From a virus (lineage: Duplodnaviria > Caudoviricetes): 64,000 nucleotides of DNA. Position numbers and translations under genes: made by a program. Location: positions 1-64,000 of the IMG/VR virus record IMGVR_UViG_3300021255_005861; one strand, written 5' to 3'. Under the pieces are notes generated by a model, which searched no databases, had not been told where the DNA came from, and was given only the letters and a program-made list of their open reading frames with translations. Positions 1 to 64,000 of this stretch are shown one piece after another (positions within the stretch are counted from its first letter, which is position 1; the number at the start of each line of letters is the position of its first letter).

Positions 1-807
1 ATGATTATAAAGGTTAAGGAAGATATCGTCTGCGAGGGCATTGATATCGACCCGGTACGTCACGTGGTGTCGTATAACGCGAAGCACCAGGACAATGTCA
101 ATACGTCCGTCGAGGACAACCCGACTGTGGATACGGCCACTATTCCCGGTGTGGAAATATGGTCCATATTTTCCCGTAACCGCGTGGATACCCGCGACGG
201 CAATCATCTTGTATATGCCTTGAAGGGGGAGCGTGTTTGGAAGTTCCGCAGCGAGTGGGACAGAAAGGAAGTCCTCAAGCAGTTCAACCTCATCGCCGAC
301 AAGTTCCTCGCCACGCACAGGTACGACGTGATTGTTATTGCCCCTACGAGCAATCTCCTTAACGATTATATTGTTAATACTATAGTTTCCAAGAACCCGG
401 ATATCAAGTACATCCAGGGAGTGCTCCTCAAGCTCACTACGGGGGATATCCGCGCCATGGTGGACGAGAAGGGGTCCCGGTTCATTAGGGCATACCGGAA
501 CGAGATAGACGATGCGTTCCGCAGGCTGGAGGTGTACCTTGAGCGTATGGACCGCGAGCGCAACGGGGTGTTCACCCGTCATCTCGTGGACGACGACCGC
601 ATGAGGAACGTGCTGGACAGGACGCTGAAGAACAACGACGACCTCATCGCCGAGGACGCCGCCAAGATAACCGACCACGACGTGCTCATAGTGGACGACA
701 CTATCAGTAGGGGGCAGACCGTCAAGGAGGCAGTCAAGACGATACGTTCCTGCTACGCCCCGAAGTCGATAACGGTGCTCACGCTGTTCTCGAAATTGTA
801 CGCATAG
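1..807 (+). CDS. phosphoribosyltransferase (PRTase type I) domain protein
   Basis: C-terminal PRPP-binding loop VLIVDDTISRGQTV followed by ITVLTL; the start coincides with the window edge. Confidence 0.8.
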   Translation: MIIKVKEDIVCEGIDIDPVRHVVSYNAKHQDNVNTSVEDNPTVDTATIPGVEIWSIFSRNRVDTRDGNHLVYALKGERVWKFRSEWDRKEVLKQFNLIADKFLATHRYDVIVIAPTSNLLNDYIVNTIVSKNPDIKYIQGVLLKLTTGDIRAMVDEKGSRFIRAYRNEIDDAFRRLEVYLERMDRERNGVFTRHLVDDDRMRNVLDRTLKNNDDLIAEDAAKITDHDVLIVDDTISRGQTVKEAVKTIRSCYAPKSITVLTLFSKLYA

Positions 808-816
808 AAAAAACTC

Positions 817-898
817 CTTACTTTTTTCTTACATTTGTTCTATCCCCTCGAGGATTTGTTATATTATGGTTAAACAAAACCAAGAGGATAGCACGATG
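817..898 (+). promoter_or_regulatory. phage promoter/leader motif copy 1 (CTTA..CTTACA-N24-GTTATATT...GAGGATAGCAC-ATG)
   Basis: CTTACA 828-833, GTTATATT 858-865, GAGGATAGCAC from 884, ATG 896; identical spacing at six other sites. Confidence 0.8.
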
Positions 899-1165
899 CA
901 CTATTTTGAAATATACTACATCTGCGTTGACCGCGAGACGGGTCTTCCCGACTCCGTGTCCGTCAAGGCCACCGACTACAACCGCGTCGTGTGCAAGTTC
1001 AACGCGCTCGGCCTGCACCTCGACCCCGGCCAGGACGACCTGATGCTGTTCGAGTTCGAGACCGACTCCGAGGGCGAGGCGCACTGTGTGTCTATCCGTC
1101 ACGGACACGACTACCCGGACGGCAAGATCCCCTGCGTCATCTACGATTCCGAGGAGGTGGCGTAA
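896..1165 (+). CDS. hypothetical protein
   Basis: ATG after the conserved leader; phage-like codon usage. Confidence 0.7.
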   Translation: MHYFEIYYICVDRETGLPDSVSVKATDYNRVVCKFNALGLHLDPGQDDLMLFEFETDSEGEAHCVSIRHGHDYPDGKIPCVIYDSEEVA

Positions 1166-1333
1166 TGATGTTTAACGAACATTTCCCCAAGTGCGGCTCG
1201 TGGCGCAGGTTCTACGAGGGCAGCTTAATGGACCGCATCGGACCCTCCCTTGCTGTCCTCGGCATCTTCATCGGGTACCTCGTGATGGGCACTATAGAAA
1301 CTTTGTGAGCATGATGATAGAGGAATTAAAGAA

Positions 1334-1966
1334 ATGACACAAGAAGAACTAAACAAGATCGTCGAACAGCACCAACATTGGCTCAAAGAGGACTGCGAAG
1401 GCTGGGAAGATATGAGAGCCAATCTCGCGGGCGCCAATCTCGCGGGCGCCAATCTCGCGGGCGCCAATCTCGCGGGCGCCAATCTCGCGAACGCCAATCT
1501 CGCGGGCGCCTATCTCGCGGGCGCCAATCTCGCGAACGCCAATCTCGCGGGCGCCTATCTCTCGGGCGCCTATCTCTCGGGCGCCAATCTCGCGGGCGCC
1601 AATCTCGCGAACGCCAATCTCGCGGGCGCCTATCTCTCGGGCGCCGACAAATTCCGTCTTGGCAAGATGCTAGACGAACCGCTGACGGGCTACAAGAAAA
1701 CGACTGAAGGCGTGGTCATTACAGCAGAGATTCCCGCAGGCGCCATCGTGTTCTCCATCAACGGCAGCAAGTGCCGGACGAACCGGGCGAAGATTACCGG
1801 TATGGACGGACACGAAGTCCTGCACTCAAGATATGACAATTCATTCGAATATCGCCTCGGGCAGGAAATCGAAATAAAGGACTTCAACCTGATGTATAAC
1901 GTGGAGTGTGCCAGCGGGTTCCATTTCTTCAGGACTCGTAAGGAAGCGGAGGAATACAATAGATAG
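1334..1966 (+). CDS. pentapeptide-repeat protein with conserved phage C-terminal domain
   Basis: about 15 A(N/Y)L(A/S)(G/N) repeats; C-terminal GYKK...KCR...ECASGFHFF. Confidence 0.9.
1418..1645 (+). repeat. 15-bp coding tandem repeat (GCCAATCTCGCGGGC)n
   Basis: directly visible; encodes the pentapeptide repeats. Confidence 0.95.
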
Positions 1967-1979
1967 GAGGCCTTGTAGT

Positions 1980-2267
1980 ATGGATATATATGAAGAGGCA
2001 CGCAGGCGCATCGCCGAGGGGTCCGTGGCTACGACCCCGGCTGACGCTAGCCGGACTAAAGTCAATTACAAGCGGTTCTACGAGGCCCACCGCGCCGAGC
2101 AGGTGCGGAGGATGTCCTTGAACAACAAGGAGTTCTTCCTGCGCTGGGGCGTCAGCCAGTCCGCGTGGGCGAAATGGCTCAAGCGCTACAGGGCAGGTGA
2201 GTTCAAGGACGTGCCCGCCAAGTACGCGGGCCTGGTCGAACTATATAGGCTCGAAGGGAGGTTGTGA
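1980..2267 (+). CDS. hypothetical protein, possible HTH DNA-binding
   Basis: RWGVSQSAWAKW HTH-like segment; AGGAGG upstream. Confidence 0.55.
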   Translation: MDIYEEARRRIAEGSVATTPADASRTKVNYKRFYEAHRAEQVRRMSLNNKEFFLRWGVSQSAWAKWLKRYRAGEFKDVPAKYAGLVELYRLEGRL

Positions 2268-2268
2268 T

Positions 2269-2592
2269 ATGGCCAAGGTGATAGACGTGGATCTCGCGTC
2301 GGCTAAGTTCAAGGAAATCGCGGAAGCCGAGCGTAGCAGTCGCCTGCAGTGGTCGCGTACCCTGTGGCGGCTCCGCTGGCATTATGCCTGCAGGATGTAT
2401 GACCTGTTCGAGGCGCTGGAGTTCCGAAACGCCCCGTACTTCTACACGGCAGACGCTATCGGCCCGAGCATGGTCCGTATGGACCGCTACAAGAAGACCC
2501 CGCGGGAATGGATGGACGTGTGGATGGACGTGTCCGAGAGGATATTGAAGAAACTCAAGGAGGTCAACCGTGCGAACCCGGAAGATGAATAG
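2269..2592 (+). CDS. hypothetical protein
   Basis: GGAGG RBS, operon packing. Confidence 0.65.
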   Translation: MAKVIDVDLASAKFKEIAEAERSSRLQWSRTLWRLRWHYACRMYDLFEALEFRNAPYFYTADAIGPSMVRMDRYKKTPREWMDVWMDVSERILKKLKEVNRANPEDE

Positions 2593-2992
2593 GCAGGCGG
2601 TTATAGCCCTTCTCCAGCGGGAGCGGGGCACGGTCTACGGGCGCTACTCCGGGGACGAGGCGGCTGAAGTGTCCGCGATGTACGACTACGTAATCGACGT
2701 GATGGACAGGGCGATGCTGCAGAACCGCACCGGTAAGCTGGTGCGCATGGCCGACGGCACGCGCAAGTGGTTCCCGAACAAGGAGGCGCGGAGGATGCTG
2801 AAGCGCCCCCGAGAGGAGCGGTATACCGAGGCCGGGTCCGTGTGGGGACTGGAGAAATGCAGGGAGAAGAGGTGCCGGTACGGGGACTGCAAGGCGTACT
2901 GCGAGAAGCACACCGCGTGTATTCACTGCGAGGACGCATGGCTGTTCGGGGCTATGCCGGACAAGGACTGTTTCGAGGTGGCCGGAAAATGA
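2570..2992 (+). CDS. hypothetical protein, Cys-rich C-terminus
   Basis: ORF in operon. Confidence 0.6.
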   Translation: MRTRKMNRQAVIALLQRERGTVYGRYSGDEAAEVSAMYDYVIDVMDRAMLQNRTGKLVRMADGTRKWFPNKEARRMLKRPREERYTEAGSVWGLEKCREKRCRYGDCKAYCEKHTACIHCEDAWLFGAMPDKDCFEVAGK

Positions 2993-3068
2993 AAGGTTTT
3001 TATATCTATCCAAATCCTGCATTTGAGAGGGCTTTAAAACGATTTTGGAAGAAATGGAAGGAGGCTAG

Positions 3069-3305
3069 ATGACGAACTTCAATCATTGGCAGCAGACCGC
3101 TCCCGAGAAGTACCGGGCAGCGAAGCCCGAGGACCTTATCGTGGATCGCGGAGAGGTGGACGAGACGGAGGAGTTCCGCTACATAGCGCGGATAGACTGT
3201 TTCGAGTGCCCCTGTCATATCCAGTGCCATAGCAATCACGACATGTGGCGCGGGTGCTCGGAGATATTTCTAGAGTGGGCAAAGGAGGAAGTATGCTTAC
3301 AGTGA
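3069..3305 (+). CDS. hypothetical Cys-rich protein
   Basis: GGAGG RBS; CxxCPC motif. Confidence 0.6.
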   Translation: MTNFNHWQQTAPEKYRAAKPEDLIVDRGEVDETEEFRYIARIDCFECPCHIQCHSNHDMWRGCSEIFLEWAKEEVCLQ

Positions 3306-3459
3306 ACTACCCACCGCCTTTTGTAAAAGGCACGAACGGCGATGCCGTTGTTACGAAGTATGCCGAGCTCGTGGCTTTCCCGGACACCGACTTTGAGGTC
3401 TGTGCCGTCCACATCCCGATCCGCTTCTGCCCGTTTTGTGGCAGGCCGATGAAATAATT

Positions 3460-3546
3460 CTTATTTATTTCTTACAAGCGTATCCCGTCACGGAAAATTA
3501 GTTATATTTTTTTTGGTAAACCAAAACCACAGAGGATAGCACAATG
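3460..3546 (+). promoter_or_regulatory. phage promoter/leader motif copy 2
   Basis: CTTACA 3471-3476, N24, GTTATATT 3501-3508, GAGGATAGCACAATG 3532-3546. Confidence 0.8.
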
Positions 3547-3638
3547 AAGAAACAACCCGTATTTAGCGCCCCGATGCTCATTATCCGGGGCAACGAACTC
3601 AAGGTAGCACGCGTATGCATACCCGCAAGGAGGGCATA

Positions 3639-4208
3639 ATGGCCACTATCAAGTTTATCACCGAGCCCCTCCAGCAGTACGTCACCCGCACCAAGACCAA
3701 GGACATGGTCTACGCCCGCACCTCTTACACCTGCCCCCTTTGTAAGGTGTCCGTGAGTAACCGCGAGTTCCTCAAGCACGTGGAAACCACGCACGCACTC
3801 CGCAAGGACGAATGCTTCGCCATGCTCTACGGCGTACCGTTCCCCGCCCGTTGCACCTGCGGGAAGGAACTCCACTACAGCGAGTCGCATCACGGATTTC
3901 CCACCTCCTGCGGGAACTGCGCCACGGGATGCACGTCCAAGCTGAACTACAAGAACGCCGATGACGCCCACAAGCACGTCGAGCAGCTCGAGGCCTTGCT
4001 TGCGCAGGCCAAGGAGGAGGAGAAGCGCCTCAAGCAGGAAGCCGAGCTCTCCCGCATTCCGCTCGCCGACCTCCCGTATCCTACGAAGAAGGATACCCGT
4101 TTCCTCAAGCGCCTCGCCATGTCCATCCGCACGTACGCGGTAAACTGCGAGAAGGAGAAACTGCAGGAACTCGCCAACGTCATCGACGCCAAGGTGGCTT
4201 CCCTATGA
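3639..4208 (+). CDS. zinc-finger protein with coiled coil
   Basis: CPLC...HVETTH (C2H2) and CTCG...SCGNC. Confidence 0.7.
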   Translation: MATIKFITEPLQQYVTRTKTKDMVYARTSYTCPLCKVSVSNREFLKHVETTHALRKDECFAMLYGVPFPARCTCGKELHYSESHHGFPTSCGNCATGCTSKLNYKNADDAHKHVEQLEALLAQAKEEEKRLKQEAELSRIPLADLPYPTKKDTRFLKRLAMSIRTYAVNCEKEKLQELANVIDAKVASL

Positions 4209-4909
4209 TGTACGACATGCTCCAGTACGAAACCGTCAAACGCGTCTGGGAAACCTTTCAGGCACACTCGGCGTTCATCAACAAGAAGTACGAAACGTTC
4301 AAGGGGGAGAACACTTACTGGACGTCTGACCGCGAACGCTTTGTTGGCAGGTTCTTTAAGCCGTATGTCGGCAAGTGCATTGCCTTCACCGACAAGCTCG
4401 TCCGTGGGTACAAGTCTGAATACGATGGCCACGCATTTTATCACTCGTGTCGCCCACAGTCTGTGTACAGTAACGAGTACTACAGGTCTTGGGGCGCCAA
4501 TGGAGAGCCACTATTCATGTCGCAGAAGCGGTATCTGTGCATCACGGGGTTTCAAGCTGTGAACGAGCTGTATGGTCTAGGGTATATCGAGATGTCGTGC
4601 CTCGATGAGAGGGGCGGCGATTTCAAGGTTCGCCTTGACCACAATAACTTGTTGCGTATCCAGTTCAAGGAGATATCTGAGGTCGAGTATAGCGGCGTAG
4701 CGAGACTGTTCGAAGACGACCGTGACGATAGGCCGTACAAGGTCAAGCGTTACTTTGTGAACAAGGAAGTCAAGGAGCGCAAGGTCAAGGGGCAGGTGGT
4801 GCAAAAGGTAAAGGAGCATGTGGTCACTGAGGAGGTTGAGGTCATGGCGAAGGACATCGACGCAGCGTCCAAGAAGCTCCCCAACACAATCAGCGTAGAG
4901 AGGATCTGA
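4205..4909 (+). CDS. hypothetical protein
   Basis: 234-aa ORF, overlapping start/stop. Confidence 0.7.
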   Translation: MMYDMLQYETVKRVWETFQAHSAFINKKYETFKGENTYWTSDRERFVGRFFKPYVGKCIAFTDKLVRGYKSEYDGHAFYHSCRPQSVYSNEYYRSWGANGEPLFMSQKRYLCITGFQAVNELYGLGYIEMSCLDERGGDFKVRLDHNNLLRIQFKEISEVEYSGVARLFEDDRDDRPYKVKRYFVNKEVKERKVKGQVVQKVKEHVVTEEVEVMAKDIDAASKKLPNTISVERI

Positions 4910-4911
4910 AT

Positions 4912-5211
4912 ATGGCTAGAGAACGTACATTCAAGAGTGTAACGGAACTGCTCAAGGGCATGGGGCTGACAAAGAAGGCCGTGAATGCGGTAGAGGACAA
5001 GATCGAGCAGTCTACGATAGCCCGAGAACTTATCACCCGCCGTACGCTGGCGAACCTTACGCAAAAGGAACTGGCGGATAAGATGGGCGTGTCCGAGAAG
5101 GCCGTGGCCCGGATCGAGGATACTCCCAACGAAAAGCAGACGATGGGCAACATTAAGTCCTACGCCAACGCCCTCGGCTACCGCGTGTTCCTGCACTTCG
5201 AGGAAAAGTAG
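4912..5211 (+). CDS. XRE-family helix-turn-helix regulator
   Basis: LTQKELADKMGVSEKAVARIE...YANALG. Confidence 0.9.
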   Translation: MARERTFKSVTELLKGMGLTKKAVNAVEDKIEQSTIARELITRRTLANLTQKELADKMGVSEKAVARIEDTPNEKQTMGNIKSYANALGYRVFLHFEEK

Positions 5212-5385
5212 TCCTCCTGCTATATCCTATTGGAGGCATTTTATGACGTTGCAAGAAAAGGTAAAGGAATCTTACGAGGCCCGCAAGGCGGACACCCCGA
5301 AGGAACAGATCATCGGGTGCGTGCACTCCGACGTGCACGTTTATATGGACGAGCACCCGGATGAGGCCAGGGAGTGGTTCAGCAA

Positions 5386-6726
5386 ATGAAACTGCTGCAG
5401 GCGAAAGACCTCACGAACGACCAGAAGAAGGCTCTTACGGCGGTGCGCAAGTTCCTGAAGGGGCCTGACCGCTGTATGTGCCTTTCGGGTGCCGCGGGGA
5501 CGGGGAAGAGCAGCCTGATGAACGTCCTGCTCCACGAACTCGACAGGAAGAAGATAAAGACGATCTGCTGCGCCCCTACCAACAAGGCCGTGGGGGTGCT
5601 CGCCAAGCATACGGGCAGGAATTACACGCAGACTATATACTCGCTCCTAGGCCTCGTGCTGGAGGAGCAGGGGGACGAACCCCCGAAGATCCGGCAGAAG
5701 GGCTTGCCCAAGATAGGCGGGTACCGCCTCGTCGTAGTGGACGAGGCCTCGATGGTATCCCGCGAACTCATGGCCTACATCAAGGACGAACTAGAGGATA
5801 GCCCGAAGACTCGAGTGCTGTTCGTCGGCGACTCCTGCCAGCTTCCCCCCGTGGACGACACGAGGAAGGGATACGAGGACTCCGTCGCCTTCGACTTTCC
5901 GCTACGTGCGAACCTGGACAAGGTGGTGCGCGTGTCCGACGTGAACCCGATACTGGAGGTGGTAACCGCCATCCGACAGGACATGCGCTCGCGGTACGAC
6001 CTGTTCCAGCACGAGACGAAACTGAACGGGGATGCGGGCATAACGTTCACGTCCAGTTCGGACGAGTTCCTCTCCATGATGCTTGCCAAGTTCAACACCA
6101 GGGAGTACAGGGCGGACCCGGACTACGCTATCGCACTCGCCTACACAAACCGCAGGGTGGACGCCCTGAACGCATATATCCGTGGCGCCATCTACGGGAA
6201 GGACGCCCCCGGCTACCTTCCCGGCGAAATCGTCCGCGTTAAGGACACGTACAAGAAGACGAAGGGCGAGCAGACAGTCATCATCTGCTCCATGGAAGAC
6301 CGCCTCCGCATAGACGGGTGCCAGCCTTGCGAGATAGACGGCATTCCATGCTACAATCTGTACATGTACCCCGTGGACGGGGGCGAACCCATACGGGCGT
6401 CCGCCGTAGCCCCGACAAGGGACGGGCAGATGCGGTACAGAGCAAAGAGGGATGCGCTAGCCCGAGCGGCGAAGGATAATATCGCGGGCGGGATGGGTCG
6501 CGGGCAGGCGTGGAGCCCCTACTTCCGCTTCAAGGAGAAGTTCATCTCCCTGGGCTACGTCTACGCCCTCACGGTGCACAAGTCGCAGGGCAGCACGATA
6601 CGGAACGTGTTCGTGGACGAGACGGATATCGACTGGGTGGACGACGACCTCATGCGCAACCGCCTCAAGTACACCGCCTTCACGAGGGCGTCGGAACGGC
6701 TGACCGTGTTGAGCCACCCGGACTAG
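5386..6726 (+). CDS. dda: Dda/RecD-like SF1B DNA helicase
   Basis: Walker A GAAGTGKS, APTNKAV, VVDEASMV, VGDSCQLPPV, YALTVHKSQGST, YTAFTRA. Confidence 0.9.
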   Translation: MKLLQAKDLTNDQKKALTAVRKFLKGPDRCMCLSGAAGTGKSSLMNVLLHELDRKKIKTICCAPTNKAVGVLAKHTGRNYTQTIYSLLGLVLEEQGDEPPKIRQKGLPKIGGYRLVVVDEASMVSRELMAYIKDELEDSPKTRVLFVGDSCQLPPVDDTRKGYEDSVAFDFPLRANLDKVVRVSDVNPILEVVTAIRQDMRSRYDLFQHETKLNGDAGITFTSSSDEFLSMMLAKFNTREYRADPDYAIALAYTNRRVDALNAYIRGAIYGKDAPGYLPGEIVRVKDTYKKTKGEQTVIICSMEDRLRIDGCQPCEIDGIPCYNLYMYPVDGGEPIRASAVAPTRDGQMRYRAKRDALARAAKDNIAGGMGRGQAWSPYFRFKEKFISLGYVYALTVHKSQGSTIRNVFVDETDIDWVDDDLMRNRLKYTAFTRASERLTVLSHPD

Positions 6727-6779
6727 GAGTTTTTATATTTGAATGGAACCTAATGCTATCCTCATTAGGGTTGTGTGGT

Positions 6780-6818
6780 GGGCTCCTCCCTTTGTCAACC
6801 TTGGGAGGAGCCCATTTT
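6780..6818 (+). terminator. intrinsic terminator-like hairpin
   Basis: GGGCTCCTCCC / GGGAGGAGCCC 11-bp stem followed by ATTTT. Confidence 0.7.
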
Positions 6819-6836
6819 CTACAAGGAGGAAAAACT

Positions 6837-7019
6837 ATGTACATGAATTGGAATAACTCCAAGAACCCTCCCGAGAAGGACGGGGAGTATGTCGTCAGCA
6901 TCAAGGGCCGCATCTCGGTTGTGCACTACCACGGGGGCTCGGGATTCTACGTCCGCGACGTGCAGGACAAGGTGGTGCCGCTCTCGGTGGAATTCTGGAT
7001 GCCGATGCCGAAAAAATAA
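6837..7019 (+). CDS. small phage protein (DUF551-like)
   Basis: PPEKDGEYVV...FWMPMP pattern; AGGAGG RBS. Confidence 0.65.
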   Translation: MYMNWNNSKNPPEKDGEYVVSIKGRISVVHYHGGSGFYVRDVQDKVVPLSVEFWMPMPKK

Positions 7020-7086
7020 GAAATAAGTAAGTTGCGGATGAAACTTACACGATGTATATTTGTTTGAACCTATAAGGATAAAACCA

Positions 7087-7962
7087 ATGAGAATTTTGCT
7101 TACCGCCGACCTGCACCTACGCGGGGACGCCCCCGCCTGCCGCAAGGATCCCGATTTATGGATGGAGGAGCAGGCCCAGTCCGTCCGCCAGCTCTACCCT
7201 ATCGCCTCCCGCTGCGACGAGGTGTGGATCGTGGGTGACCTGTTCCACCGACCGTACACGTCCACGGAGGCCACCGTGCAGGCGCTGTCCCTCTTGAGCG
7301 CCTTCCCCGTACCCGTGCGCATATTGGCGGGCAACCACGACCTCAAGCAGCACGCCATCGGCAACCTCGACAAGTCCACGATAGGCACGGTCTTCTCCCT
7401 TACGAACGTGTCCGAACTGCGCAGTTTCTCCGACGGGGACCTGCGGGTAGAGGCCTTCCCCTTCGGGACGGAACCTACCCCGATTCCCTCCTGCGACGTA
7501 TGGCTCACGCACCAGCTCACGTTCCCCGACGAGGCGTCCCGACCGATGCCGGACCTGGGCGTGCTCGCGGAAGACCTGCTGAAGGCGTCCGATGCCAAAG
7601 TGGTGATAACCGGAGATTACCACCACGGATACGTGTACGAGAAGGACGGGCGCAAGGTAGTTACCTGCGGGTGCCTGGACATACAGGCCAGTGACATGGA
7701 GGACTACGTACCCCGCTGTTACATCTTGGACACCGCCACGTTCGACGTGATGGAGGTGCCGTTGGACAAGTTCGGTGAGGTAAGGCCGGATCCAAAGCGC
7801 GAGTCCCGGCAGGAGCTGGAAACGTACCTGGAGGGGCTGACCGACTTCGAGGTTCCCCACCTGGACTTCCTCGCCAACGTGGAGGCGGCGAAGGAGGGAG
7901 CGGAGAGGGAGGTGCGCCTCGCCGTGGACGACGTGCTGGAGTCCTACGTTCCCGAAAGATAA
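7087..7962 (+). CDS. SbcD/Mre11/T4 gp47-like metallophosphoesterase nuclease
   Basis: ADLHL, VGDLFH, AGNHD, TGDYHH motifs. Confidence 0.9.
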   Translation: MRILLTADLHLRGDAPACRKDPDLWMEEQAQSVRQLYPIASRCDEVWIVGDLFHRPYTSTEATVQALSLLSAFPVPVRILAGNHDLKQHAIGNLDKSTIGTVFSLTNVSELRSFSDGDLRVEAFPFGTEPTPIPSCDVWLTHQLTFPDEASRPMPDLGVLAEDLLKASDAKVVITGDYHHGYVYEKDGRKVVTCGCLDIQASDMEDYVPRCYILDTATFDVMEVPLDKFGEVRPDPKRESRQELETYLEGLTDFEVPHLDFLANVEAAKEGAEREVRLAVDDVLESYVPER

Positions 7963-7964
7963 AT

Positions 7965-8039
7965 CTTATTTGTTTCTTACATTTATGTTTTTACCCGGAA
8001 GATTAGTTATATTTAGTACAACTAGAGGATAGCACAATG
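7965..8039 (+). promoter_or_regulatory. phage promoter/leader motif copy 3
   Basis: CTTACA 7976-7981, N24, GTTATATT 8006-8013, GAGGATAGCACAATG 8025-8039. Confidence 0.8.
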
Positions 8040-8189
8040 ACCGTTAGGCAACTAATCAATAAACTGAACGCATCGTGGAACTTGGACGCGGAGGTGAAGA
8101 TAAACACCCCCGAGGGCGAGTTCGAAATACAGGATGTGGTCACGCAGTACGATGACCAGGTGTACATCGACATCGTGGAGGATCGGTAA
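8037..8189 (+). CDS. small hypothetical protein (MTVRQLINKL...)
   Basis: 50-aa ORF after the conserved leader, coupled to the next gene. Confidence 0.65.
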   Translation: MTVRQLINKLNASWNLDAEVKINTPEGEFEIQDVVTQYDDQVYIDIVEDR

Positions 8190-8662
8190 TGGAGACAATT
8201 AAGTACAACGGTATGGAGCTGGAAGAATTTAAATCGGATAAGCCAGTAATCTTTGATTCCCCCAGGGCAGCGTTGTGTTGGATGAACAATGGTTGGCAAG
8301 GGGGTGTCTGTGAATATATCCTTGCGTTCATCCCTCGTAGCGATAGCTGTCTTGTTGTAACGGACCATAGCACCTGGCTTCACTGCGCCCTCCTTCCCGA
8401 GAAACCCGTTCCCCGCAAGGTGACGAACCGAGAACTGGCGGAGTGGTTGGCGAGGGGCAACGGGCAGGTGCAGTACAAGGTACCTGGGGATAGTGACTTG
8501 GAAGGATACCGAGTAGTGACGTCCTCTACATGGACGTACAAGGGCGATGATAACTGGGCGCTAGACTATGAGAACTTCTACGGCGATGTGTGGGTCCGCC
8601 GGTGGGGCGATAACGAGTGGCACGTGCCCACTACAGAGTACCTCGACTTGGAGGACGTATGA
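8189..8662 (+). CDS. hypothetical protein; N-terminal domain paralogous to 15131-16084
   Basis: YNGMELEEFKSDKPVIFDSPRAALCW vs YKGKELKEYTGSDPIFFNPPKHMVCW. Confidence 0.7.
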   Translation: METIKYNGMELEEFKSDKPVIFDSPRAALCWMNNGWQGGVCEYILAFIPRSDSCLVVTDHSTWLHCALLPEKPVPRKVTNRELAEWLARGNGQVQYKVPGDSDLEGYRVVTSSTWTYKGDDNWALDYENFYGDVWVRRWGDNEWHVPTTEYLDLEDV

Positions 8663-9222
8663 CGCTCGATATTATCATAATATGCCTCTATCTCGGATTG
8701 AGCGTCCTGTATTACTGCCTTCTTCGCCGTGAGTGGAAAGGAAAAATCCAGACCCTGGAGCAGAAGGTCGCCAGCAGGGATGAGCAGATCCATCACCTGC
8801 AAGGACTGCTCCGCGAGAACCCGCACCGGGTCGCTGCGGAAGCTCCCTTCGACACCAGCGCCTTCAGGGAACGCCCGCGGGAGTATATGGAGTCACTTAT
8901 GGAAAACCTCACCCGCAGCGTGTCCGAGAGCATCGCCCGCGACCTATACGCCTACCTGTACCCTCAAGTTACCCGCAACATCGACGGGCTCGTGTCCCGC
9001 GGTTCCCGTAAGGTGCGCCTCCACATACCGTTGGTGCGTGCCGACCTCGAGGGCGTGCAGGTGTTCGGGGAGGATGAAATGGGCGTCCCGTATGAGGTCA
9101 CGGAGGACCCAAGGATTACTCTTTTGATGGCTCAACAGGAAGCATTCGGGGCTAGCCTCTCCCTGCACGAACTGGGCGCTATCAACAAGGATTCCGTAGA
9201 GCGCATATTACAAGGAATTTAA
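8659..9222 (+). CDS. membrane-anchored hypothetical protein
   Basis: N-terminal hydrophobic helix, then coiled coil. Confidence 0.65.
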   Translation: MTLDIIIICLYLGLSVLYYCLLRREWKGKIQTLEQKVASRDEQIHHLQGLLRENPHRVAAEAPFDTSAFRERPREYMESLMENLTRSVSESIARDLYAYLYPQVTRNIDGLVSRGSRKVRLHIPLVRADLEGVQVFGEDEMGVPYEVTEDPRITLLMAQQEAFGASLSLHELGAINKDSVERILQGI

Positions 9223-9241
9223 ACGTTAAAGGAATTATATC

Positions 9242-9475
9242 ATGGAATTTGAAGAAATCAAGACCCGTATCGACCGCCTCAAGGCGGAGAAGGCACGCGC
9301 CGAAGGGCAGAAGCAGGCCATCGAGGAGGCGTGGAAGCGCGACTACAACGTGTCCACGCTGGAGGAGGCCGAGGCCCTCGTGTCCTCCCTCGAGAAGGAC
9401 TTGGAGAAGGCCAGGGCCGCACAGGAGAAGTACCTCTCCGAGGCCGACGCCCTGCTCACGGAGGCCGGGGTCTAA
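9242..9475 (+). CDS. small coiled-coil protein coupled to the SbcC C-terminal half
   Basis: heptad-rich 77 aa; TAATG overlap with the next gene. Confidence 0.75.
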   Translation: MEFEEIKTRIDRLKAEKARAEGQKQAIEEAWKRDYNVSTLEEAEALVSSLEKDLEKARAAQEKYLSEADALLTEAGV

Positions 9476-10038
9476 TGACTATAACGGAGTTGCAGAAGAA
9501 GGTGGCCGCGGGACGTGCACGCCTTGACCTCGCCGAGCGCAACCTCGCGGACGGGCGTTCCTCTTTGGAGCACCTGGAGAGTACCCTCGACAGCAGGAAG
9601 AAGGCACTCGCCCTCCTGCAGGACGTGGCCTCCAAGACGCAGGCCCAGCTCAAGGATGCCGTGGAACGCACCGTGCAGGGCTGCATAGACCTCCTGTTCC
9701 CCGGATATGAGTTCCGCGTCAACTTCGTCCCCAAGAGGGGCAAGGTGGATACGGAGTTCCGCATCTGCAGGGACAAGGTGGAACTGGACCCGCTCGCCTC
9801 CTCGGGTGGCGGCGTGGTGGACGCGGTGTCCTTCTCGCTCCGAGCGGGATGCCTGCGGCTTGCGGGTCGCCGTCCTATATTGCTACTGGATGAGCCGTTC
9901 AAGCACGTGCGTGGCGAGCCAAGGAAGGAACTGGGTCGCGTGCTCACTACACTTGTGGAGAAGATGGGCGTGCAGGTACTGATGGTCAGCGACGTAGCCG
10001 GTACGGACATCGACGCAGAAAAGGAATATTCTTTCTAG
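9475..10038 (+). CDS. SbcC/Rad50/gp46-like ATPase, C-terminal half
   Basis: coiled coil, signature-like SSGGG, Walker B/D-loop LLLDEPF; no Walker A. Confidence 0.85.
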   Translation: MTITELQKKVAAGRARLDLAERNLADGRSSLEHLESTLDSRKKALALLQDVASKTQAQLKDAVERTVQGCIDLLFPGYEFRVNFVPKRGKVDTEFRICRDKVELDPLASSGGGVVDAVSFSLRAGCLRLAGRRPILLLDEPFKHVRGEPRKELGRVLTTLVEKMGVQVLMVSDVAGTDIDAEKEYSF

Positions 10039-10655
10039 GAGTATGGAAAGTGGTAGAGAATGTTGAATATCGTGTCTCGTGGATGAGCTCCGACCTAAAC
10101 AAGTCGGTATTCCAGAAGTGCGTATCGAGAGAGAACGCATACGACTTCGCAAGGACTCTCAAGAAGGACAAGGACAACACAGCCATCCTGGTCACGAAGG
10201 TAACCAAGCTGGTGGAACTGGTACCCGAGACCAAGTGGGGCAAGGATGAGAGAGAGTAACTCCAATATCTCGTGCAGTTGCCTCCCGCTCCTGTTCGGGG
10301 CCGTGGCGGGATTCTGCATGTCCTGGTACTTCAACCATAGTATCGCATGGGGAATCTTCCATGCCATCTGCGGTTGGTTCTACTGCGCCTACAAGACAGT
10401 GTGGTACTTTATAACGAGCGTATGATTATGAAGACTGAAATCGAATACACAACAACTATGGAGTTCGCCTTCAAGGTGAGGGCGAGCAGCGAGAACGTGT
10501 CCGAGAAGGAACTCCGCAATCTGGTACGCGCCGAGATCTCCCGTGCCATCGCCAACGCCGTGATGGCTATCGACGTGAAGGCCGGGGTGGCGGACAAGGC
10601 TAAGGACGAGTTCTATACCTACTCATTCAAGGCGGAAGCCTACGGGATGTAGCCT

Positions 10656-11093
10656 ATGTTCTTCTCTCGGAGCATATACGGCAGGGGCCGGATACGGGAC
10701 TACGTGGGCGAGAGACTCCCGCTGATAGCGGAGTCGTGGTGCCTCGTGTACATAGCGGGGAGGCATGCGTCCCACCGCAAGAAATACACGAACTACCTGA
10801 ACGAGCTCTGCTACATCCTCAACCTCTGCACGGTGAGGATGGCGCTGTCCCCGCTCACGGAGAAGGCCGTGGCACGCCTCGTGTACTCGCTCTTCACGGA
10901 CTGCACCGAGATGAACGACGCCCGCGTGGTCGAGGCCGTGATTCGGTACAGATTGCACAAGGAGAGGATGAGCGACGAGTTCATCAAGGAGGCCGTCGAG
11001 GGATGGCTGGAGACGGGCGCGGGCGAGATGATGTCCGTGCTCTCGCAGGAAACTACCATAGAGGCCTATGCGGCCTCGAAGGACATAAGATGA
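10656..11093 (+). CDS. hypothetical protein, paralog of 16144-16590
   Basis: ERLPLIAESWCLVY vs DNLPVIVTNWCLIH. Confidence 0.65.
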   Translation: MFFSRSIYGRGRIRDYVGERLPLIAESWCLVYIAGRHASHRKKYTNYLNELCYILNLCTVRMALSPLTEKAVARLVYSLFTDCTEMNDARVVEAVIRYRLHKERMSDEFIKEAVEGWLETGAGEMMSVLSQETTIEAYAASKDIR

Positions 11094-11944
11094 TAATCAC
11101 GAAGAAGGAAGCGAAGCAGGTACGCTACGTGGCCAAGGCCAACGGCAAGGCGGAGTACACCGGGGACGGGAATACCAAGCACCGCATATTCTATGCTACC
11201 GGGGTGGAGTTCGACGAGACGGCGGTGGACAAGGACCGCATAGAGATAAGCAACATCGTGAAGCACGGCGTTCCCTTCGAGGGTACGCTTTCGGAGTTCT
11301 GGGACTGGATATCCAGCGAGGTCGATACGGGGCACGGGGACATCGTGGATGCCGTAAAGATGGCCGTGGAGCACCAGACAAATGTTACGGAGCCAGAGAA
11401 GGTAACCATTTTATTCCCCAACGAGTCGCACCCGGTAGAGGTGAACCCCGTACCGGTAGATGAGGATCCGCTTGACAACCTCGAGGAAACGTCCGTGGAC
11501 GACATCCTCTCCAGCCTCAACAAGGAGCCGTCTTCCGAAGGTACGGACTCGGACTTTTCCGTGGAAGTCGCTCCCCCCGTGGACGAGCCCGTGGAGGTCA
11601 CACCGAAGGTGGCCTCGTCCGAGCCCGCGAAGGATATGTCCGTGGAGGCCGAACTCGTGGGTGAGCCCCGCAACTTCATCCCGAAGGACGCCACCCTGCA
11701 GGACGCCGAGGTGGTGGAGCCCCCCAGGAGGGAACTCTCGCAGCCCGAACTCCACGCTCTGCGTACCGAACTTGCCGTCCGCAAGTTGGCACGCTCCTAC
11801 GGGGAATCCGATGGGGCTACGCTCCAGGACATCGTGCTGAAGCACCCCGACGCCATGGACCGCCTCAACGGCATCTTCAGCAACGACGGGATAACACCAT
11901 ACACCATGACGGAAGATAGCATCCGCAAGTCTTATGAGAAATAG
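11090..11944 (+). CDS. acidic low-complexity hypothetical protein
   Basis: ATGA overlap; P/E/V-rich linker. Confidence 0.7.
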   Translation: MIITKKEAKQVRYVAKANGKAEYTGDGNTKHRIFYATGVEFDETAVDKDRIEISNIVKHGVPFEGTLSEFWDWISSEVDTGHGDIVDAVKMAVEHQTNVTEPEKVTILFPNESHPVEVNPVPVDEDPLDNLEETSVDDILSSLNKEPSSEGTDSDFSVEVAPPVDEPVEVTPKVASSEPAKDMSVEAELVGEPRNFIPKDATLQDAEVVEPPRRELSQPELHALRTELAVRKLARSYGESDGATLQDIVLKHPDAMDRLNGIFSNDGITPYTMTEDSIRKSYEK

Positions 11945-11948
11945 AACT

Positions 11949-12239
11949 ATGCCCGAAGTGAATATTGATGAAGCAATCAAGGAAGTGGACAAGGACAAGT
12001 TCACGAAGAACTGGTTCATGTCCGTGCAGGAGCACGAGCAGGAAAAACTTGAGCAGGAGTCGAAGCTCAAGATGCAGATGGCCGACCTGCTCGGGAAGGT
12101 GCAGGCGAGGGACAAGGCTATGAGAATTCTCTCCCAGCGCCTGGACAAGATGCGCACCCGCCTCATTACGGCGTATATCGCTGCCTCCTTCGGCATCGGT
12201 GGCGCCGTGGCATCCATCCTCCTGCAGGTGCTCAAATGA
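11949..12239 (+). CDS. coiled-coil protein with C-terminal TM helix
   Basis: LITAYIAASFGIGGAVASILL. Confidence 0.6.
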   Translation: MPEVNIDEAIKEVDKDKFTKNWFMSVQEHEQEKLEQESKLKMQMADLLGKVQARDKAMRILSQRLDKMRTRLITAYIAASFGIGGAVASILLQVLK

Positions 12240-14023
12240 AGGTTCTCGAGCTGTTCGCGGGAGAGCGGTGCATCGGGCGTGCCTTCGAGAAGCGGGGGCA
12301 CGAGGTATATTCCATAGACTGGGACAAGCGCCACAAGGACATCGACTGGTACGTGGACATTAGCAAGGTAACCGCTCAAGATATACTGGAGCGGTTCGGA
12401 CACCCGGATGTGGTGTGGATGAGCCCTGACTGTTTCCCTGCCGGTACTCTCATATGGACGGACAAAGGGTACAAGAAGGTGGAGGATATCCAGTGCCTTG
12501 ACCGCGTCCTTACACACAAGAATCGTTACCGTTACGTGTACGCTACTCAGCGTACGAATAAGTACAATATTTACGAAATAAAGATATCGGGGTGCGAGAG
12601 CGTGCTCGTATCCAGCGAGCATCCGTACTACGTAAGGAAGAAATTATCTCATACTACAAGTATAAGAGGAAAAGGCATCCGTATTAGTGAGTTATCTAAA
12701 CCGGAATGGAAATTGGTAAAGGATTTGGACGATACATATAAGGTGGGAATACCCATAAACCAGGAAGCCCGTTTCCCCGAGTATCACGGAGCAATATATT
12801 CTAATAGGAATTGCCGAGGAATTACCAAGACGTGGGTCGTGAACACTATAGGTGCGTTTATCAAGGACCCGGACTTTTGGTGGCTTATTGGCAGATATAT
12901 CGGTGATGGTAATTTAAGTGAATCGAAATCAACAATAGACATATCCTGCAATAACGGCAAGGTAAACGAGATTCACCCGATAATAAGCAAGTTTGTCAAA
13001 CATTACGGATTCCGTACACAGGGGCCGGTATCGCACTTTACTATACACAGCAAGGAGTGGTGTGATTTCCTTGCCCGTTTCGGCGTAGGGGCGTTAAATA
13101 AGTCAATTACGCCCGAAATCCTCGATCTGCCCAAGACGCACCTAAAGAGTTTCCTGGCCGGATACTTGAGCGCAGACGGGCATTGGGACAACCGCTTGAA
13201 GAACCCTGTATGCTCCGTTACTACGGTTAGTCGTACCCTCGCATACAGCCTTCAGTTGGCGTTATTGAAGGCTTACGGAAGATACGGCACTCTTATTGTG
13301 AACGAGCATCCTAACGATGTCATCTGCGGACGAAACGTAAACGCACATACGTCGTACGTCGTAAGTTTCTACAAAAATGCGAGCAACCGACTCCAGTACA
13401 GGATAGAGGACGGGATGGCGTGGGTAAATATCCGCTCGGTGCGCCACCTCCCCTCTAAGCAGACTACCGTATACAACTTTTCTGTGGAAGAGGATGAGTC
13501 TTATACCGCTAATAATGTTGTGGTGCATAATTGCACTTCGTACTCCGTGGCGGCGATATCGCACCATAGGCATTTCAACAACGGATTCCTCGAACCGATT
13601 ACCGAGTACGCCAAGTTCTGCGACAATCTCAATATTCACTGCCACGAACTCATAAAGGAACTAGCACCTACATACTACTTCATCGAAAATCCGAGAGGGG
13701 CGATGCGCAAGATGCCCTTCATGCGGGGATACCCGAGATACACTATTAGTTATTGTGGATACGGAGACGAGCGTCAAAAACCAACAGATATATGGACTAA
13801 TCATCCCAACCCGCGATTTCTCCCGTGTTGCAAGCCGGGTGCTCCGTGCCATATCGCCGCCCCCCGAGGCAGCAAGACGGGCACGCAAGGCAGGAAGGGG
13901 GCCGTGGAGCGCTCCCTCATACCCGAGAAGCTGTGCGAGCACATCGTGGACATTTGCGAGAACCCCGGCGAGCCCGAGAAAACCCAGTATTCCCCCCTGT
14001 TCCGGATTTCCGACATGTTCTAG
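12236..14023 (+). CDS. DNA cytosine-5 methyltransferase interrupted by a LAGLIDADG intein
   Basis: motif I LELFAG, motif IV SPD|C, motif VI IENP, QKPTDIW. Confidence 0.9.
   Translation: MKVLELFAGERCIGRAFEKRGHEVYSIDWDKRHKDIDWYVDISKVTAQDILERFGHPDVVWMSPDCFPAGTLIWTDKGYKKVEDIQCLDRVLTHKNRYRYVYATQRTNKYNIYEIKISGCESVLVSSEHPYYVRKKLSHTTSIRGKGIRISELSKPEWKLVKDLDDTYKVGIPINQEARFPEYHGAIYSNRNCRGITKTWVVNTIGAFIKDPDFWWLIGRYIGDGNLSESKSTIDISCNNGKVNEIHPIISKFVKHYGFRTQGPVSHFTIHSKEWCDFLARFGVGALNKSITPEILDLPKTHLKSFLAGYLSADGHWDNRLKNPVCSVTTVSRTLAYSLQLALLKAYGRYGTLIVNEHPNDVICGRNVNAHTSYVVSFYKNASNRLQYRIEDGMAWVNIRSVRHLPSKQTTVYNFSVEEDESYTANNVVVHNCTSYSVAAISHHRHFNNGFLEPITEYAKFCDNLNIHCHELIKELAPTYYFIENPRGAMRKMPFMRGYPRYTISYCGYGDERQKPTDIWTNHPNPRFLPCCKPGAPCHIAAPRGSKTGTQGRKGAVERSLIPEKLCEHIVDICENPGEPEKTQYSPLFRISDMF
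12431..13531 (+). mobile_element. intein (367 aa) with LAGLIDADG homing endonuclease
   Basis: N-terminal CFPAGTLIWT, block B SSEHPYY, LIGRYIGDG and FLAGYLSADG, C-terminal VYNFSVEEDESYTANNVVVHN followed by C; lower GC than the exteins. Confidence 0.95.
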
Positions 14024-14033
14024 AGGAAACACT

Positions 14034-14723
14034 ATGGTAGACAACTTTGACATCATCCGCAAGATGCTCCGCTTCGACAACGAGGGCGAGTGCTACTACG
14101 TCCAATTACTCCGCCGTGCTGCGGACGACCCGAAGCCGGATGGAAAGCCCGATCCGGCGTACCACGGCAACATGCACAGCCGTAGCGTGAAGGACTACTT
14201 CATCCACTCGCTGGAGCACCTGGACAGGGTGGAGGGAGAAATCAAGGAACTTTGCAAGATGTTCAACGTGCGGGCGTACATCCGCCTCAACCGGCGCAGT
14301 TACAAGAAGATGGCCCTGCAGATGCTAAAGCACATCGCCGAGCAGGTATCCTCGGGAGAGTCCTATTCCAGCCCCCACCACATGATATCGTCCGCCGCGG
14401 GAATGGTACACGACGAGCCGAACAAGACGTGGCTCGTGGACCTGGACTCCGAGTACCTGCCGTATGAGCAGGACATCAAGAACATAATCTGCGAGTGCGA
14501 ACCCATAAAGACTTTGATTGCGGATGCCGCATGCACAAGGGAAACATTCCTAGATGAACATACTTGGACAATCCCGACCAAGAGCGGCAAGCACATCATC
14601 ACGCAGCCGTTCAACAAGAAGACGTTCTCGGACAAGTGGGAGGCCTACTGCAAGGACAACGGGATTGCACTTGCGTGCCTTCAAATCCATAAGGACAACC
14701 CCACAATTCTTTTCGTTCCGTAA
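14034..14723 (+). CDS. conserved phage hypothetical protein (possible AEP/primase-like fold)
   Basis: WLVDLD and PTKSGKHII motifs; GAGGA RBS. Confidence 0.6.
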   Translation: MVDNFDIIRKMLRFDNEGECYYVQLLRRAADDPKPDGKPDPAYHGNMHSRSVKDYFIHSLEHLDRVEGEIKELCKMFNVRAYIRLNRRSYKKMALQMLKHIAEQVSSGESYSSPHHMISSAAGMVHDEPNKTWLVDLDSEYLPYEQDIKNIICECEPIKTLIADAACTRETFLDEHTWTIPTKSGKHIITQPFNKKTFSDKWEAYCKDNGIALACLQIHKDNPTILFVP

Positions 14724-14745
14724 CATTTATACAAGGAGAATCATT

Positions 14746-15033
14746 ATGAAGATTACAGTACACGACACCTTACTGCCCGCCATCTACCGCAAGAAACCTG
14801 TGGAAATCCAGGCGATGGTGTAGACTGGCGACAACTACAGCGCCATCAAGAAGTGGGCGGGCGACAACGTGTCCCTCGACGGGGACGAGCTCGTCATCGT
14901 GACGCTCGAGGACGGCAGCAAGGGGCAGGCGAAGCACGTGGCTACCGTCGGCGACTACATCATCCAGGGCGTGAAGGGCGAGTTCTACTTCTGCAAGCCT
15001 GACATCTTCGCGGATACCTACGAAAAGGTGTGA
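14746..15033 (+). pseudogene. conserved small phage protein (YRKKPV...GDYII..GEFYFCKPDIF) with an in-frame TAG
   Basis: TAG at 14821-14823 in AMV*TGDN; the frame continues with the family motif to TGA 15033. Confidence 0.75.
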
Positions 15034-15130
15034 TGCCAAAGGCAATGATACATACGCTGGAGGAACTGAAGGACCTTCAGGCCCTTTCCCTTGACTTCAA
15101 GATAGCGAACCGCAGACACGAGGACAAGAA

Positions 15131-16084
15131 ATGAACTATAAAGGAAAAGAACTAAAAGAATACACGGGTAGCGACCCGATATTCTTCAACCCACCGAAGC
15201 ACATGGTCTGCTGGACTAATCCCGCAGATGACCCTATGGAATGTATCGTGTTTTCGTACGACCCGAGGATTACACTGTGCGTGTCCGCACGTACCCCGTG
15301 GAACGAGTGCAGGTCCTTCCGGCACTGCGCCGAGATCCCCGAGGAGTATTTTGCCCTCGTGGTGGTGGAGCACCGCGCCGTGTCCGGCATCAACCGTTAC
15401 GGGCTCGGCAAGTTCGTCACCCGCGAGGACGCCAAGTCCGTCATGGATAGGATGGTGGAACTGCTCGGGGGCGATGCGGAAAAGGGTTCCAAGGACATCT
15501 ACATCGTCCCGTTCAACGCCGTGAGGGGCTTCCCATACGGGGCGTATGATAACCGTATGGACATGGACAGGATTCCGGACTATCTCGTGGATGCATATGA
15601 TGGTGCGATGAAGAAGTTCCTCGGGGAAGAAGATACCGGTAGACCGAGAATCATGGATCTGCGAGAGAATGTAGGCATTGACCAGAAGGTGGAAACCTGT
15701 AATATTACATTTGAGGCGAGACAAGCCTTGGCACGTGAACTTCGGGCTAAAACTGGAATAAATTATATACACTGTAAACAAACACTTGAACATTGTGGTT
15801 GGATTTATAATGAAGCCTATTATAAGTTAATGGGGGAATATCCTACCGGGGAAGCCCCGCAAGAACCTACAGACGAATGTTCTTCTACAAAGAAAGAAAC
15901 TGTTCAGCATGTAATGGATATTGATGAAATGGTAGGCAAGAGCGACCGCATCACGGACCTTATGGCCCGTACAGGGTGGGGACCATACCATTGCAAGAAG
16001 GCTCTAGAGGCTTGTAGCTGGAACCTTGATGCCGCCGAGCGGATGCTCAAGGAGAAGTTCAAGGACTTTGCAACGAAAAAGTAA
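15131..16084 (+). CDS. multidomain protein with two EF-Ts N-terminal (UBA-like) domains
   Basis: RELRAKTGINYIHCKQTLE and DLMARTGWGPYHCKKALEACSWNLDAAERMLKEK. Confidence 0.7.
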   Translation: MNYKGKELKEYTGSDPIFFNPPKHMVCWTNPADDPMECIVFSYDPRITLCVSARTPWNECRSFRHCAEIPEEYFALVVVEHRAVSGINRYGLGKFVTREDAKSVMDRMVELLGGDAEKGSKDIYIVPFNAVRGFPYGAYDNRMDMDRIPDYLVDAYDGAMKKFLGEEDTGRPRIMDLRENVGIDQKVETCNITFEARQALARELRAKTGINYIHCKQTLEHCGWIYNEAYYKLMGEYPTGEAPQEPTDECSSTKKETVQHVMDIDEMVGKSDRITDLMARTGWGPYHCKKALEACSWNLDAAERMLKEKFKDFATKK

Positions 16085-16143
16085 TAAATAAGTAAGGTTT
16101 TTCTTATCTTAAATAAGTTATCTTTAGGGCAGAGGATACAGCC

Positions 16144-16590
16144 ATGCTACTTGAACGTATATATTGCAAGTACTACAACCGTCAAAAGGTGAAGGACGCC
16201 ATCGATGACAACCTGCCGGTTATCGTCACGAATTGGTGCCTTATCCATACGGGTAAACAACTGTCAGCGCCTAGAGAGAAACTGGAGGGTCTTGCGGACG
16301 AACTCCTAGATGCCCTTGTTCCCGGAATCTTTCGCCTATACGCCAACTACATCCCCAGGGGCTCCAGATTCAGCGTCATAGACGAGGTCATGTCAAAGGA
16401 CGCCCGAGTGAACTGCGCATGGACGGTGAACAAGATGGTTCATCGCAGGTTCCTAAAGGTCGGGAAGGAGCTGCAACAAAGCGCCGTAGATGATTGGGTT
16501 TTCAACGGATACCATCTAGTCCGTGCGGTATATCGCATGGAGTTGGAATTGGAAGAACTTAGGAATAGGCTTCTTGGAGACACGAAATGA
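16144..16590 (+). CDS. hypothetical protein, paralog of 10656-11093
   Basis: shared LP.I...WCL motif. Confidence 0.65.
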   Translation: MLLERIYCKYYNRQKVKDAIDDNLPVIVTNWCLIHTGKQLSAPREKLEGLADELLDALVPGIFRLYANYIPRGSRFSVIDEVMSKDARVNCAWTVNKMVHRRFLKVGKELQQSAVDDWVFNGYHLVRAVYRMELELEELRNRLLGDTK

Positions 16591-17147
16591 GATTTACGCT
16601 TAAAGGAATAGAAATCACCTGCACGCCCGCCGAGTTCAATGAGCTCCGTGGCCTCGGCACGATTACCGCCGAGCGCCCCTCCGTATCCACACAGTCTGTT
16701 GCGGACGCCTGCAAGGCCGCAGGAATCCCGCTAGAAAAAACTGAATGCAATATAGACTGGAGCAAGGTCGCTATGTGGCCTCCCCACAATAAAGGTCCTG
16801 CCACCAAGTTTCCTCCCGTTCCCAAGGATTCCAACGACAAGCCCGTAGACATCAAGAAGGAACTCAAGGACACGCTCCCCGAATCCCCCGACGGGGACGA
16901 CGCTATCGCCCTCGTCAAGGACTACAAGCCCATCAAGGACGGCTACGTGTTCGTGTACGCCGTGGCCGACCGCGACAAGTCCCGCGTCTGCGAGTACTAC
17001 CTAAAGAGCACCCTCGGCGACACATATACTACAGAGATAACGTATGCCCTTCAGTACAAGGATCCCGACATGGCGTTCGGCTTCGTAGCCTCCCACCCCG
17101 AGAAGAACCTGTGCGTAGTACGGGTGAAGGTACCGGTGTCCGAATGA
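16587..17147 (+). CDS. hypothetical protein; N-terminus related to 50950-51549
   Basis: GIEITCTPAEFNELRGLG vs GQLVTCTPEEYMELKRLG. Confidence 0.65.
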   Translation: MRFTLKGIEITCTPAEFNELRGLGTITAERPSVSTQSVADACKAAGIPLEKTECNIDWSKVAMWPPHNKGPATKFPPVPKDSNDKPVDIKKELKDTLPESPDGDDAIALVKDYKPIKDGYVFVYAVADRDKSRVCEYYLKSTLGDTYTTEITYALQYKDPDMAFGFVASHPEKNLCVVRVKVPVSE

Positions 17148-18283
17148 TAACCCGCATTGTCATACACAACTTCCAGTGCCACAAGGACCTCGACCTCGAC
17201 CTCGGTCGCTCCACCGTCCTATCCGGCAACTCCAACAGCGGCAAGACCGCCGTCCTACGCGCCCTCTACTGGGTGCTCTACAACACGCCCTCCGGCGACT
17301 CCTACGTGTCCTATTGGGCCAAGAACAAGACCAAGTTCAAGCCCGACGAGTTCACCTCCGTCGCCGTGCACGTGGACGGCCACGTAGTGGAACGCCGCCG
17401 CTCCAACGACTTCAACGGCTACATCGTGGACGGGACTACATACGAGGCGCTCCGCACCGCCGTGCCCGAGCAGGTCACGAAAATCTTCAACGTCGCCGAC
17501 GCCTCCGTCCAGCGGCAGATGGACCCCCCGTTCCTGCTCTCCTCCACTCCGGGGGAGGCCTCCCAGTACCTGAACGAACTCGCCGGCCTGACCTGCGTGG
17601 ACGACATCCTCGCCATTGCGAAGAAGAAGACTTCGGACACCTCCTCCCTGGTGGACTCCACCCGTGTCTCCGTGGAGAGCCTCGAGAAGGAGGTGTCCTC
17701 CCTCTCCTGGGTAGAATCTGCCGAGAAGCTCCTCGCCAAGGCCGAAGAACTGACCTCCGCTATAGAGCAGTCCGAGCGAACCCTCTCCGCCCTCCGCAAG
17801 TCCATATCCGACTACAGGGGAATCCGGTCCTACCCCGAGATACCTGCGTGGCTGGACACCCCCGATGCCACCCCGAGAATACGCGCCCTGGAGGCCGACC
17901 TCGCGTCCGCCAGGACGTACGTGGGGGCATTACGAGCCATCGCCCGAATAGACACCGCCCTCGACGGGATTAGCGCCCTGGAGAAGCCGGTAGCGCCAAA
18001 GCACGGTCCCGAGGACGTGGAGGCCCTGAAGCGCTCCATATCCGACTACGCCCGCTACACGGGCAGGATAGACGGGTACGAGGCCGCACTGTCCCGCATG
18101 CCGAGAGAGCCACGGAAGGTGCCCAAGGACGTACTCACGGCCCTATCGTCATCCGTGGACGGGTACCGTCGCGCCGTGTCCGCCATCGCAAAGGCCGAGG
18201 ACGGGCTGGAGGAGGCGTACAAGAGCATAGACGGGATGGTGTGCCCCGTGTGCGGCAGGCCGCTTACCAAGGAGTGCCTATGA
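17144..18283 (+). CDS. SbcC/Rad50/gp46-like ATPase, N-terminal half ending at the zinc hook
   Basis: IHNFQCH, Walker A GNSNSGKT, Q-loop QRQMD, coiled coil, terminal CPVCG. Confidence 0.9.
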   Translation: MITRIVIHNFQCHKDLDLDLGRSTVLSGNSNSGKTAVLRALYWVLYNTPSGDSYVSYWAKNKTKFKPDEFTSVAVHVDGHVVERRRSNDFNGYIVDGTTYEALRTAVPEQVTKIFNVADASVQRQMDPPFLLSSTPGEASQYLNELAGLTCVDDILAIAKKKTSDTSSLVDSTRVSVESLEKEVSSLSWVESAEKLLAKAEELTSAIEQSERTLSALRKSISDYRGIRSYPEIPAWLDTPDATPRIRALEADLASARTYVGALRAIARIDTALDGISALEKPVAPKHGPEDVEALKRSISDYARYTGRIDGYEAALSRMPREPRKVPKDVLTALSSSVDGYRRAVSAIAKAEDGLEEAYKSIDGMVCPVCGRPLTKECL

Positions 18284-18525
18284 GGAACGTCGCCTTCATC
18301 GCCTTCTACACGCTCGTAGCCTGCACGCCGCTAGCCGTGACTGGCCTACTGGCCCTTGCGGCCATATCCGTGCTCAAGGGCTAGAAACTTACACGGTGTA
18401 AGTTCCGAAAAACCTATATCCTCCCCTTGCTATATCGGTATCGGAGATGTATATTTTGGAAGCCCCTCCGGCTTGACGCGTCGTCGGGGTATTCACCCCA
18501 CAAGTCGGAGGAGGCTTCCTTTCAA

Positions 18526-19455
18526 ATGCCATTAGTACGATACAGCGTTTCAGATGAAATGTGGAACAATGAAGTCAACACGTTCACTGACATAACTAAC
18601 AGGATACTCAAAGTACATGGACAATATAAGGGTACCGCCCTGTTCAGCGATGACGGTTTGCCCCAGATCCCTATAACCAACAAGCAGTGGTGCCAGTGGA
18701 TACACTACGAACACGACGAGCAGACCTTTTGGTTCAGGCCCCGCACGAAAATAACACCGCTGGGATACCTCGCGAAATACACATTCGGCCCGCCAACGTC
18801 GGTTACCGTGGCCAAAGCTATCTGCTGGAACGCCGCCGTATATATCCATACGTTCAAGAAGCCTATAGGAACTGATTCCGTTCGGAAGGCAATGAAGCAG
18901 GCACTGCTGGATTCGAGTTGCCCCGACAAGCTGTTCGACGTCATAGCGGAATGCGCTAACCGCCTCTGCCATGTCTTGCTGGACGCCGTAAGCAGCGAAA
19001 CCGGGGAAATAAACCGCGGAGCCCTATATCTCCTACAAAACGACCTGCAAGAGCGTCTTAAACGTCGCAACTGCGTGAATAAGAGCCTGCGGCGTAATAT
19101 ATGCGAGCGGCTCGTGGTAGAGGGGATTGCGGCAAAGAAAACACGTACAGAGCAGCAGAACATGATCCGCCGTGCGGTCATAGCCGAACCTAGGCTAAAG
19201 AAGCAGGCCGTCCGGGCAATAGAGAGGATGCTTTCCTCCGACCCGAAACTCCTCAAGCTGAACGGTGGCGTATCCTTGCTCCTTCCATACACAAAAAGGG
19301 AGATATCCGATATAAGGAAGTGCTACAGCGCCAAGGCTGAAAAGTTCAAGATTTACGACCGGGTGGAGCTTATTAAGGACAAGTTGAGGCGTCGTGTATC
19401 TCTTACTAGCGCAGAGCGTGTATTTAAGTGCAGGCATAAGAAACTATTTCTTTGA
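18526..19455 (+). CDS. basic hypothetical protein, candidate replication initiator/origin-binding
   Basis: K/R-rich, lower GC, followed by ~1 kb non-coding repeat-rich DNA; the function is inferred. Confidence 0.55.
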   Translation: MPLVRYSVSDEMWNNEVNTFTDITNRILKVHGQYKGTALFSDDGLPQIPITNKQWCQWIHYEHDEQTFWFRPRTKITPLGYLAKYTFGPPTSVTVAKAICWNAAVYIHTFKKPIGTDSVRKAMKQALLDSSCPDKLFDVIAECANRLCHVLLDAVSSETGEINRGALYLLQNDLQERLKRRNCVNKSLRRNICERLVVEGIAAKKTRTEQQNMIRRAVIAEPRLKKQAVRAIERMLSSDPKLLKLNGGVSLLLPYTKREISDIRKCYSAKAEKFKIYDRVELIKDKLRRRVSLTSAERVFKCRHKKLFL

Positions 19456-19497
19456 TACACAACGAATTACGTAAGCAATTATTGCATACAAATGATA

Positions 19498-19562
19498 AAA
19501 ACGTTACACATGAGGCGTCACGCGGTAAATTAAAGTTACTGACGCTTGATGTGTAACGTTTT
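19498..19562. repeat. long inverted repeat
   Basis: AAAACGTTACACAT (19498-19511) / ATGTGTAACGTTTT (19549-19562) plus inner GCGTCA/TGACGC. Confidence 0.9.
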
Positions 19563-19710
19563 GATACTCGTTCCCCCTACCATATTCCCATATTCCGTAT
19601 GCGACGCTCCGCATCGCCATACGAGCATTTCCCTCTTTCGGGTAGTGCCTACGGCACATACCCATGTTCAATACCTCATTCGGAATATTCCGCGTATCGC
19701 GTATATGCGC

Positions 19711-19806
19711 GCCGTGCGAGCGAAGCGAGCATGGCCAACCATACGCCATCATCAATATCGGACATAACGTGTACCAGCCGTGCGAGCGAAGCGAGCATGG
19801 CCAACA
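19711..19806 (+). repeat. direct repeat GCCGTGCGAGCGAAGCGAGCATGGCCAAC x2
   Basis: copies at 19711 and 19777. Confidence 0.9.
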
Positions 19807-19917
19807 TTGGATACGTGGATAGGTATGGCTTCCGTAGCGCATACGCGCAGGGGGCGGGACTCCCCTCAAAGCGATGAATCCTGGTAGCGTTACCCGCCAT
19901 TTGTAAGCCAATATTTA

Positions 19918-20182
19918 CAATTAGCGGCGGGAAAGATGCCACCCTGAAGGGTGGCATATGAGAGCCGTCTAAAAAACATTAAAAGTACTTGCATTTTTGA
20001 AACCAATAAACTATATTAGTAATTGTCAGGCCGAAAGACATTAAATATGCGGGTACCTCCGGAACGGAGGAAACTTATGAGGGTGGACTGGCGGACCTAT
20101 ATATCCCGACCTAATTTGGAAAGGACAAGCCCGCTGGGTTGAAACCCGAAGCTGCCGCCCTTTAGGGCGGTCTGTAGTTCAC
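19918..20182 (+). mobile_element. non-autonomous IS200/IS605 mini-element (PATE-like) with promoter and probable omega-RNA
   Basis: left hairpin ATGCCACCCTGAAGGGTGGCAT; TTGCAT-N17-TATATT; right hairpin CCGCCCTTTAGGGCGG ending GTAGTTCAC, the same terminus as the tnpB element at 36604. Confidence 0.8.
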
Positions 20183-20455
20183 GAACATGCTCTTATCGGG
20201 TATGCTCCCCTCACAGCGGTGAATCGGGGTTGCGCCACCTAGCCTGCTCCGCCGCCCAATAAATCCGATTTGTTGTATGAGGCGTAACATTCATTTATGC
20301 GTGGATTGGACTCGCGGTGGATTCAGTTCATCCAAGCCCTGTTATTGCCGAGTATGGCGTAAAAACGTTAGGGGGATCGTATCAGTAGACGGGGTTGAGT
20401 TCTCCCGCTTTGCCCACATCCTATAAACAATCTATACACCTATAGGAATGCATTT

Positions 20456-21058
20456 ATGGCAAAGCACGTTAAGCCCTACATCTACTGGACCGCCGAGGAG
20501 GACACGATACTCCTACAAGGCGGCACACCCGAGAACCGCACCGAGAGCCAGTGCTACACCCGCGCGCGCAAGCTCGGCATACCCCGCTGCCGAAAGCCAA
20601 AGCCCCACTGGACTTCTGCCGAGACCGACCTGCTCCGCAAGGGCATACTCCCCGAGGGCAGATCCCCAACCGCCGCATACGGCTACTGCATCCTGCACGG
20701 CATACCGCCAGTCCCCACCTGGCGACCATACCTCAACCTCATCCCCGAGTGGTCCGAAACCGAACTCGAGGCCGTCCGCTCCGGGTGCGTCCCCCCAGGC
20801 CGTACCGCCCGACAGTGCACCTACGTGGCCACCAACGTCCTCCACGAGGACTTCGTGCCTGCAGACCTTCCCCCGCTATCCACCGAGGACGAGATAGCTA
20901 TACGGGCCATCCGCCTCGCCAACGACGGCTTCCCGATGTCAGCCCTCGCCAAGGCCTTCCACGTCACCCCGCGCGACCTCGCCAACATGGTTGCCAACCT
21001 GCGACGAGTCGTCCTCCGACGGGCCAAGGGCAAGACGAAAGCAAAATGTAACATTTAG
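20456..21058 (+). CDS. tandem Myb/SANT-like repeat protein with C-terminal HTH
   Basis: three W(T/S)xxExxxL..G..P.GR repeats. Confidence 0.75.
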   Translation: MAKHVKPYIYWTAEEDTILLQGGTPENRTESQCYTRARKLGIPRCRKPKPHWTSAETDLLRKGILPEGRSPTAAYGYCILHGIPPVPTWRPYLNLIPEWSETELEAVRSGCVPPGRTARQCTYVATNVLHEDFVPADLPPLSTEDEIAIRAIRLANDGFPMSALAKAFHVTPRDLANMVANLRRVVLRRAKGKTKAKCNI

Positions 21059-21081
21059 CCCCTTTGCTATATTTAGCGCAT

Positions 21082-21690
21082 ATGAAAGAACAATCCCCAG
21101 CAAAGAAGCGAATATCGCGCCATTGGACGCCCGAGGAGGACGACCTCCTGCGCCAGGGCATCATACCACCCGGCAGGACGTACAACCAGGCGTACACCCA
21201 CTGCGTCAACCGCGGCATCAACCCCGTCTTCAAGGGCAGGTCGCACCGCAAGCAGTGGACTACCTCCGAGGTAGCCATGCTCGAGAAGGGCGCCCTCCCG
21301 AAATCCCGCTCCGCCGTCGCCGCATACAACTACTGCCTGCTCCACGGCATCCGTCCCAACCCCGCCTGGTCCCCATACGGCGGATCCGGCCACCGGTGGA
21401 CGCAGAAGGAACTGGCCCTCGTCGAGAAGGACATAGTACCCCCCAGGCGCACCGTGGACCAGTGCCGCGACGTGGCCAAGACCTACTTCCATAAAGAGTT
21501 CAAGCCCATCCCCCCTCTCCACGAACCCACCGAGAAGGAGGTGAACACCATAAAGGCGATGCGCATGTTTGGCTACGGCTTCTCGTTCGCGGATACGGCC
21601 AAGGCGCTGAAACTTACCCGCGGGCAGGTCTACAGCCTTATAGAGCAGATGCGCAAACTGCTCTTCCGCGTCCCCGAGGAGGGAAAATGA
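21082..21690 (+). CDS. tandem Myb/SANT-like repeat protein with C-terminal HTH (paralog)
   Basis: WTPEEDDLL, WTTSEVAML, WTQKELALV; GFSFADTAKALKLTRGQV. Confidence 0.75.
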   Translation: MKEQSPAKKRISRHWTPEEDDLLRQGIIPPGRTYNQAYTHCVNRGINPVFKGRSHRKQWTTSEVAMLEKGALPKSRSAVAAYNYCLLHGIRPNPAWSPYGGSGHRWTQKELALVEKDIVPPRRTVDQCRDVAKTYFHKEFKPIPPLHEPTEKEVNTIKAMRMFGYGFSFADTAKALKLTRGQVYSLIEQMRKLLFRVPEEGK

Positions 21691-21968
21691 GCAATATCAC
21701 CGAGGACGTCCAGTCCGCCGCCGACCCGGAGCACTACAAGGGGCTGAAGAGCCTCGGCGTCGAGTCCATCGCCATCATAGAGGCCTTCATGGAGATGACC
21801 AGCCAACTCACGCCTGCACAGAAGTACCTATGCGCAACCGCCCTCAAGTACATCCTGCGCGTAGGCCGGAAGGACAGCGTGGAGATAGACCTGCAGAAGG
21901 CCGAGAACTACATCCACCGCGCCCGCACCGGAAAGTGGATCCCGAGAGAGCGGCTAGGAAGCGACTGA
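21687..21968 (+). CDS. DUF3310 / T7 gp1.7-like protein
   Basis: PEHYK...ALKYILRVGRKD...DLQKAENYI. Confidence 0.8.
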   Translation: MSNITEDVQSAADPEHYKGLKSLGVESIAIIEAFMEMTSQLTPAQKYLCATALKYILRVGRKDSVEIDLQKAENYIHRARTGKWIPRERLGSD

Positions 21969-22170
21969 TGGAGCTTATGCACGAGGTAACCTGCACCTGC
22001 CACGGGGACTGGACTGACTACGAGGAACTCGCCCGTGACCTCTATCGCCGGCAACATCCCGGCGACGACCGCGAGATACGCATGCTCAAGGTAGAGCACG
22101 GCGTCATCTACGCCAAGGTACTGCCCACCCTGCACAGCGTGAGGTTAAACATAACCGTAGGAGAACCCCG

Positions 22171-22413
22171 ATGACCATCGACTTCAACCCCATGTCCGAC
22201 GCTCGCTACTGGGAAAGCCAGGAACCCCTGCTCCTGCTCGTGGGCAACAATGTCCACGAGGCCACCTACGAGTGGGGACGGCACCAGTTCTACTTGTATC
22301 ATAATAGCCACCTGAACGACAGGGGCGAGTACGAGGAACTACCACACTACCTCGACGAGGACGACGACCGCATCAAGGGATGGGCCTTCGCCCGACTACG
22401 GGAGGACGCATGA
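22171..22413 (+). CDS. hypothetical protein
   Basis: AGGAG RBS, ATGA overlap. Confidence 0.6.
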   Translation: MTIDFNPMSDARYWESQEPLLLLVGNNVHEATYEWGRHQFYLYHNSHLNDRGEYEELPHYLDEDDDRIKGWAFARLREDA

Positions 22414-22710
22414 TACGCCTGCTCGCCCCACTAGCCTTCATCGCCATCCTGCTCCTCGGCAGGCGCCTCTTCAGCACCGACGACTGGGGCAAGCCCCGGA
22501 AACGTTAGCCCTGTCTAAACTGTAAATAAAACTTTACATCTACCCCTCCCCCAAAGAACCTATATTTGTTCCCAGATCTAGCGACTGAAGGTCGTAGCCT
22601 GCACTTATTTCCGCAACAGCACGGTGTCCTAGGCTCCTGGATGTCGGTGCGCCTGCGGAGCGGGAACAAAACATTCCCTGTTCCACGGCACACCTTAAAA
22701 CAAAATCTCG

Positions 22711-22746
22711 CCCCCCGGAAAATCAACTTCCGGGGGGTCGTTTTTT
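22711..22746 (+). terminator. intrinsic terminator-like hairpin
   Basis: CCCCCCGGAA-AATCAAC-TTCCGGGGGG then a T tract. Confidence 0.65.
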
Positions 22747-22795
22747 ATATTTTCCGCAAAAACGCCCCTCCCGGAAATCCCGTGAAACACACCCC

Positions 22796-22811
22796 CGTTC
22801 CACGTGGAACA
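22796..22811. promoter_or_regulatory. parS-like palindrome cGTTCCACGTGGAACa
   Basis: perfect 14-bp palindrome matching the bacterial parS consensus, flanked by CGTGAAACA half-sites. Confidence 0.6.
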
Positions 22812-22982
22812 TCCGTGAAACATCCCCCGCGGAACTTGTCCGTAACCGAACCCCGCATACAGCTACCGCTCTCCTTTCTTACATTCCGCTTACAAAATTC
22901 TCTCTTTTTTCTTACTACTTACCCCATTTTATATTATATTTTCCGTTAGTAGTACTACACATTTAACCAATGGAGATTTCCA

Positions 22983-24089
22983 ATGACCGCTTACGAAAAG
23001 TTTGCGAACGACCTGTCCAGGGGGCTCAACGAGGCCTTCGGCATGTCCACCACCACCCTTACTCCCGCCCAGTACGCAGAAGGCCACATCATGCTGACCG
23101 AGACCGTGTACGGCGGCCCCGCCAAGGCTACCGCCATGGCCAACGCCATCAAGCGCTGCTCCGAGGCCGTCACCTCCGTGCGCTCCGTCCCCTTCGTCAT
23201 GGGCGACCCCGCAATGTACTCCTTCGACATCGAGTTCGACCGTTCCATCGCGGAATCCGTCTATAGCGACGGCAAGAACACCATCGCCTCCCTCGAGAAG
23301 GACGGCAAGAAGTACATCGTCACCGACAACGGATCCGCTACAGAGGTCGAGGACCCCGACAAGTACGTCGACAACCTCAACAAGACCACCGGGTCGCGCT
23401 TCAAGAAGACCGAGGACTTCAACATCTCCCTCCAGGAACTCATCGACCTCGCCAACACCGCACTCGACGGCACCGGCGTCAACATCTCCTTCGACGGCTC
23501 CGAGATCAAGGTGTCCGGCGAGGAAGGCCTCGTCAAGGCCACCCAGCAGTTCCTGCCCGCCCCCGTGGACGGCTTCGACGGACTGGAAGGCGGATACGAC
23601 GACGAGTCCAAGACCGTCGTTATTGTCCTCGACGAGTTCCCGGACATGCGCGACCGCGACGCCGTAGAGGAATACCTCGACGGAGCGGTCAACTACATCC
23701 TCGACAACTACTGCGCCGACCCCGACAAGGACTGGGCGGACGACCTCGAGGCCGCCGTAGCCGACGACGCCCTCGCCGAGAAGTACGCCTACACGGGCGA
23801 GGATTTTGCCTCCGACCGAAAGACCCAGTGCGCCCTCGTCAAGTCCGTCGCCAAGACCGACTACTCTGAGGCATACTCCCTCGCCGTCAAGTTCATGGGC
23901 AAGAAACTCGCCGAGTCCCTCATGCCCAAGTACAAGCCGCAGGTCTCCGAGGCTCTTGAAACCAAGAAGGCCGCACCCCGCATCTCCGAGGAAATGGGTA
24001 TCCTCGACCGTATCCACGAAGGCATGGAAGCCAGCGTCCCGGAGCAGATCTGCGACCTCGACTCCATCCTCAACCGCAACCGCATGTAA
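22983..24089 (+). CDS. probable virion structural protein
   Basis: first gene of the tail operon; acidic, strong codon bias. Confidence 0.6.
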   Translation: MTAYEKFANDLSRGLNEAFGMSTTTLTPAQYAEGHIMLTETVYGGPAKATAMANAIKRCSEAVTSVRSVPFVMGDPAMYSFDIEFDRSIAESVYSDGKNTIASLEKDGKKYIVTDNGSATEVEDPDKYVDNLNKTTGSRFKKTEDFNISLQELIDLANTALDGTGVNISFDGSEIKVSGEEGLVKATQQFLPAPVDGFDGLEGGYDDESKTVVIVLDEFPDMRDRDAVEEYLDGAVNYILDNYCADPDKDWADDLEAAVADDALAEKYAYTGEDFASDRKTQCALVKSVAKTDYSEAYSLAVKFMGKKLAESLMPKYKPQVSEALETKKAAPRISEEMGILDRIHEGMEASVPEQICDLDSILNRNRM

Positions 24090-24098
24090 GGAGAACCT

Positions 24099-26324
24099 AT
24101 GCCTATTAACGACTCTGCAGGCGTCGGCGTCTATCTCATAGACAAGAGCCAGCGCGCTACAACCACCGTGGGATTCCGCTCCGCCGCCGCGATCGAGGCC
24201 GACCGCGGCCTCTGCGAAACCCCCGTCCTCATCTCCTCCGCCAAGGACTACGTCAGCGTATTCGGCACCCCCAAGATGGAAAAGCACGGCAGGGGCTCCA
24301 TGGAAGCCTTCATGCTCGCCCAGAGCAACGTGCCCCAGGTGCTTACCCGCGCCAAGAACCCCACCATGGACCCCTCGGAAACCCCGTTCGGCCTTATGGC
24401 CTTCGGACTTACCGGCACCACTTTGAACATGGACCGCATCCCGGCATCGGCCATCGCAGCCCCCGGCGAGGACGACAAGTGCAACATCTTCGCAAAGGGC
24501 GAGGGCGACTACTTCAACGGCACGAAGAAGAACGTCGTGCTCCGCTTCTCCAAGCCCGCCTCCTACTCTGCATACTGCGAGCCGAAGCGCGTCCTCCAGC
24601 TCGACGTGTTCGACTTCGACGGTGCTAGCCACATAGACGAGGACACCGAGGCCGAGTTCCTCCCGGTCAAGGACATCTCCGGTATGGTCAACGACAGCGG
24701 TGACTTCCACGCCACCCTCAACGGCGAGGACTACGTGTTCGGCGCTACCGGCTCCACTATAGCCGGCCAAGGCGACAAGGTATACCTTACCGTGTTCGTC
24801 AACGGCAGGACTAAGCAGGTGGAAATCCCGCTGGAAGACCTCCACGCCGACGATATGGGATTCGGCCTGTGGGACCAAATCTCCAAGGCCGTCTGTGAAG
24901 TCACGAAGGCGGACGGGTCCGCTGTCATCCCCGAGAACTCCAACGAGCCCTTTACCTATGACGGCGATAAGTACACGCTGGATACACGCGGTAAGGCCGG
25001 CACCAGTGACGCGGGGAAGCCCCAGCGCGTCAACTGCTTCAACCTATCCGTGTCCTTCTCCGTGGAAGCCACCCTCGCGTTCGACGCCGAAGGCGTCAAG
25101 TCCGGGTTCTTCAGCTTCCCCGGCGGCTCCGTAACCATCAACGGCAGCACCACGACGGCCAAGTTCGTTATCAACTCCTCCATGTTCCTCGCCAACAAGG
25201 GCGAGTACATGTTCATGGGAGAGCAGAACTCCTACTGGGCGCAGTACTACAACGCCTTCAGGAAGGAATCCTTCGTGTTCTCGTTCTCCTACGACGACTA
25301 CGACGCGAACTACTCCTCCATCCAGGCAGACGCAGTCCTCGCATCCTCCAACTACCTCGTCTCCAAGTCCGCCGAGAACTTCGGCGACTACGCGGTAGAG
25401 GCCGACGACGACCTCGTCAAGACCCTCAAGTACTTCGCCGACGATATCTCCTCCAATGAGATTACCGGTGCAGGCGCCAAGTCCAACGCATACGCCACCG
25501 CCCTCAAGGGACTCCTCACGGACAACCTGACCCGCTGGCGCTGCCTCACCGCACCGAACCTCGGCGACGTGATGAATTCCTCGGATTACACCGACGCCAT
25601 CCAGAACGCCAATGAGGTCACTCTCGGCCTCTCCAACCTCGGGCAGCCCGCCTCCGTGGACTACAACCAGGGACTCTCCGGTCGCCACGGCAACCGCTTC
25701 ATCTCCGACTTCAGCCAGTACGTCTACCGTACGCTGAACGGACGCCGCACCGCCGTCACCGCCGCCTCCCTCGTTACCGTCCTGCTCAACCAGCATTACA
25801 ACGACGGCATCGAGGCGCGTCCCCCCTTCGGGTACACCTACGGCCAGATTTCCGGCCTCGGCCTCTCCCAGGTGCTCACGGGTCCCCAGCGCGAGGAACT
25901 CGCCCGCGTCTACAAGGTCAACCCCATCATCGAGGACGGCGGACTCTTCCTCTGGGACGAGCGCACCAGCCAGCTCACCGAGACCTCTCTCTCGGACACC
26001 CACTCCATCATCTCCTTCCTGTGGATGAAGTTCGCCATCTACGACGCCATGAAGTCCTTCGTGGCCGAGTACAACGACGCGTCCACCGTCAACCGCGGAC
26101 TCTCCGTCCTCAAGACCCTCCACGCCAACTTCGTCTCCCGTAACTACATCGAGGCCGACCCCGCCGACCTCGCCGTTACCGCCGAGAACAACGTGCTGGG
26201 CTCCGAGGTGCTCCGCTTCGACTTCCGTGTCCGCTTCAAGGGCGTCGCACGATACGTCGACATCTTCGTCACCGCTTACAGCCAGACGCAGACCCTCGAG
26301 GTCTCGCTCGGCGAGGAGGCCTAA
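24099..26324 (+). CDS. contractile tail sheath protein (gp18-like)
   Basis: N-terminal GVGVYLIDKS...PVLISSAKDYVSVFG; C-terminal RPPFG...KVNPII...LWDERT...FVAEYND. Confidence 0.85.
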   Translation: MPINDSAGVGVYLIDKSQRATTTVGFRSAAAIEADRGLCETPVLISSAKDYVSVFGTPKMEKHGRGSMEAFMLAQSNVPQVLTRAKNPTMDPSETPFGLMAFGLTGTTLNMDRIPASAIAAPGEDDKCNIFAKGEGDYFNGTKKNVVLRFSKPASYSAYCEPKRVLQLDVFDFDGASHIDEDTEAEFLPVKDISGMVNDSGDFHATLNGEDYVFGATGSTIAGQGDKVYLTVFVNGRTKQVEIPLEDLHADDMGFGLWDQISKAVCEVTKADGSAVIPENSNEPFTYDGDKYTLDTRGKAGTSDAGKPQRVNCFNLSVSFSVEATLAFDAEGVKSGFFSFPGGSVTINGSTTTAKFVINSSMFLANKGEYMFMGEQNSYWAQYYNAFRKESFVFSFSYDDYDANYSSIQADAVLASSNYLVSKSAENFGDYAVEADDDLVKTLKYFADDISSNEITGAGAKSNAYATALKGLLTDNLTRWRCLTAPNLGDVMNSSDYTDAIQNANEVTLGLSNLGQPASVDYNQGLSGRHGNRFISDFSQYVYRTLNGRRTAVTAASLVTVLLNQHYNDGIEARPPFGYTYGQISGLGLSQVLTGPQREELARVYKVNPIIEDGGLFLWDERTSQLTETSLSDTHSIISFLWMKFAIYDAMKSFVAEYNDASTVNRGLSVLKTLHANFVSRNYIEADPADLAVTAENNVLGSEVLRFDFRVRFKGVARYVDIFVTAYSQTQTLEVSLGEEA

Positions 26325-26327
26325 TCT

Positions 26328-26894
26328 ATGCCACAGAATATCAAGTTCGACGACTTGCTCGGAAAGGACTTCAAGGAAGCCAACTACATGGTCAGCACCA
26401 ACTGGCGCATCGACTTCACAAAGTCCCCCGAACTCCGTGCCCTTATCGGCGGAAATGACAACGTCCTCAAGCAGATGTCCTACGCTTGCCACTCCAACTT
26501 CCAGTTCGAGGCGTCCATCGAGTACGCCGAGGCGGAAGTCAAGGGCATGCACATCTCCCAGGCCGCCTGGCAGGACCGCTTCATCGACAGCCTCGCCGTG
26601 GAAATCTACGAGGCCATGGACCACCGCGTCTTCAAGGCGCTCAAGTCCGTCGCCGAGAAGACCGCCGGGTACTTCGAGAACAGGAACGTCAACGCGAAGA
26701 AGAACTACACCTTCTCCGGCATCGTCCTCGAGGCCCTCGGCAACTCCGACGGCGGCAACGGCGAAGTGCCCGTAGTCCACTCCTACGAGCTCCTCGGCGT
26801 GCAGGTCGTGTCCGTCGAGTCCCCCGAGTACACCTCTACCGACGCCGACATCGGCTCCTGCACCCTCACGATCAAGGCCCACGGCTGGAAGTAA
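26328..26894 (+). CDS. tail tube protein (gp19-like)
   Basis: 188-aa beta-rich ORF directly after the sheath; terminal CTLTIKAHGW. Confidence 0.7.
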   Translation: MPQNIKFDDLLGKDFKEANYMVSTNWRIDFTKSPELRALIGGNDNVLKQMSYACHSNFQFEASIEYAEAEVKGMHISQAAWQDRFIDSLAVEIYEAMDHRVFKALKSVAEKTAGYFENRNVNAKKNYTFSGIVLEALGNSDGGNGEVPVVHSYELLGVQVVSVESPEYTSTDADIGSCTLTIKAHGWK

Positions 26895-26897
26895 CCC

Positions 26898-27302
26898 ATG
26901 CCCCTGTCCGTCCAGTCCGCCATAGACACAACCTTCCTGGACAACGCCCACTACGACGTGTCCCTGAAGTTCCCCTCGGGCTTCTCCGAGCTCGACGGGA
27001 TGCCCGTGGCGGAGGCGGACGGCCTCGTGCCCTTCGTCGTCGTGAACGGCGAACTCAAGACGCAGTCCTTCTCCTTCTCGTGCTACGTCACGGAACGGCA
27101 GGAGGCCTTGCTCCGGGCGCTCTACACCCGTACCGTCCACACCGCCTATATCGACCAGCGCTATCCTATATCCGTATCATGGGGTCACGGCAGCGCCACG
27201 GTCACCAAGTCCTGCTACATCGCGGAGTACGAACCCCCCACTAAGGTGGACTACTCCAAGGCGGACATACTGGGAGTGTCCTTATCGCTCCGGCCCATCT
27301 AA
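26898..27302 (+). CDS. probable tail-associated protein
   Basis: position in the operon. Confidence 0.55.
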   Translation: MPLSVQSAIDTTFLDNAHYDVSLKFPSGFSELDGMPVAEADGLVPFVVVNGELKTQSFSFSCYVTERQEALLRALYTRTVHTAYIDQRYPISVSWGHGSATVTKSCYIAEYEPPTKVDYSKADILGVSLSLRPI

Positions 27303-27324
27303 ACCCCTACTACAGGAGCGTACA

Positions 27325-28029
27325 ATGATCATACCCGTTAACAACCTCCCCTCCAGATTCAAGCCCTACCCCTTCAAGTCCTTCAAGCTCAAGGCCATCT
27401 CCGTCAAGCAGGCGCTCGAACTCGGACCCAGCCCCTCCCTCGAGGACATCACGAAACTCATCCAAGAACTCGCGGGCGACGAGATAGACGCCTCCCTCCT
27501 CGTACCCATCGACCTCAAGTTCCTCGTCGCCACACTCGCCTTCCAGGCTTACCCCAACCAGTCCTGGACGCTCAACCTCGCTTGCCCCCACTGCGGGAAA
27601 CCTTTCAAGAAGGCCGTCACCATAAAGGACTTCCCCCCGGTGCCCTCCCTCGAGGAATCCGACCCCTACCCCCTCACCATCGACGACGGAAAGCACGTCT
27701 ACGAACTCGGGTACGCCTCCGTGCAAAGCCTCAAGGACATATCCGACGAATCCGACTACATGCAGATACTGGCCGCCCACGTCAAGGCCGTGGATGGCAA
27801 GTCCGACAACGTACGCGATGCCCTCCTCGACATAGAGGACTTCGGGATACTCTCCCTCATGGTGCAGGCCATCAAGAAGTACTTTTCCACCGAGACTTAC
27901 GCCACCTACACCTGTCCCGAGTGCAAGAAGGACTTCCGCGTACCCCTGAGTGCCGTGGAGGTCACTCAGTTTACCCCGTTTCTTGACCAGGAAGCGCCTG
28001 GCAAGTATAAGGTTAATTTTAGGCTTTGA
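27325..28029 (+). CDS. baseplate hub/tail assembly chaperone (T4 gp26-like)
   Basis: LPSR..PY, CPHCG and CPECK motifs, upstream of the tape measure. Confidence 0.7.
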   Translation: MIIPVNNLPSRFKPYPFKSFKLKAISVKQALELGPSPSLEDITKLIQELAGDEIDASLLVPIDLKFLVATLAFQAYPNQSWTLNLACPHCGKPFKKAVTIKDFPPVPSLEESDPYPLTIDDGKHVYELGYASVQSLKDISDESDYMQILAAHVKAVDGKSDNVRDALLDIEDFGILSLMVQAIKKYFSTETYATYTCPECKKDFRVPLSAVEVTQFTPFLDQEAPGKYKVNFRL

Positions 28030-28121
28030 CTTCGACACGAACCAGCCCCTCGCCGAGGTGGAGGACTACCTCCGAGAACGCGAAAGGGCACTGGAGAAGG
28101 AAAAGCGCAGGAAGAAATAGG
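27983..28121 (+). CDS. short overlapping ORF (gp51-like or frameshift extension of the chaperone)
   Basis: +1 frame LTRKRLASIRLILGFDFDTNQPLAEVEDYLRERERALEKEKRRKK*, fills the gap before the tape measure. Confidence 0.55.
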
Positions 28122-28130
28122 AGATAGATC

Positions 28131-29849
28131 ATGGCAGTCAGTCTAGGCGATGTTATGCAGGCTCTCCGCGCCGACGCGGGAGGAAAAGTGCCGGGGGAAC
28201 TGCCCCCCGGACTCAAGGCCACCCTCGACACGTACACGGGCTCCTACACCTCCACCATGAACGCCCTACAACGCTCCTACGACAAGGGGCTAGCCGGTTT
28301 GACCGCCAAGATAGGCGAGATGGCCGCCAAGTACGAGGCCACGGCGGTCGCCAACTCCGACGACGCCAGGGCGCTCATCCGCGAACTCCTCCTCTCCCAG
28401 AAGAACGCCAACCAGCAGCAGGAAGACCTCAACGCCCAGTGGCGCGACCTCGCCGAGTCCTACTTCCCCCAGATATCGCGCGAGCAACTCCTCAACGAGA
28501 TAGCCAAGCGAAAGGAAACGCAGAAGCGCCTCGACCTCCTCAAGCAGGAACTCGGCCTCGACAAGGAGCGCTGGGACATCGCCAAGGAGCAGAGAAAGGC
28601 CGCCATCCAGCCCCAGGTGCAGAAACTCGGCACCGAGATGGGACTCCTGGACAAGTTCGGCGGCCTCGGCAAGGACCCCGTCGTAGGAAACCTCGTCACC
28701 GCCCTCAAGGCCAACCTCCAGGGCAGGAAGGACACGCTCACGAAGGGCGCGGACAAGGACATCGCGGAGATGGAGAAGGAGCACGAGCTGCGCATGGCGG
28801 CCTTCTCCGACCTGTCGAAGCAACGCGAGCAGGACATAGGGGCGTTCCAGAAGATGGCGCAGGGCGCCTTCGCTGGCATGACCGGTACACGGGAACAGGG
28901 CGGAAAGCCCGCGGCGGCCAAGACGCCCCCCGTGGCGCGGGTACTCCCCGAGCAACCCGCCGAGCCGGCTACCGAGCCCCCCGTGGCCACACCGCAACCT
29001 CCCGTTCCCCCGTCCGAGCCCCCCGTGGCGCGGAAACTCTCCGAGCAGGCCGCCGACGAGGCCATCAACAAGATGATGGCGTCCCAGCCCGACCTACCCA
29101 CCGGGGTAGCCCCGAAGGGCGTCCCTGCAGGCAAGGCCATTGCCGTCGGCGCACTCGGCGCGAAGACCGGAGCCGTGAACCTCGGCGGCTTAGGGACAGC
29201 CCTGGGCGGCGCCATATCCAAGGGGCTCTCCTCCCTCTCCGGCGTGCTCTTCAAGGCTCTCGGTCCCCTCGACTGGCTCGTATCCATCGGGCAGAGCATC
29301 GACGGCGTCGTGCCCGTGTTCTCGTCCACGTTCGTGGCTCTCCACGACGTGCTCCGCATGGCTGGCCCCTTCCTCACGGCCCTCGCCATAGAGGGCGTCA
29401 CGACGCTTCTCACGGGCATCAACGGCATCGCCTTCGCCCTCGACGAGCTCATACACGTTCTACCCGGTATGGGCGACTCCATGCGGGAACAAGCAGAGAA
29501 GTCCGGTGCGATGGCCACGGCCCGCGCAAGGGCGCAGGCAGACGCAGAGAAGGTGGAGAAAGCGCAGGAGCAGTCCCGCGGGGGCTTCACTCCTTTCGCC
29601 CCGCTCGCCTCCGCCGGCGGCGTGACCGTATCCCGGCAGGGCGCCCCCGTCCTCGCCCGCAACGAGACCGCCCTCACCACCCCGTCCGAGGAACGCGCCA
29701 TCATGGCACCCGCTCCCGCCGCCCCCGCCCCGGCTACCCCGGACCAGTCCCCCCTCGTGTCCGCCCTCCAGCGCATAACCGCACCCCAGAACCCCGGCAC
29801 GACCGCCATATTCCCCGTCAACCCGTACCTCCAGCCCTTCGCAGTGTAG
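28131..29849 (+). CDS. tape-measure-like protein
   Basis: A/G/L-rich helical regions, hydrophobic segment, position after the chaperone. Confidence 0.6.
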   Translation: MAVSLGDVMQALRADAGGKVPGELPPGLKATLDTYTGSYTSTMNALQRSYDKGLAGLTAKIGEMAAKYEATAVANSDDARALIRELLLSQKNANQQQEDLNAQWRDLAESYFPQISREQLLNEIAKRKETQKRLDLLKQELGLDKERWDIAKEQRKAAIQPQVQKLGTEMGLLDKFGGLGKDPVVGNLVTALKANLQGRKDTLTKGADKDIAEMEKEHELRMAAFSDLSKQREQDIGAFQKMAQGAFAGMTGTREQGGKPAAAKTPPVARVLPEQPAEPATEPPVATPQPPVPPSEPPVARKLSEQAADEAINKMMASQPDLPTGVAPKGVPAGKAIAVGALGAKTGAVNLGGLGTALGGAISKGLSSLSGVLFKALGPLDWLVSIGQSIDGVVPVFSSTFVALHDVLRMAGPFLTALAIEGVTTLLTGINGIAFALDELIHVLPGMGDSMREQAEKSGAMATARARAQADAEKVEKAQEQSRGGFTPFAPLASAGGVTVSRQGAPVLARNETALTTPSEERAIMAPAPAAPAPATPDQSPLVSALQRITAPQNPGTTAIFPVNPYLQPFAV

Positions 29850-29852
29850 ACC

Positions 29853-30773
29853 ATGGAACCCATAGAATCGCTTGAATACCGAACCAACGCCCGCAGGAAC
29901 TGCTACAGGTACGGGCCGCTGTACGTCCACTCCAAGGAAATGGACAAGTCCCTCGCCGAGTACGCCTTCCCGAGCTACAGCCTCAGCAGCGACGCCGGGG
30001 GCATAGAGAAGCTCATGTCCCTGCTCTCCTCCCTCCGCGGCGCCGTCAACAGCGTGGACGCCTCCGAGAAGCTCGCCAAGCCCCTCCCCGGCGCCCAGTG
30101 GGAGGGCGACAAGTTCGAGTGGGACTTCGACCTCTCGGGGCGCATGTACACCCTGTCGTACAAGGACTACACCTCCATCCTGGCCTCCATCCGGTCGGCT
30201 GTAGCGGAGCAGGGCTGGAAGGTATATACCGGGTCCGTGGCGGGCCTTCCCGCCCAGTCCTACCTTCCCGCCCGCTCGGGCTCCGACGCCCTCTTCAACG
30301 AGGACCCCGCCGACGCCGCCTCCCGCGCCATGCTCAACTCCGCCACCTCCCGCCTCGCCGACCAGGCCAAGATACTCGCCGCCCGCGTGTCCGGCAACGT
30401 GGAGATGTACGCCGAGGCCGTGTCCCGCAACGAGGCCGCCAACGTGGGGCCGTCCGGCCTCCAGGGCTTCGGGAACGTAGGCGTCATCGGGGCGGCCTCC
30501 ATCGTACGCGACGCATACCGCGCCATCGCCGCCAACCTCAACGCCGGAACAGCCGGGAAATGGATGCACGCGGGATATCCCGTGGAGCTCATAATCGACG
30601 GCCAGTCCTACAGGGCCGCCGTCAACGCCATGATGACGTCTCTCTCCATTACCGAGGGGGGCTTCGTCGTGGACTCCACGTCGGGCGATACCGTATACCC
30701 CACGTACCTCGAGGTCCGCCTGCAGGTCAAGAACCTCTACGGCAAGCTCGCCACCAGTTCCACCACGGCATAA
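29853..30773 (+). CDS. probable baseplate/tail tube initiator protein
   Basis: C-terminal MMTSLSIT...YPTYLEVRLQVK; position. Confidence 0.55.
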   Translation: MEPIESLEYRTNARRNCYRYGPLYVHSKEMDKSLAEYAFPSYSLSSDAGGIEKLMSLLSSLRGAVNSVDASEKLAKPLPGAQWEGDKFEWDFDLSGRMYTLSYKDYTSILASIRSAVAEQGWKVYTGSVAGLPAQSYLPARSGSDALFNEDPADAASRAMLNSATSRLADQAKILAARVSGNVEMYAEAVSRNEAANVGPSGLQGFGNVGVIGAASIVRDAYRAIAANLNAGTAGKWMHAGYPVELIIDGQSYRAAVNAMMTSLSITEGGFVVDSTSGDTVYPTYLEVRLQVKNLYGKLATSSTTA

Positions 30774-30783
30774 GGACATATAT

Positions 30784-31050
30784 ATGAACGACGGAAGAGA
30801 CATAGAACGGCTACTTACGCAGAACAGCGACATGGACACGGCCATCCCCTCGTCCGCGGTATCCCTGGTGCCCCCGCGATACCCCTACCGCCCCGACCGC
30901 GTCTTCGACCGCGACGACCTGATGAAGTGGGACATGGTGCTCAACGGCATAGATACTCCCTACCGCCTCGCGCCCAACACCCCGGTCAGGCACGCCGACC
31001 GCATATCCCTCAAGACCGCCATAAAGGACCTCAAGGACTTCAAGGTATAG
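30784..31050 (+). CDS. probable baseplate wedge protein (gp53/LysM-like)
   Basis: YRPDRV...W..VLNGIDTPY motif. Confidence 0.55.
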   Translation: MNDGRDIERLLTQNSDMDTAIPSSAVSLVPPRYPYRPDRVFDRDDLMKWDMVLNGIDTPYRLAPNTPVRHADRISLKTAIKDLKDFKV

Positions 31051-31063
31051 GAGAACCCTCCCC

Positions 31064-31864
31064 ATGATCGTCTGCTCCCTCGGCAAGACCAACTCCGTAC
31101 GCGTGACCCGCGCCCTCTCCGGCCTCACCTTCTGCGAGGCCTCCATCACCGTGTCCGCATACTCCGACAGCCCTACCTTCACCCTCTCCACGGGCGGACC
31201 CGAGGAGGAATATTCCGTAACCGGGTCCGAACTGTACACCGCCCAGGGAGAGGAACCCCAGCTCAAGGTCACCGGCATGCTCTCCTCCCAGTCCCGGTGG
31301 CTAGACCCCAATCCCTGCTCCTACGACGCCACGAAGATACGCGACGCCCTCAAGAACCTCGGCATAGACGGCGGCTCCGATACCCCCGTGACCTTCATGT
31401 CCCTCGCCCTTACGAGAGGGCAGCTCGCCATAACCCTCGCCAACATGGGGTCGTCCCCCACGCTCCTCGACTTCGAGCGCAACACCGCCAGGTCCTACGC
31501 CGACTACTACAAGGCCAAGCCGGTAACCCCCGGCGCCTCCTTCCGCCGCACTATAGGCAGACCCGTCACCGCCGCCTACCTCGGCACGGACGAGGCCAAC
31601 TACGCCGACTTCCCCGAGATGTTCCAGACCCTCCTTCCCTTCGGCCTCAACGCCGACCTCGACCGCCTCTCCATAGAGAACCTCGCCCACAACCTCAACG
31701 CCCTGTCCTCCCTCATGGCCGACCTCCAGGCCTTCTCCTCCCCGAACGAGTATCCCTTGGGTACTACCGTCCTCTCCCCGATAACCTACGACCGCAAGGT
31801 AATCGTCGCCTCCCAGTCCGATTACGCCGAGAACGCCTCCTTCCACTCCTACTACTGCGCATAA
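31064..31864 (+). CDS. probable baseplate hub protein
   Basis: position in the tail operon. Confidence 0.45.
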   Translation: MIVCSLGKTNSVRVTRALSGLTFCEASITVSAYSDSPTFTLSTGGPEEEYSVTGSELYTAQGEEPQLKVTGMLSSQSRWLDPNPCSYDATKIRDALKNLGIDGGSDTPVTFMSLALTRGQLAITLANMGSSPTLLDFERNTARSYADYYKAKPVTPGASFRRTIGRPVTAAYLGTDEANYADFPEMFQTLLPFGLNADLDRLSIENLAHNLNALSSLMADLQAFSSPNEYPLGTTVLSPITYDRKVIVASQSDYAENASFHSYYCA

Positions 31865-31922
31865 GTTTTTCGTAAGATTTTAGTCCTAAACCTTCCCGAA
31901 TATTGTATATTTACGAATGTAT

Positions 31923-32312
31923 ATGGAAAACCCTAACGAACACATACCGGTCCCGCAGTCCGACCTCGACGCCCTCCGCGCCAAGACGGCCAAGAAGATG
32001 CTCAATATTACCGCCCGCATGGTGGACAGTATCGACAACCTCTCCTTCCGCCTCGACGCCATCGACAACGCCCTCGGACAGCGCAATTTGGACGAGATGT
32101 CCCCGCAGGAGCTCATCGCGATGTTCAACCAGGCCCGCGACTCCTTCAGGCTCCGCCAGGACTTCCTCAAGGCCCTCTCGGGCTACGAGGCCGATACCTC
32201 CAAGGTGCCCGTGGACACCGACGTGGACGGCAGGGACAACTCCGTGTCCGAGGAGGACGCGGAACGTATCAAGGCACAAATACTAGGCCAAGAGGTGAAA
32301 CATGAGAATTAA
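31923..32312 (+). CDS. helical hypothetical protein
   Basis: ORF after an AT-rich promoter-like gap. Confidence 0.6.
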   Translation: MENPNEHIPVPQSDLDALRAKTAKKMLNITARMVDSIDNLSFRLDAIDNALGQRNLDEMSPQELIAMFNQARDSFRLRQDFLKALSGYEADTSKVPVDTDVDGRDNSVSEEDAERIKAQILGQEVKHEN

Positions 32313-32805
32313 GGTACACGAGAAGAACTCCCCCGAGACCGTCCAGTACTACAAGGACGTATGCGACCTGCTGTCGGGCACTTTCTCCGACTGCCGCATC
32401 CGCAGCAACTTCCCGTTCCTGCTCATCGACGAGGGGCGATTCCCCTCCAAGGACGTGCTCGGCGACCAGTACTACGCCACGACCCGCCTCAAGACCAACG
32501 ACCCGGTAGTGCGCCTGCAGGTCAATATGGGCCCGAAGCACGGGTTTATCAAGGAATTTGAAATCCATGGTACGCCCGAGGACATGGCCGAGGACATCGC
32601 CCTGACCATCGAGGACAAGATGCCCGAGTTGTGGAAGCACTTTGACGAGGACTACGACGAGGCCATCAAGAAGCAGTTCGGGGGCCTCTACACACACTTC
32701 TACGACAAGTACCTCGACGTTATTGAGGAGTACAAGAAGCAGATGATGCCCCCTTCCGATATCCGCAGGGAAGTGGACAAACTGATAGACAGGGATTCAG
32801 ACTAG
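32302..32805 (+). CDS. putative internal head protein
   Basis: N-terminal MRIKVHE signal shared with genes near the capsid. Confidence 0.5.
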   Translation: MRIKVHEKNSPETVQYYKDVCDLLSGTFSDCRIRSNFPFLLIDEGRFPSKDVLGDQYYATTRLKTNDPVVRLQVNMGPKHGFIKEFEIHGTPEDMAEDIALTIEDKMPELWKHFDEDYDEAIKKQFGGLYTHFYDKYLDVIEEYKKQMMPPSDIRREVDKLIDRDSD

Positions 32806-32883
32806 GAGGTAGACTCTAGTACGAGATAACATATATAAAGATGGATAAAGGTATTGCAAAAATGAAGTAGAATATGTATTTTA

Positions 32884-33222
32884 TATCAAGAAATCGCTGT
32901 CCGTAAGATGCGAAACACGAGTTGGTGAATGTCGTAATTATGGCGAGGAGAACCCATCGCCGTCCAGCGTTTGAGTGTTAGCGGCAAGGGCAGGTAGAGT
33001 TTCTTGATACCGGCGATGCCCGCCGGGAATCAGCCCCGCAAGGGGCGCAACGCAACCCGAGATCGGGGCTCTGGCTTCTTCCGTAAGGATTAAGTGAAAC
33101 CCTGGTCGATGAAGGTCGATGAAGGTCGGTGTAGGCCGGAGCCCGCAAGGGCGAGGGCTACGCACCGGGCGGCTTGATAGGGAGCCGTTTGAATCAAGTG
33201 CCCGGTCTGACCGGCGCACCAT
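32884..33222 (+). ncRNA. candidate structured non-coding RNA (~340 nt)
   Basis: TTGCAA-N17-TATTTT promoter; multiple GNRA-type hairpins; long-range TATCAAGAAA/TTTCTTGATA pairing; no credible ORF. Confidence 0.65.
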
Positions 33223-33426
33223 AATATAACCAAGTATGGGACAGCCTATACCTTCCTATACGTTTTATGAGGCAGATAACTGATAATGGATAAGAGATTC
33301 TTTGCCGGGCTTAACCTGGCCGACGCGGTTGAGGGGCAGAACGTCCTGCCCATCCTGGAACTCGAAATCGAGACGGACTGCATCCTGGATGCAACCACGG
33401 GTCTCGCAATCTAGACGGTGGCGCGC

Positions 33427-34188
33427 ATGGAACCGACAATTTACAAACCGAGCGCGTACAAGACACCCGGAGTGTACAAGGGCGCGGGAGGCATATACAA
33501 CGGGCGCGGTATTTACAAGTATAACGAAAATGTAATAGTATATGAAGATTTATTGTTCTGCATGTACGGAAATAAAGAAAATTCTAGGTTTATTGCTGAT
33601 TATTCCGTAGGTCCATTATATTATAGTAACTACAATTCCGCGTTGTTACGAACGGCAGAAGTTAGAAAAGATGTGCTACCAATAGGCGAAGTACCTATAA
33701 TTTATTTGTATGATGTAAAATCAAATTTTGATTATTATACAGAAAATTTTGTATTTGATATAGACGGGTTTACAATTGATTTTTATATAAAAACTCCGTG
33801 GGCGTCTGGAACAGAACGTACAAAAATAGCTTTTCTAGGTTTACGAAATGCCTCAAACGTCCGGTCTGCTTTTATTTTTGGCCCTTTTGTCAACGGGATA
33901 TATTACAATCCTGGAACTGGTGGAAAAAATATAACTACGCAACAGGGCGCGGCAGGGTGGAATCATTGGGAATTGGACTTTGATACTAATACACGTTCAC
34001 TAACCTATTACTTAAATGGAGTACTTACAAAACAGGTTACAATTTCATTGAGTGATATAAAACAAATAGACTTGGCTGGTGTTTCTCTTGAATCCAATCA
34101 CCCTGAAACTTATGTTTCACAAGTGGCCATGTGGAAAAAGAAAATGAATGGAGCTTGTTTTCAAATGGGGAAATATTTTAACGTATAA
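33427..34188 (+). CDS. G/Y-rich leader plus ConA/LamG-like beta-sandwich protein
   Basis: GFTIDFYIK...GWNHWEL...YYLNGVL...VSQVAMW; AT-rich body. Confidence 0.7.
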   Translation: MEPTIYKPSAYKTPGVYKGAGGIYNGRGIYKYNENVIVYEDLLFCMYGNKENSRFIADYSVGPLYYSNYNSALLRTAEVRKDVLPIGEVPIIYLYDVKSNFDYYTENFVFDIDGFTIDFYIKTPWASGTERTKIAFLGLRNASNVRSAFIFGPFVNGIYYNPGTGGKNITTQQGAAGWNHWELDFDTNTRSLTYYLNGVLTKQVTISLSDIKQIDLAGVSLESNHPETYVSQVAMWKKKMNGACFQMGKYFNV

Positions 34189-34346
34189 AACGCGAACCCC
34201 GCTCCAACAAGTGACGCGGAGCCCAACGATTCAAGTTGCTGGTTAGGTCGGCACAAAGAACATAGCGTTTAAATAGCACACTCCGTTACAGGACTATTTA
34301 ACGCGACCGGGTTTTTAAACGTGGCTCAAAAAGCTCGGAGTTTGTT

Positions 34347-36507
34347 CTATCCACGCCACACCACGGTGCGCTTGGCGGACTCTTTATGCTCCCACCTGTG
34401 CGCCAGCAGCCACACGGCGTCCTCCAGTTTATCGTACTCCAGCGGGGCTATAGCCTCGTATCCCACATACCCCCACACGCCGTGCCACCACAGCATCCAC
34501 ACCTGGGGACGATACATGTCCCCCACCTTCAGCACCCGCTTGGGCAGTTTCCGCATTAGCCAATTAGTCATACAGGTATCCTACATTTATTTTCAGTTTT
34601 GATTTCTTGAAGGTTTCGGGGCTATCCTTGCACATGGTCGCTATGCCACGTTCCGCCCCTTTTCGTGTCCTAAAAGATGATACGTGTATGAGAGAACCTC
34701 CGATACGCCAGTATACGTTATATATCTTTGTATTCATAGTTCCTCCCCAAACGTATCCCGTATCAGTTGCCGTAACTCGTCCTTAGTGTCCACCACATAT
34801 GTCTCGACGTACGCATTTTGCAGAGTGCTCTTAATGAGAATGTCTTCGGAAATGCCATGCGAGTAGTTGTGGCATCCCCACGTCAAGCTGATATAATGCC
34901 CGTCGTGAAGCGTTGCATAGTCGATGTCCGGATATGCAGTCCATTCCCAGTCAGCCGGTATGTACTGGAGGCTACTATTGGCCACTACCTCACGACATAC
35001 TGATTCGAAGTCCTTCTCGGATATGTGGTGTATGTAGTTCACCATTGCCGCTCCTTGGAGGCCACCTTGAAGGCTCTCTTCAGTTCATCGGCAAGTTCGT
35101 ACTCGTAGTTGCCGGACAGCCCCCCGTTAATCCGTATGTCCCCGCAGATCCGCATGAAGGAATCCTGGAATCGGTCGAAGTCGAAGTGCTCCTCGAATTC
35201 ATCGGGCAATTCTATTATAAGTTTCATTTCGCCTCCTTGTCCATTACATCATACCCCCAGCTTGTGTTCCTGGAACACCGCGTCTATGCGGCTGAACGCC
35301 ATAAGTACGAAGTTGGCGAAGTCCACCTCGGATAATGTCTCCACGTTGTAGCACGTTGGACAGTCCAGTTTCGCTATGAACTCCCGTGCCTGCTCCTCTG
35401 TGCTGAAGAAGCGCAGCATCTCTCTATCGTAGTATCTTACGCCGTATATCATTTTGCCTCCTCGCCCGATATCGGGGCGGTGGCTATGTCCATAGGCTGG
35501 TCGGTGTTGAGCAGGTAGTCCGCATAGGGGTACCGGTTGTCGAGCCAGTACGACTTCCCGCACCCGTCGCAGGCGTGCAGCCAGCAAAGGGGATCGCGGG
35601 ACATATCCGACCGTACGTACCGCAGGATAGCCCCGCAGTTGTCGCAGAGGGCTTCCTTGAGGATAGGGGTGCACCGGTAATACTTGGTTTTCATTTCGCC
35701 ATCTCCTTGTAGTGCTTTGCAAGTTCTAGCCAACGCTTGTGCCACTTTTCATAAAAAGAAAATTTTGGATTGCACTCAGGCGGACAAGTTGTCATAACAC
35801 CATAGCGATCCGCTATACCTGAAATCATATATCCATTTTTAATAGCATCTACCTTATCCTTGTACCACTTCGCCATCGCCATGCACCGCTTGTACTTACT
35901 ATGACCTAGAGCATCAACAGCATTATTAAAATTTATAGCCATACTCCTATCTCTAAGGAGTAACTCTGTAACTTTATCCTTCAATTGGTCTATCTCTTTT
36001 TCCAATTCCGCAATCACCTTGTCGGCTTCACGTTTCAAATAGACCGCAGTCTGCATATCTTCGGGGCGAGCCTCGTCAAGCGACATTGTTTCAATGTCAT
36101 AGACCAACGGCACAAGCCCTCGGTATTTTTCAAGAGCCTTTGCTACTTCATCCATTACTAACCTCCTTTGGAGCAGATGGCATAGGCATCCAATACGCTA
36201 CACCATAGGAATAAAATGAAAAGTCCATCTTTTGTCGGTCTTTACAATATGTCCATTTGTCAGCGTTCCTGAAACCACTTGAGCCGCAAATGATGTAGTA
36301 TCCTTCCTCGTTAGGCTTTTCATCTGGGAACTTTCTCCAGCGCTGTTCTTCTTTCAGTTCAGCAATCACCTTGTCGGCTTCAGACTTGAGGTAGAACAGG
36401 TTATCATCCAAGTGAAGGTCGTCTATATCACCAGCCTCACGCTCAACTTGCTCTACTGCCCAGTAGATTCGCTCACTGTTAAATGGTTTCAGGTCGTTCA
36501 TTTCCAT
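34347..36507 (-). CDS. cluster of about 8 small hypothetical genes (34347-34571, 34734-35045, 35039-35227, 35449-35694, 35691-36155, 36148-36507 and others)
   Basis: tightly packed, overlapping starts/stops; two share YLK.EADKVIAEL. Confidence 0.6.
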
Positions 36508-36603
36508 TCTTCCTTTATTTCTACTTTCACGTGTTCTTCATTTAACGAAGGGGCAAGGAGTCTTACGGCGAATGTTGAAAATTTGTTTAACGCATATTTT
36601 CTT

Positions 36604-38061
36604 GTGAACTACCCACAGCCTAAAAGGCTGTGAGCTTCGAGTTTTCGCTTCGACGGAGCCACTTGTACTAACCCAGCAGAACTGGGAAGCATAGAGGAGG
36701 CTACCTCAGCGGAGGCGTGTTCCACGCACTCAGCACGTTTAGTCGTGCCAAACAAAAGTACATTACAGGCGGAATGCCAGTCTCTGGGCTTGGTGTATCC
36801 GCAATCACAATGATATGTGCGTTCATCCAACCCAATCTGATTGACTGCACCGCATACCGGACACATCTTGGTTGTCGGCAACCACTTTGACAGCACGAAT
36901 GCACGGTCTGCCTTGGCCAGCATCTTAATGCGCTGTTTAAGGGCACCCATGCAAGAGTGCTGGACTTGCTTGCCGAACCACGTCTGGTGCCAGTTATTGA
37001 TTTGCTCGTCCTGTATGTAGATGACATCGTAGTTGGACACAAGGTCGTGGTAGATTTTGTTGCAGATGTCCTTGCGGACATTCGCAACATGTTCATGCTC
37101 ACGGGCAAGCTGCTTCCTACAGTTCCATCGCCGCTTGGAGTCCTTCTCTTTCTTGTGCCTGTTTAGCATCTTGCTCAGGTACTTCAGGTACTCGGTTTCT
37201 TGCACTTTGCAATCGTAGGTCTTGTTGTCCGATGTCGTTATCGTGTTCTTAATGCCGAAGTCCAGTCCGACACTCTTGCGGGTGCGGTTCCTCGGTTCCT
37301 TCGGTAGCATTACGCTAATCTTTACGTAGTAGCCAGATGCCTTCCTGATTAGCTTGGCATCGGCTATCTCATATTCCTCAAACTCTATCTGATGCAACCC
37401 GTTCACCTTCAGCTTCCTGAATCCAGGAATTGTGATGTGGCTTGCATCCAGAATCTTCGTAAAACCCGTAATGATGGGGATGCAGTTCACTTCCGACTTG
37501 AACTTCAATGCACCAACCTTGATTCCTTTCTTCTTGGCTTTTGCAAGGTTGATGATGTCTGTCTTCTTCTGTGCCACGGTAGCTCTATGGAGCACTGATG
37601 GCAAAGTAATCGGTGAATTGACCGGTTTCTTGTCCTTGTCGTAGTGGACTACATCCTTGTGCTCGGTGTACTTGTAATCGAACATGCTGTTGTCTGGGTT
37701 ATCTTTCGACAAGGACAGCATGTCGTTGACTACCCACTTAGCTTCCTTGAAACATTGGGCCAGCTTCTCGAACACCGATTTCGGGTTGTGCCGTATAGAA
37801 ACTTTAAGCTCGAATACTCGGCATATCTGCGACTTACGACGGGCATGGGTCTCAGCCATGCTCGCCTTAATCCTTGCCTTCGTATCTTCGCTTCTTACCA
37901 GTTCCATATCAAGTTTCTTGACTATACTTATAGTTTAGACGGTTTACTCAATAAATATATCTATTTTTAACGGGTATGAAATGTTATTTATTTCTTACAT
38001 TTGCTATCGGCGGGTCTTACCCACGCCCTAAAGGGCGTGAGCTTGCGACCGCCTATTTGTC
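36604..38061 (-). mobile_element. IS200/IS605-family (IS1341-type, tnpB-only) insertion
   Basis: minus strand: TTTGA|CAAATAGG left end with hairpin CACGCCCTTTAGGGCGTG; right hairpin CACAGCCTTTTAGGCTGTG then GTAGTTCAC. Confidence 0.85.
36609..37907 (-). CDS. tnpB: TnpB RNA-guided endonuclease
   Basis: RuvC-I GLDFGIK, IQDE, CPVCG/CDCG zinc ribbon, RuvC-III RDWHSACN. Confidence 0.92.
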   Translation of the reverse strand: MELVRSEDTKARIKASMAETHARRKSQICRVFELKVSIRHNPKSVFEKLAQCFKEAKWVVNDMLSLSKDNPDNSMFDYKYTEHKDVVHYDKDKKPVNSPITLPSVLHRATVAQKKTDIINLAKAKKKGIKVGALKFKSEVNCIPIITGFTKILDASHITIPGFRKLKVNGLHQIEFEEYEIADAKLIRKASGYYVKISVMLPKEPRNRTRKSVGLDFGIKNTITTSDNKTYDCKVQETEYLKYLSKMLNRHKKEKDSKRRWNCRKQLAREHEHVANVRKDICNKIYHDLVSNYDVIYIQDEQINNWHQTWFGKQVQHSCMGALKQRIKMLAKADRAFVLSKWLPTTKMCPVCGAVNQIGLDERTYHCDCGYTKPRDWHSACNVLLFGTTKRAECVEHASAEVASSMLPSSAGLVQVAPSKRKLEAHSLLGCG

Positions 38062-38144
38062 AAACGCCGATATCAGTTCCTCGTGGTTCATTCCCGTCCA
38101 TTTCACGGCCTTTACGGCCATATTTTTAGTATGCACTACCATCC

Positions 38145-39215
38145 CTACCCCCGTAGCCTTCTAAGCCCGTACAGCGCGATCCAAAGGGCGTAGATGAGCA
38201 GCCCGATGAGGCACCACCCGGCGCAGGGGATCTGGAGCACCACATACGCCTTCTGCCACCCCATGAAACCCGATATGGCCAGCAGGACGAAGAAGATGAC
38301 GCACCACCCGAAGGCGCCTCGGAGGAGCTTCTCGAAATCCCCGTCCGTCACTTTACCACCTCCACGGCGCTCTCGGTGCACACGTGCGCCTGGTAGCCCG
38401 TATATACGAGTATCCCGAGCAGGAGTGCGAGCAGCACCCCCATGAGGGCTATGTATGCGTTCATTATGCGTTTCTCGCGCTCTATCGTGCCTATGGCGAA
38501 GTCGGTTATCCGCTTGGTTTCCTCCGCCAGTTCGTTGATTGCCTTGATGTTCTCGTCCGTCATTTGGCCTCCTTGTGCTCCTCCACGAACTGGAGGAAAT
38601 ATTCCTTTACCAGTTCCATGTACCCTGCCGTGAACTCCAAAGGCACCATCCCGAGCGATATCCTTCCGCTCTTGGCGTAGTACGTAGCCGAGTAGTTCTC
38701 GTCCCCCTTCTTCACGAACATCCACAGCTCGCGGGGGTCGTCCCCGTGCATTATCACGGACATATCGTCGTCCCGGTACGCTATCTCGGCGCAGGCCGCG
38801 TCGTATATCGCCTTGACCGCCTTGATGATCAACGGCTTGAGGGCTCCGTATATCTCGTCATCTGTGACGTCGTAGCACTTCTTTCCCGTCACGACCTCGT
38901 AGTGCTGCTCACTGTATACCCGGATGAGTACGATGGGGCGGGTGTCGTTCCACCTGTAGCGGTACGAGAGGTAGTCCTTCCCGTTGTGGTTGACGTCGGG
39001 GACGAGGTCCGTGGTGTTCAGCGCCTCGGATATGTCCTTTATGATGGTCTCGGGGGTAATCATTTGCGCTCCTCCCAGTGGTTGGGCTCGCCGCCCTTCG
39101 AGTTGGCCTCCCACGTGCTCTTGTGGTTCTGTAGGAGTTCCTGCAGGCGTGGGTCCAGCGCCATGCGGTACACGCTGGGGCGTTCTTTCGGTAACTCTAT
39201 GTATTCTTCGCTCAT
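38145..39215 (-). CDS. four small hypothetical genes, two with TM helices
   Basis: coupled ORFs ending at 38145, 38348, 38560 and 39060. Confidence 0.55.
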
Positions 39216-39553
39216 TGTTTCAACCTCGCAGTTATAGTTATCTCCATGGCAGGCATAGTGATGCCGGTGCCCTTGCAGTACCTCTTGAGGAAGCGGTAGT
39301 CGATGGCCCCGATACCTCTGCCTATGCTTAGCCTGCGCATCACGTCGTCGTAGCGTTCCTTCTGCGAGGCATAGTGGGCGGAGCGCACGGGCTTCTCCAC
39401 CACGGACACCTTCTCGTGCGCTATCCCGTGCTTCTTGCAATAGCGGAGGTAGAACTGGTAGTCTGCGCTCGACAGCCCGGTAGACCCGGACGTGAGGATG
39501 TTGCGGATTTCCTCGTAGCGGGTAATCGTATTTCGGGTGAATGACTTTTCCAT
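39212..39553 (-). CDS. small basic protein with a duplicated domain, adjacent to the 33-bp array
   Basis: RYEEIRNILTSGSTGLSSADYQFYLRYCKKHGI / RYDDVMRRLSIGRGIGAIDYRFLKRYCKGTGI. Confidence 0.7.
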   Translation of the reverse strand: MEKSFTRNTITRYEEIRNILTSGSTGLSSADYQFYLRYCKKHGIAHEKVSVVEKPVRSAHYASQKERYDDVMRRLSIGRGIGAIDYRFLKRYCKGTGITMPAMEITITARLKQ

Positions 39554-39577
39554 AGTTACTCTATAGCAGACCCTTGG

Positions 39578-39806
39578 TATCAAATGTGCATAACGTTTGA
39601 TATCGGGTTTTATCAAATGTGCTTGCCGTAATTATTATCAATTATCAAATGTGCTTACCGCTTTCATTATCGCTTTATCAAATGGACATAACGTTTTGAT
39701 AATAGTAATTTCAAATGTGCATAACGTTTGATAACTCCTATTATCACATGGGCATAACGTTTTGATATTGGGGATTATCAAATGTGCTTATCATTTCCGT
39801 TATCAC
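39578..39806. repeat. array of seven ~33-bp units with TATCAAATGTGC core (iteron-like)
   Basis: units start at 39578, 39611, 39643, 39676, 39709, 39742 and 39776. Confidence 0.92.
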
Positions 39807-42800
39807 TTCCCGAAGTAGCACAGCACCGACCTGCCCATGAAGTAGAGCAGGTAGAGTACCGCGGGGATGTACACGGCCAGTACGGCAATGGCCATAACGG
39901 GCTTTTGCACGGACTCGGCTATGCGGTCGCAGAACACGATGCACAGGTAGGCCGTGAGCGCCAGGGCTATCTCGTTCAGGCTCATGCTCCCTTCAGTGCC
40001 TTCCGCACCCTGCAGTGGATGTCGAACGGCAGGTCGGGGTCCATGCCCGACGGGAAGGGGCTATAGTAGCCGATCCGGTAGTAGAGGTCGGGGTGCTTCC
40101 ACCCGAGGGTACGCCAACGCTCCTGGACCGCTATGGCCAATGCAACGGCAATGGTATCCACGTCGTCCGCGGACGGGGCGTTAATGGTACTGTAGGGCAG
40201 CGTGTAGGTCACGTCACCAGTATCGCTGTCCTTTATCTCGTAGTAGAAGATGTGCGAGTTGTCGATTATCATGGGGATATCTCCGTTTGTAGGGGGGTGT
40301 AGAGTATGCTATGGCGATGCGTTCCTGCCATACGCGTTCCTCTAGGGCATATGCGACACGGCACCGACGGTCCGCCCTGCGGGCGTAGTGGGCGCTCCCT
40401 GGGTGGCAGGATGCCTCCATGCGGGCAATCCAGGCGTCCTTCGAGGCCTCTAAAAATACTTGTTTCAGGGTGTATATCTTCTTTTCCATATCGGTTGCGA
40501 ACTGGGCTTACTGTTTTAATTCCTCGTTTTTCAGCCCTTTTAAATATTCCGGATGTTTTGACAAAACTTCAACCTCGTGCTTTTCCTTCTCTTCTTGGGA
40601 CAAGAACGCGTCGTACGGGTCGCAAGCTGCCCAGTATTGTTCATAACTAGAGTTCATACTAACCTCCACCGTTAAATTCTAGATTCCCCCGGTTCGAAAA
40701 TCACACAAGTCGGCATAAACCGTAACGTTGCTGCCGTCGTTGTACTGTTCCATAGGTAAATGCCTCCAGGACACGTCTTCGTGTAGCACTTGACAACCCT
40801 CCTGCCGTCGGGCGTGGTTTGAACTATTCCGGTTTTCGTCACTTCTCGCCTCCCCAGTGGAGCAACTCGCGAACGTAGGAGCAGCGGACATTCGCGTGTT
40901 CCTCGCACATGCCGCAGTAGTAGCGTGCGTCTCCGGCTTCGTACTCCGCCGGCTTATTACACCCCGCAACGAAGCAGGTGTCCCCGGCATACTGGGGCTT
41001 CTTGCGCGCGTCACGGTATGCTTGGTATGCAGGAAAGGGTATCTCGTGTACGCGGACAACTTCCGCACGCAGTCTTTCCAGATCGTCCTCGGACAGGGCG
41101 TTGAAGGAGTCGTATTGGTCCTGGAACGGGATTTTCCGAAGTTCCGCTAGTTTCGGTGAGGTCATTCGTCGTATCTCTAGTTCACTACTGGTCTTGATTT
41201 TCATAGGGAGGTTTCCTTTTGTGGGTTGTCAATGGTTTCCTTAGTGGATCGAAGGTCACTTGCTAGTTTCCTCTTTTATGTACATGATTACCAGTCCTCC
41301 GAAGCGGGAACGGTCCGTGAGGTTCGCCCCGACTTGCCAGGGGACTTCTATCCGTACCGCACGTACGTCGTTGCCCGGATATCTTTCGAGGTAGGCGTCG
41401 ATGTCGCCGTTGATGTAGGCGTTGGCCTCCGCCTTGGCGCAGTCAATCAGCGGGTAGTTCCGTACGCCGCCGTGCCACTTGCGGGAGTCTATGTACGGCA
41501 GCGTGTCCGGGTAGCCCTTCAGATACTCCTTGTGCTTCCTAGCCACATCACCACGAAGTTCATCTCCGAGGTACGCTCCTTGATATACTCTACGTCCATT
41601 TTCTTGCTCATATCGCGTTGTCCTATAAAAAGTTGCACGGGACGCCCGGCCATCCACCTTGGCCTACTGGCTGCCGCTACGTACGGGACTCGCATCCCGT
41701 CTCGCGACCGCCGGGGCTCGAACCCTATTGTTTCAATGCGAACGCCACAGTGGATAGTGAGCGTCCCCAGGTTGTCTTCAACGTAAATAGCCCTGTTCCA
41801 CCTATGGAGTATTCCCCGCTTGAAAATAACGGGGTTCGGGTCAGCCGTTATCTTCTTTGCCGTGTCCAGGTAGGGTTCCAGGTAATGTAATTCGTAATGT
41901 GTGCTAGACTGCGATACGGTAATAAATCCCTTGCCTACATAGCGGACCACTCCGCATATCGGGGCATACGTGTGGTCCGTGATATGGGCTTTATGGGCAT
42001 ACGTCATAATGTCGCTCATTTCGGGGATTCCTATATGTATAATCGTTTCTCGCAACATATTACTTTAACGGTCTAAAAAATATCCCGCCTTCTTCGTTAG
42101 CAGAATCTATCAATTCCACGGGATAAATCCTGGGCTTTTCATTCGGGTTCGTAACCAGGCTCATAGCCAGGAATGCTTTTTCCCTTGCTTCAAGCAACGA
42201 ACAGGTGAACACCGTGCAGTCTTCAATCTTTTGGAACGGGGACGGCTTCCATTTCTTGTCAGCGTCCAGGTAGCTGCTTTTCCCGTCGCATTCCTTTACA
42301 AGAATGAAACGACGATTCGGGGGTTCAATGTTCAACGGGGCGTTGATTACAACCGCAGGCAGGTCTTCCATAGGACCGTCGGCAAACAAGATGGCTTGCT
42401 GCTTGTAGGTGCCGTCCGTAAAGTCCGCAGTAATCAAGTAGGTGTGCCAACCGATACGGCTGTCATCACAGTAGAAACGGCATTTGAGCGTGTCAAGGTT
42501 GAACGTGTCTTCATACACGTTCTTGATATGGTCTTTTAGTTCTTGAAGCGACTTGACTTCTACCATACGCTCCATAGATTCGTGGAGCGTGAAAAAACTT
42601 CCCGCAGGGCGAATACGCATTATTTCACCTCTTCTTTTAGATACATAATTGTCAACCCGCCAAAGCGGGATTTGTCCGTAAGGTTCGCCCCAACTTGCCA
42701 GGGGATTTCAATACGGACAGTCTTAATGTCGTTGCCCTTATATTCCTTGCAATAGCTGTCAATGTCATTATTGATAAACGTATTGGCTGCTTCTTCGGTG

Positions 42801-43211
42801 GAATGCTCCGTGACCGTCCGTATGCAGGGGTTTTCTACAAGAGCCTTGTATAAGGGGTTGTCCACCCGCTCGCAGCGTGTAACCTTAAACATGTTCTTCC
42901 TCCAGCAGTCCCTGCACCATCAGCCCGTGCTTGTACGCCCGGTGCTCGCGCATGATCCGGTTGTGTTCCTCGCGCCCCGGCACGTAGTCCCGCCAGTGCT
43001 CCCTTATCCGCTTGTCGCTTTTGGCCTTGGACTCGGGGTTCACGACGAGCAGGACGCTCTTCTTGGAGCACCCGTATTCCGTCGCCAGCGACTGGAGGGA
43101 GCAGCCACCCGCCTTGTACCTGCGCAGGATCTCGGCCTTGTCGGCATCGGAGAGGCGCCTCCTGCGGTCGAGCAACTCGGGCAGTCTTATCTTCTCGGAC
43201 TTGTACGGCAT
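39803..43211 (-). CDS. cluster of small hypothetical genes (39803-39985, 39982-40272, 40839-41204, 41256-, 41519-42058, 42060-42620, 42620-42892, 42885-43211)
   Basis: packed ORFs; 42885-43211 has an HTH; two share VRIE.PWQVGANLTD.SRFGGL. Confidence 0.6.
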
Positions 43212-43219
43212 GGGGGTTC

Positions 43220-43669
43220 CTAGGCTACGAGGCCGAGCTCTACCGCGATGTTGCGGACGGACGTGTATGCCAGCCCGAACTTGATGGCGGTGGAGCGGAT
43301 GCTGTGGCGGGCTTGCAGTTCCTTGACGATGTCGTCCTTGAGCAGGGCGACGCGCTCCTTCTGCGGGGTTTTGCGCCGGCGTTTCGTGGCGAAGGACGTG
43401 CCCATGCGGAAAGCCTTGTTGTACGCCCCCGAGAGGCTCCTGCCTTCTGGTAATACCCCGTTCCTGAGGGATTCCAGTTCGTCTTCCGTGTAGGTGGGCT
43501 TCGCCGTCGTCCAGACGGGGGCGGTATTAGCGGGTGCGCCCTCGTTCGGGCGGAAGCTGACGCCGAGCGAGCAGGCCTTGACTCGGGCCGCGTTCAGCGA
43601 GCGGGTCGGGGGTACTACGTGCTTCGCGAGCATCTCCAGTTCCTCGTGTGTCCAAGTACGAATGGTCAT
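43220..43669 (-). CDS. Myb/SANT-like repeat plus HTH protein (third paralog)
   Basis: WTHEELEML...PPTRS, YTEDELESLRNGVLPEGRS. Confidence 0.7.
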   Translation of the reverse strand: MTIRTWTHEELEMLAKHVVPPTRSLNAARVKACSLGVSFRPNEGAPANTAPVWTTAKPTYTEDELESLRNGVLPEGRSLSGAYNKAFRMGTSFATKRRRKTPQKERVALLKDDIVKELQARHSIRSTAIKFGLAYTSVRNIAVELGLVA

Positions 43670-43743
43670 GGTATCCTTCCTTGTTTCGGAATGAAATATA
43701 ACTCATTATTTTCGCCAGTGCACGAATGTAAGGAATAAATAAG
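43667..43743 (-). promoter_or_regulatory. phage promoter motif copy (minus strand)
   Basis: CTTACA 43732-43727, N24, GTTATATT 43702-43695. Confidence 0.75.
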
Positions 43744-43751
43744 GTTTTTCT

Positions 43752-44561
43752 TCAGCAGGCGGTGTCGGATTCCGCGGCTATCTTTTCCGCCCTCTCGAAC
43801 AGCAGGGTACGCCTGTTGCACGGGAACGGGCAGGACTTGCATCCCCCCATGTTGTAGAACGAGTAGCACCAAGCGTTCTCCTTGCAGTAGTCGGGAGATT
43901 CCCGCAGGTAGCGCTCGTAGAGGGCGTACTTCTGCCGGGGCGTGGGGGAGATGTCGCGGGCGAGGATCTCGTCCAGGGGAGCCAGCAGGTCCGCCTTGTC
44001 CCCGTTGTTGCGGAGTTCATAGCATATGAGGTGATTCCTTCTGCCCTCGGGATAGAATGCACTGTAATATGACCATTTCTGGAGTGTGTCTATGCGCGTT
44101 ATGTCCTCAAGGGCCATGTTGCGGTTATTCCGCAAGCGCTCATAGCGAGTCTTGTTAGGAGCATTCACGAGGATTGACTCATGAATGCTTAAATCAAATA
44201 TCACTCGGTACAACTGCGGGGTGCAGGCCGCCTCCACGAACACTATCTCCTCGGTGTTCCCGTAGCGGTCCGCCAGTGCCTCGGACAGCGTATCCACGAG
44301 GTACTCGAGGAAGGACTGCATCCTATCGTCCTCGTGGTCGAATACGCGGGGCTTCAGCGCCTCCAGGTCGATATCGCCCTCGTCCGTGAGGATTATCTTC
44401 CCGAACGTGGACACGGCCTTCCTGAACACCTCGGGGGTGCGGTATAGGGCCTTGGCCTCGGAGTCCGAGTCCACCACGATGTAGTGCTTCTTGCGGAGCA
44501 GGTCGGCCACGGTGGACTTTCCCGCCCCGATGAGGCCGGTAAGGAGTATAAACTGAGCCAT
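43752..44561 (-). CDS. coaE: dephospho-CoA kinase
   Basis: LTGLIGAGKSTV, VVDSD, FG..IL...GDID...L...VF, VFVEA. Confidence 0.85.
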   Translation of the reverse strand: MAQFILLTGLIGAGKSTVADLLRKKHYIVVDSDSEAKALYRTPEVFRKAVSTFGKIILTDEGDIDLEALKPRVFDHEDDRMQSFLEYLVDTLSEALADRYGNTEEIVFVEAACTPQLYRVIFDLSIHESILVNAPNKTRYERLRNNRNMALEDITRIDTLQKWSYYSAFYPEGRRNHLICYELRNNGDKADLLAPLDEILARDISPTPRQKYALYERYLRESPDYCKENAWCYSFYNMGGCKSCPFPCNRRTLLFERAEKIAAESDTAC

Positions 44562-44732
44562 GTTCTATTCCTTGTATAGGTTGTAGAGTGTTTCAGCCGG
44601 GGACCCGTGCAGCTCCCTCTCGTAGAGGTCTATTATCATAATAGCAAGAAATATAGAAAAATTTAGAAAAATTGTTGCATTTGTAAGATAAAAATACTAA
44701 ATTTATTACATACTCGTAATAATGGTACATTT

Positions 44733-45323
44733 ATGGATATCAAACTTTCTAAATATGCTATAGAGCATAATATTACTTATAGGACGGCCCATAACTGGTT
44801 TAAGGCCGGAAAAATACCGAATGCATATCAAAAGGAAGATACCCATAGCATCTTCGTGACAGTGAACCCGCTGCAGAAGGGGCTTGAAGCTACAAGGGTT
44901 GTCATATATGCCCGTGTGAGTAGTCATGAAAAGAAGAACGACCTGTTTAGGCAGGTTGAACGCTGTAAGGACTACGCCGCAGCCAACGGATACAAGGTAG
45001 ACGCCATCTACAAGGAAATCGCTTCGGGTATGAATGATAATCGCCCGAAGTTCTGGGAAATGCTATCCTCCGAGCCTACTACCATTATATGCGAAAATAA
45101 GGATAGGCTTACACGATTCGGGTTCAACTACATCGAGAGGCTCTTGTCCAAGAATGGCTGTTCCATAGACGTTATGTATCCTAACGACAACAATGAACAA
45201 GATATTATAAAGGATATGATCGCCATAGTTACATCGTTCTGCTGTAGGCTCTATGGTGCACGTCGTGCACAAAACAAGATTAAACGGATGAAGCTGGTAC
45301 TGGAAAGCGACAAGGACGAATAG
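44733..45323 (+). CDS. tnpA: IS607 serine recombinase transposase
   Basis: N-terminal MerR-like HTH, IYARVSS, EIASGMN, KDRLTRFGF, SFCCRLYGAR. Confidence 0.95.
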   Translation: MDIKLSKYAIEHNITYRTAHNWFKAGKIPNAYQKEDTHSIFVTVNPLQKGLEATRVVIYARVSSHEKKNDLFRQVERCKDYAAANGYKVDAIYKEIASGMNDNRPKFWEMLSSEPTTIICENKDRLTRFGFNYIERLLSKNGCSIDVMYPNDNNEQDIIKDMIAIVTSFCCRLYGARRAQNKIKRMKLVLESDKDE

Positions 45324-45326
45324 TCT

Positions 45327-46640
45327 ATGATTGTAAGGATGACACGACATACGCTAAAGTACGCCAATACGGGCAAGCAGGAGGCGGTAACTACGCTTCT
45401 TGCAGAATGGCGGCGTGTCATGCAGTTGTATTGTGATGAAATTTGGGATAACGGGTATAGGTGGAATGATGATAGCGGGTGGCACGAGTTCAAGCCCCGT
45501 GAGTTCAAGTATGAATTACCGAAATATTTGGACTATAAGTATTTCAACGTAGAGACTTGGCTATCTGCCCGAATGCTTAGTTCTTTAGTAACGCAATTAA
45601 GCGGTAAATTACGAGCGATATGCAGCAAGAATGAGGCTCGCCTACATGTATTTGACAAGGAAGCTGGTAAGGGAAACTACCTGGATAGGTTATGGGAGAA
45701 GATCGAAGCCCAGAACCCAACCAAGCCGGACCTTTCCGATGCAGGTATAGAGATATCCAGCAAGTGTGCAGAGTTCTATAGGACACCAGGGGGGGAGTTC
45801 TTTGGATTTCTCCGTATCAGGTCTACGGGATTACCCATATTCAATATTCCTATATGCAAGCATTCCCACTTGTCTAAATATGCCGAAGATATATCCTGGA
45901 AACAATGCAATGGATACCTTATCGACGAATATGGAGTACAATTACGATGGCAGAAGGAAGTACCTGAACGTACGGAAGGAATTAAGGTTGGTATAGACCA
46001 GGGATTGAAGACATGCTTGTCCTTATCGGACGGTCAAACTACAATGGATATGGTTGTACCTGCCCCTAGAAAAGGAGACCCAAATCGGACTATAATAAAA
46101 AACCTCGATACCTTGACGGACAAGATGTGCCGTAAGAAAAAAGGCTCAAAGGCATTCAGGCGGTGCCAAGCAGAACGTAAGAATTACATAGGATACGCAA
46201 TAAACCGCATAGACTTTAATGGCATAAAGGAAATCGGTTTAGAGAAGATAACGAATATCAACTACGGCAGGAATATTGCCAGAAAATTGAAACATTGGTC
46301 CAATCCGGAAATCGTTACTAGGCTCACACAGATTGCGGAGGAACTCGGAGTCCGAGTGAATCTACAATCTAACGCCTACAGATCACAACGATGCTCCGAG
46401 TGTGGACACGTACTCAAGGCTGCGAGGAAGGGAAAGTTATATGTCTGCCCTACTTGTGGGATGGCTATGGATGCGGACACGAATGCATCAAAGAACCATG
46501 CTATAGAACTACCCGATATACCTCGTTGCACTGTGTTGTCCAACCTAGCCAAGAGCGAGGGCTTCTACTGGATGCCTAATGGCTTGTTTAGGATGGATGG
46601 TTCGGAGTTTAGAGTCCCGGACACGTATAAAAGTCAATAG
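45327..46640 (+). CDS. tnpB: IS607-associated TnpB endonuclease
   Basis: GIDQGLK, GLEKI, SQRCSECG...CPTCG, DADTNASKN. Confidence 0.92.
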   Translation: MIVRMTRHTLKYANTGKQEAVTTLLAEWRRVMQLYCDEIWDNGYRWNDDSGWHEFKPREFKYELPKYLDYKYFNVETWLSARMLSSLVTQLSGKLRAICSKNEARLHVFDKEAGKGNYLDRLWEKIEAQNPTKPDLSDAGIEISSKCAEFYRTPGGEFFGFLRIRSTGLPIFNIPICKHSHLSKYAEDISWKQCNGYLIDEYGVQLRWQKEVPERTEGIKVGIDQGLKTCLSLSDGQTTMDMVVPAPRKGDPNRTIIKNLDTLTDKMCRKKKGSKAFRRCQAERKNYIGYAINRIDFNGIKEIGLEKITNINYGRNIARKLKHWSNPEIVTRLTQIAEELGVRVNLQSNAYRSQRCSECGHVLKAARKGKLYVCPTCGMAMDADTNASKNHAIELPDIPRCTVLSNLAKSEGFYWMPNGLFRMDGSEFRVPDTYKSQ

Positions 46641-46649
46641 TATATATTT

Positions 46650-49600
46650 CTATGTTTTGACTAACTCCTTGTATTTTCCTAGCGCCAAATCCCTGATTAT
46701 CTTGCAAAACATCCCGTAGAAGCACTCAGGGTTGGGGACGGCGAAGAACATATGCTTGCCCGTGTCCACGAGGTAGTGGGCTCTCGCCAGGGGGTCGATG
46801 TCCTTGGTGTAGTCGGGGACCTCGCTCAAGTTGTGGTGCCTCGGGCACTTCTTTTTCGGGCAGTCCCTGCACGCGGACGTTATCATCCTGTAGTGGCAGA
46901 GCATCTCCCGTTGCACGTCCTCCGGGGCGGACGAGAGTTCCTCGATGAAACTTTCTATCTCGTTATTCATAAGTAGGTTACCAAGCGATGTACACGTTCA
47001 CGTTACGGGTGTTTAGTTGCTCGAACCCTTCCACCTCCCACCCGATATTTTCCAGGGTGCGGCGGATGTGTTCAAGGTCCTCCTTGGTGGCGTCCCCGAT
47101 AAATTCAGTGAGGTTTATTACAGCCTTGCGCTTTCCTAGCTTGCACGCCTCGGGCACTACGGTGTCTATGTGGCGCTGGCAGACCTCTTGCCAGTTTGTA
47201 TGCTCCTGGGAGAGCTTGCGGGCCTGCTCGGGGGTGATGTTTTTGTAGATTTCGCTCATATTGCGCCTTCTATCCTTTTCGTATGTACGTGTTTGGGGTA
47301 GCAGAATTTAAGGTCCAGCGTCCCTATGTACCGGAGGAAGTCCTGCCATGCGTAGAATCCCGTGTACCCGCCCCTATAGGAATGGATGAACTCCGTTTCG
47401 TATATCTCGAAGATGTTGAACTCCTCGCCCTCGTCGGGATACTCAAATTGGACGGATCCGTCGGGGCACGGGAACATCTCGAAGCCCTCGGGCAGGATAT
47501 TTGACGTAGCGATGAATCCGGCGTTTTTAAGTACGGCCTCGGGTATGGGCTTGGCGTCGTACCCGTCCCAGTCGGGCTCGGAGCAGGCCCGCCTTATTGA
47601 GTCCACCGTGTTCGGTTCGTAGTTGCCGTTGTCCAGGAAGTGTCCCATGCGTGTTGTCCTCTTGTTGGTATCAAATATAAGTAACTTTCCACGGGAAAAC
47701 GTAGTTGTAAGGAATAAATAAGGTTTTATTCAGTATGGATAGTGCCTCGCGACAGGCTTTCCCGCCTTCCAGGTCAAGCGTTCCCTATTCCACCACCCGC
47801 TTGATGCTGAACCCATCCTGCGCTAGCATCTTCGCTACGAGTTTCTCCTTGTAGGTTCTTGCCTCGTCCAGCGTGTGGAACGTGTTCATTCCGTAATCCT
47901 CTGGCCTAGTCCATTCCTTGAGGCTGCTCAGTCCGTCCCACTTGCAGCGGAACTGCTGCACCTCGTATAGGTCGTTCTTGAGTTCCACGATGCGGAAATT
48001 TTGGGAATACTGGTCCGTAGGAGGTTTAGGCTTCTTTAATACTTTTTTGATTATGAATGTTATGGCTAACACGAAGATAACGCATATCAGCTTGATTTCG
48101 ATATATTGTAAATATTCCATAGTTCACCTCCTCGGGTCGGCGGGCAGCTCGAAGCACATCGAGCGAGTCTCGTCCGTGTCCTTGCTCTTTACCACCACGT
48201 TCATGCGGTCGTTATAATTCCCGCTGACGTCCAATGATATCTCCAGGTCGGGTCGGGTCGGGTTCGTGACCCGCAGTGGGTTCTCCTCGGGCATCTGCGT
48301 GCCGGGGACGTTGTCGAGGCACACGATAGTCTTCACGGTGAACATAACCGTCGGTGCTGGCATTCCCACGTCCCCAGCGATGCTCTTCCAGTAATTGCGG
48401 ATGGCCTTCACGACGTCGTCATACAGGGCTTTCCCGGAGCTTTCGCTGTCCACGAGGATAGTATTGTCCGAAACGCCGTTCATGCCGCGTTTCGTGTAGA
48501 ATACAAAGTAGGTACTCATTTTTCCATCTCCTTTAGGCACTCGCAGGCTCGGATGCACTCCGCTATGACGTCGTCCACCGTCCACTTCCTGCTGTGAACT
48601 TCGAGGTACTCGCCCTTCTCGTAGTACGGGGTGTAGTCGCCCGCGTGGCCGTAGTCCCAGCCAATGAACCACCCGGTGTCCTCCAAAGGTTGGAGCGAAT
48701 TTTCTGCGTACGTGACGCCGTAGTGCACGTCCAGGCGGATCTCGTCCTTGAGGCGATTGCCGTACATAGGGTGCGTACTAGGTACCTGCACGTACGCCGT
48801 AGGGTATCTCCCGTTCAGGTTCTTCACGTAGAACTGGAAACCGCAATGTTCCCCCATGGCGATGAGGTAGGCGGGGAAGTCGTCCAGGGGCTTGGCCCTG
48901 TCGTAGTGGTATTTCATTTCCTGCTTGAAATAGATTCGCATTCTTTTTGCCTCTTCTTGTATTCCCTGTTCCGCTGGCGCTTCCGCTCAAGTCGTTCCGG
49001 GTCCTGCTTCAGTTTCTCGTAATATCTCCGTTTCTTCTCTCGTACCTTCTCGGGATTGTTTCTCTGCCACTCACGGTACCACTCCCGTATCTGCTCCTTG
49101 TGTTCCTCTCGGTATTCCTTGTTCCGGATCCTCGCCCGCTCCTTGCGGCGTTGTAGGGACTCGGGGGAGCGGTTAGGGCGCTTCACGTGCTTAGGGGGCA
49201 CGGATATGGGAGTTTCGGCGATGCGCCGGCGCACCTCCTTCCAGTCTATGCCGCCCAATGGGCTATCCCGCATTGAAGGACGAGAGGACGATGACGGCGT
49301 CCTTTCCGTCGGGGATGCCCTGAGTGTACGTGCCTATTTCGGTCACGGACGTGACGCGCTGGTTGTAGCCTATCTCAAACCCGTACTTGTATGCGACGCG
49401 GGGGCTGCGGGACAGGATGGAGCAGGCGAACGCCCCGTCCAGGAGCTCGTCAAGTATCTCCCTGTTCCTGCAGGCGATGGCAGCGACGTCGTACTCGTCG
49501 TAGTCCACGGGGTCCAGTTCCACCAGGAACAGCGGGACGGGTGTAATCGGTTCTATCATAACTTGTTGTTCTCCATGTACTTGAGTGCCTTCTTTACGTA

Positions 49601-50014
49601 CTTATTCTTGGTAAAATCCTCGAAGGGCTCCGCGGTGCTGTAGTCCCACAGCGTGAAGTCCCGTTCCACATACATGAAGAGGAACCCGTGGCCGAGGGTT
49701 TCCGCAACGCAGACATCCGGGTTCTTGCCGTAGTGGAACGTGGCTACCCGGTCGTATGCGAACCGTACTATCCTGTACTCGTTCCGGTAGTACCCGTTTA
49801 GGCGTACGCTGGTGATGCGGTATAGCGCCACTTCGGTAGTGCCGGGTTCGTATTCCTCGGGGGAAAACAGGCACGTCCACTTCCCCACTAGGGACTCCTT
49901 CAGGGTATTCACTACCTCGGCGCACCCCCTGGCGTAGACCAGGTCCGCTTCCTTCTGGATGCGGACAGCCTCCCGCCCGAGGGCCTTGAGTTGTTTCTTG
50001 TAATTATTCAACAT
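46650..50014 (-). CDS. cluster of small hypothetical genes (46650-46970, 46978-47259, 47256-47648, 47785-48120, 48124-48519, 48516-48941, 48914-49273, 49263-49559, 49556-50014)
   Basis: packed ORFs; 47256 has PDWDGYDAKPI, 48516 has WFIGWDYGHAGD. Confidence 0.65.
47646..47722 (-). promoter_or_regulatory. phage promoter motif copy (minus strand)
   Basis: CTTACA 47711-47706, N24, CTTATATT 47681-47674. Confidence 0.75.
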
Positions 50015-50099
50015 ATCCTACTCCGTGTAAGTTTTCATCACTGCTAGGCGGCTCTTATAAGCCCCGCCCTGTGGACGGCGGATACAAATTCCTCGTAGG

Positions 50100-50420
50100 T
50101 CATGCGTCGTCCCACGTGATGCAGAAGTAGTTCTCGCCTTCCTTGGCGCCCCACTCGGGGCGGCCAGTACCGATGCGGACGCGCGGGTTCTTGAACGTGA
50201 GCCTGCGCTCGGTGTCGTCTGCCTTCGGGTAGCCAAGGGTGAATACGAGGCGGTCGTACCGTTGGAAACCTTCGTAGACCGTTGACAGGTTTGTCTTGAG
50301 CACTATATTCCGTAGCCTCTTTTTCCAGTACGGCTTGATTTCCCTATACTCTTCTCTCTTGACCCCGGCCTTGATAAGGTCGAACCACGGCTTTTTCAGC
50401 GATAACGTGAGCGTTTTCAT
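50100..50420 (-). CDS. ASCH-domain protein
   Basis: LSLKKPWFDLIKAGVKREEYR. Confidence 0.85.
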   Translation of the reverse strand: MKTLTLSLKKPWFDLIKAGVKREEYREIKPYWKKRLRNIVLKTNLSTVYEGFQRYDRLVFTLGYPKADDTERRLTFKNPRVRIGTGRPEWGAKEGENYFCITWDDA

Positions 50421-52777
50421 TTTGCTTGTTCCTTGTTGATGTGCTTCGCGATGATGTCCGCGACGCTTTCGAAGTTTGCGCGTGTCGCCACGCACCTGGA
50501 GCTGCCGCGAACTCCAGTACGCCCGACGTACACCTTGAACTTCCGGGGTCCCTGCGCCTCCGACTGGCTTACCGACCAGCTAAATTCGCCAAGATTGCCG
50601 TAGAAGCATCCCGGAGCCCCGTTTTCCTCTTTTGTAGCCATTTCGATTTCTGTAGCGTTTACCATTTTCTCATGCTCCCTCTACAACCTCGTACGTATCC
50701 ACGGGCAGCAGGCGCAGGAAACCCCACGTACCCGAAATGCCGCCCATGTCGTCGATGCTGGTCACTACGCCTTCCTTGCCGACGAGTTTTCGCTCGGACG
50801 GGGGCAGCGTGCCGTCCGCGTCCGGGGCGAACCCCAGTATCCTAATCCTGTCGCCTACCTTCACCATCTGCTAATCCTCTAGTTAACATGTGCCTACAAT
50901 ATAACTAATCCTCCACGGAATAGTGCGAATGTAAGAAATAAGTAATAACTTACTTGCCCCCCAAGGCATCATACGTCTTCTCGGAGATGGCGGCGTCCAC
51001 CATCCACGGCTCAAGCTCGTTGTCGTTGAGCATCGTCTTGCCGTCCGCGTCGAGCCTGAAATAATGGAAGTATCCGCCCGCCGGATCACACTCGGGGTTT
51101 GTGAGTTTCACGATGGTGGGGCGGGCAGCGAGTCTTTGCCGGTCCTCGTATGCGGCCTTCTTCGCCCTCCTCGCCTTCTCGCAGTACTCGTCGCGTTGGC
51201 ACCTGCCGAACGTTTCCGTACCGGGAGTGCAGGTGTCCGGGTTGTAGACGTGCTTCCCGTCCAGCATAGGGGTATTGCCTACCACGGCGTTGAGGCGGGA
51301 CATCGTGTCCGCGGAGAGCCATTTGCCAACCTTGTTCGAGGCACCCGAGCTGTCGCCGTTGCTTGTGAAAGGCTCCGGCATGTTGCATCCGTACACGGCC
51401 ACTACGTCCATCGTTCCCCGCTTGAGCCAGTCACGGAAGCTGCCCGTACCCTTCTCCACGGACTTGTACCCGAAGGCGCCGAGACGCTTCAGTTCCATGT
51501 ATTCCTCGGGCGTGCAGGTTACAAGTTGCCCGTCAATCATTATTTCCATTTTCGTGTTCCTTTGCCATCTCTATGACGACGTTCATGCCGGTTTTTAGCG
51601 ATTCCACAAAATAAGGGATGAGCAAGTCCCCCAGTTCGTCCACGTCCTTCTGCTTGAGCACCGCTCCCCTTATCATGCAGAAGTTGCGCAGGCGGTATAC
51701 CAGCTCGTTGAGCGGGTCGTCCAGGCGGGACAGGGCATCGGTTGCGCGTTCCTCTAGGTCCATGCGTTATATCCTCAAGTTGTTCAGCAGTAGCGTAAGT
51801 CCGATATAGAGTTCCCGCAATTCCCGGTTTGCATGCAAGGTAGTAATGTGGGAGACGGACGTGTCCACTTCGTACGCCCCGTGGTCGTATGTCGTTCCTA
51901 TGCGGTCCTCTCCGTCAGGTACGGCCACGGAGTCGGAGCCCAGCGTCACGGCATAGTTGTCGGGGATACTGGCGAGGAAGGCCTTGAGGTCGCCCACGGT
52001 GCGGATCTCGGGGGATGCTTCGGTAGGAGGGTTGCGTAGGGCATCTACCTTCTGCTTCAGGCTTTCCAGAGTTTCCCCGAACTTTGTTGGGTCATCAAGC
52101 CCTATGGAGGCGATGTTCTTGTAGTCGGAGTCCTCTGCCCGTAATACCATGTTGTTTTCGTCATTCTCACGTACGATGAAGTCCAATCGGTATTTTATTC
52201 CGGGCTCGCTGGAGAAATATGCTTCCACCCATTTGGGGCGTTCTTCCTCGTAGTTGATATAGTCCTTATCAAAAGCGATTATCGTAACTGTAGCCACTGG
52301 GAAATAGGTTGCAAAGAACTTTTCGATTAGCCTATGGACCTCGAGACCATCATAGCAATCCATAAGGTCCGAAGAATCATCAATTCCGTGCTTGATGTGG
52401 TAATAGATGGCCTTGCAGATTTCCGGTTCCTTCTCGCACTTATCGAACTCCTCCTGCACCGCCTGCTCCAAAATAGCGTAGTCCTCGGGCGGGAGGGGCT
52501 TTTGGGAGGCTACGAACCTGTCGGCGAAGTTATGCAGGATGGTTACGTGCTTCTGCTCGGGGGTCGTTCTTCTCGTTATCACGGGGTCTATGACCGCACC
52601 AGTCGGTTCCTCTACGTAGATATAGTCCACGTCGGCGTGAGTTTCCATATCCCTGCGTGGAATCTTGCCGAGGTCGAGCACCCCGCATATCTCAAGTGCG
52701 GCCTGGATGTTCTCCGCCTGCACCATGTTCAAGTGGCGTCCCGTGTGGTCGGACGTGCCTATTACGTAGTTGCGCAT
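50417..52777 (-). CDS. hypothetical genes 50417-50665, 50670-50867 (SH3-like), 50950-51549, 51533-51763, 51767-52777
   Basis: packed ORFs with RBSs. Confidence 0.6.
50865..50942 (-). promoter_or_regulatory. phage promoter motif copy (minus strand)
   Basis: CTTACA 50935-50930, N24, GTTATATT 50905-50898, then GAGGATTAGCAGATG. Confidence 0.75.
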
Positions 52778-52890
52778 TGGTTGCTCCTGTAGTTTGGAAT
52801 TTCAATATAGCAGGCGGGCAAAATGTAACGGAAAATTTACAATTACGGAGTATGCCAAATAAGTTATATTTAGGGAAAAAGGAATTTTCT

Positions 52891-53256
52891 ATGAAGATTA
52901 CAGTACGCGAAAACCGCAAGTCCGAGTCTTGGGGCGAGATCGCCGACCTGCTCCGCGGCAGGGGCTACACGCCCGACGACGAATCGAAGATACTGTGCGC
53001 CTACCTTTCACTCAAGACCGGGATAGACACGCCCGACGAGGTAACCGTCATCGCCAGGTACTACGAGGACGGGGCGGAGCTCGCTACCGAGGTAGTGGCC
53101 GGGTCATACGACACTAGCGATAGCGCCCTGTACAGCACGTTCATCGCCAGCGAGGAGCGGGGCGTGGACGCGAAGCAGGCGCAGCAGTGCCTGAGAAACG
53201 CGGAGAAGGCCGCCGGTTTGTACGTCCGTGCACTGCAGGAGATCAAGAATGGCTAG
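52891..53256 (+). CDS. putative internal head protein
   Basis: N-terminal MKITVRENRKSES. Confidence 0.6.
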   Translation: MKITVRENRKSESWGEIADLLRGRGYTPDDESKILCAYLSLKTGIDTPDEVTVIARYYEDGAELATEVVAGSYDTSDSALYSTFIASEERGVDAKQAQQCLRNAEKAAGLYVRALQEIKNG

Positions 53257-53809
53257 AGAATTTACATCCCTGGACGACATCAAGTCCGCTATAGAGAAGA
53301 TGGGCTTCAAGATCGGCGACGTATGGTACGACGGGAACAAATCCCGTCCCGTGTTTGTCTGCTCCCGCGAGGGACTGCCGCATGACATCGAGGTGTGGGC
53401 GGAGTCCCCCAAGTACGTCAACGGCGTCACCATCAAGGACGTGTCAGCCCGTGACTTCGACATGGTGGACGGCGGAGAGGACGCAGTAGGTTTGAAAAAG
53501 GCAATCAGAAAGGCGCTCGCGTACATGGGCGCAAAGGAAAGCAATATGCAATGCTCTATGCTGAAGAAGAAGGAATCCCTCGCCCGCAAGAATGAGGGGT
53601 TGAACAAGGATGACAAGGAAACCCTGTCCGTGCTGGCGCTCCGCGATGGGGTCCTGGACAAGGTATGGAAGGTCCTGGACGAAGCGGCGGACAAGGCCGC
53701 CACGGAACTCGCCAACGCGAGCGACGTGGAATGGGAAGACGCCTATGTTGCGGCGGCAAAGATGCTGCTCGGGGCTGTACAGAAGGACGGCGCTCGCCGT
53801 CTTCGCTAA
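53249..53809 (+). CDS. two-module hypothetical protein
   Basis: internal KES...KKKESLARKNE linker. Confidence 0.6.
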   Translation: MAREFTSLDDIKSAIEKMGFKIGDVWYDGNKSRPVFVCSREGLPHDIEVWAESPKYVNGVTIKDVSARDFDMVDGGEDAVGLKKAIRKALAYMGAKESNMQCSMLKKKESLARKNEGLNKDDKETLSVLALRDGVLDKVWKVLDEAADKAATELANASDVEWEDAYVAAAKMLLGAVQKDGARRLR

Positions 53810-53820
53810 CGGGGGACAAT

Positions 53821-54801
53821 ATGAAGATTACCGTCAAGGAAGCCAAGATATACACGGCTGACGACTTCAAGGCCGCCGCCGAGGAGGAGCGCTTCAAGAA
53901 TCGCGCCGAGATATGGGCGGACCAGTTTAACGCCCATGCCGAGTACATCGGCCTGAAGGACCGCGCCCACGTCGAGAAGGACATCCACGGGTGTGACAGC
54001 GTCGTGTGGGACTACGGCTACATCGTGGCGAAGGACCCGTTCGGCGACAAGTGGCAGGTCCGCTTCGGCGACAACGCGTACACGATGGCGAATACCAAGG
54101 TTACACCCTACGTGTACAGGCAGATGGACTCCATGACCGGGTTCAAGGGCGAGTCCCGCAAGTCGGAGCGCGTGGACTTCGGTGCACGCACTATCTCCAT
54201 CCCCATTGGCACGTTCCATTCCTACGACCTCGCCCAAGATGTAGCGAACCGGATCACCTCCGCCTGCGATTACATCGAGGCGGACGCCCGCCAGCAGGGA
54301 CATCGCACGGACGAGTGGGTAACCGTGCTGACATTTGAGCCCAAGTACTTCCGTGACTTCAAGTCCTACTACACCGAGAACTACGACTCCTACTGCTATA
54401 TGGTCACGTCCACGATGGACGACTTCATCCGCCCGGATGAACTGGAAGTCCGCGCGTACAAGAGTGAGTCTCGCAAGAACGAGGCGTCCGACAGCATCCG
54501 CGTCTATGACGAGGACTTGATGGTTGAACTGACCTCCGTGGAACGCTACGACGACCGCTTTACCGATGTCCCCGTCGTGGGCGACAAGTTCGACCTGTTG
54601 GAGTTCCGCGACCTCGTAGAAGGCCTCGCAGAGACCAGCAACGGCTATCCGGACATCTCCCGTGACGGCAGCGAACTCCGCGTGGCCATCGAGGTCGCGC
54701 AGGGCGACGGCGACGAGTACCGCGAGGAACTCGTGCTCCGTGGAACGGTGCGCGTCATGCACGCCGCGCTGGAACAGGTTGTCGAGTACCTCGAAGGTTA
54801 A
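53821..54801 (+). CDS. three-module putative internal head protein
   Basis: MKITVKEA; linkers GESRKSE and SESRKNEA. Confidence 0.65.
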   Translation: MKITVKEAKIYTADDFKAAAEEERFKNRAEIWADQFNAHAEYIGLKDRAHVEKDIHGCDSVVWDYGYIVAKDPFGDKWQVRFGDNAYTMANTKVTPYVYRQMDSMTGFKGESRKSERVDFGARTISIPIGTFHSYDLAQDVANRITSACDYIEADARQQGHRTDEWVTVLTFEPKYFRDFKSYYTENYDSYCYMVTSTMDDFIRPDELEVRAYKSESRKNEASDSIRVYDEDLMVELTSVERYDDRFTDVPVVGDKFDLLEFRDLVEGLAETSNGYPDISRDGSELRVAIEVAQGDGDEYREELVLRGTVRVMHAALEQVVEYLEG

Positions 54802-54828
54802 TTGTTCCTATCACTCAAATGATGAGTC

Positions 54829-54857
54829 CTCTCCCCCTGCACTGGGGGAGAGTTTTT
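54829..54857 (+). terminator. intrinsic terminator
   Basis: CTCTCCCCC-TGCACT-GGGGGAGAG-TTTTT. Confidence 0.85.
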
Positions 54858-54942
54858 CTTATATCTTTCTTACATTTGTGCTTTCCCACGGAATATTGGT
54901 TATATTTGTGGCATCAACTAAAAACTAGAGGATAGCACAATG
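54858..54942 (+). promoter_or_regulatory. phage promoter/leader motif copy 4
   Basis: CTTACA 54869-54874, N24, GTTATATT 54899-54906, GAGGATAGCACAATG 54928-54942. Confidence 0.8.
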
Positions 54943-55094
54943 AACAAGATTTGCCTGAACTGCCGTAACTGCGGGCGTGTAGAAACCCGCCAGGGATGGG
55001 GCGGGGACGAGTGGTGGCACGTGTGCAGGGCCGATTCGTCCGAGCGCCGCACCGTAGCGACCTGCGAGAAGTGGGTAGCGAAGGAGGTCTAGCG

Positions 55095-55454
55095 ATGGAA
55101 TATACGAGCATCAAGTCCATGAGGGAGGCGATGGCCGCCCAGATCGTGGCGAAGCCGGAGAAGACCATCCGGGCGCTCATCACTATCTACAACGCGCAGA
55201 CCGCGGACGAGAAGTCCTCCCGTGCCGTGAACACGCACAACGGGGTGGGATTCACGCCCACCGACGCGGGCATCCTCTCGGGGATAGCCCGTCACGTCCT
55301 CGCCGGGAGGAAGGTGACCGATAAGCAGATGGACGCGGTTCGCTCCCGTATCGCCAAGTACGCGGGGCAGCTCGTTCGGCAGTCCCTTGCCCGCGGGCTT
55401 ATCCGCAAGGTAGGGAAGGTGTATTTGTACGGAAGGGCACTGGAGGGCGTATGA
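55095..55454 (+). CDS. conserved phage hypothetical protein
   Basis: RALITIYNAQTADE...HNGVGFT..DA..KYAGQL. Confidence 0.75.
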   Translation: MEYTSIKSMREAMAAQIVAKPEKTIRALITIYNAQTADEKSSRAVNTHNGVGFTPTDAGILSGIARHVLAGRKVTDKQMDAVRSRIAKYAGQLVRQSLARGLIRKVGKVYLYGRALEGV

Positions 55455-55714
55455 AAATCAGGCCAGCAGGTTCGTTCTTTTCCATAGATGAGGCTATGCG
55501 CCGTGTCCGCGAGGTGCACACCCGCCAGGAACTGGAGGGCGTGCTCCGCGACTGGAACGGGGACGTCTTCGACCTCTCTACGCTCCAGTTCCGTTATTAC
55601 TGCGAGGATAGGCGCATCGGATGGCATACGTATCTGCTCACGGCGGATTACGCCAACTGGCAGTACAAACAGCAGGCGGTGGCGTTCGCCGACTTGCCCC
55701 TGGAGGAACTATGA
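55451..55714 (+). CDS. hypothetical protein, paralog of the N-terminal half of 42060-42620
   Basis: M.IRPAGSFF...RIGWHTYL.TAD. Confidence 0.7.
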   Translation: MKIRPAGSFFSIDEAMRRVREVHTRQELEGVLRDWNGDVFDLSTLQFRYYCEDRRIGWHTYLLTADYANWQYKQQAVAFADLPLEEL

Positions 55715-56781
55715 TGCATCAGGAATTTGCGAAGGCCGTGATGGCCGAATGGAACCTTGAGTCGGGGCAGATGGCGCAGTCGTGCTACTGCCAGTGGTAC
55801 CACTACACCGCCAAGATAGACGGCAGACGCCACATTATCGGTGAGTACACCCTGCGGGACGGGCGTGCCGTGTTCATCGTGTACCATCGGAACGGGTCCG
55901 AGAACGTCTACGACGTTGGATAACCGATGTTCTCAGAAACGGCGTGTCGGTGCGGGAGGCGTGGCGTGCCCCGTTCCTACGGGCGAGTAGGGGGATACGT
56001 GCCTAAATTTCTTTGATTTCGCCACCTGCCCGGTTTGCCAATGTTCTCAAAAACTATGCATTTTGCCCCATTGCTATATTGAACCTTGGCGGGAACGGAC
56101 AAATCAACCTCCGTTTCAACAAGCGAAAATAACCACGTTCCCGCCACAAGTCTACGGCACGCGGATAAACCGAAATCCCTGTAAACATGCGGTCCGCGTG
56201 CCAACAGGGATTTCCCGGAGCGGTTTTCAGTTCATCCCCACTCCGGGACTAGCGCAGGGCCTCCTCCTGTTGGGCCCAGTTGTCGCCAGCCGTGGGCGGG
56301 CGCGCGTCACGGCAGTCGTTCCCGGCGACTATAACCTCGGGAGACATTGCGCGGGGGCGGTGCATGCATCGTTTGCTACCTCTTGTATGTGTGTCCTCAA
56401 CGACCTCCCCCGCGCACCCCTTATGGGCGCCCCCGCGGCACATCTTGCCGAAACACCTATAACACGAGCGGTGGCGCCCGCCCCATTGGGGGGGTGGAAC
56501 GCATCCCAGGTCTGACCAGGACTATTTTTGTTCATTGCGTTCCGCCACCTCTTGATTTTCATACATATCCCATTAAAGCCACCTGAAATCGGGTGGCCTT
56601 TCCTGCGTTTTGGGGAGAAACTTACAAAAAACATATTTTTTTCTTACTTTTTTCTAAAAATGTTGTTATATTAGGTGTCAATGGGAAGGCAATTCCGCCT
56701 TACGTGCATCGAAATACCCTTGTAGGAGAGCGGGTGGTCCGCTTACCAAGTGCACAATACCCTATCAAGGAGAGCATAACT

Positions 56782-57240
56782 ATGCTTAAACCGCGATTCA
56801 AGAAGATCCGTGAGAATGACGGCGTGGTGGAAGTGGACGGCGTGAAGCTGGACGCGGAATCCGCTGAAGTCGTTTTCGCTGACAAGGACAAGGACATCCA
56901 GGTCGTTGTTTCCAACGACCCGGAAAACGACAACACCGCCGTCGTGGCCGTGCTGACCAACTCCAAGGAAGAGGTCGAGGACGAACAGGTTCTCGGTTCC
57001 GCATCCGTGGAAACGGAAGGCGAAGGCGAAGGCGACAAGGAAGAGAAGTGCAAGGAAGCACGCCGCGAGGCGTTCCGCAAGCGCCTCGAAGCCCGTCGCG
57101 CAGCCCGCAAGACCGACGAGCGCCGTGAAGCGTTCCGCAAGCGCCTCGAAGCCCGCAAGGCCGCGAAGCAGACCGAATCCAAGGCCAAGGCCATCGAAGA
57201 GGCCCGCGCCAAGTTCCGTTCCAAAATCAAAAAGGCTTAA
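56782..57240 (+). CDS. probable prohead scaffold/core protein
   Basis: directly upstream of the capsid gene; repeated ERREAFRKRLEAR helix. Confidence 0.65.
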   Translation: MLKPRFKKIRENDGVVEVDGVKLDAESAEVVFADKDKDIQVVVSNDPENDNTAVVAVLTNSKEEVEDEQVLGSASVETEGEGEGDKEEKCKEARREAFRKRLEARRAARKTDERREAFRKRLEARKAAKQTESKAKAIEEARAKFRSKIKKA

Positions 57241-57257
57241 TCCGGAGGACTCACACA

Positions 57258-58898
57258 ATGAATACTTCCATGGAAAAATACACTAACGAGAAGTACGACC
57301 GCCAGGTCGAAGCCTACGAAGCCCGCTACGGCAAGCGTTTCGAGGCCCTCGCCAAGTCGAACTCTTTCAAGGGTCGTCTCTCCAAGAACGACATCTACAA
57401 CCTCGGCGCTCAGTTCGATACGTTCAAGCGCTACGAGAACTACGTCGCTGAAAACGGTGGCTCCGCCTCCGCTCTCGGCGCTCTCCCGCGTGTCGCCCTC
57501 GACGTGATCAGCGCTTCCTACGCGCTGTCCATCGCCCCGCAGCTCGCCTCCATCCAGACCCTCAACGACGCCCAGGGCATCATCTACTTCAAGAAGGTGT
57601 TCACCCACGGCTACCCGCTGACGGCTGTGGACGGCCTGCCGGCACTCCCGGAAGACCGCTGGATGGACGCCGACGGCAACGTCGCCGGCCAGCAGACCTT
57701 CAACGGCGCGTGGAAGAAGTGGCTTGACGCCCAGGCTCGCCCGAGCTCCGGCGCATCTGACACCCTTACCCCGACCACCATCAATGCCAAGAACTTCGAC
57801 GCCATCACGATGAACGCCTTCAAGGGCTGGCAGTCCTCCCCGACCGCCTATATCAGCGAGCGCCAGTTCGCCGCCATCACCACCACGACCACGACCATCA
57901 AGAACGCCATCGGCGCCCTCCGCTGGAATGTCCCGATGAACGTCCGCCTCGTTGACGGCAACGGCAACGTGACCGACGTGGTCGGCGTGTGCGCAGGCCC
58001 CGGCCAGCTCCCGACCTTCTACGGCTCCGTGTCCGTGACCGCCTCTCAGAGCAGCGGTGACCTCGTCATCACTACTCCGGCTGGCTACACCGGCATCATG
58101 AGCTACGACGTGGACTTCGAGAAGGCCCCGGACGTCCCGGCTGTCGAGTTCGGCCTGGACAGCAAGATCGTTTCCGCCGAAATCATCGGCGTGAAGGAAC
58201 TGCTCGGCACCTTCAAGTCCTTCCAGTTCAACAAGCGCTTCGGCAAGGCCGCCTCGGACGAAGTCCTGGCTGACCTCTCCGGCCACATGGCTATGGCAGA
58301 AAGCGAAAAGGTCCTCGCGGCCCTCAGCTCTTCCGCCTCCAAGTGGAAGCCGGTGACCTGGGGCATGAACAAGTCCGGTGCGATTTCGGAATTCGAACAT
58401 CGCCAGAGCCTGCTCTACGCCATCCAGGAAGCGAGCGCCGCCATCGCCGCCCGCGCTGGCAAGGGCTACGCCAACAAGCTGGTCTGCGGCTACGTGTCCG
58501 CCCAGTACGTTGCCTCCCTTCCGGGCTTCCGTCCGGCACCGAAGACCAACCTCGTCGGTCCTCACGTGTTCGGTACGCTCGAGAATGAAGGCATTACCGT
58601 TATCCGCTCCAACACCATCGTCGCCCCGAACGAGATCATCTGCGCCTACAGCGCCGACAACAGCCCGTTCGAAGCCCCGGTCGTGTGCGCTACCTACATG
58701 CCCGTGTTCGTCACGAACACCATGCCGGTCGCCGAGAACCCGTTCCAGTCCCAGCAAGCTATCGCCTCCTGGAAGGCCATCACGCCGATCGTGGACGAGT
58801 TCGTGCAGCGCATCGTCCTCGTGAAGAACGAGACGGAAGCCGACGTGAACGTGTTCCTCACCGGTACACCGCACGCTGGCAGCGGTTCCAACGGCTAA
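57258..58898 (+). CDS. major capsid protein (T4 gp23-like)
   Basis: IASIQTLNDAQGIIYF, A...CATYMPV motifs; 546 aa; strongest codon bias; strong RBS and terminator. Confidence 0.88.
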   Translation: MNTSMEKYTNEKYDRQVEAYEARYGKRFEALAKSNSFKGRLSKNDIYNLGAQFDTFKRYENYVAENGGSASALGALPRVALDVISASYALSIAPQLASIQTLNDAQGIIYFKKVFTHGYPLTAVDGLPALPEDRWMDADGNVAGQQTFNGAWKKWLDAQARPSSGASDTLTPTTINAKNFDAITMNAFKGWQSSPTAYISERQFAAITTTTTTIKNAIGALRWNVPMNVRLVDGNGNVTDVVGVCAGPGQLPTFYGSVSVTASQSSGDLVITTPAGYTGIMSYDVDFEKAPDVPAVEFGLDSKIVSAEIIGVKELLGTFKSFQFNKRFGKAASDEVLADLSGHMAMAESEKVLAALSSSASKWKPVTWGMNKSGAISEFEHRQSLLYAIQEASAAIAARAGKGYANKLVCGYVSAQYVASLPGFRPAPKTNLVGPHVFGTLENEGITVIRSNTIVAPNEIICAYSADNSPFEAPVVCATYMPVFVTNTMPVAENPFQSQQAIASWKAITPIVDEFVQRIVLVKNETEADVNVFLTGTPHAGSGSNG

Positions 58899-58921
58899 GA
58901 ACTCCTAATCCAGGGTTAAGA

Positions 58922-58956
58922 CAGTCCCCCCGCCTCGGCGAGGGGCTGTTTTTTTT
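58922..58956 (+). terminator. intrinsic terminator after the capsid gene
   Basis: CAGTCCCC..CGCC-TC-GGCG..GGGGCTG followed by T8. Confidence 0.8.
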
Positions 58957-59264
58957 GCTTTACAAAATGCGGGCGGCGGGCGATAACATATTTGTGTGGG
59001 GGCGAACCCGGCGGCCCGCAAGTGCCGGGACAACATACTGCAAGGATAGAATCATGAGTTATGATGCACGTGCCGCCGAGTACGTCCTGCGGCTTCTCTT
59101 CAAGGGGGCGAAGGACGCCGAGGCGTTCCGCAAGAGGACGCAGGGCTAGCACCCCTGCTTTTTTCTTATTTTTTTTTCTTTTCCCGTGTAACATTTACTT
59201 TGACTTTTATTATATTTCTAGTAACGATTTTATATGGGACATCTTGTTCCCGAAGGAATACCAT

Positions 59265-59765
59265 ATGGCAATCAAGATCCACGTCAACGAATCTACCAAC
59301 AACGGCCTCGTGAAGGCCCTTTCCGAAGGCCTGGAACGCCTTGTGGGCAAGCTCCAAGAAGAATTTCCGCTTCTCGACGACCACGGCCAAGAATACGGCG
59401 TCGCCATCAGCGGTAGCGACCCGAAGGTAAACCCCGTGACGTCGTCCCGCTGGTACGACGCGGACAAGGCCGATGTCGTGGAGGTGGTGTCCGACGTGTT
59501 CGCCCGCAACATGGGCGGCGATGTCCTTGATTCCAACGTGACGTACAACGTGCGCTTCGAGACTGCCGGCGGGGACGAGTTCTTCGCCCGCGTCAAGGTG
59601 TTTACTGACGCAGGAGACGAGGACATCCTCGGGCTCGACCGTATCCGCTTCGACGGCGACGTGGATTACGCCGTGGACGTAATAAGCAAGCGCATCGTAG
59701 AGGACCTGGACGAGCGCATCCCGGACAATTCCGCAATCCGCGATTACACCGGCAGGAAGAAATGA
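59265..59765 (+). CDS. putative internal head protein
   Basis: MAIKIHVNES; C-terminal DVDYAVDVI shared with the next gene. Confidence 0.6.
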   Translation: MAIKIHVNESTNNGLVKALSEGLERLVGKLQEEFPLLDDHGQEYGVAISGSDPKVNPVTSSRWYDADKADVVEVVSDVFARNMGGDVLDSNVTYNVRFETAGGDEFFARVKVFTDAGDEDILGLDRIRFDGDVDYAVDVISKRIVEDLDERIPDNSAIRDYTGRKK

Positions 59766-60292
59766 TTATCCATGTAAGAGAGCACAGGAACGAGTCCGCC
59801 GGCGACAGTCTGGCGGAAGCCCTGAAGAAGGCGCTCCCCAAGGTGGAGTCCGAGGTCGCCTCCCGCATCAAGCCCGTCGCGGGCAACGGCGACTGGTGGT
59901 TGAACTGCGAGGTGTCCGGCACGCTGGACGAGCGTGTCACCGAAACCGACGACCCCGAGTACTACGACCTCGACTTGTACGAGCCCGAGGACGGCGAGAG
60001 CAAGGTGGTCGCACCCGAGTTGCGCTACTACCTCTCTGTGTACCCCGGATACTACGACGACGATGGCAAGTACAAGGGCGACTGGAACCTGGACACGGTA
60101 GAGTTCCTGGTGGACATCGAGGTATGCCCCGCAGGCGAGGACTTCCACGTGGAGGTCAAGTACTGGAAGGGCGACAGCCCGATGCGGAAGATCTTCTCCC
60201 TTTCGTTCAACCCGTCCGACGTGGACTACGGGGTGGAACGCATTATTGAAGCCATCTTGGACGAATTGACTGGAATGGGTCTTTCCGACTAG
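59762..60292 (+). CDS. putative internal head protein
   Basis: MIIHVREHRNES; DVDYGVERI. Confidence 0.6.
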   Translation: MIIHVREHRNESAGDSLAEALKKALPKVESEVASRIKPVAGNGDWWLNCEVSGTLDERVTETDDPEYYDLDLYEPEDGESKVVAPELRYYLSVYPGYYDDDGKYKGDWNLDTVEFLVDIEVCPAGEDFHVEVKYWKGDSPMRKIFSLSFNPSDVDYGVERIIEAILDELTGMGLSD

Positions 60293-60308
60293 ACAAGGAA
60301 ACATTATT

Positions 60309-63281
60309 ATGGCAGACATCAACGACATCAAGAACCGCACCGTGTCCCATGGGACACTCAACCCCGATCACCTTATTCCCGCTTTCTGCGACGTGCTGAA
60401 GGAGTACGCCCCGGAAAAGTACGCGGAGTTCATCAAGGACTACCCCGAGCTCGACGGCTGGGAGGAGTTCCTCGAGGCCGATTGGCGCCTCGTGTCAAAC
60501 GATACCAAGATGAACGCAAGCGACGAGTTGTTCGGGCTGCTGAACGACATCGCCCCCGAGGGCACAATGTTCAGTTCCACGGAAGGCGACGGGTCGGACT
60601 TCGGGTTCTGGACGGTCGAGGAAAAGAAGTCCGAGGCTGACGATGACAATAAGGATCTTAGAATCGGACTATATTATACTGAGGAAGAGCTGGCTATCCT
60701 GAAGGACATATTCAAGAAGTATGTCCAGGAAATTAGCGGAATCCGGTATAGCGTTCCTGAAGACTATACTATATCCTACGAGATTAGCGACGACCCTCTT
60801 GGCGACTTTGAGGCTGTCGTAAAGGCTACCGGCAAGAATGGCAAGACGATTTACTTGTGCAACCTGCATGGCGAAGTTCTTTGGGCGGTAAATACGCCCA
60901 AGCAGTTCTGGCATTATGTGGGTCAGGTGGACCCCAAGACGGGCGAGGAAAAGAAGGACAAGTACGTTATCCCGCCGAGGTCCTTCTTCCTTGATGACGA
61001 GTACTATGACAATGTAAAGCCGAGTACCAGGATTCCGTTGAACCCGTCCGACTGGGACAAGGTTGACGACTACTTCAAGAGATTCTTCAAGAAGAGAGGT
61101 GAAGGTTTCCTGGACGATGACGAGGGCGAGAAGGCCCTCAAGCAGATGGCCAAGGACGGCAAGAGCACTGGCGAGGTCGCCGCTGACATCCGATACGACG
61201 TCGCTACCACACTCGACATGGCGGCAGATAAGGCCGAGGACCTGATGACCAAGTTCGGCCTGGACAAGATTTACGTGCTACGCGCCAAGGGGCTGTCCCC
61301 GAAGGCCATCGCGAAGAAGATCCTGAAGGCTTGTGAGTCCAAGGCCGAGGCTGCACTGCGCCCCTGGAGGACTGACTTCGAGAAGGACCTCCAGAAGCGC
61401 ATAGACGATGCCAAGGGTACCAAGTACGACACCAAGAACTTTACCGCGGACGGCTGGGAATTCGTGACTGGCGACGTGTATGACGATGGCTCCGAGTATG
61501 GTAGCAACGGCAAGGATGTCGCCGTGGCCTTCTTCAAGCGTGAGCATGACGGCCAGTATTACCGCATGTGGCTTGCCTTCGACCCGGACACCAAGGAAAT
61601 TACCGGTGGCAAGTGGTGGATTGAGAGCGACGAGTCCAAGGACGAACGCCGCGACAGCGCCGACTACCTCCAGGAGGTGTGGGACGCCCTTGTATCCGTA
61701 TGGGACAAGGAAAAGTTCGACATGGCCAAGGGCTACGACGACGAGTACGAGTGCGAGGCCATCACTATTGTCTCCAAGGACAACGAGGGCGTACGCGCCA
61801 AGATATACGTGGATGACCACGAGGGTAAGCACCCGGTTGGATTCGACGTCATCTACCGCTACCCCGGCGACAAGGGCGTAGGCGACCTGGGCTACTACGA
61901 GTTCCAGAGCACGGACTTTGACGAGACCGCCCCGGAGATATTCGCCTACTTCGACGAACTCAAGGGAAAAGTTAGCGAGGCCAAGGGAGACAACTGGGTA
62001 GCCTACTACTTCTGCGAGGACCCGCAGGGTCTAGAGTGGGCGGTGCTCCCGCACGCCATCAATGGCATCGGCAACGCCTCCTGCGTAAATTCCCGCGGTG
62101 GCAATGACAGCATCGCTATCGAGTATGTGCTGGACGAGTGCACTCCTATCGAGGACGTGAAGGGCTCGGACATCTACGGCAAGGTTAAAGACTTCGAGGA
62201 CCGCAACATCGTGGCTCTCACGAGGGACGAGGCCGAGCGCATCGCCATTGCCGATGACCGCCTGGAAATGTTGAAGTCCGTAGTGGCTGGCAAGGACGAG
62301 TCCTGCAAGAGAGAAGCCACCGGCGTCGCCGCCATCTATGGCGACGGGGACGTGTCTACGCATGAGAACTCCGCGGACGGCTTCTACGTGGACGAGCACG
62401 ATCCGATGGGCTTCGCCGTCCTCAACAACGACACTGCCACGATGAAGGAACTCTTCTCCGGCAAGGCCGTCGCTCCCGAGAAGCCCTGGACATATGCGGG
62501 CTGGCACGAGGACACCGACGCTCCCGAGAACAAGGACGGCAGTTACCCCTACGTCTACGACTGGGAACGCGAGTACGACCTGAACTTCGTGAACGACTGG
62601 AAGCGTGTCGTTGGGGACAAGGACAACGAGGAAGCCCTTGAGCTCCTGCTCAAGTATGCACCGGACTTCATCCCGTCGGCGATGGACTTCTGGAACGCCT
62701 TCCACGCTGGCTACAGCAAGGGACTGCTCCGCAAGCTGTTCAACAACATCTTCGCCGTCGTGGACAAGGACGACCCGAACAACAACTACCTCGGCTACGA
62801 GGACTACACGTACGATGAGGTCGCCAAGTTCCTGGACGGCAAGGACGAGGCTGCCGATAGCCGTCGCGTTGACGACTATGCGAACATGCGCTTCTTTGAC
62901 CCGGAGGAATTCGTCAAGTACGTACGCAAGGCCTATGGCAAGGATGGGGGCTATGTATCTATTGACTCCGTCGTTCCAGTTTCCGTTCTAAACAAGGCCA
63001 ACCGCATGGCGCAGAAGAACGGGTATAGCAAGCTGGAGTCCAAGAAGTCCGAAAGCCTGACGCTCAAGCAGAAGGAACTCAAGGACATGGCCCGCTACGG
63101 CGAGGCAGAGGACATCACCACGATATCCGACGCCGAGGCCAAGGAACTCAAGAAGAAGGGTATCGAGACGGTGGGCGTGAGCCGCGGTACCTACGGCATG
63201 AACGGTGCGCTCCTGCGCGACCGCGATGGCAACAAGTACGTTATCACCGCCCGCAGTTCTAACCTGTTTTACTTTGTATAA
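60309..63281 (+). CDS. 990-aa acidic multi-module protein (putative polyprotein)
   Basis: about 8 modules separated by E-S/A-K-rich linkers. Confidence 0.75.
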   Translation: MADINDIKNRTVSHGTLNPDHLIPAFCDVLKEYAPEKYAEFIKDYPELDGWEEFLEADWRLVSNDTKMNASDELFGLLNDIAPEGTMFSSTEGDGSDFGFWTVEEKKSEADDDNKDLRIGLYYTEEELAILKDIFKKYVQEISGIRYSVPEDYTISYEISDDPLGDFEAVVKATGKNGKTIYLCNLHGEVLWAVNTPKQFWHYVGQVDPKTGEEKKDKYVIPPRSFFLDDEYYDNVKPSTRIPLNPSDWDKVDDYFKRFFKKRGEGFLDDDEGEKALKQMAKDGKSTGEVAADIRYDVATTLDMAADKAEDLMTKFGLDKIYVLRAKGLSPKAIAKKILKACESKAEAALRPWRTDFEKDLQKRIDDAKGTKYDTKNFTADGWEFVTGDVYDDGSEYGSNGKDVAVAFFKREHDGQYYRMWLAFDPDTKEITGGKWWIESDESKDERRDSADYLQEVWDALVSVWDKEKFDMAKGYDDEYECEAITIVSKDNEGVRAKIYVDDHEGKHPVGFDVIYRYPGDKGVGDLGYYEFQSTDFDETAPEIFAYFDELKGKVSEAKGDNWVAYYFCEDPQGLEWAVLPHAINGIGNASCVNSRGGNDSIAIEYVLDECTPIEDVKGSDIYGKVKDFEDRNIVALTRDEAERIAIADDRLEMLKSVVAGKDESCKREATGVAAIYGDGDVSTHENSADGFYVDEHDPMGFAVLNNDTATMKELFSGKAVAPEKPWTYAGWHEDTDAPENKDGSYPYVYDWEREYDLNFVNDWKRVVGDKDNEEALELLLKYAPDFIPSAMDFWNAFHAGYSKGLLRKLFNNIFAVVDKDDPNNNYLGYEDYTYDEVAKFLDGKDEAADSRRVDDYANMRFFDPEEFVKYVRKAYGKDGGYVSIDSVVPVSVLNKANRMAQKNGYSKLESKKSESLTLKQKELKDMARYGEAEDITTISDAEAKELKKKGIETVGVSRGTYGMNGALLRDRDGNKYVITARSSNLFYFV

Positions 63282-63293
63282 GGAGAAGACACT

Positions 63294-63962
63294 ATGTCCA
63301 AGATGACGATTAAAGTTCGTGAATCCAAGAAGCGTTCCGAGAAGCGGACCGTTCAACCGCCTAGTTATGATGTCTATACCTACGATGAACTTTCGGACGA
63401 AGCCAAGGAAAAGGTGAAGGATTGGTTCCTTGACATTCGTCGTGAAGACGATGGGGGTATTTTCCAAGACTCTTGCCTGGAAACTCTTAATGAAGTGTTC
63501 CCTAATTCCGATGTTAAGGTAGAGTATTCTCTGTCTTATAGCCAAGGCGATGGTTTTAATACCTATGGCAAGTTGGATGTGAATGACTTGTTGAACGTAG
63601 ATTTGTCTAAATACCCACTAAAAGACTCCAAGTATATCACTCCGCTTTCGGACAAGGACGCTATTAAGGCGGTATGTGAAAAAGCGGATGTTACAAGTAT
63701 TGACCTGCCCGAAAACCGCAGATACGGCTATTCTATGGCAGACAGAATTGAGGTCGTTCCTGATTACGATGTGGAATTGACCGACGAGGAAACTGCCCTG
63801 TTGAGTGAACTTGAAAAGTTTGCACAGGATGTTATGGGTTTTCTAAACAGTCATTTTGAAAGCAGTGGCTATGACTATTTTTATGAAGCCACTGACGAAG
63901 AAGTTGCTGATTGGGCAGATGTGAACGAGTATGAATTTACTGAAGATGGCAAACTTGCATAA
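63294..63962 (+). CDS. acidic putative internal head protein
   Basis: MTIKVRESKKRSE; VYTYDELSDEAKEK...NEYEFTEDGK. Confidence 0.7.
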   Translation: MSKMTIKVRESKKRSEKRTVQPPSYDVYTYDELSDEAKEKVKDWFLDIRREDDGGIFQDSCLETLNEVFPNSDVKVEYSLSYSQGDGFNTYGKLDVNDLLNVDLSKYPLKDSKYITPLSDKDAIKAVCEKADVTSIDLPENRRYGYSMADRIEVVPDYDVELTDEETALLSELEKFAQDVMGFLNSHFESSGYDYFYEATDEEVADWADVNEYEFTEDGKLA

Positions 63963-64000
63963 GGAGAAGTGACTATGAAGCAGTTTAAGTGCTCTATGAG

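Follow-up and report, generated by a model that had tools for sequence, protein, structure and literature searches.

A short element in a gene-free spacer

The DNA analysed here, which we call the window, is 64,000 nucleotides long and makes up positions 1-64000 of a record (G000) of 185,666 bp from a sheep-rumen phage, ~85% complete by CheckV. Between an ORF that ends at 19455 and the next, which starts at 20456, lies a gap of 1001 nt without a called gene. Within this gap, on the plus strand, is a unit of 264 nt (19919-20182) that we interpret, from its sequence, as an internally deleted, protein-free IS200/IS605 element (hereafter the mini-element). The earlier note had placed here a unit of 265 bp starting CAA; the best register is 19919-20182, with TTAC left outside as flank.

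All parts of the mini-element lie on the plus strand. Immediately 5' of it stands the target tetranucleotide TTAC (19915-19918), the left cleavage site C_L, assigned from four left flanks and from the empty alleles described below, and predicted to be the core of the TAM. The left end (LE, 19919-19970) shares 93% identity with that of a full-length tnpA+tnpB element. In it AAAG (19932-19935), the guide tetranucleotide, stands 17 nt from the cleavage site and is followed by the imperfect palindrome IP_L that makes up the left-end hairpin (19936-19957); an outer stem of 4 bp pairs 19925-19928 with 19964-19967. A promoter-like site, TTGCAT-N17-TATATT, occupies 19989-20017 (TTGCAT 19989-19994; TATATT 20012-20017). 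The remainder, 20026-20182, was assigned to a predicted omega-RNA scaffold and right end (RE) by its match to the covariance model R1. Here we place helix 1 (20056-20070), a weakened helix 2 (20104-20125), helix 3 (20133-20152), the right guide tetranucleotide G_R (GAAG, 20148-20151), which lies 5' of the right hairpin IP_R (20152-20174), and the terminus GTAGTTCAC (20174-20182), whose last tetranucleotide, TCAC (20179-20182), is the right cleavage site C_R. Homology among family members stops right after ...TTCAC, and the next 16 nt of right flank (20183-20198) are the predicted guide. A direct check of the sequence found the hairpins, promoter boxes and terminus at the positions that the earlier note had given them. 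The imperfect palindromes are subterminal at both ends, terminal inverted repeats are absent, and there is no target-site duplication, the left and right flanks being different.

The longest ORFs inside the element are 38-39 aa and none is conserved. The one on the plus strand starts with a TTG that is CTG in sister copies, so that the earlier statement that the unit has no ORF holds in substance: its plus-strand start is missing in a sister copy.

The rest of the ~1-kb spacer (19456-19917 and 20183-20455) is mostly conserved in diverged relatives and has structure of its own: an exact 29-nt direct repeat at 19711 and 19777, a 26-nt inverted repeat at 19495-19565, and a unit of ~35 nt that occurs twice, at 19860 and 20205. 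We considered the last of these as a target duplication and rejected it, because both copies also flank the empty alleles; the 35-nt repeat is thus native spacer sequence. A role of the spacer as an origin or as a structured RNA is among the possibilities. In one near-identical strain (ENA scaffold_227; L071:1-1385), an IS607-type pair of resolvase and TnpB genes takes up the 5' portion of the gene before the spacer, whose product is 187 aa in that strain and 298 aa in the others.

Sister copies, strains and empty sites

The earlier note had pointed to empty sites and other copies as a way of checking its reading, and both were found. Pattern scans of IMG/VR and the JGI metagenomes recovered two more right-flank sites with the same architecture of LE, promoter, scaffold and RE, which brings the distinct left flanks to four; one of these two sites is accompanied by two different left flanks (L047/L076 and L074/L077). 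The mini copies are 84-90% identical to the window element overall, at 93-97% in the scaffold half and 70-88% in the LE/promoter half, and their left-end stems are retained while the loop varies. The copy at the other site (L075:293-527, minus strand) sits between tRNA-Phe and tRNA-Leu in an array of five tRNAs on a metagenome contig of 1.45 kb. It has a deleted left hairpin, but keeps the promoter and a scaffold that is 97% identical.

An exact look-up of the flanking proteins identified near-identical strains from other assemblies. The element is present in 4/4 examined, and thus no recent movement is seen at the locus. Inside the element these strains differ only at four left-end positions, among them a flip of the left-hairpin loop: at 19946-19947 the loop reads TGAA in some strains and TTCA in others, the two being reverse complements, while the stem is unchanged. 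Relatives of the flanking proteins in IMG/VR were not found, and empty sites were therefore reached via protein clusters; a blastn search of GenBank phages with the locus gave no match. Two diverged syntenic relatives (L137 and L136), with flanking proteins 95% and 61% identical, are without the element and read ...TTTAC exactly at the left junction. With the mini-element removed, the window aligns colinearly with these empty alleles across the junction. Our conclusion from the further copies and the empty alleles is that the element was once mobile.

Ends and target site

The ends of the element can be written as TTAC/AAAG on the left and GAAG/TCAC on the right. The insertion sequence IS608 inserts 3' of TTAC and has the left guide AAAG (PMC3201880), and in it each cleavage tetranucleotide is recognised by a guide tetranucleotide that lies 5' of the hairpin (PMC3201880), a layout that the mini-element follows. 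TTAC precedes the element in all four distinct left flanks of the mini copies. In sister families we see TGAC together with CAAG (the family of TnpB1, a TnpB encoded in the window) and TCAC together with GAAG; across the three pairs the first base of the guide thus covaries with the second base of the flank. Two loci, L051 and L021, are exceptions to this rule. The earlier note had contrasted a left flank ATTTA at the mini-element with TTTGA at the resident tnpB element; in the correct register that contrast becomes one of TTAC with TGAC.

Full-length relatives and the retained promoter

Using the mini-element as a query against 24 phage contigs that carry TnpB1 relatives, we found one stretch of ~1.83 kb, in another phage contig, whose LE, promoter and RE are 93%, 78% and 75% identical to those of the mini-element. 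Two divergent genes lie on it, one for a Y1_Tnp transposase of 148 aa (Pfam, E 7e-31) and one for a TnpB of 440 aa. More full-length copies with Y1 TnpA and TnpB, and with the same ends and promoter, are present on other rumen-phage contigs. The description of the unit as a protein-free IS605 mini-element is borne out by this homology of its ends and promoter to full-length tnpA+tnpB elements, by the further copies and by the empty sites. On one phage contig a mini copy (L047) is accompanied by a member of the parent family, intact and of full length with tnpA and tnpB; this has the flank TTTAC and a TnpB 89% identical to that of the first parent, so that the expected pairing of mini and autonomous element is seen in nature.

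Compared with the parent, the mini-element retains the left end, the promoter, about a dozen bases that resemble the 5' end of tnpB, and the last ~135-155 nt. We take this retained 3' part, from its sequence similarity, to be the omega-RNA scaffold overlapping the former 3' end of tnpB. The former tnpB frame is interrupted by a stop in the mini-element, and conservation there is thus not explicable by protein coding. The 3' ends of the parent-family elements are 72-77% identical to that of the mini-element; as the closest full-length RE found stands at 77%, the true parent was not found. A search of metagenomes for a closer parent with the helix-1 motif returned further mini copies only.

Bacterial relatives of the parent-type TnpB were also sought. 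A single-protein search of bacterial genome contigs gave no match, and an alignment search of the same kind of contigs gave 48 loci, at ≤55% identity, mostly in rumen Synergistaceae/Fretibacterium MAGs. Bacterial relatives of this TnpB clade (L085-L132, 41-49% identical) are multi-copy in such MAGs and share the terminus GTAGTTCAC; these copies are a possible clue to the host of the phage and to the source of a TnpB acting in trans.

In the full-length elements tnpB is directly preceded by TTGCAT and, 17 nt further on, a TA-rich -10 box, and the same -35 box, spacing and TA-rich -10 are present in all mini copies. On the strength of these shared boxes, we regard the promoter of the mini-element as that of the lost tnpB gene, retained after the deletion. 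A generic sigma-70 scan did not flag TTGCAT-N17-TATATT in the element. Against the sigma-70 consensus the -10 box TATATT matches at 5/6 positions and the -35 box TTGCAT at 3/6, which explains the silence of a simple scan. Thus of the earlier claim that the element has its own promoter, the boxes stand where they had been placed and are conserved, while the generic scan lends no help, and the call rests on conservation.

A predicted omega-RNA scaffold

The covariance model R1 was built from five full-length, tnpB-linked right ends only, and has 150 positions, 27 pairs and four hairpins. RNAalifold applied to mixed families gave a poor consensus, and the structure of the model is therefore a manual four-helix fold. 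The earlier claim of an omega-RNA scaffold fared well in this check: R1 matches 20026-20182 over its full length (102.3 bits, E 7.3e-29). Sister mini copies score 91-100 bits (E ~1e-25 to 1e-28), the TnpB1 right end (36604-36752) scores 32.4 bits (E 4.7e-08), and the 3' ends of tnpB at 30+ bacterial loci score 15-64 bits (E 3e-17 to 8e-03). In the alignment of all R1 matches (46 sequences), 89% of cells are paired against 69% in shuffles, double changes are found at 24/27 pairs, and helices 1 and 4 are 96-97% paired; it is important to note that this alignment was fitted to R1, which biases these figures towards the proposed structure. A stem CCTCYG/CRGAGG covaries between parents and minis. 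We predict from these model matches that 20026-20182 is an omega-RNA scaffold of the TnpB type.

Not all of the fold is in good order. Helices 1, 3 and 4 of the mini-element are intact, and in all mini copies helix 2 has lost 3/7 of its pairs, which may impair the scaffold. Folded for minimum free energy, the 179-nt RNA does not stand out from shuffled sequence in stability (z = -0.40). Searching the whole window against Rfam at the gathering score gave no family, and a permissive search of 19500-20600 gave only two chance-level matches at E up to 10.

Other scaffold-like sequences turned up in the record. Outside the window, G000:84697-84827 (plus strand; locus L133:498-628) is a second omega-RNA-like scaffold without a tnpB, which ends GGGTAGTTCAT and matches R1 at 25.4 bits (E 1e-7). 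A weaker look-alike near 97.8 kb scores 5.7 bits. A candidate third element at 3302-3311 of the window (minus strand), where GGTAGTTCAC follows a hairpin, was rejected: it reaches 3 bits against R1 (E 0.22) and lies inside a small plus-strand ORF.

The predicted guide

The guide of a TnpB RNA lies 3' of the scaffold and comes from flanking DNA. In every member of the present family homology ends right after TTCAC, which agrees with the earlier view that the guide is taken from the right flank; by this analysis the guide of the mini-element's RNA would be 20183-20198. This 16-nt sequence has five matches in IMG/VR, none beside TTAC and all in unrelated contexts, and on these two grounds we take the five as chance. 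Downstream of TTTAC, filled and empty alleles diverge strongly over the first 16 nt, so this guide would find no match in the empty-site relatives. The suggestion that the element is a domesticated guide cassette therefore gained no positive support, a TAM-adjacent target of the guide not having been found in IMG/VR.

TnpB genes of the phage

The earlier note had credited the phage with two TnpBs. Two is the number in the window; in the whole record eight ORFs have a TNB domain above the Pfam cut-off (at ~36.8, 46.3, 102.5, 112.4, 114.4, 118.9, 128.8 and 159.2 kb), an unusually high load of RNA-guided nucleases for one phage. A Y1 transposase was sought in the whole 186-kb record and none was found. 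The first TnpB of the window, TnpB1, is a protein of 432 aa (36609-37907, minus strand) with the Pfam domains OrfB_IS605 and TNB, and belongs to a tnpB-only element (36604-38060, minus strand) with the left flank TGAC and G_L CAAG. The second is of the IS607 type (45327-46640, plus strand) and is preceded by a serine resolvase. TnpB1 matches the solved ISDra2 TnpB chains with the D/E/D triad aligned and, as far as its sequence goes, looks catalytically intact.

Of the TnpB elements in the record, that of TnpB1 alone has the GAAG-hairpin-GTAGTTCAC right end of the mini-element, and the two are alignable over the last ~45 nt only. TnpB1 is 36% identical to the parent-type TnpB, which is the best value in the record, the 3' end of its element is 59% identical to that of the mini-element, and the flank of its family is consistently TGAC. 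For these three reasons the cognate partner of the mini-element is probably outside this record. The earlier suspicion that the cognate nuclease may be elsewhere is thus strengthened, both Y1 TnpA and a close TnpB being absent from the record.

Two further observations concern the TnpB1 family. At two loci (L018 and L019), a solo right-end hairpin ending GTAGTTCAA lies ~73 nt downstream of the RE of a full TnpB1-family element, and is possibly a remnant of tandem insertion. An AT-rich motif of 15 nt occurs 11 times in the record with at most one mismatch (window 3461, 7966, 37984, 43728 (-), 47707 (-), 50931 (-), and five more). At 10 of the 11 sites a CGTGGAAA-like box follows 10-15 nt on and then GTTATATT, upstream of genes, and the sites look like a phage-specific class of promoter. 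Elements of the TnpB1 family also have the upstream half of the motif in their LE, in antisense orientation; we considered the motif (in the TnpB1 LE and near 3461) as a transposon relic and discarded this idea on account of its 11 repeats across the phage.

Proposed origin and activity of the element

The reading we prefer, and to which we give a probability of roughly 0.85, is that the element is a non-autonomous, PATE-like deletion derivative of the IS608 type, for which TnpA and TnpB would be supplied in trans from outside the record. Its parent would be an IS608-type IS200/IS605 element with divergent Y1 tnpA and tnpB, and the derivative would have inserted 3' of TTAC in the 1-kb non-coding spacer of the phage lineage. 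As single-stranded DNA, the mini-element could then be excised and reinserted by a Y1 TnpA supplied in trans. A transcript of scaffold plus flank, started at the retained promoter, would yield an omega-RNA with the guide 20183-20198, and a TnpB of the same subfamily, with a TAM of the TTAC type, would use this RNA to cut the empty site, that is, TTAC joined to the right flank. Neither TnpA nor the cognate TnpB is in the 186-kb record, so the partner must come from elsewhere or the copy is stranded. Candidate sources are the unassembled ~15% of the phage, the host and a co-infecting phage; failing these, the copy would currently be stranded.

The last outcome deserves to be weighed as an explanation in itself. 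The element could be a real IS605 deletion derivative that is inert here, a stranded relic lying as neutral DNA in a non-coding spacer, and the absence of a Y1 TnpA or close TnpB from the record, the fixation of the element in 4/4 near-identical strains, the weakened helix 2 and a fold no stabler than shuffles are all in keeping with this. Yet the scaffold half has stayed at 93-97% identity, against 70-88% for the LE/promoter half, in an element that has lost its ORF, and the LE stems are retained while the loop varies, both of which speak against a relic. Furthermore, the record is ~85% complete and the host may have IS copies of its own, and rumen Synergistaceae MAGs contain multiple copies of TnpB relatives that share the right-end module. 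We therefore hold the relic to be possible, if doubtful. It is improbable, in our view, that the resident TnpB1 uses the RNA of the mini-element and so gains a second guide for the phage's own nuclease. TnpB1 looks catalytically intact, judging by its aligned triad, and of the elements in the record its own alone shares both the GAAG-hairpin-GTAGTTCAC module and a GAA-loop hairpin with the mini-element; but identity is 36% between TnpB1 and the parent-type TnpB and 59% between the scaffolds, and R1 gives the TnpB1 RE 32 bits against 102 for the mini-element. The TnpB1 family also follows TGAC where the mini-element follows TTAC, such that the expected TAM of TnpB1 differs from that of the mini-element. 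Use of this RNA in trans by any of the resident TnpBs thus appears unlikely.

A different kind of explanation would give the RNA a function of its own. As a domesticated guide-RNA gene, the element would be co-opted for a function of the phage, such as cutting competitors or regulating genes, independent of transposition. The sister copy L075, which has lost its left hairpin and kept the promoter and a scaffold 97% identical, is suggestive here, as is the second tnpB-less scaffold elsewhere in the genome. We nevertheless think this very improbable: the guide is mere insertion flank, its only 16-nt matches (five, in the viral collection) lack an adjacent TTAC and lie in unrelated context, and it does not fit the empty sites in L137 and L136. 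A bolder version, in which the cassette, as an orphan guide-RNA gene, drives among phages or is kept for its RNA alone, strikes us as a long shot. Were drive the case, RNA transcribed from the retained promoter would arm a TnpB from a host IS or a co-infecting phage, which would cut relatives without the mini-element at the empty site and thereby convert them; retention for the RNA alone is hinted at by L075, with its lost hairpin, kept promoter and 97% scaffold. On this reading the strong divergence that the empty-site relatives show beyond TTTAC would be escape of the target. We accordingly keep to the preferred reading, a PATE-like derivative served in trans, when comparing the element with known systems.

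The mini-element is a clear, fully readable example of an IS605 element shrunk to the minimum for TnpA and TnpB, namely two ends, one promoter and one scaffold, and it documents the circulation of mini-elements of this type among large rumen phages. A phage with a guide cassette and eight TnpB-like genes, and with the transposase absent, offers a natural test of the modularity of TnpB systems.

Comparison with known systems

Homology of its ends with an element that has a gene for a Y1 (HUH) TnpA ties the mini-element to the autonomous IS200/IS605 elements. Among these, it is best compared with IS608 of Helicobacter pylori, which carries tnpA and tnpB. Insertion at TTAC and AAAG 5' of the left hairpin are found in both, with AAAG 17 nt from the cleavage site in the mini-element and 19 nt in IS608. 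Both also have the right-end guide 5' and the cleavage tetranucleotide 3' of the hairpin, and in both target duplication is absent. The right guide tetranucleotide is GAAT in IS608 and GAAG in the mini-element. The right cleavage site is TCAC in the mini-element and TCAA in IS608 (PMC3201880). The mini-element is without both IS608-type genes, and its sequence similarity to IS608 itself is undetectable.

The RNA of the mini-element may be set beside that of the ISDra2 TnpB-omega-RNA complex (8BF8, 8EXA, 8H1J), whose RNA extends over the 3' end of tnpB as far as the transposon boundary; TnpB1 matches the chains of all three structures. In ISDra2 the guide is the adjoining flank, as we also predict for the mini-element. 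The scaffold of the mini-element is unrelated to that of ISDra2 at the level of sequence tested, and an Rfam family is absent. The TAM of ISDra2 is TTGAT, whereas that of the mini-element is predicted to be of the TTAC type.

The closest known parallel is with PATEs, which were first named in haloarchaea (PMC3119063). PATE-like minimal IS200/IS605 elements in Geobacillus stearothermophilus often encode omega-RNAs for which the TnpBs of other IS copies are needed in trans (Meers et al. 2023, PMC10055086). Like these (PMC10055086), the mini-element is protein-free, has an LE and an RE resembling those of IS605-family elements, and appears from its sequence to encode an omega-RNA; PATEs are mobilised by TnpA in trans, with TnpB encoded elsewhere (PMC10055086). 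Unlike the PATEs of G. stearothermophilus, the mini-element lies in the genome of a large rumen phage rather than in a bacterial chromosome, its retained tnpB promoter is directly readable, and the record holds neither TnpA nor cognate TnpB. Since PATEs that carry an omega-RNA for use in trans are known from published work, the present element, as a further member of that kind, brings an incremental gain. Particular to this phage are a cognate partner absent from the record, the empty-site alleles, and a second scaffold without a tnpB.

Follow-up and report, generated by a model that had tools for sequence, protein, structure and literature searches.

Phages that share 92-99% identity differ at two loci in the presence or absence of a 467-bp ORF-less cassette, identified here in the genome of an uncultured sheep-rumen T4-like myovirus. 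With a confidence just short of even, we read it as an accessory unit, reminiscent of phage "morons" and of the promoter-early stem-loop (PeSL) cassettes, that carries a new structured noncoding RNA (ncRNA) and is shuffled by short-homology recombination. The window, by which we mean the whole stretch of DNA analyzed, comprises positions 1 to 64,000 of the IMG/VR record IMGVR_UViG_3300021255_005861; the genome record that holds it, denoted G000, is 185,666 bp in size, and L-numbers denote loci or contigs of relatives compared with it. A sheath and baseplate module lies upstream of the cassette, and the recombination genes of the phage (UvsX-, UvsY- and gp32-like) are located away from the site occupied in the window, site A. 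Because no relative of the sheath protein was found among cultured phages, no host can be assigned. In distant relatives, whose sheath proteins are 53-55% identical, synteny ends just upstream of the cassette and there is no counterpart of the RNA. The layout of the cassette and its downstream neighbours is given in Table 1.

Table 1. Features of the cassette and of the adjoining genes (window coordinates)
Feature	Position	Strand	Remarks
Whole ORF-less cassette	32809-33275	+	467 bp; present, absent or elsewhere in near-identical phages
AT-rich left arm	32809-32853	+	First base G (window, L024) or A (L028, L030)
Sigma-70-like promoter	32854-32882	+	TTGCAA, 17 nt, TATTTT
RNA domain 1	32884-33009	+	About 125 nt; 11-bp closing helix; apical hairpin 32940-32963
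6-bp hairpin	33010-33026	+	One pair G-C to G-U in site-B copies
Central hairpins, GCAA and GUAA tetraloops	33032-33100	+	GCCCC/GGGGC runs could pair alternatively
Tandem 10-nt repeat	33104-33133	+	Window: two perfect units and one degenerate
Three 3' hairpins	33129-33163 (GCAA loop), 33166-33191, 33198-33219	+	Two G-U/G-C alternations in 33166-33191
Tail module	33218-33275	+	13-nt motif 33218-33230; 7-nt direct repeats at 33245 and 33255; Shine-Dalgarno-like GAGG 33269-33272
42-aa ORF	33286-33414	+	Directly downstream neighbour, outside the cassette
Next downstream gene	33418-34188	+	Neighbour, outside the cassette; present with the 42-aa ORF in cassette-free L013

At site A, homology between the window and L013, a 92% identical relative, ends at position 32808, three bases past the stop codon of a 167-aa gene, and is found again from about 33272-33276 on, immediately ahead of the 42-aa gene; between these points L013 has two protein genes and no RNA. 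L028 and L030 contain a protein gene set similar to that of L013, followed by the RNA unit, and since the site is filled in the same context in these two contigs, L013 represents a clean empty site A, interrupted after GGAG and before ATAAC. A 21-mer scan of IMG/VR revealed L024, which contains a 467-bp unit 96.8% identical to that of the window on a contig otherwise 95-98% identical to G000 151997-157253. Here the unit is inserted exactly between G000 155894 and 155895, and since these are adjacent bases in the window genome, that genome carries the empty allele of the second site, site B, which lies 123 kb from site A, behind a UvsX-like gene. Besides L024, site B is filled in five further contigs (L031-L035, from ENA, Logan and JGI), and it is empty in the window genome and three contigs (L045-L047), with both alleles occurring together in one sample (JGI 3300002641). 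The cassette-bearing phages are 92-99% identical to the window phage, and the unit has been kept at the two loci across several samples and years.

Both targets consist of GGAG followed by A, and GGAG/AG(A) microhomologies are found at every junction. Between the two sites, the cassette ends agree within 2 nt on both left and right, the overlap at the junction being 2 nt (AG) at site B and 5 nt (AGATA) at site A; terminal inverted repeats are absent and the ends are not complementary. The Shine-Dalgarno sequence at the end of the cassette replaces the GGAG that is displaced by the insertion. In L038 the cassette is missing except for its last five bases, and the joint lies at an AGG microhomology, which looks like the footprint of a deletion. 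No circle or tandem junction of the cassette was found in IMG/VR. The gene content behind the 167-aa gene is hypervariable among these phages: there are no further protein genes in the window, genes for 404 and 138 aa in L013, for 283, 103 and 130/138 aa in L028/L030, and for 278, 103 and 138 aa in L038, and none of the proteins tested from this stretch has a Pfam or PHROG match. At site B, the UvsX-like gene is followed by a 59-aa ORF (G000 155728-155906; L044:1729-1907), the last three codons of which are exchanged upon insertion for six cassette-encoded codons, resulting in a 62-aa ORF in L024.

Transcription of the RNA would start from a promoter already recognized in the sequence-only reading that preceded this analysis; TTGCAA (32854-32859), a 17-nt spacer and TATTTT (32877-32882) are present as that reading had it. 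The promoter was missed by a generic scan because it agrees with only 8 of the 12 consensus positions. The pattern TTGCnn-N17-TATNTT occurs twice in the window, against 0.04 occurrences expected, and 11 times on the plus strand of the 186-kb genome, mostly right before gene starts. An alignment of the copies shows both hexamers unchanged in every one of them, with a single SNP in the spacer. On these sequence features the promoter appears credible and a member of a recurrent class. The copies of a TTGCnn-N17-TATATT class, all on the plus strand, are located at window positions 7032, 18427, 19989 and 32854 and at G000 72490, 72943, 78807, 79878, 100900 and 103254; several of them lie 6-10 nt upstream of a start codon, and those at 19989 and 78807 precede other ORF-free structured stretches. 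The predicted start, about 7 nt past the -10 box, would leave only about half of the 5' strand of the helix that closes domain 1 in the transcript.

The putative structured RNA is GC-rich, about 335 nt long and predicted to span about 32889-33221 on the plus strand. The helices and repeats listed by inspection are all present in the sequence: 32884-32894 can pair with 32999-33009 (10/11 bp) and would enclose a domain of about 125 nt; hairpins are present at 33010-33026, 33033-33046 (GCAA loop) and 33080-33089 (GUAA loop) and, in the 3' part, at 33141-33152 (GCAA loop), 33166-33191 and 33198-33219; and the 10-nt tandem repeat is found at 33104-33133. The minimum free energy (MFE) of the plus strand is -146.6 kcal/mol (z -4.24, with none of 100 shuffles folding as well), compared with -121.1 kcal/mol (z -2.45) for the minus strand, a difference of 25 kcal/mol. 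When 455 segments of equal length, taken from both strands of about 136 kb of G000, were scanned and MFE was regressed on GC content, the plus strand of the cassette had the lowest residual in the scan (-2.38 SD, the next segment having -2.36) and the minus strand an average one (-0.16 SD). The fold signal is strand-specific, but it lies at the top of a continuum, as an extreme value and not a dramatic outlier. The predicted fold of domain 1 agrees across MFE, centroid and alifold structures and the two-repeat variant, and the variant that is one repeat unit shorter folds into the same domains (z -4.66). G-U pairs account for 12 of the 105 predicted pairs. In a fold extended into the 42-aa ORF (one MFE structure of a 422-nt RNA), the start of that ORF becomes an alternative partner for the 3' strand of helix 1.

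Three distinct RNA sequences are available in all, at least 96% identical to each other, and every copy outside the window genome has one perfect 10-nt repeat unit fewer. Three substitutions fall in stems, and all are G-C/G-U alternations that keep the pairing on the plus strand and give a C-A mismatch on the minus strand; the remaining ones are located in loops or a bulge, so that none of the predicted pairs is broken. Double, compensatory changes are absent among the three variants, and three half-compensatory changes out of three have a probability of about 0.125 by chance. With three variants at 96% identity or more, this pattern is compatible with the proposed fold and statistically uninformative. 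The sequence-only reading had also envisaged a pseudoknot between CTTGAT and ATCAAG; it is not supported, as a U-to-C change in the other variants costs a pair.

A 10-nt indel bears on coding potential. The only sizeable ORF in the cassette, 94 aa on the minus strand (32938-33222), is frameshifted by it in all other copies, in keeping with the earlier description of the region as ORF-free. Both a word search of 5.8 billion proteins and an exhaustive HMMER search of 1.84 billion representatives returned as relatives of this ORF only spurious ORFs called on the same element, and minus-strand coding was rejected on the basis of the frameshift and the lack of genuine protein relatives. Within a 36-aa plus-strand ORF, all substitutions are non-synonymous in our reading of the copy alignment.

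The last hairpin ends in GCACCA (33216-33221), as had been noted from the sequence, but these bases are part of a recurrent downstream motif and not a demonstrated RNA end. A 13-nt motif that contains the CCA (33218-33230) recurs at G000 865(-) and 83003(-) and belongs to an AATATAAY family, of which there are 28 copies against 4.4 expected in shuffles and which probably represents a second phage promoter or leader class. A conserved intergenic motif of about 60-70 nt, composed of AATATAAC, TTCC and, about 30 nt further on, AATGTAAGAAA and AAATAAGA, is present in the window at G000 865(-), 3508(-), 8013(-), 43695(+), 50898(+) and 54906(-) and beyond it at 83003(-), 107289(-), 109122(-), 135177(+) and 184193(+). 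In L026 the last 50 nt or so of the cassette occur alone, as spacer and Shine-Dalgarno sequence of a different gene, and since the tail is found there without the RNA, it constitutes a separate module. Comparison of L026:4558-5240 with window 59762-60292 shows that a gene of a family with an MxIxVxE start has been swapped for a different member, and the replacement gene is the one preceded by the 50-nt tail. No intrinsic terminator was detected in 32300-33800, where the sequence after the last hairpin is A-rich. At the opposite end, a marginal resemblance of the left arm to the start of the downstream 42-aa gene was set aside because 18 of 500 shuffles score equally high.

No homologue with less than 96% identity was found in IMG/VR, JGI metagenomes, GTDB genomes, INPHARED, PLSDB or the 53-55%-related phages. 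INPHARED and PLSDB were searched with blastn, and IMG/VR with exact and purine/pyrimidine-degenerate pattern scans; one scan of GTDB yielded no homologue, and two scans of JGI metagenomes yielded zero matches, which is weak evidence, as even the JGI contigs L028 and L030 were not returned. DNA and covariance-model searches of five related phage records of 80-215 kb and of all fetched loci gave no diverged homologue. Within its own genome the RNA sequence is single-copy, with no paralogue. Matches in L022 and L023 are restricted to a 21-28-nt hairpin in unrelated contexts. This hairpin, with a 5-nt extension (window 33032-33052), recurs at L022:8222-8244, L022:10071-10094 and L023:13474-13501 capped by a GCAA or GAAA loop and positioned shortly before genes of unrelated phage contigs in IMG/VR; it may represent a short RNA or an operator motif of wide distribution.

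None of the Rfam 15 families matches the 64-kb window at the gathering threshold, in a scan that covered GOLLD, ROOL, OLE, raiA, RNase P, tmRNA, 6S, group I/II introns and ribozymes. At E<=10, positions 32600-33500 gave two chance matches only, mir-9437 (E 4.2, outside the RNA) and a C/D snoRNA (E 7.9, minus strand). ARAGORN finds neither tRNA nor tmRNA in the window, in agreement with the initial description; five tRNA genes of G000 are located outside it (regions 114064-114215, 115693-115843 and 152411-152483). The suggestion of a large ncRNA of a possibly new class holds as far as it concerns an ORF-free region with a strand-asymmetric fold, a credible promoter and no Rfam match; the CCA end belongs to the tail module, and the pseudoknot is not supported. 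The cassette RNA resembles GOLLD, ROOL and HEARO in being phage-borne, large, GC-rich and multi-helical, with GNRA loops, no ORF and an accessory distribution. It differs from all three in matching no covariance model and in being confined to one phage lineage, from GOLLD and ROOL in its smaller size, and from HEARO in that it is not found beside an IscB gene.

The 186 kb of G000 encode eight TnpB-like ORFs and three serine recombinases. In the window, TnpB-like ORFs are present at 36609-37907(-) and 45327-46640(+), the latter with a resolvase at 44898-45275, and six others lie beyond it; each cassette site is 2-3.5 kb from a TnpB-like ORF or serine recombinase, which at such density may be due to chance. 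A HEARO (IscB omega) RNA is found outside the window, at G000 146430-146656 (125 bits). Several known element types were considered for the cassette and rejected. An IscB omega RNA is contradicted by the lack of a match to RF02033, the model to which the HEARO of the genome itself scores 125 bits, and of an adjoining IscB gene. A TnpB omega RNA or deleted TnpB element is contradicted as well, there being neither a tnpB remnant nor similarity to the eight TnpB loci; it is further disfavoured because the scaffold does not abut the flank, the last 50 nt being a separate module. A group I intron or IStron finds no covariance-model match and no junction register at site B with U before the 5' junction, while the terminal G of the cassette, a criterion for group I introns, is present but uninformative. 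A group II intron would have 5' GUGYG and 3' AY, whereas the cassette has a polymorphic 5' end (G/A-UAGAC) and a 3' CAG, and it, too, lacks a covariance-model match; no domain-V-like hairpin was seen. A MITE is incompatible with the absence of terminal inverted repeats and with overlaps that are not of fixed length (2 nt at site B, 5 nt at site A).

Two classes of phage cassettes are closer in organization. Phage morons, like the unit described here, are autonomous transcription units between two late-operon genes, dispensable and present or absent among relatives; the unit departs from them in that its cargo is RNA and not protein, that it has no terminator and that it is found at two loci. 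PeSLs are mobile regulatory cassettes of T4-type phages (Arbiol et al. 2010, PMC2839356; Comeau et al. 2014, PMC4122927). As in PeSLs, a small ORF-less unit combines a sigma-70-like promoter of a genome-repeated class with RNA structure; it is found where a T4-like genome is hypervariable, at the edges of segments by which phages about 95% identical differ through insertion, deletion or replacement, and would move via recombination at short repeats. PeSLs, however, are short, are present in many copies per genome and have a stem-loop that acts as a terminator, whereas the structured part of the cassette is about 335 nt long, comprises at least seven helices, is not followed by a U-tract terminator and is single-copy; moreover, in the present case the cassette itself is mobile, and not the genes between cassettes.

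In the reading that we prefer, the host-type sigma-70-like promoter would drive a plus-strand RNA of about 335 nt and many hairpins, and the tail of about 50 nt, with its promoter-like and Shine-Dalgarno elements, would restore expression signals for whichever gene sits downstream. Recombination at short homologies between co-infecting phages, as with the PeSLs of T4-type phages, would shuffle the cassette, and no dedicated transposase would be needed for its movement. Such a PeSL-type model (PMC2839356) fits the phage because of its UvsX-, UvsY- and gp32-like genes and the hypervariability of site A. We see the RNA itself as an independent structured ncRNA that would act in trans, belong to a new family and be produced in the early phase of infection; as to its action, binding or titration of a protein of host or phage, in accessory host takeover or counter-defence, is a guess. 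Several observations count against parts of this reading: without a terminator after it, the RNA may be simply a leader; the predicted start would shorten the closing helix; the three variants show no covariation and the searches gave no diverged homologue; the fold signal is extreme but not of a different order from that of the next segment; no circle or tandem junction turned up; and a dedicated site-specific mechanism would equally account for both ends coinciding at two sites.

Since the terminator is absent, a cis-acting regulatory cassette stays a rival, that is, a mobile promoter with a long structured 5' leader and no independent RNA product, its sole role being to alter the timing, stability or translation of downstream genes. 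We consider this unlikely, and the most serious of the alternatives. It agrees with the lack of a terminator between the RNA and the next gene, with a cassette end made of a promoter-like motif and a Shine-Dalgarno sequence in place of the displaced GGAG, with the pairing of the 3' strand of helix 1 to the start of the 42-aa ORF in the extended fold, and with the purely regulatory nature of PeSLs (PMC2839356). That alternative pairing, however, stems from one MFE prediction of the 422-nt RNA, and the next gene at site B begins about 180 nt past the cassette and is unrelated, so that the two sites share no regulated target; furthermore, L013 has the same downstream genes without the cassette, and 335 nt of GNRA-capped hairpins far exceeds what a donor of promoter and Shine-Dalgarno sequence needs. 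There might also be no functional RNA at all, only a GC-rich spacer or decayed gene remnant that folds by chance and is carried along by recombination, a view that we regard as rather unlikely. The absence of covariation and homologues with three variants at least 96% identical, a fold signal only marginally the best in the genome, a freely varying repeat copy number and the hypervariability of the region all speak for it. It has difficulty in accounting for the strand asymmetry of 25 kcal/mol, the G-U share of the predicted pairs (12/105), the absence of disrupted stems in any variant, the conservation of the promoter, a minus-strand ORF whose only relatives in an exhaustive search are spurious ORFs on the same element, and the retention of the unit at two loci in several samples and years.

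As both ends coincide at two sites, a dedicated mobility mechanism likewise stays a rival to recombination. IS200/IS605 elements insert 3' of a fixed tetra- or pentanucleotide, cause no target duplication, have no inverted repeats, and are cleaved at sites that resemble the target. A non-autonomous transposable element of this, the IS607, the IS91 or another type, mobilized in trans and with the structured RNA serving as a guide (omega-like) or otherwise needed for mobility or homing, would explain ends that differ by no more than 2 nt between two unrelated sites, the GGAG-then-A targets, the lack of terminal inverted repeats and of any duplication beyond the 2-5-nt ambiguity, and the right end GCAG, which resembles GGAG as the family rule has it; the genome, with eight TnpB-like genes, three serine recombinases and an IscB/HEARO unit, is full of such nucleases. 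IS200/IS605, IS607 and TnpB/IscB omega RNAs also offer the precedent of an ORF-less mobile unit with a structured RNA, and of elements with no inverted repeats, no clear target duplication and a short fixed motif 5' of the left end. We nevertheless hold a transposable element to be quite unlikely. Neither at the nucleotide level nor with a covariance model does the cassette resemble anything else in the genome, all TnpB/IscB element ends included, and it has neither residual tnpB coding sequence nor a HEARO match; its scaffold is off the flank, and the last 50 nt, which would have to adjoin the guide in a TnpB-type arrangement, form an independent module that also occurs where the RNA is absent. 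No convincing subterminal hairpins were seen near its ends, by eye only, and the GGAG-then-A targets and absent inverted repeats come from only two sites, with 2-5 nt of ambiguity, one microhomology footprint and no copies in other phages; that footprint in L038 and the 5-nt AGATA overlap suggest microhomology and not fixed cleavage sites. A new type of protein-free autonomous element with a large structured RNA as its sole cargo, in which that RNA itself takes part in targeting or integration at GGAG-A sites, as a ribozyme or as the guide of an enzyme supplied in trans by phage or host, appears improbable, and would make the RNA a mobility determinant and not a passenger. A self-splicing intron in the operon (group I, IStron-like or group II) is scarcely credible: precise insertion, a terminal G, many GNRA loops and an intron-like size are offset by the absence of Intron_gpI or group II matches even at E<=10, of any permitted site-B register with U before the 5' junction and of a visible domain-V-like hairpin, by a first base that is either G or A, and by the positions themselves, intergenic at site A and, at site B, in a small ORF whose C-terminus is changed and not restored.

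A phage genome so heavily colonized by mobile elements (eight TnpB-like genes and an IscB unit) can carry a mobile RNA cassette with no apparent relation to the nuclease elements resident in it. Provided that the RNA is real, it represents a large structured phage RNA of a new family, confined at present, in the databases searched, to one phage lineage, and one RNA gene, complete with promoter and substitute ribosome-binding site, would occupy alternative loci in co-existing strains of one rumen phage. The concept of mobile regulatory cassettes in T4-like phages would then reach beyond short promoter-terminator units and include a complete RNA gene, and natural pairs of phages with and without the cassette are available for studying the function of a large phage ncRNA.

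Follow-up and report, generated by a model that had tools for sequence, protein, structure and literature searches.

The source record of this DNA comprises 185,666 bp, of which the first 64 kb constitute the window, and it encodes a T4-type major capsid protein, recognized by a Pfam Gp23 match at 58.2 kb; the phage is a large, uncultured, T4-like one. At the locus of interest, two minus-strand genes (39803-39985 and 39212-39553) are separated by an intergenic gap of 249 nt, the whole of which is occupied by the seven units of a repeat array (39578-39804, read here on the coding, minus strand), and the resulting island of 241-249 nt has a GC content of 33% in a genome of approximately 55% GC. 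The upstream neighbour of the array (39803-39985), taken from the ORF list, encodes a hydrophobic 60-aa protein, which, judged by eye from its sequence, is probably a two-pass membrane protein and for which Pfam gives one weak, sub-threshold match only; its stop codon overlaps the first unit of the array, and the gene is kept in the related contigs L006, L016, and L019. On the other side of the array, and likewise on the minus strand, lie a -10-like element, TGCTATAGA (39560-39568), the gene for P0001 (39212-39553), a putative sequence-specific dsDNA-binding protein of 113 aa, a 51-aa gene (39060-39215), and a 168-aa gene (38560-39066), the product of which matches no family in Pfam or PHROG. 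The ATG of the 51-aa gene overlaps the stop codon of P0001 (ATGA), so that the two are probably translationally coupled, and L006, L007, and L008 each have a called gene of equal size at the corresponding position. Together with two small membrane-like ORFs, the 60-aa gene, the array, P0001, and the 51-aa and 168-aa genes form a module (38058-39985) that is kept in L006, L016, L017, and L019 with rearranged flanks, and L016 has no counterpart of the window between 40.0 and 44.6 kb. An IS605-family tnpB gene is found at 36609-37907, 1.7 kb from the array; since the relatives keep the array without a tnpB at that position, the array is not part of the TnpB element. A tRNA scan of the window gave no match, and neither did a DNA similarity search against 50,697 phage records.

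A search for the 12-mer core TATCAAATGTGC with up to two mismatches returns seven occurrences, at 39578, 39611, 39643, 39676, 39709, 39742, and 39776, which are spaced by 33, 32, 33, 33, 33, and 34 bp, while TRF describes the repeat either as 6.4 copies of period 33 (score 150) or as period 66 (score 202). On the coding strand, the four type 1 units (B, 39741-39767; C, 39709-39734; D, 39675-39701; and G, 39578-39602) read TATCAAA(A)CGTTATGCACATTTGATA(A) and are near-palindromes with 10-bp arms, complementary at 9 of 10 positions, around a 5-bp centre; in the three type 2 units (A, 39775-39804; E, 39642-39671; and F, 39610-39639), which read GATAAYG..GGYAAGCACATTTGATAA, GATAA is present at the left end in direct orientation rather than inverted. 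All seven units contain the core GCACATTTGATAA, and they can be summarized as semi-palindromic units of approximately 28 bp, separated by linkers of 2-8 nt. A preliminary description of this DNA had claimed seven AT-rich units, four of them palindromic and three of a second type, in a minus-strand setting directly upstream of a 113-aa gene; the core search reproduces its spacings exactly, and its division into unit types and its placement of the array agree with the unit alignment and with the gap between the two genes.

The array is real and non-random. Two metagenome contigs (L016 and L017), which encode proteins 96-97% identical to P0001, retain the seven units at the same positions, and when the window is aligned with both of them, 7 of 195 unit columns are variable, as against 16 of 34 linker columns, indels included (Fisher p=1.9e-10), so that sequence constraint acts on the units but not on the linkers nor, consequently, on any reading frame. 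No other non-coding array of this type is present in the 186-kb genome. With a PWM built on the 16-bp core, the seven units reach 22-26 bits and the rest of the genome no more than 15.3 bits, and because the site occurs nowhere else in 186 kb, the array would be a single-locus target and not that of a global regulator.

P0001 is a small basic protein (113 aa, pI 9.9) with an internal duplication, in which residues 12-44 align with residues 67-98 at a local score of 69, a value reached by none of 2000 shuffles (20.8 +/- 4.2). The duplication had been described before, with copies of about 33 aa; the repeat itself stands, and its size does not, since in the AF2 model (pLDDT 75) each repeat is a helical hairpin of approximately 45 aa, in which a loop joins a long helix to a shorter one. 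P0001 matches no Pfam model at E<=0.1, the NUMOD models included, and no PHROG family; together with its nine neighbours it shows no initiator family in either collection, and profile searches of PDB sequences with the alignments A2 and A3 gave no match. Foldseek PDB, VIA-align wide, and BFVD searches with the models of P0001 and of the fused proteins described below returned no significant fold match, only generic helical hairpins and weak HNH rows surfacing, and an ESM-atlas feature search with P0001 and its 168-aa neighbour yielded scores of 0.76-0.78, which is noise level. Scans of IMG/VR with the single protein and with a profile found no relatives, a metagenome scan with alignment A1 found four loci, and relatives are found down to about 26-37% identity. 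The P0001 family is therefore best described as an uncatalogued group of small, putative DNA-binding phage proteins, without a relative in Pfam, PHROG, or the PDB.

Profile searches further reveal that the two-repeat module is not confined to free-standing proteins and also constitutes the C-terminal half of larger ones of 235-401 aa (P0010, P0011, P0014, P0020, P0023, and P0030-36), the N-terminal ~110 residues of which are conserved and carry the invariant pattern HHR ... YY.RP..EL.F ... H..LH. Where this N-terminal domain is found in further proteins, two to five NUMOD3 motifs of Pfam (E down to 1e-24) take the place of the two-repeat module, which therefore occupies the slot of nuclease-associated DNA-binding modules, and a NUMOD3-like SxETRxKM stretch precedes the repeats in several family members. 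With regard to the identity of the N-terminal domain as an HNH nuclease, HNH hits recur, all of them weak and non-significant, and an hhalign comparison of A2 with a Pfam-annotated HNH_3 protein from L013 was likewise not significant. In the window's own genome the two-repeat module exists in free-standing form only; a NUMOD3 scan of this genome gave no match, and neither did the control genomes.

The promoter context of P0001 can be placed in a class that recurs across the genome. The motif TTTTGCC-N4-TGCTATATT, of the form TTTTGCC-N4-(T/C)GCTATAtt, has 11 copies in the genome and none in shuffled sequences, and it precedes, among others, the genes for a DnaB/gp41-like helicase, an SSB-like protein, and a DNA methyltransferase. 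Several genes begin 4-10 nt past the motif, which suggests leaderless or near-leaderless mRNAs, and the same would hold for P0001, since TGCTATAGA, predicted from this enriched motif to be a -10-like element of the phage promoter class, lies 9 nt past unit G and 6 nt ahead of the P0001 ATG. All units of the window clade are situated upstream of this element and none over it. In clade B (L006, L008, L018, and L019; protein identity 60-68%), the full motif stands right after the last unit (...GATAA-CGG-ATTTTGCC-ACCC-TGCTATATG-AGTAAAC-ATG), and in L011, L021, and L009 the -10-like element has sites to its left and to its right, an arrangement that corresponds to an autoregulatory operator. A scan for MotA (MotCF) had no match in this genome or in the control genomes. 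Tandem sigma-70 promoters within the units were considered and rejected, as only two 9/12 antisense matches were found, no more than in shuffles.

Most of the diverged clades of the family carry their own repeated, mostly palindromic site beside the gene, although the site is weak in two and absent from one. In clade B, the gap that follows the 60-aa gene is likewise occupied by an array, with 6-9 units of TTATCAAAATGAACGTACAAAATGATAA; these retain the outer TTATC/GATAA ends and the 28-bp length, their centre differs, with two direct CAAAATGA sub-repeats, and they are irregularly spaced at 25-60 bp. P0013 (L011) is accompanied by four 30-bp units, GGGACAAAATGT..GACGAAATGTCCC, with new palindromic ends and two direct sub-repeats, two of the units lying on either side of a GCTATACA element, and P0016 (L021 and L022) by a 22-bp near-perfect palindrome, TTAGAAGATTATAATTTTCTAA, present twice upstream, where the copies bracket TACTATG, and once downstream, just past the stop codon and beside a TTTTGCTATATT motif. 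P0017 (L023) has three upstream and four downstream copies of a 10-bp palindrome, TGTAATTACA; P0015 (L024 and L025) has a site of ~29 bp upstream, in direct and inverted copies, and also downstream; and P0008 (L009) has ATATTGCAAA three times around TTTTGCTATATTG. Only for P0012 (L010) was no clear repeat found beside the gene. The coverage by repeated 9-mers in the 280 nt upstream of the genes exceeds every shuffle in six loci. Co-occurrence of array and gene in related phages, which the preliminary description had proposed to look at, is thus retained in most relatives with different sites, and L010 is the one without an obvious repeat. That the site differs with each protein clade points to cognate recognition and counts against a host factor as the binder, and DnaA or other host-factor boxes are rejected as an identity for the units on the same grounds; sites that are clade-specific and mostly palindromic argue, moreover, for cognate dsDNA sites and not for RNA hairpins.

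An array that is selectively conserved, unique in its genome, accompanied by a promoter motif, and co-variant with the adjacent protein across clades would represent a known kind of system, namely a protein with its binding-site array, built in this case on an uncatalogued protein family. From these sequence features we consider it quite probable that the units are protein-binding sites to which P0001 binds; the fuller statement, that the seven units are the cognate dsDNA sites of P0001 and that P0001 controls its own promoter as well as read-through transcription, we hold at roughly even odds. According to this operator-like reading, each ~28-bp unit would offer two end half-sites (TTATC...GATAA), which may be read by the two helical-hairpin repeats of one P0001 molecule or by a dimer, and P0001, once accumulated, would coat the array and control transcription there. 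It could act on its own promoter, the array being directly upstream in a co-directional operon, and the P0001-coated array could also form a multi-site roadblock against read-through from the upstream genes, the outcome being the level and timing of the set comprising P0001 and the 51-aa and 168-aa proteins. Binding, its stoichiometry, and the sign of the regulation, which may be positive or negative, are what we infer here. We favour this reading because the units are conserved and the linkers free among three relatives with 96-97% identical protein; because site and gene stay paired while the site sequence changes; because the site is unique in the genome; because the two-repeat module sits where NUMOD3 repeats sit in other proteins; because a promoter motif adjoins the last unit, with an operator layout in L011, L021, and L009; and because precedents exist in I-TevI and CapR.

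Several points count against the operator-like reading. The fold of P0001 matches no known DNA-binding domain, 7-9 sites far exceed the needs of simple autoregulation, the units of the window clade are all upstream of the -10 element, and the diverged relative L010 is without an obvious repeat; in addition, the promoter motif is predicted from sequence and the nuclease nature of the fused domain, with its weak and non-significant HNH hits, is putative. Plasmid centromere/operator arrays (R1 parC-ParR, the pSM19035 ω sites, and F sopC) are a comparable system, in which many tandem sites upstream of the operon of the binder serve both as operator and as scaffold of a higher-order nucleoprotein complex. 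The locus resembles these in having many tandem sites upstream of the operon of its putative binder, but differs from plasmid partition systems in that no partition NTPase family was found among the neighbours scanned against Pfam and PHROG, and partition would serve no evident purpose in a virulent T4-like phage.

The closest precedents for the protein side are the homing endonuclease I-TevI, which uses its DNA-binding domain to repress its own promoter in T4 (PMC2988022), and the repressor CapR from the satellite PLE, which is derived from a homing-endonuclease domain (PMC8096241). As in these systems, a nuclease-type DNA-binding module (putative in the case of P0001) is found beside a phage promoter in or near T4-type phages, and for I-TevI the controlled promoter is the gene's own (PMC2988022). 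Unlike the 7-9 tandem sites seen here, the I-TevI and CapR systems use one operator; furthermore, I-TevI retains its nuclease domain, whereas the P0001 repeat belongs to no recognized NUMOD or HTH family. The repeats beside each gene give the likely recognition sequence of its clade, which would provide natural protein/site pairs for studies of specificity evolution and for the design of orthogonal regulators. The family also links free-standing, putative regulators to nuclease-like-fused forms in large uncultured phages, and offers a concrete candidate for the role of iteron-like repeats in T4-type genomes, a question that is open for T4 oriE (PMC3016281).

The alternative that survives best, which we nevertheless regard as unlikely, is that the array is an iteron-type replication origin and autoregulation a by-product. 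Bound to the seven units, P0001 would here bend the AT-rich DNA, or wrap it, and help the duplex to open or a primer to form, after the model of λ O at its semi-palindromic iterons or of the proposal made for the iterons of T4 oriE. The arrangement itself, with seven direct repeats 32-34 bp apart in an island of 241 bp that has 33% GC as against 55% for the genome, a putative binder gene adjacent to them, a locus that is unique, and a flanking promoter class that also precedes the helicase, SSB, and methylase genes, would suit such a role, yet P0001 has only 113 aa, belongs to no initiator family, and contains no helicase-recruiting domain. Nor is a separate unwinding element evident: the array itself has 33% GC, with no separate AT-rich tract flanking it, and there are no DnaA boxes, the units matching the DnaA box at 6 of 9 positions by eye. 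Even spacing is not a constant feature of the family, given the irregular 25-60 bp of clade B, and diverged relatives possess only 2-4 sites, wrapped around the promoter.

The compositional evidence for an origin is similarly two-sided. Hand counts in the preliminary description had suggested a switch of skew at the array without a change of coding strand, and the cumulative GC-skew analysis agrees with them in part: within the minus-strand block at 34.5-44.6 kb, the best single G-C breakpoint falls at approximately 38.9 kb, at a distance of 0.7 kb from the array, with a change from -0.052 to +0.009 per base, so that the slope does change without a switch of coding strand. The signal is weak and broad, however; summed over the whole record, G-C is lowest at 43.1 kb, within a plateau that runs flat from 39 to 43 kb, and this lowest point lies 3.5 kb away from the array, and the skew of this genome does not follow the coding strand, an ORF-based strand correction being crude and too noisy for use. 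T4-type phages, moreover, initiate largely via R-loop and recombination-dependent routes (PMC3016281). The original proposal of iterons bound by the adjacent protein and marking an origin is partly supported: the units look like sites for that protein, and the origin is not established.

Comparison with known iteron systems points in both directions as well. The iterons of λ, imperfect inverted repeats of 19 bp, number four to six per origin (PMC7466680), and those of PLE are semi-palindromes of ~30 bp (PMC8263062); the present array is like those of λ O and PLE RepA in that semi-palindromic units of 19-30 bp stand in tandem inside or beside the gene of the binder, and in the co-variation of site and binder specificity, which here is deduced from sequence. 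On the other hand, λ O and PLE RepA are larger initiators with recognized domains, unlike the 113-aa P0001 of no known family, and their iterons are flanked by a distinct AT-rich unwinding region, none of which is found as a separate element beside this array. T4 oriE, the iterons of which still have an undefined role, belongs to a phage whose origins use middle-mode promoters (PMC3016281). It resembles the locus in its evenly spaced direct repeats, its setting in a T4-type phage, and its proximity to small early genes and to a change of compositional skew, but its repeats are 12 nt long with no dyad symmetry reported, and the synteny differs.

A more elaborate version, to which we assign a low probability, combines origin and conflict: P0001 and the array would be an iteron/initiator-like pair that marks a protein-defined origin, and the two-repeat module would have been captured by nucleases of rival phages in order to cut such arrays. 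Its attraction is that, if true, an arms race like that of Odn would explain the joint diversification of sites and proteins. Odn, a nuclease of the phage ICP1, and PLE RepA have a common DNA-binding domain, and cutting by Odn requires the iterons (PMC8263062); in the PLE/ICP1 pair the domain of the binder is thus also found fused to a nuclease, and in the present family the two-repeat module is fused to a nuclease-like domain.

Slightly less probable again is the conflict reading by itself, in which the array would be the target of nuclease-fused P0001 relatives in competing phages, or a decoy or protected site against them, with P0001 shielding the sites or competing for them, as in the cutting of PLE iterons by ICP1 Odn. 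The Odn/RepA precedent (PMC8263062) is in line with it, as are the occurrence of the module in related phage contigs both free-standing by arrays and fused to the nuclease-like domain, the presence of the free-standing form only in the window's own genome, and the rapid diversification of the sites between clades under a constant architecture. Against this, the nuclease activity of the fused forms is putative and a specificity shared by any fused protein with any array is hypothetical; and because a functionless target array would be selected against, the conflict reading presupposes one of the other two, operator or origin, to give the array a function of its own.

Least probable is that the array acts as RNA, in the form of tandem hairpins or single-stranded motifs of an operon or antisense transcript that would be processed into ~33-nt RNAs or would bind and sequester the protein. 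Its position within a co-directional operon makes transcription of the array probable, and the antisense RNA, from the plus strand, outscores shuffled sequences in folding (z=-3.1), an effect that arises because the type 1 units form window-specific 10-bp stems with one G-U pair; the folding of the sense transcript, in contrast, does not exceed the shuffled level (z=-0.3), three of the units are without a hairpin, the complementarity kept in clade B and L011 is limited to the outer 6 bp, the P0017 site TGTAATTACA has no loop and so cannot form a hairpin, and the window has no Rfam match at the gathering threshold, so that the array of hairpin RNAs once offered as the alternative to an origin is not borne out. 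A CRISPR array is rejected outright, as CRISPR spacers of ~26-40 nt are much longer than the 2-8 nt of the linkers and the only nearby Cas12-like gene is the IS605 TnpB 1.7 kb away, which at that position is absent from relatives with the array.

A separate observation concerns a second locus in the window. The 13-mer TAACGTTTTGATA at 19554-19566 also stands, letter for letter, within two of the array units (0.01 such matches being expected by chance) and forms one arm of a long hairpin after the gene at 18526-19455. The similarity of the product of this gene to the two-repeat profile is not significant, and its C-terminal 119 residues match the central part of P0011, one of the fused relatives (E=2e-12); judging from these sequence matches, a functional link between the 19554-19566 locus and the array is possible.

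The conserved array module, which includes the 113-aa basic two-repeat protein P0001 and its neighbouring array of seven units, is surrounded by a mosaic early region. On one side, an IS605-family tnpB gene with OrfB_IS605 and Cas12f1-like TNB domains lies within window 36609-38058, and since the three contigs L016, L017 and L019, all of which keep the module, instead carry at exactly this position a homologue of window 41.4-41.7 kb, an insertion or rearrangement boundary is suggested at window ~38058. On the other side, ~40.0 kb is joined in L016 almost directly to a homologue of window 44.6-46.3 kb, so that ~4.6 kb of small early-type genes (window 40000-44630) is missing from that contig.

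Within window 18526-19566, an inverted repeat of ~25 bp follows the gene at 18526-19455, and one of its arms is formed by the 13-mer TAACGTTTTGATA, which also occurs unchanged inside two of the array units; the C-terminus of this gene's product (residues 189-307) aligns to the middle of P0011, a fused nuclease-like relative of P0001 (E=2e-12). In the 90-kb phage contig L013, 2.1 kb (1882-4001) directly 5' of another such fused gene, P0035, holds no called genes or tRNAs. The 129-aa P0007, a profile-search relative, combines 60 N-terminal residues that by eye are nucleotidyltransferase-like (GSFNPVHLGH) with a single repeat, the second, from a P0001 homologue of clade B; it reflects either a gene fusion of chimeric origin or an assembly error.

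The sequence TTTTGCC-N4-(T/C)GCTATAtt, found 11 times in the genome versus 0 in shuffles, constitutes a promoter-like motif class, with copies at window 21054 (+), 52823 (-) and 56061 (+) and, in coordinates of the whole record, at 78793, 131878, 135227, 137403, 139281, 145969, 152383 and 153168. Downstream genes include those for a gp41-like helicase, an SSB-like protein and a DNA methyltransferase, and the spacing of only 4-10 nt between the motif and the start of several ORFs suggests that their mRNAs are leaderless. A second intergenic motif, CTTATTTATTCCTTACA followed after ~25 nt by GTTATATTT, is common to window ~43720, ~47700 and ~50920 on the minus strand, where it precedes small genes of that strand; it may represent another promoter class. 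Finally, window 1418-1645 contains 15 tandem copies (90% matches) of the GC-rich 15-bp unit GCCAATCTCGCGGGC, probably inside a coding region.
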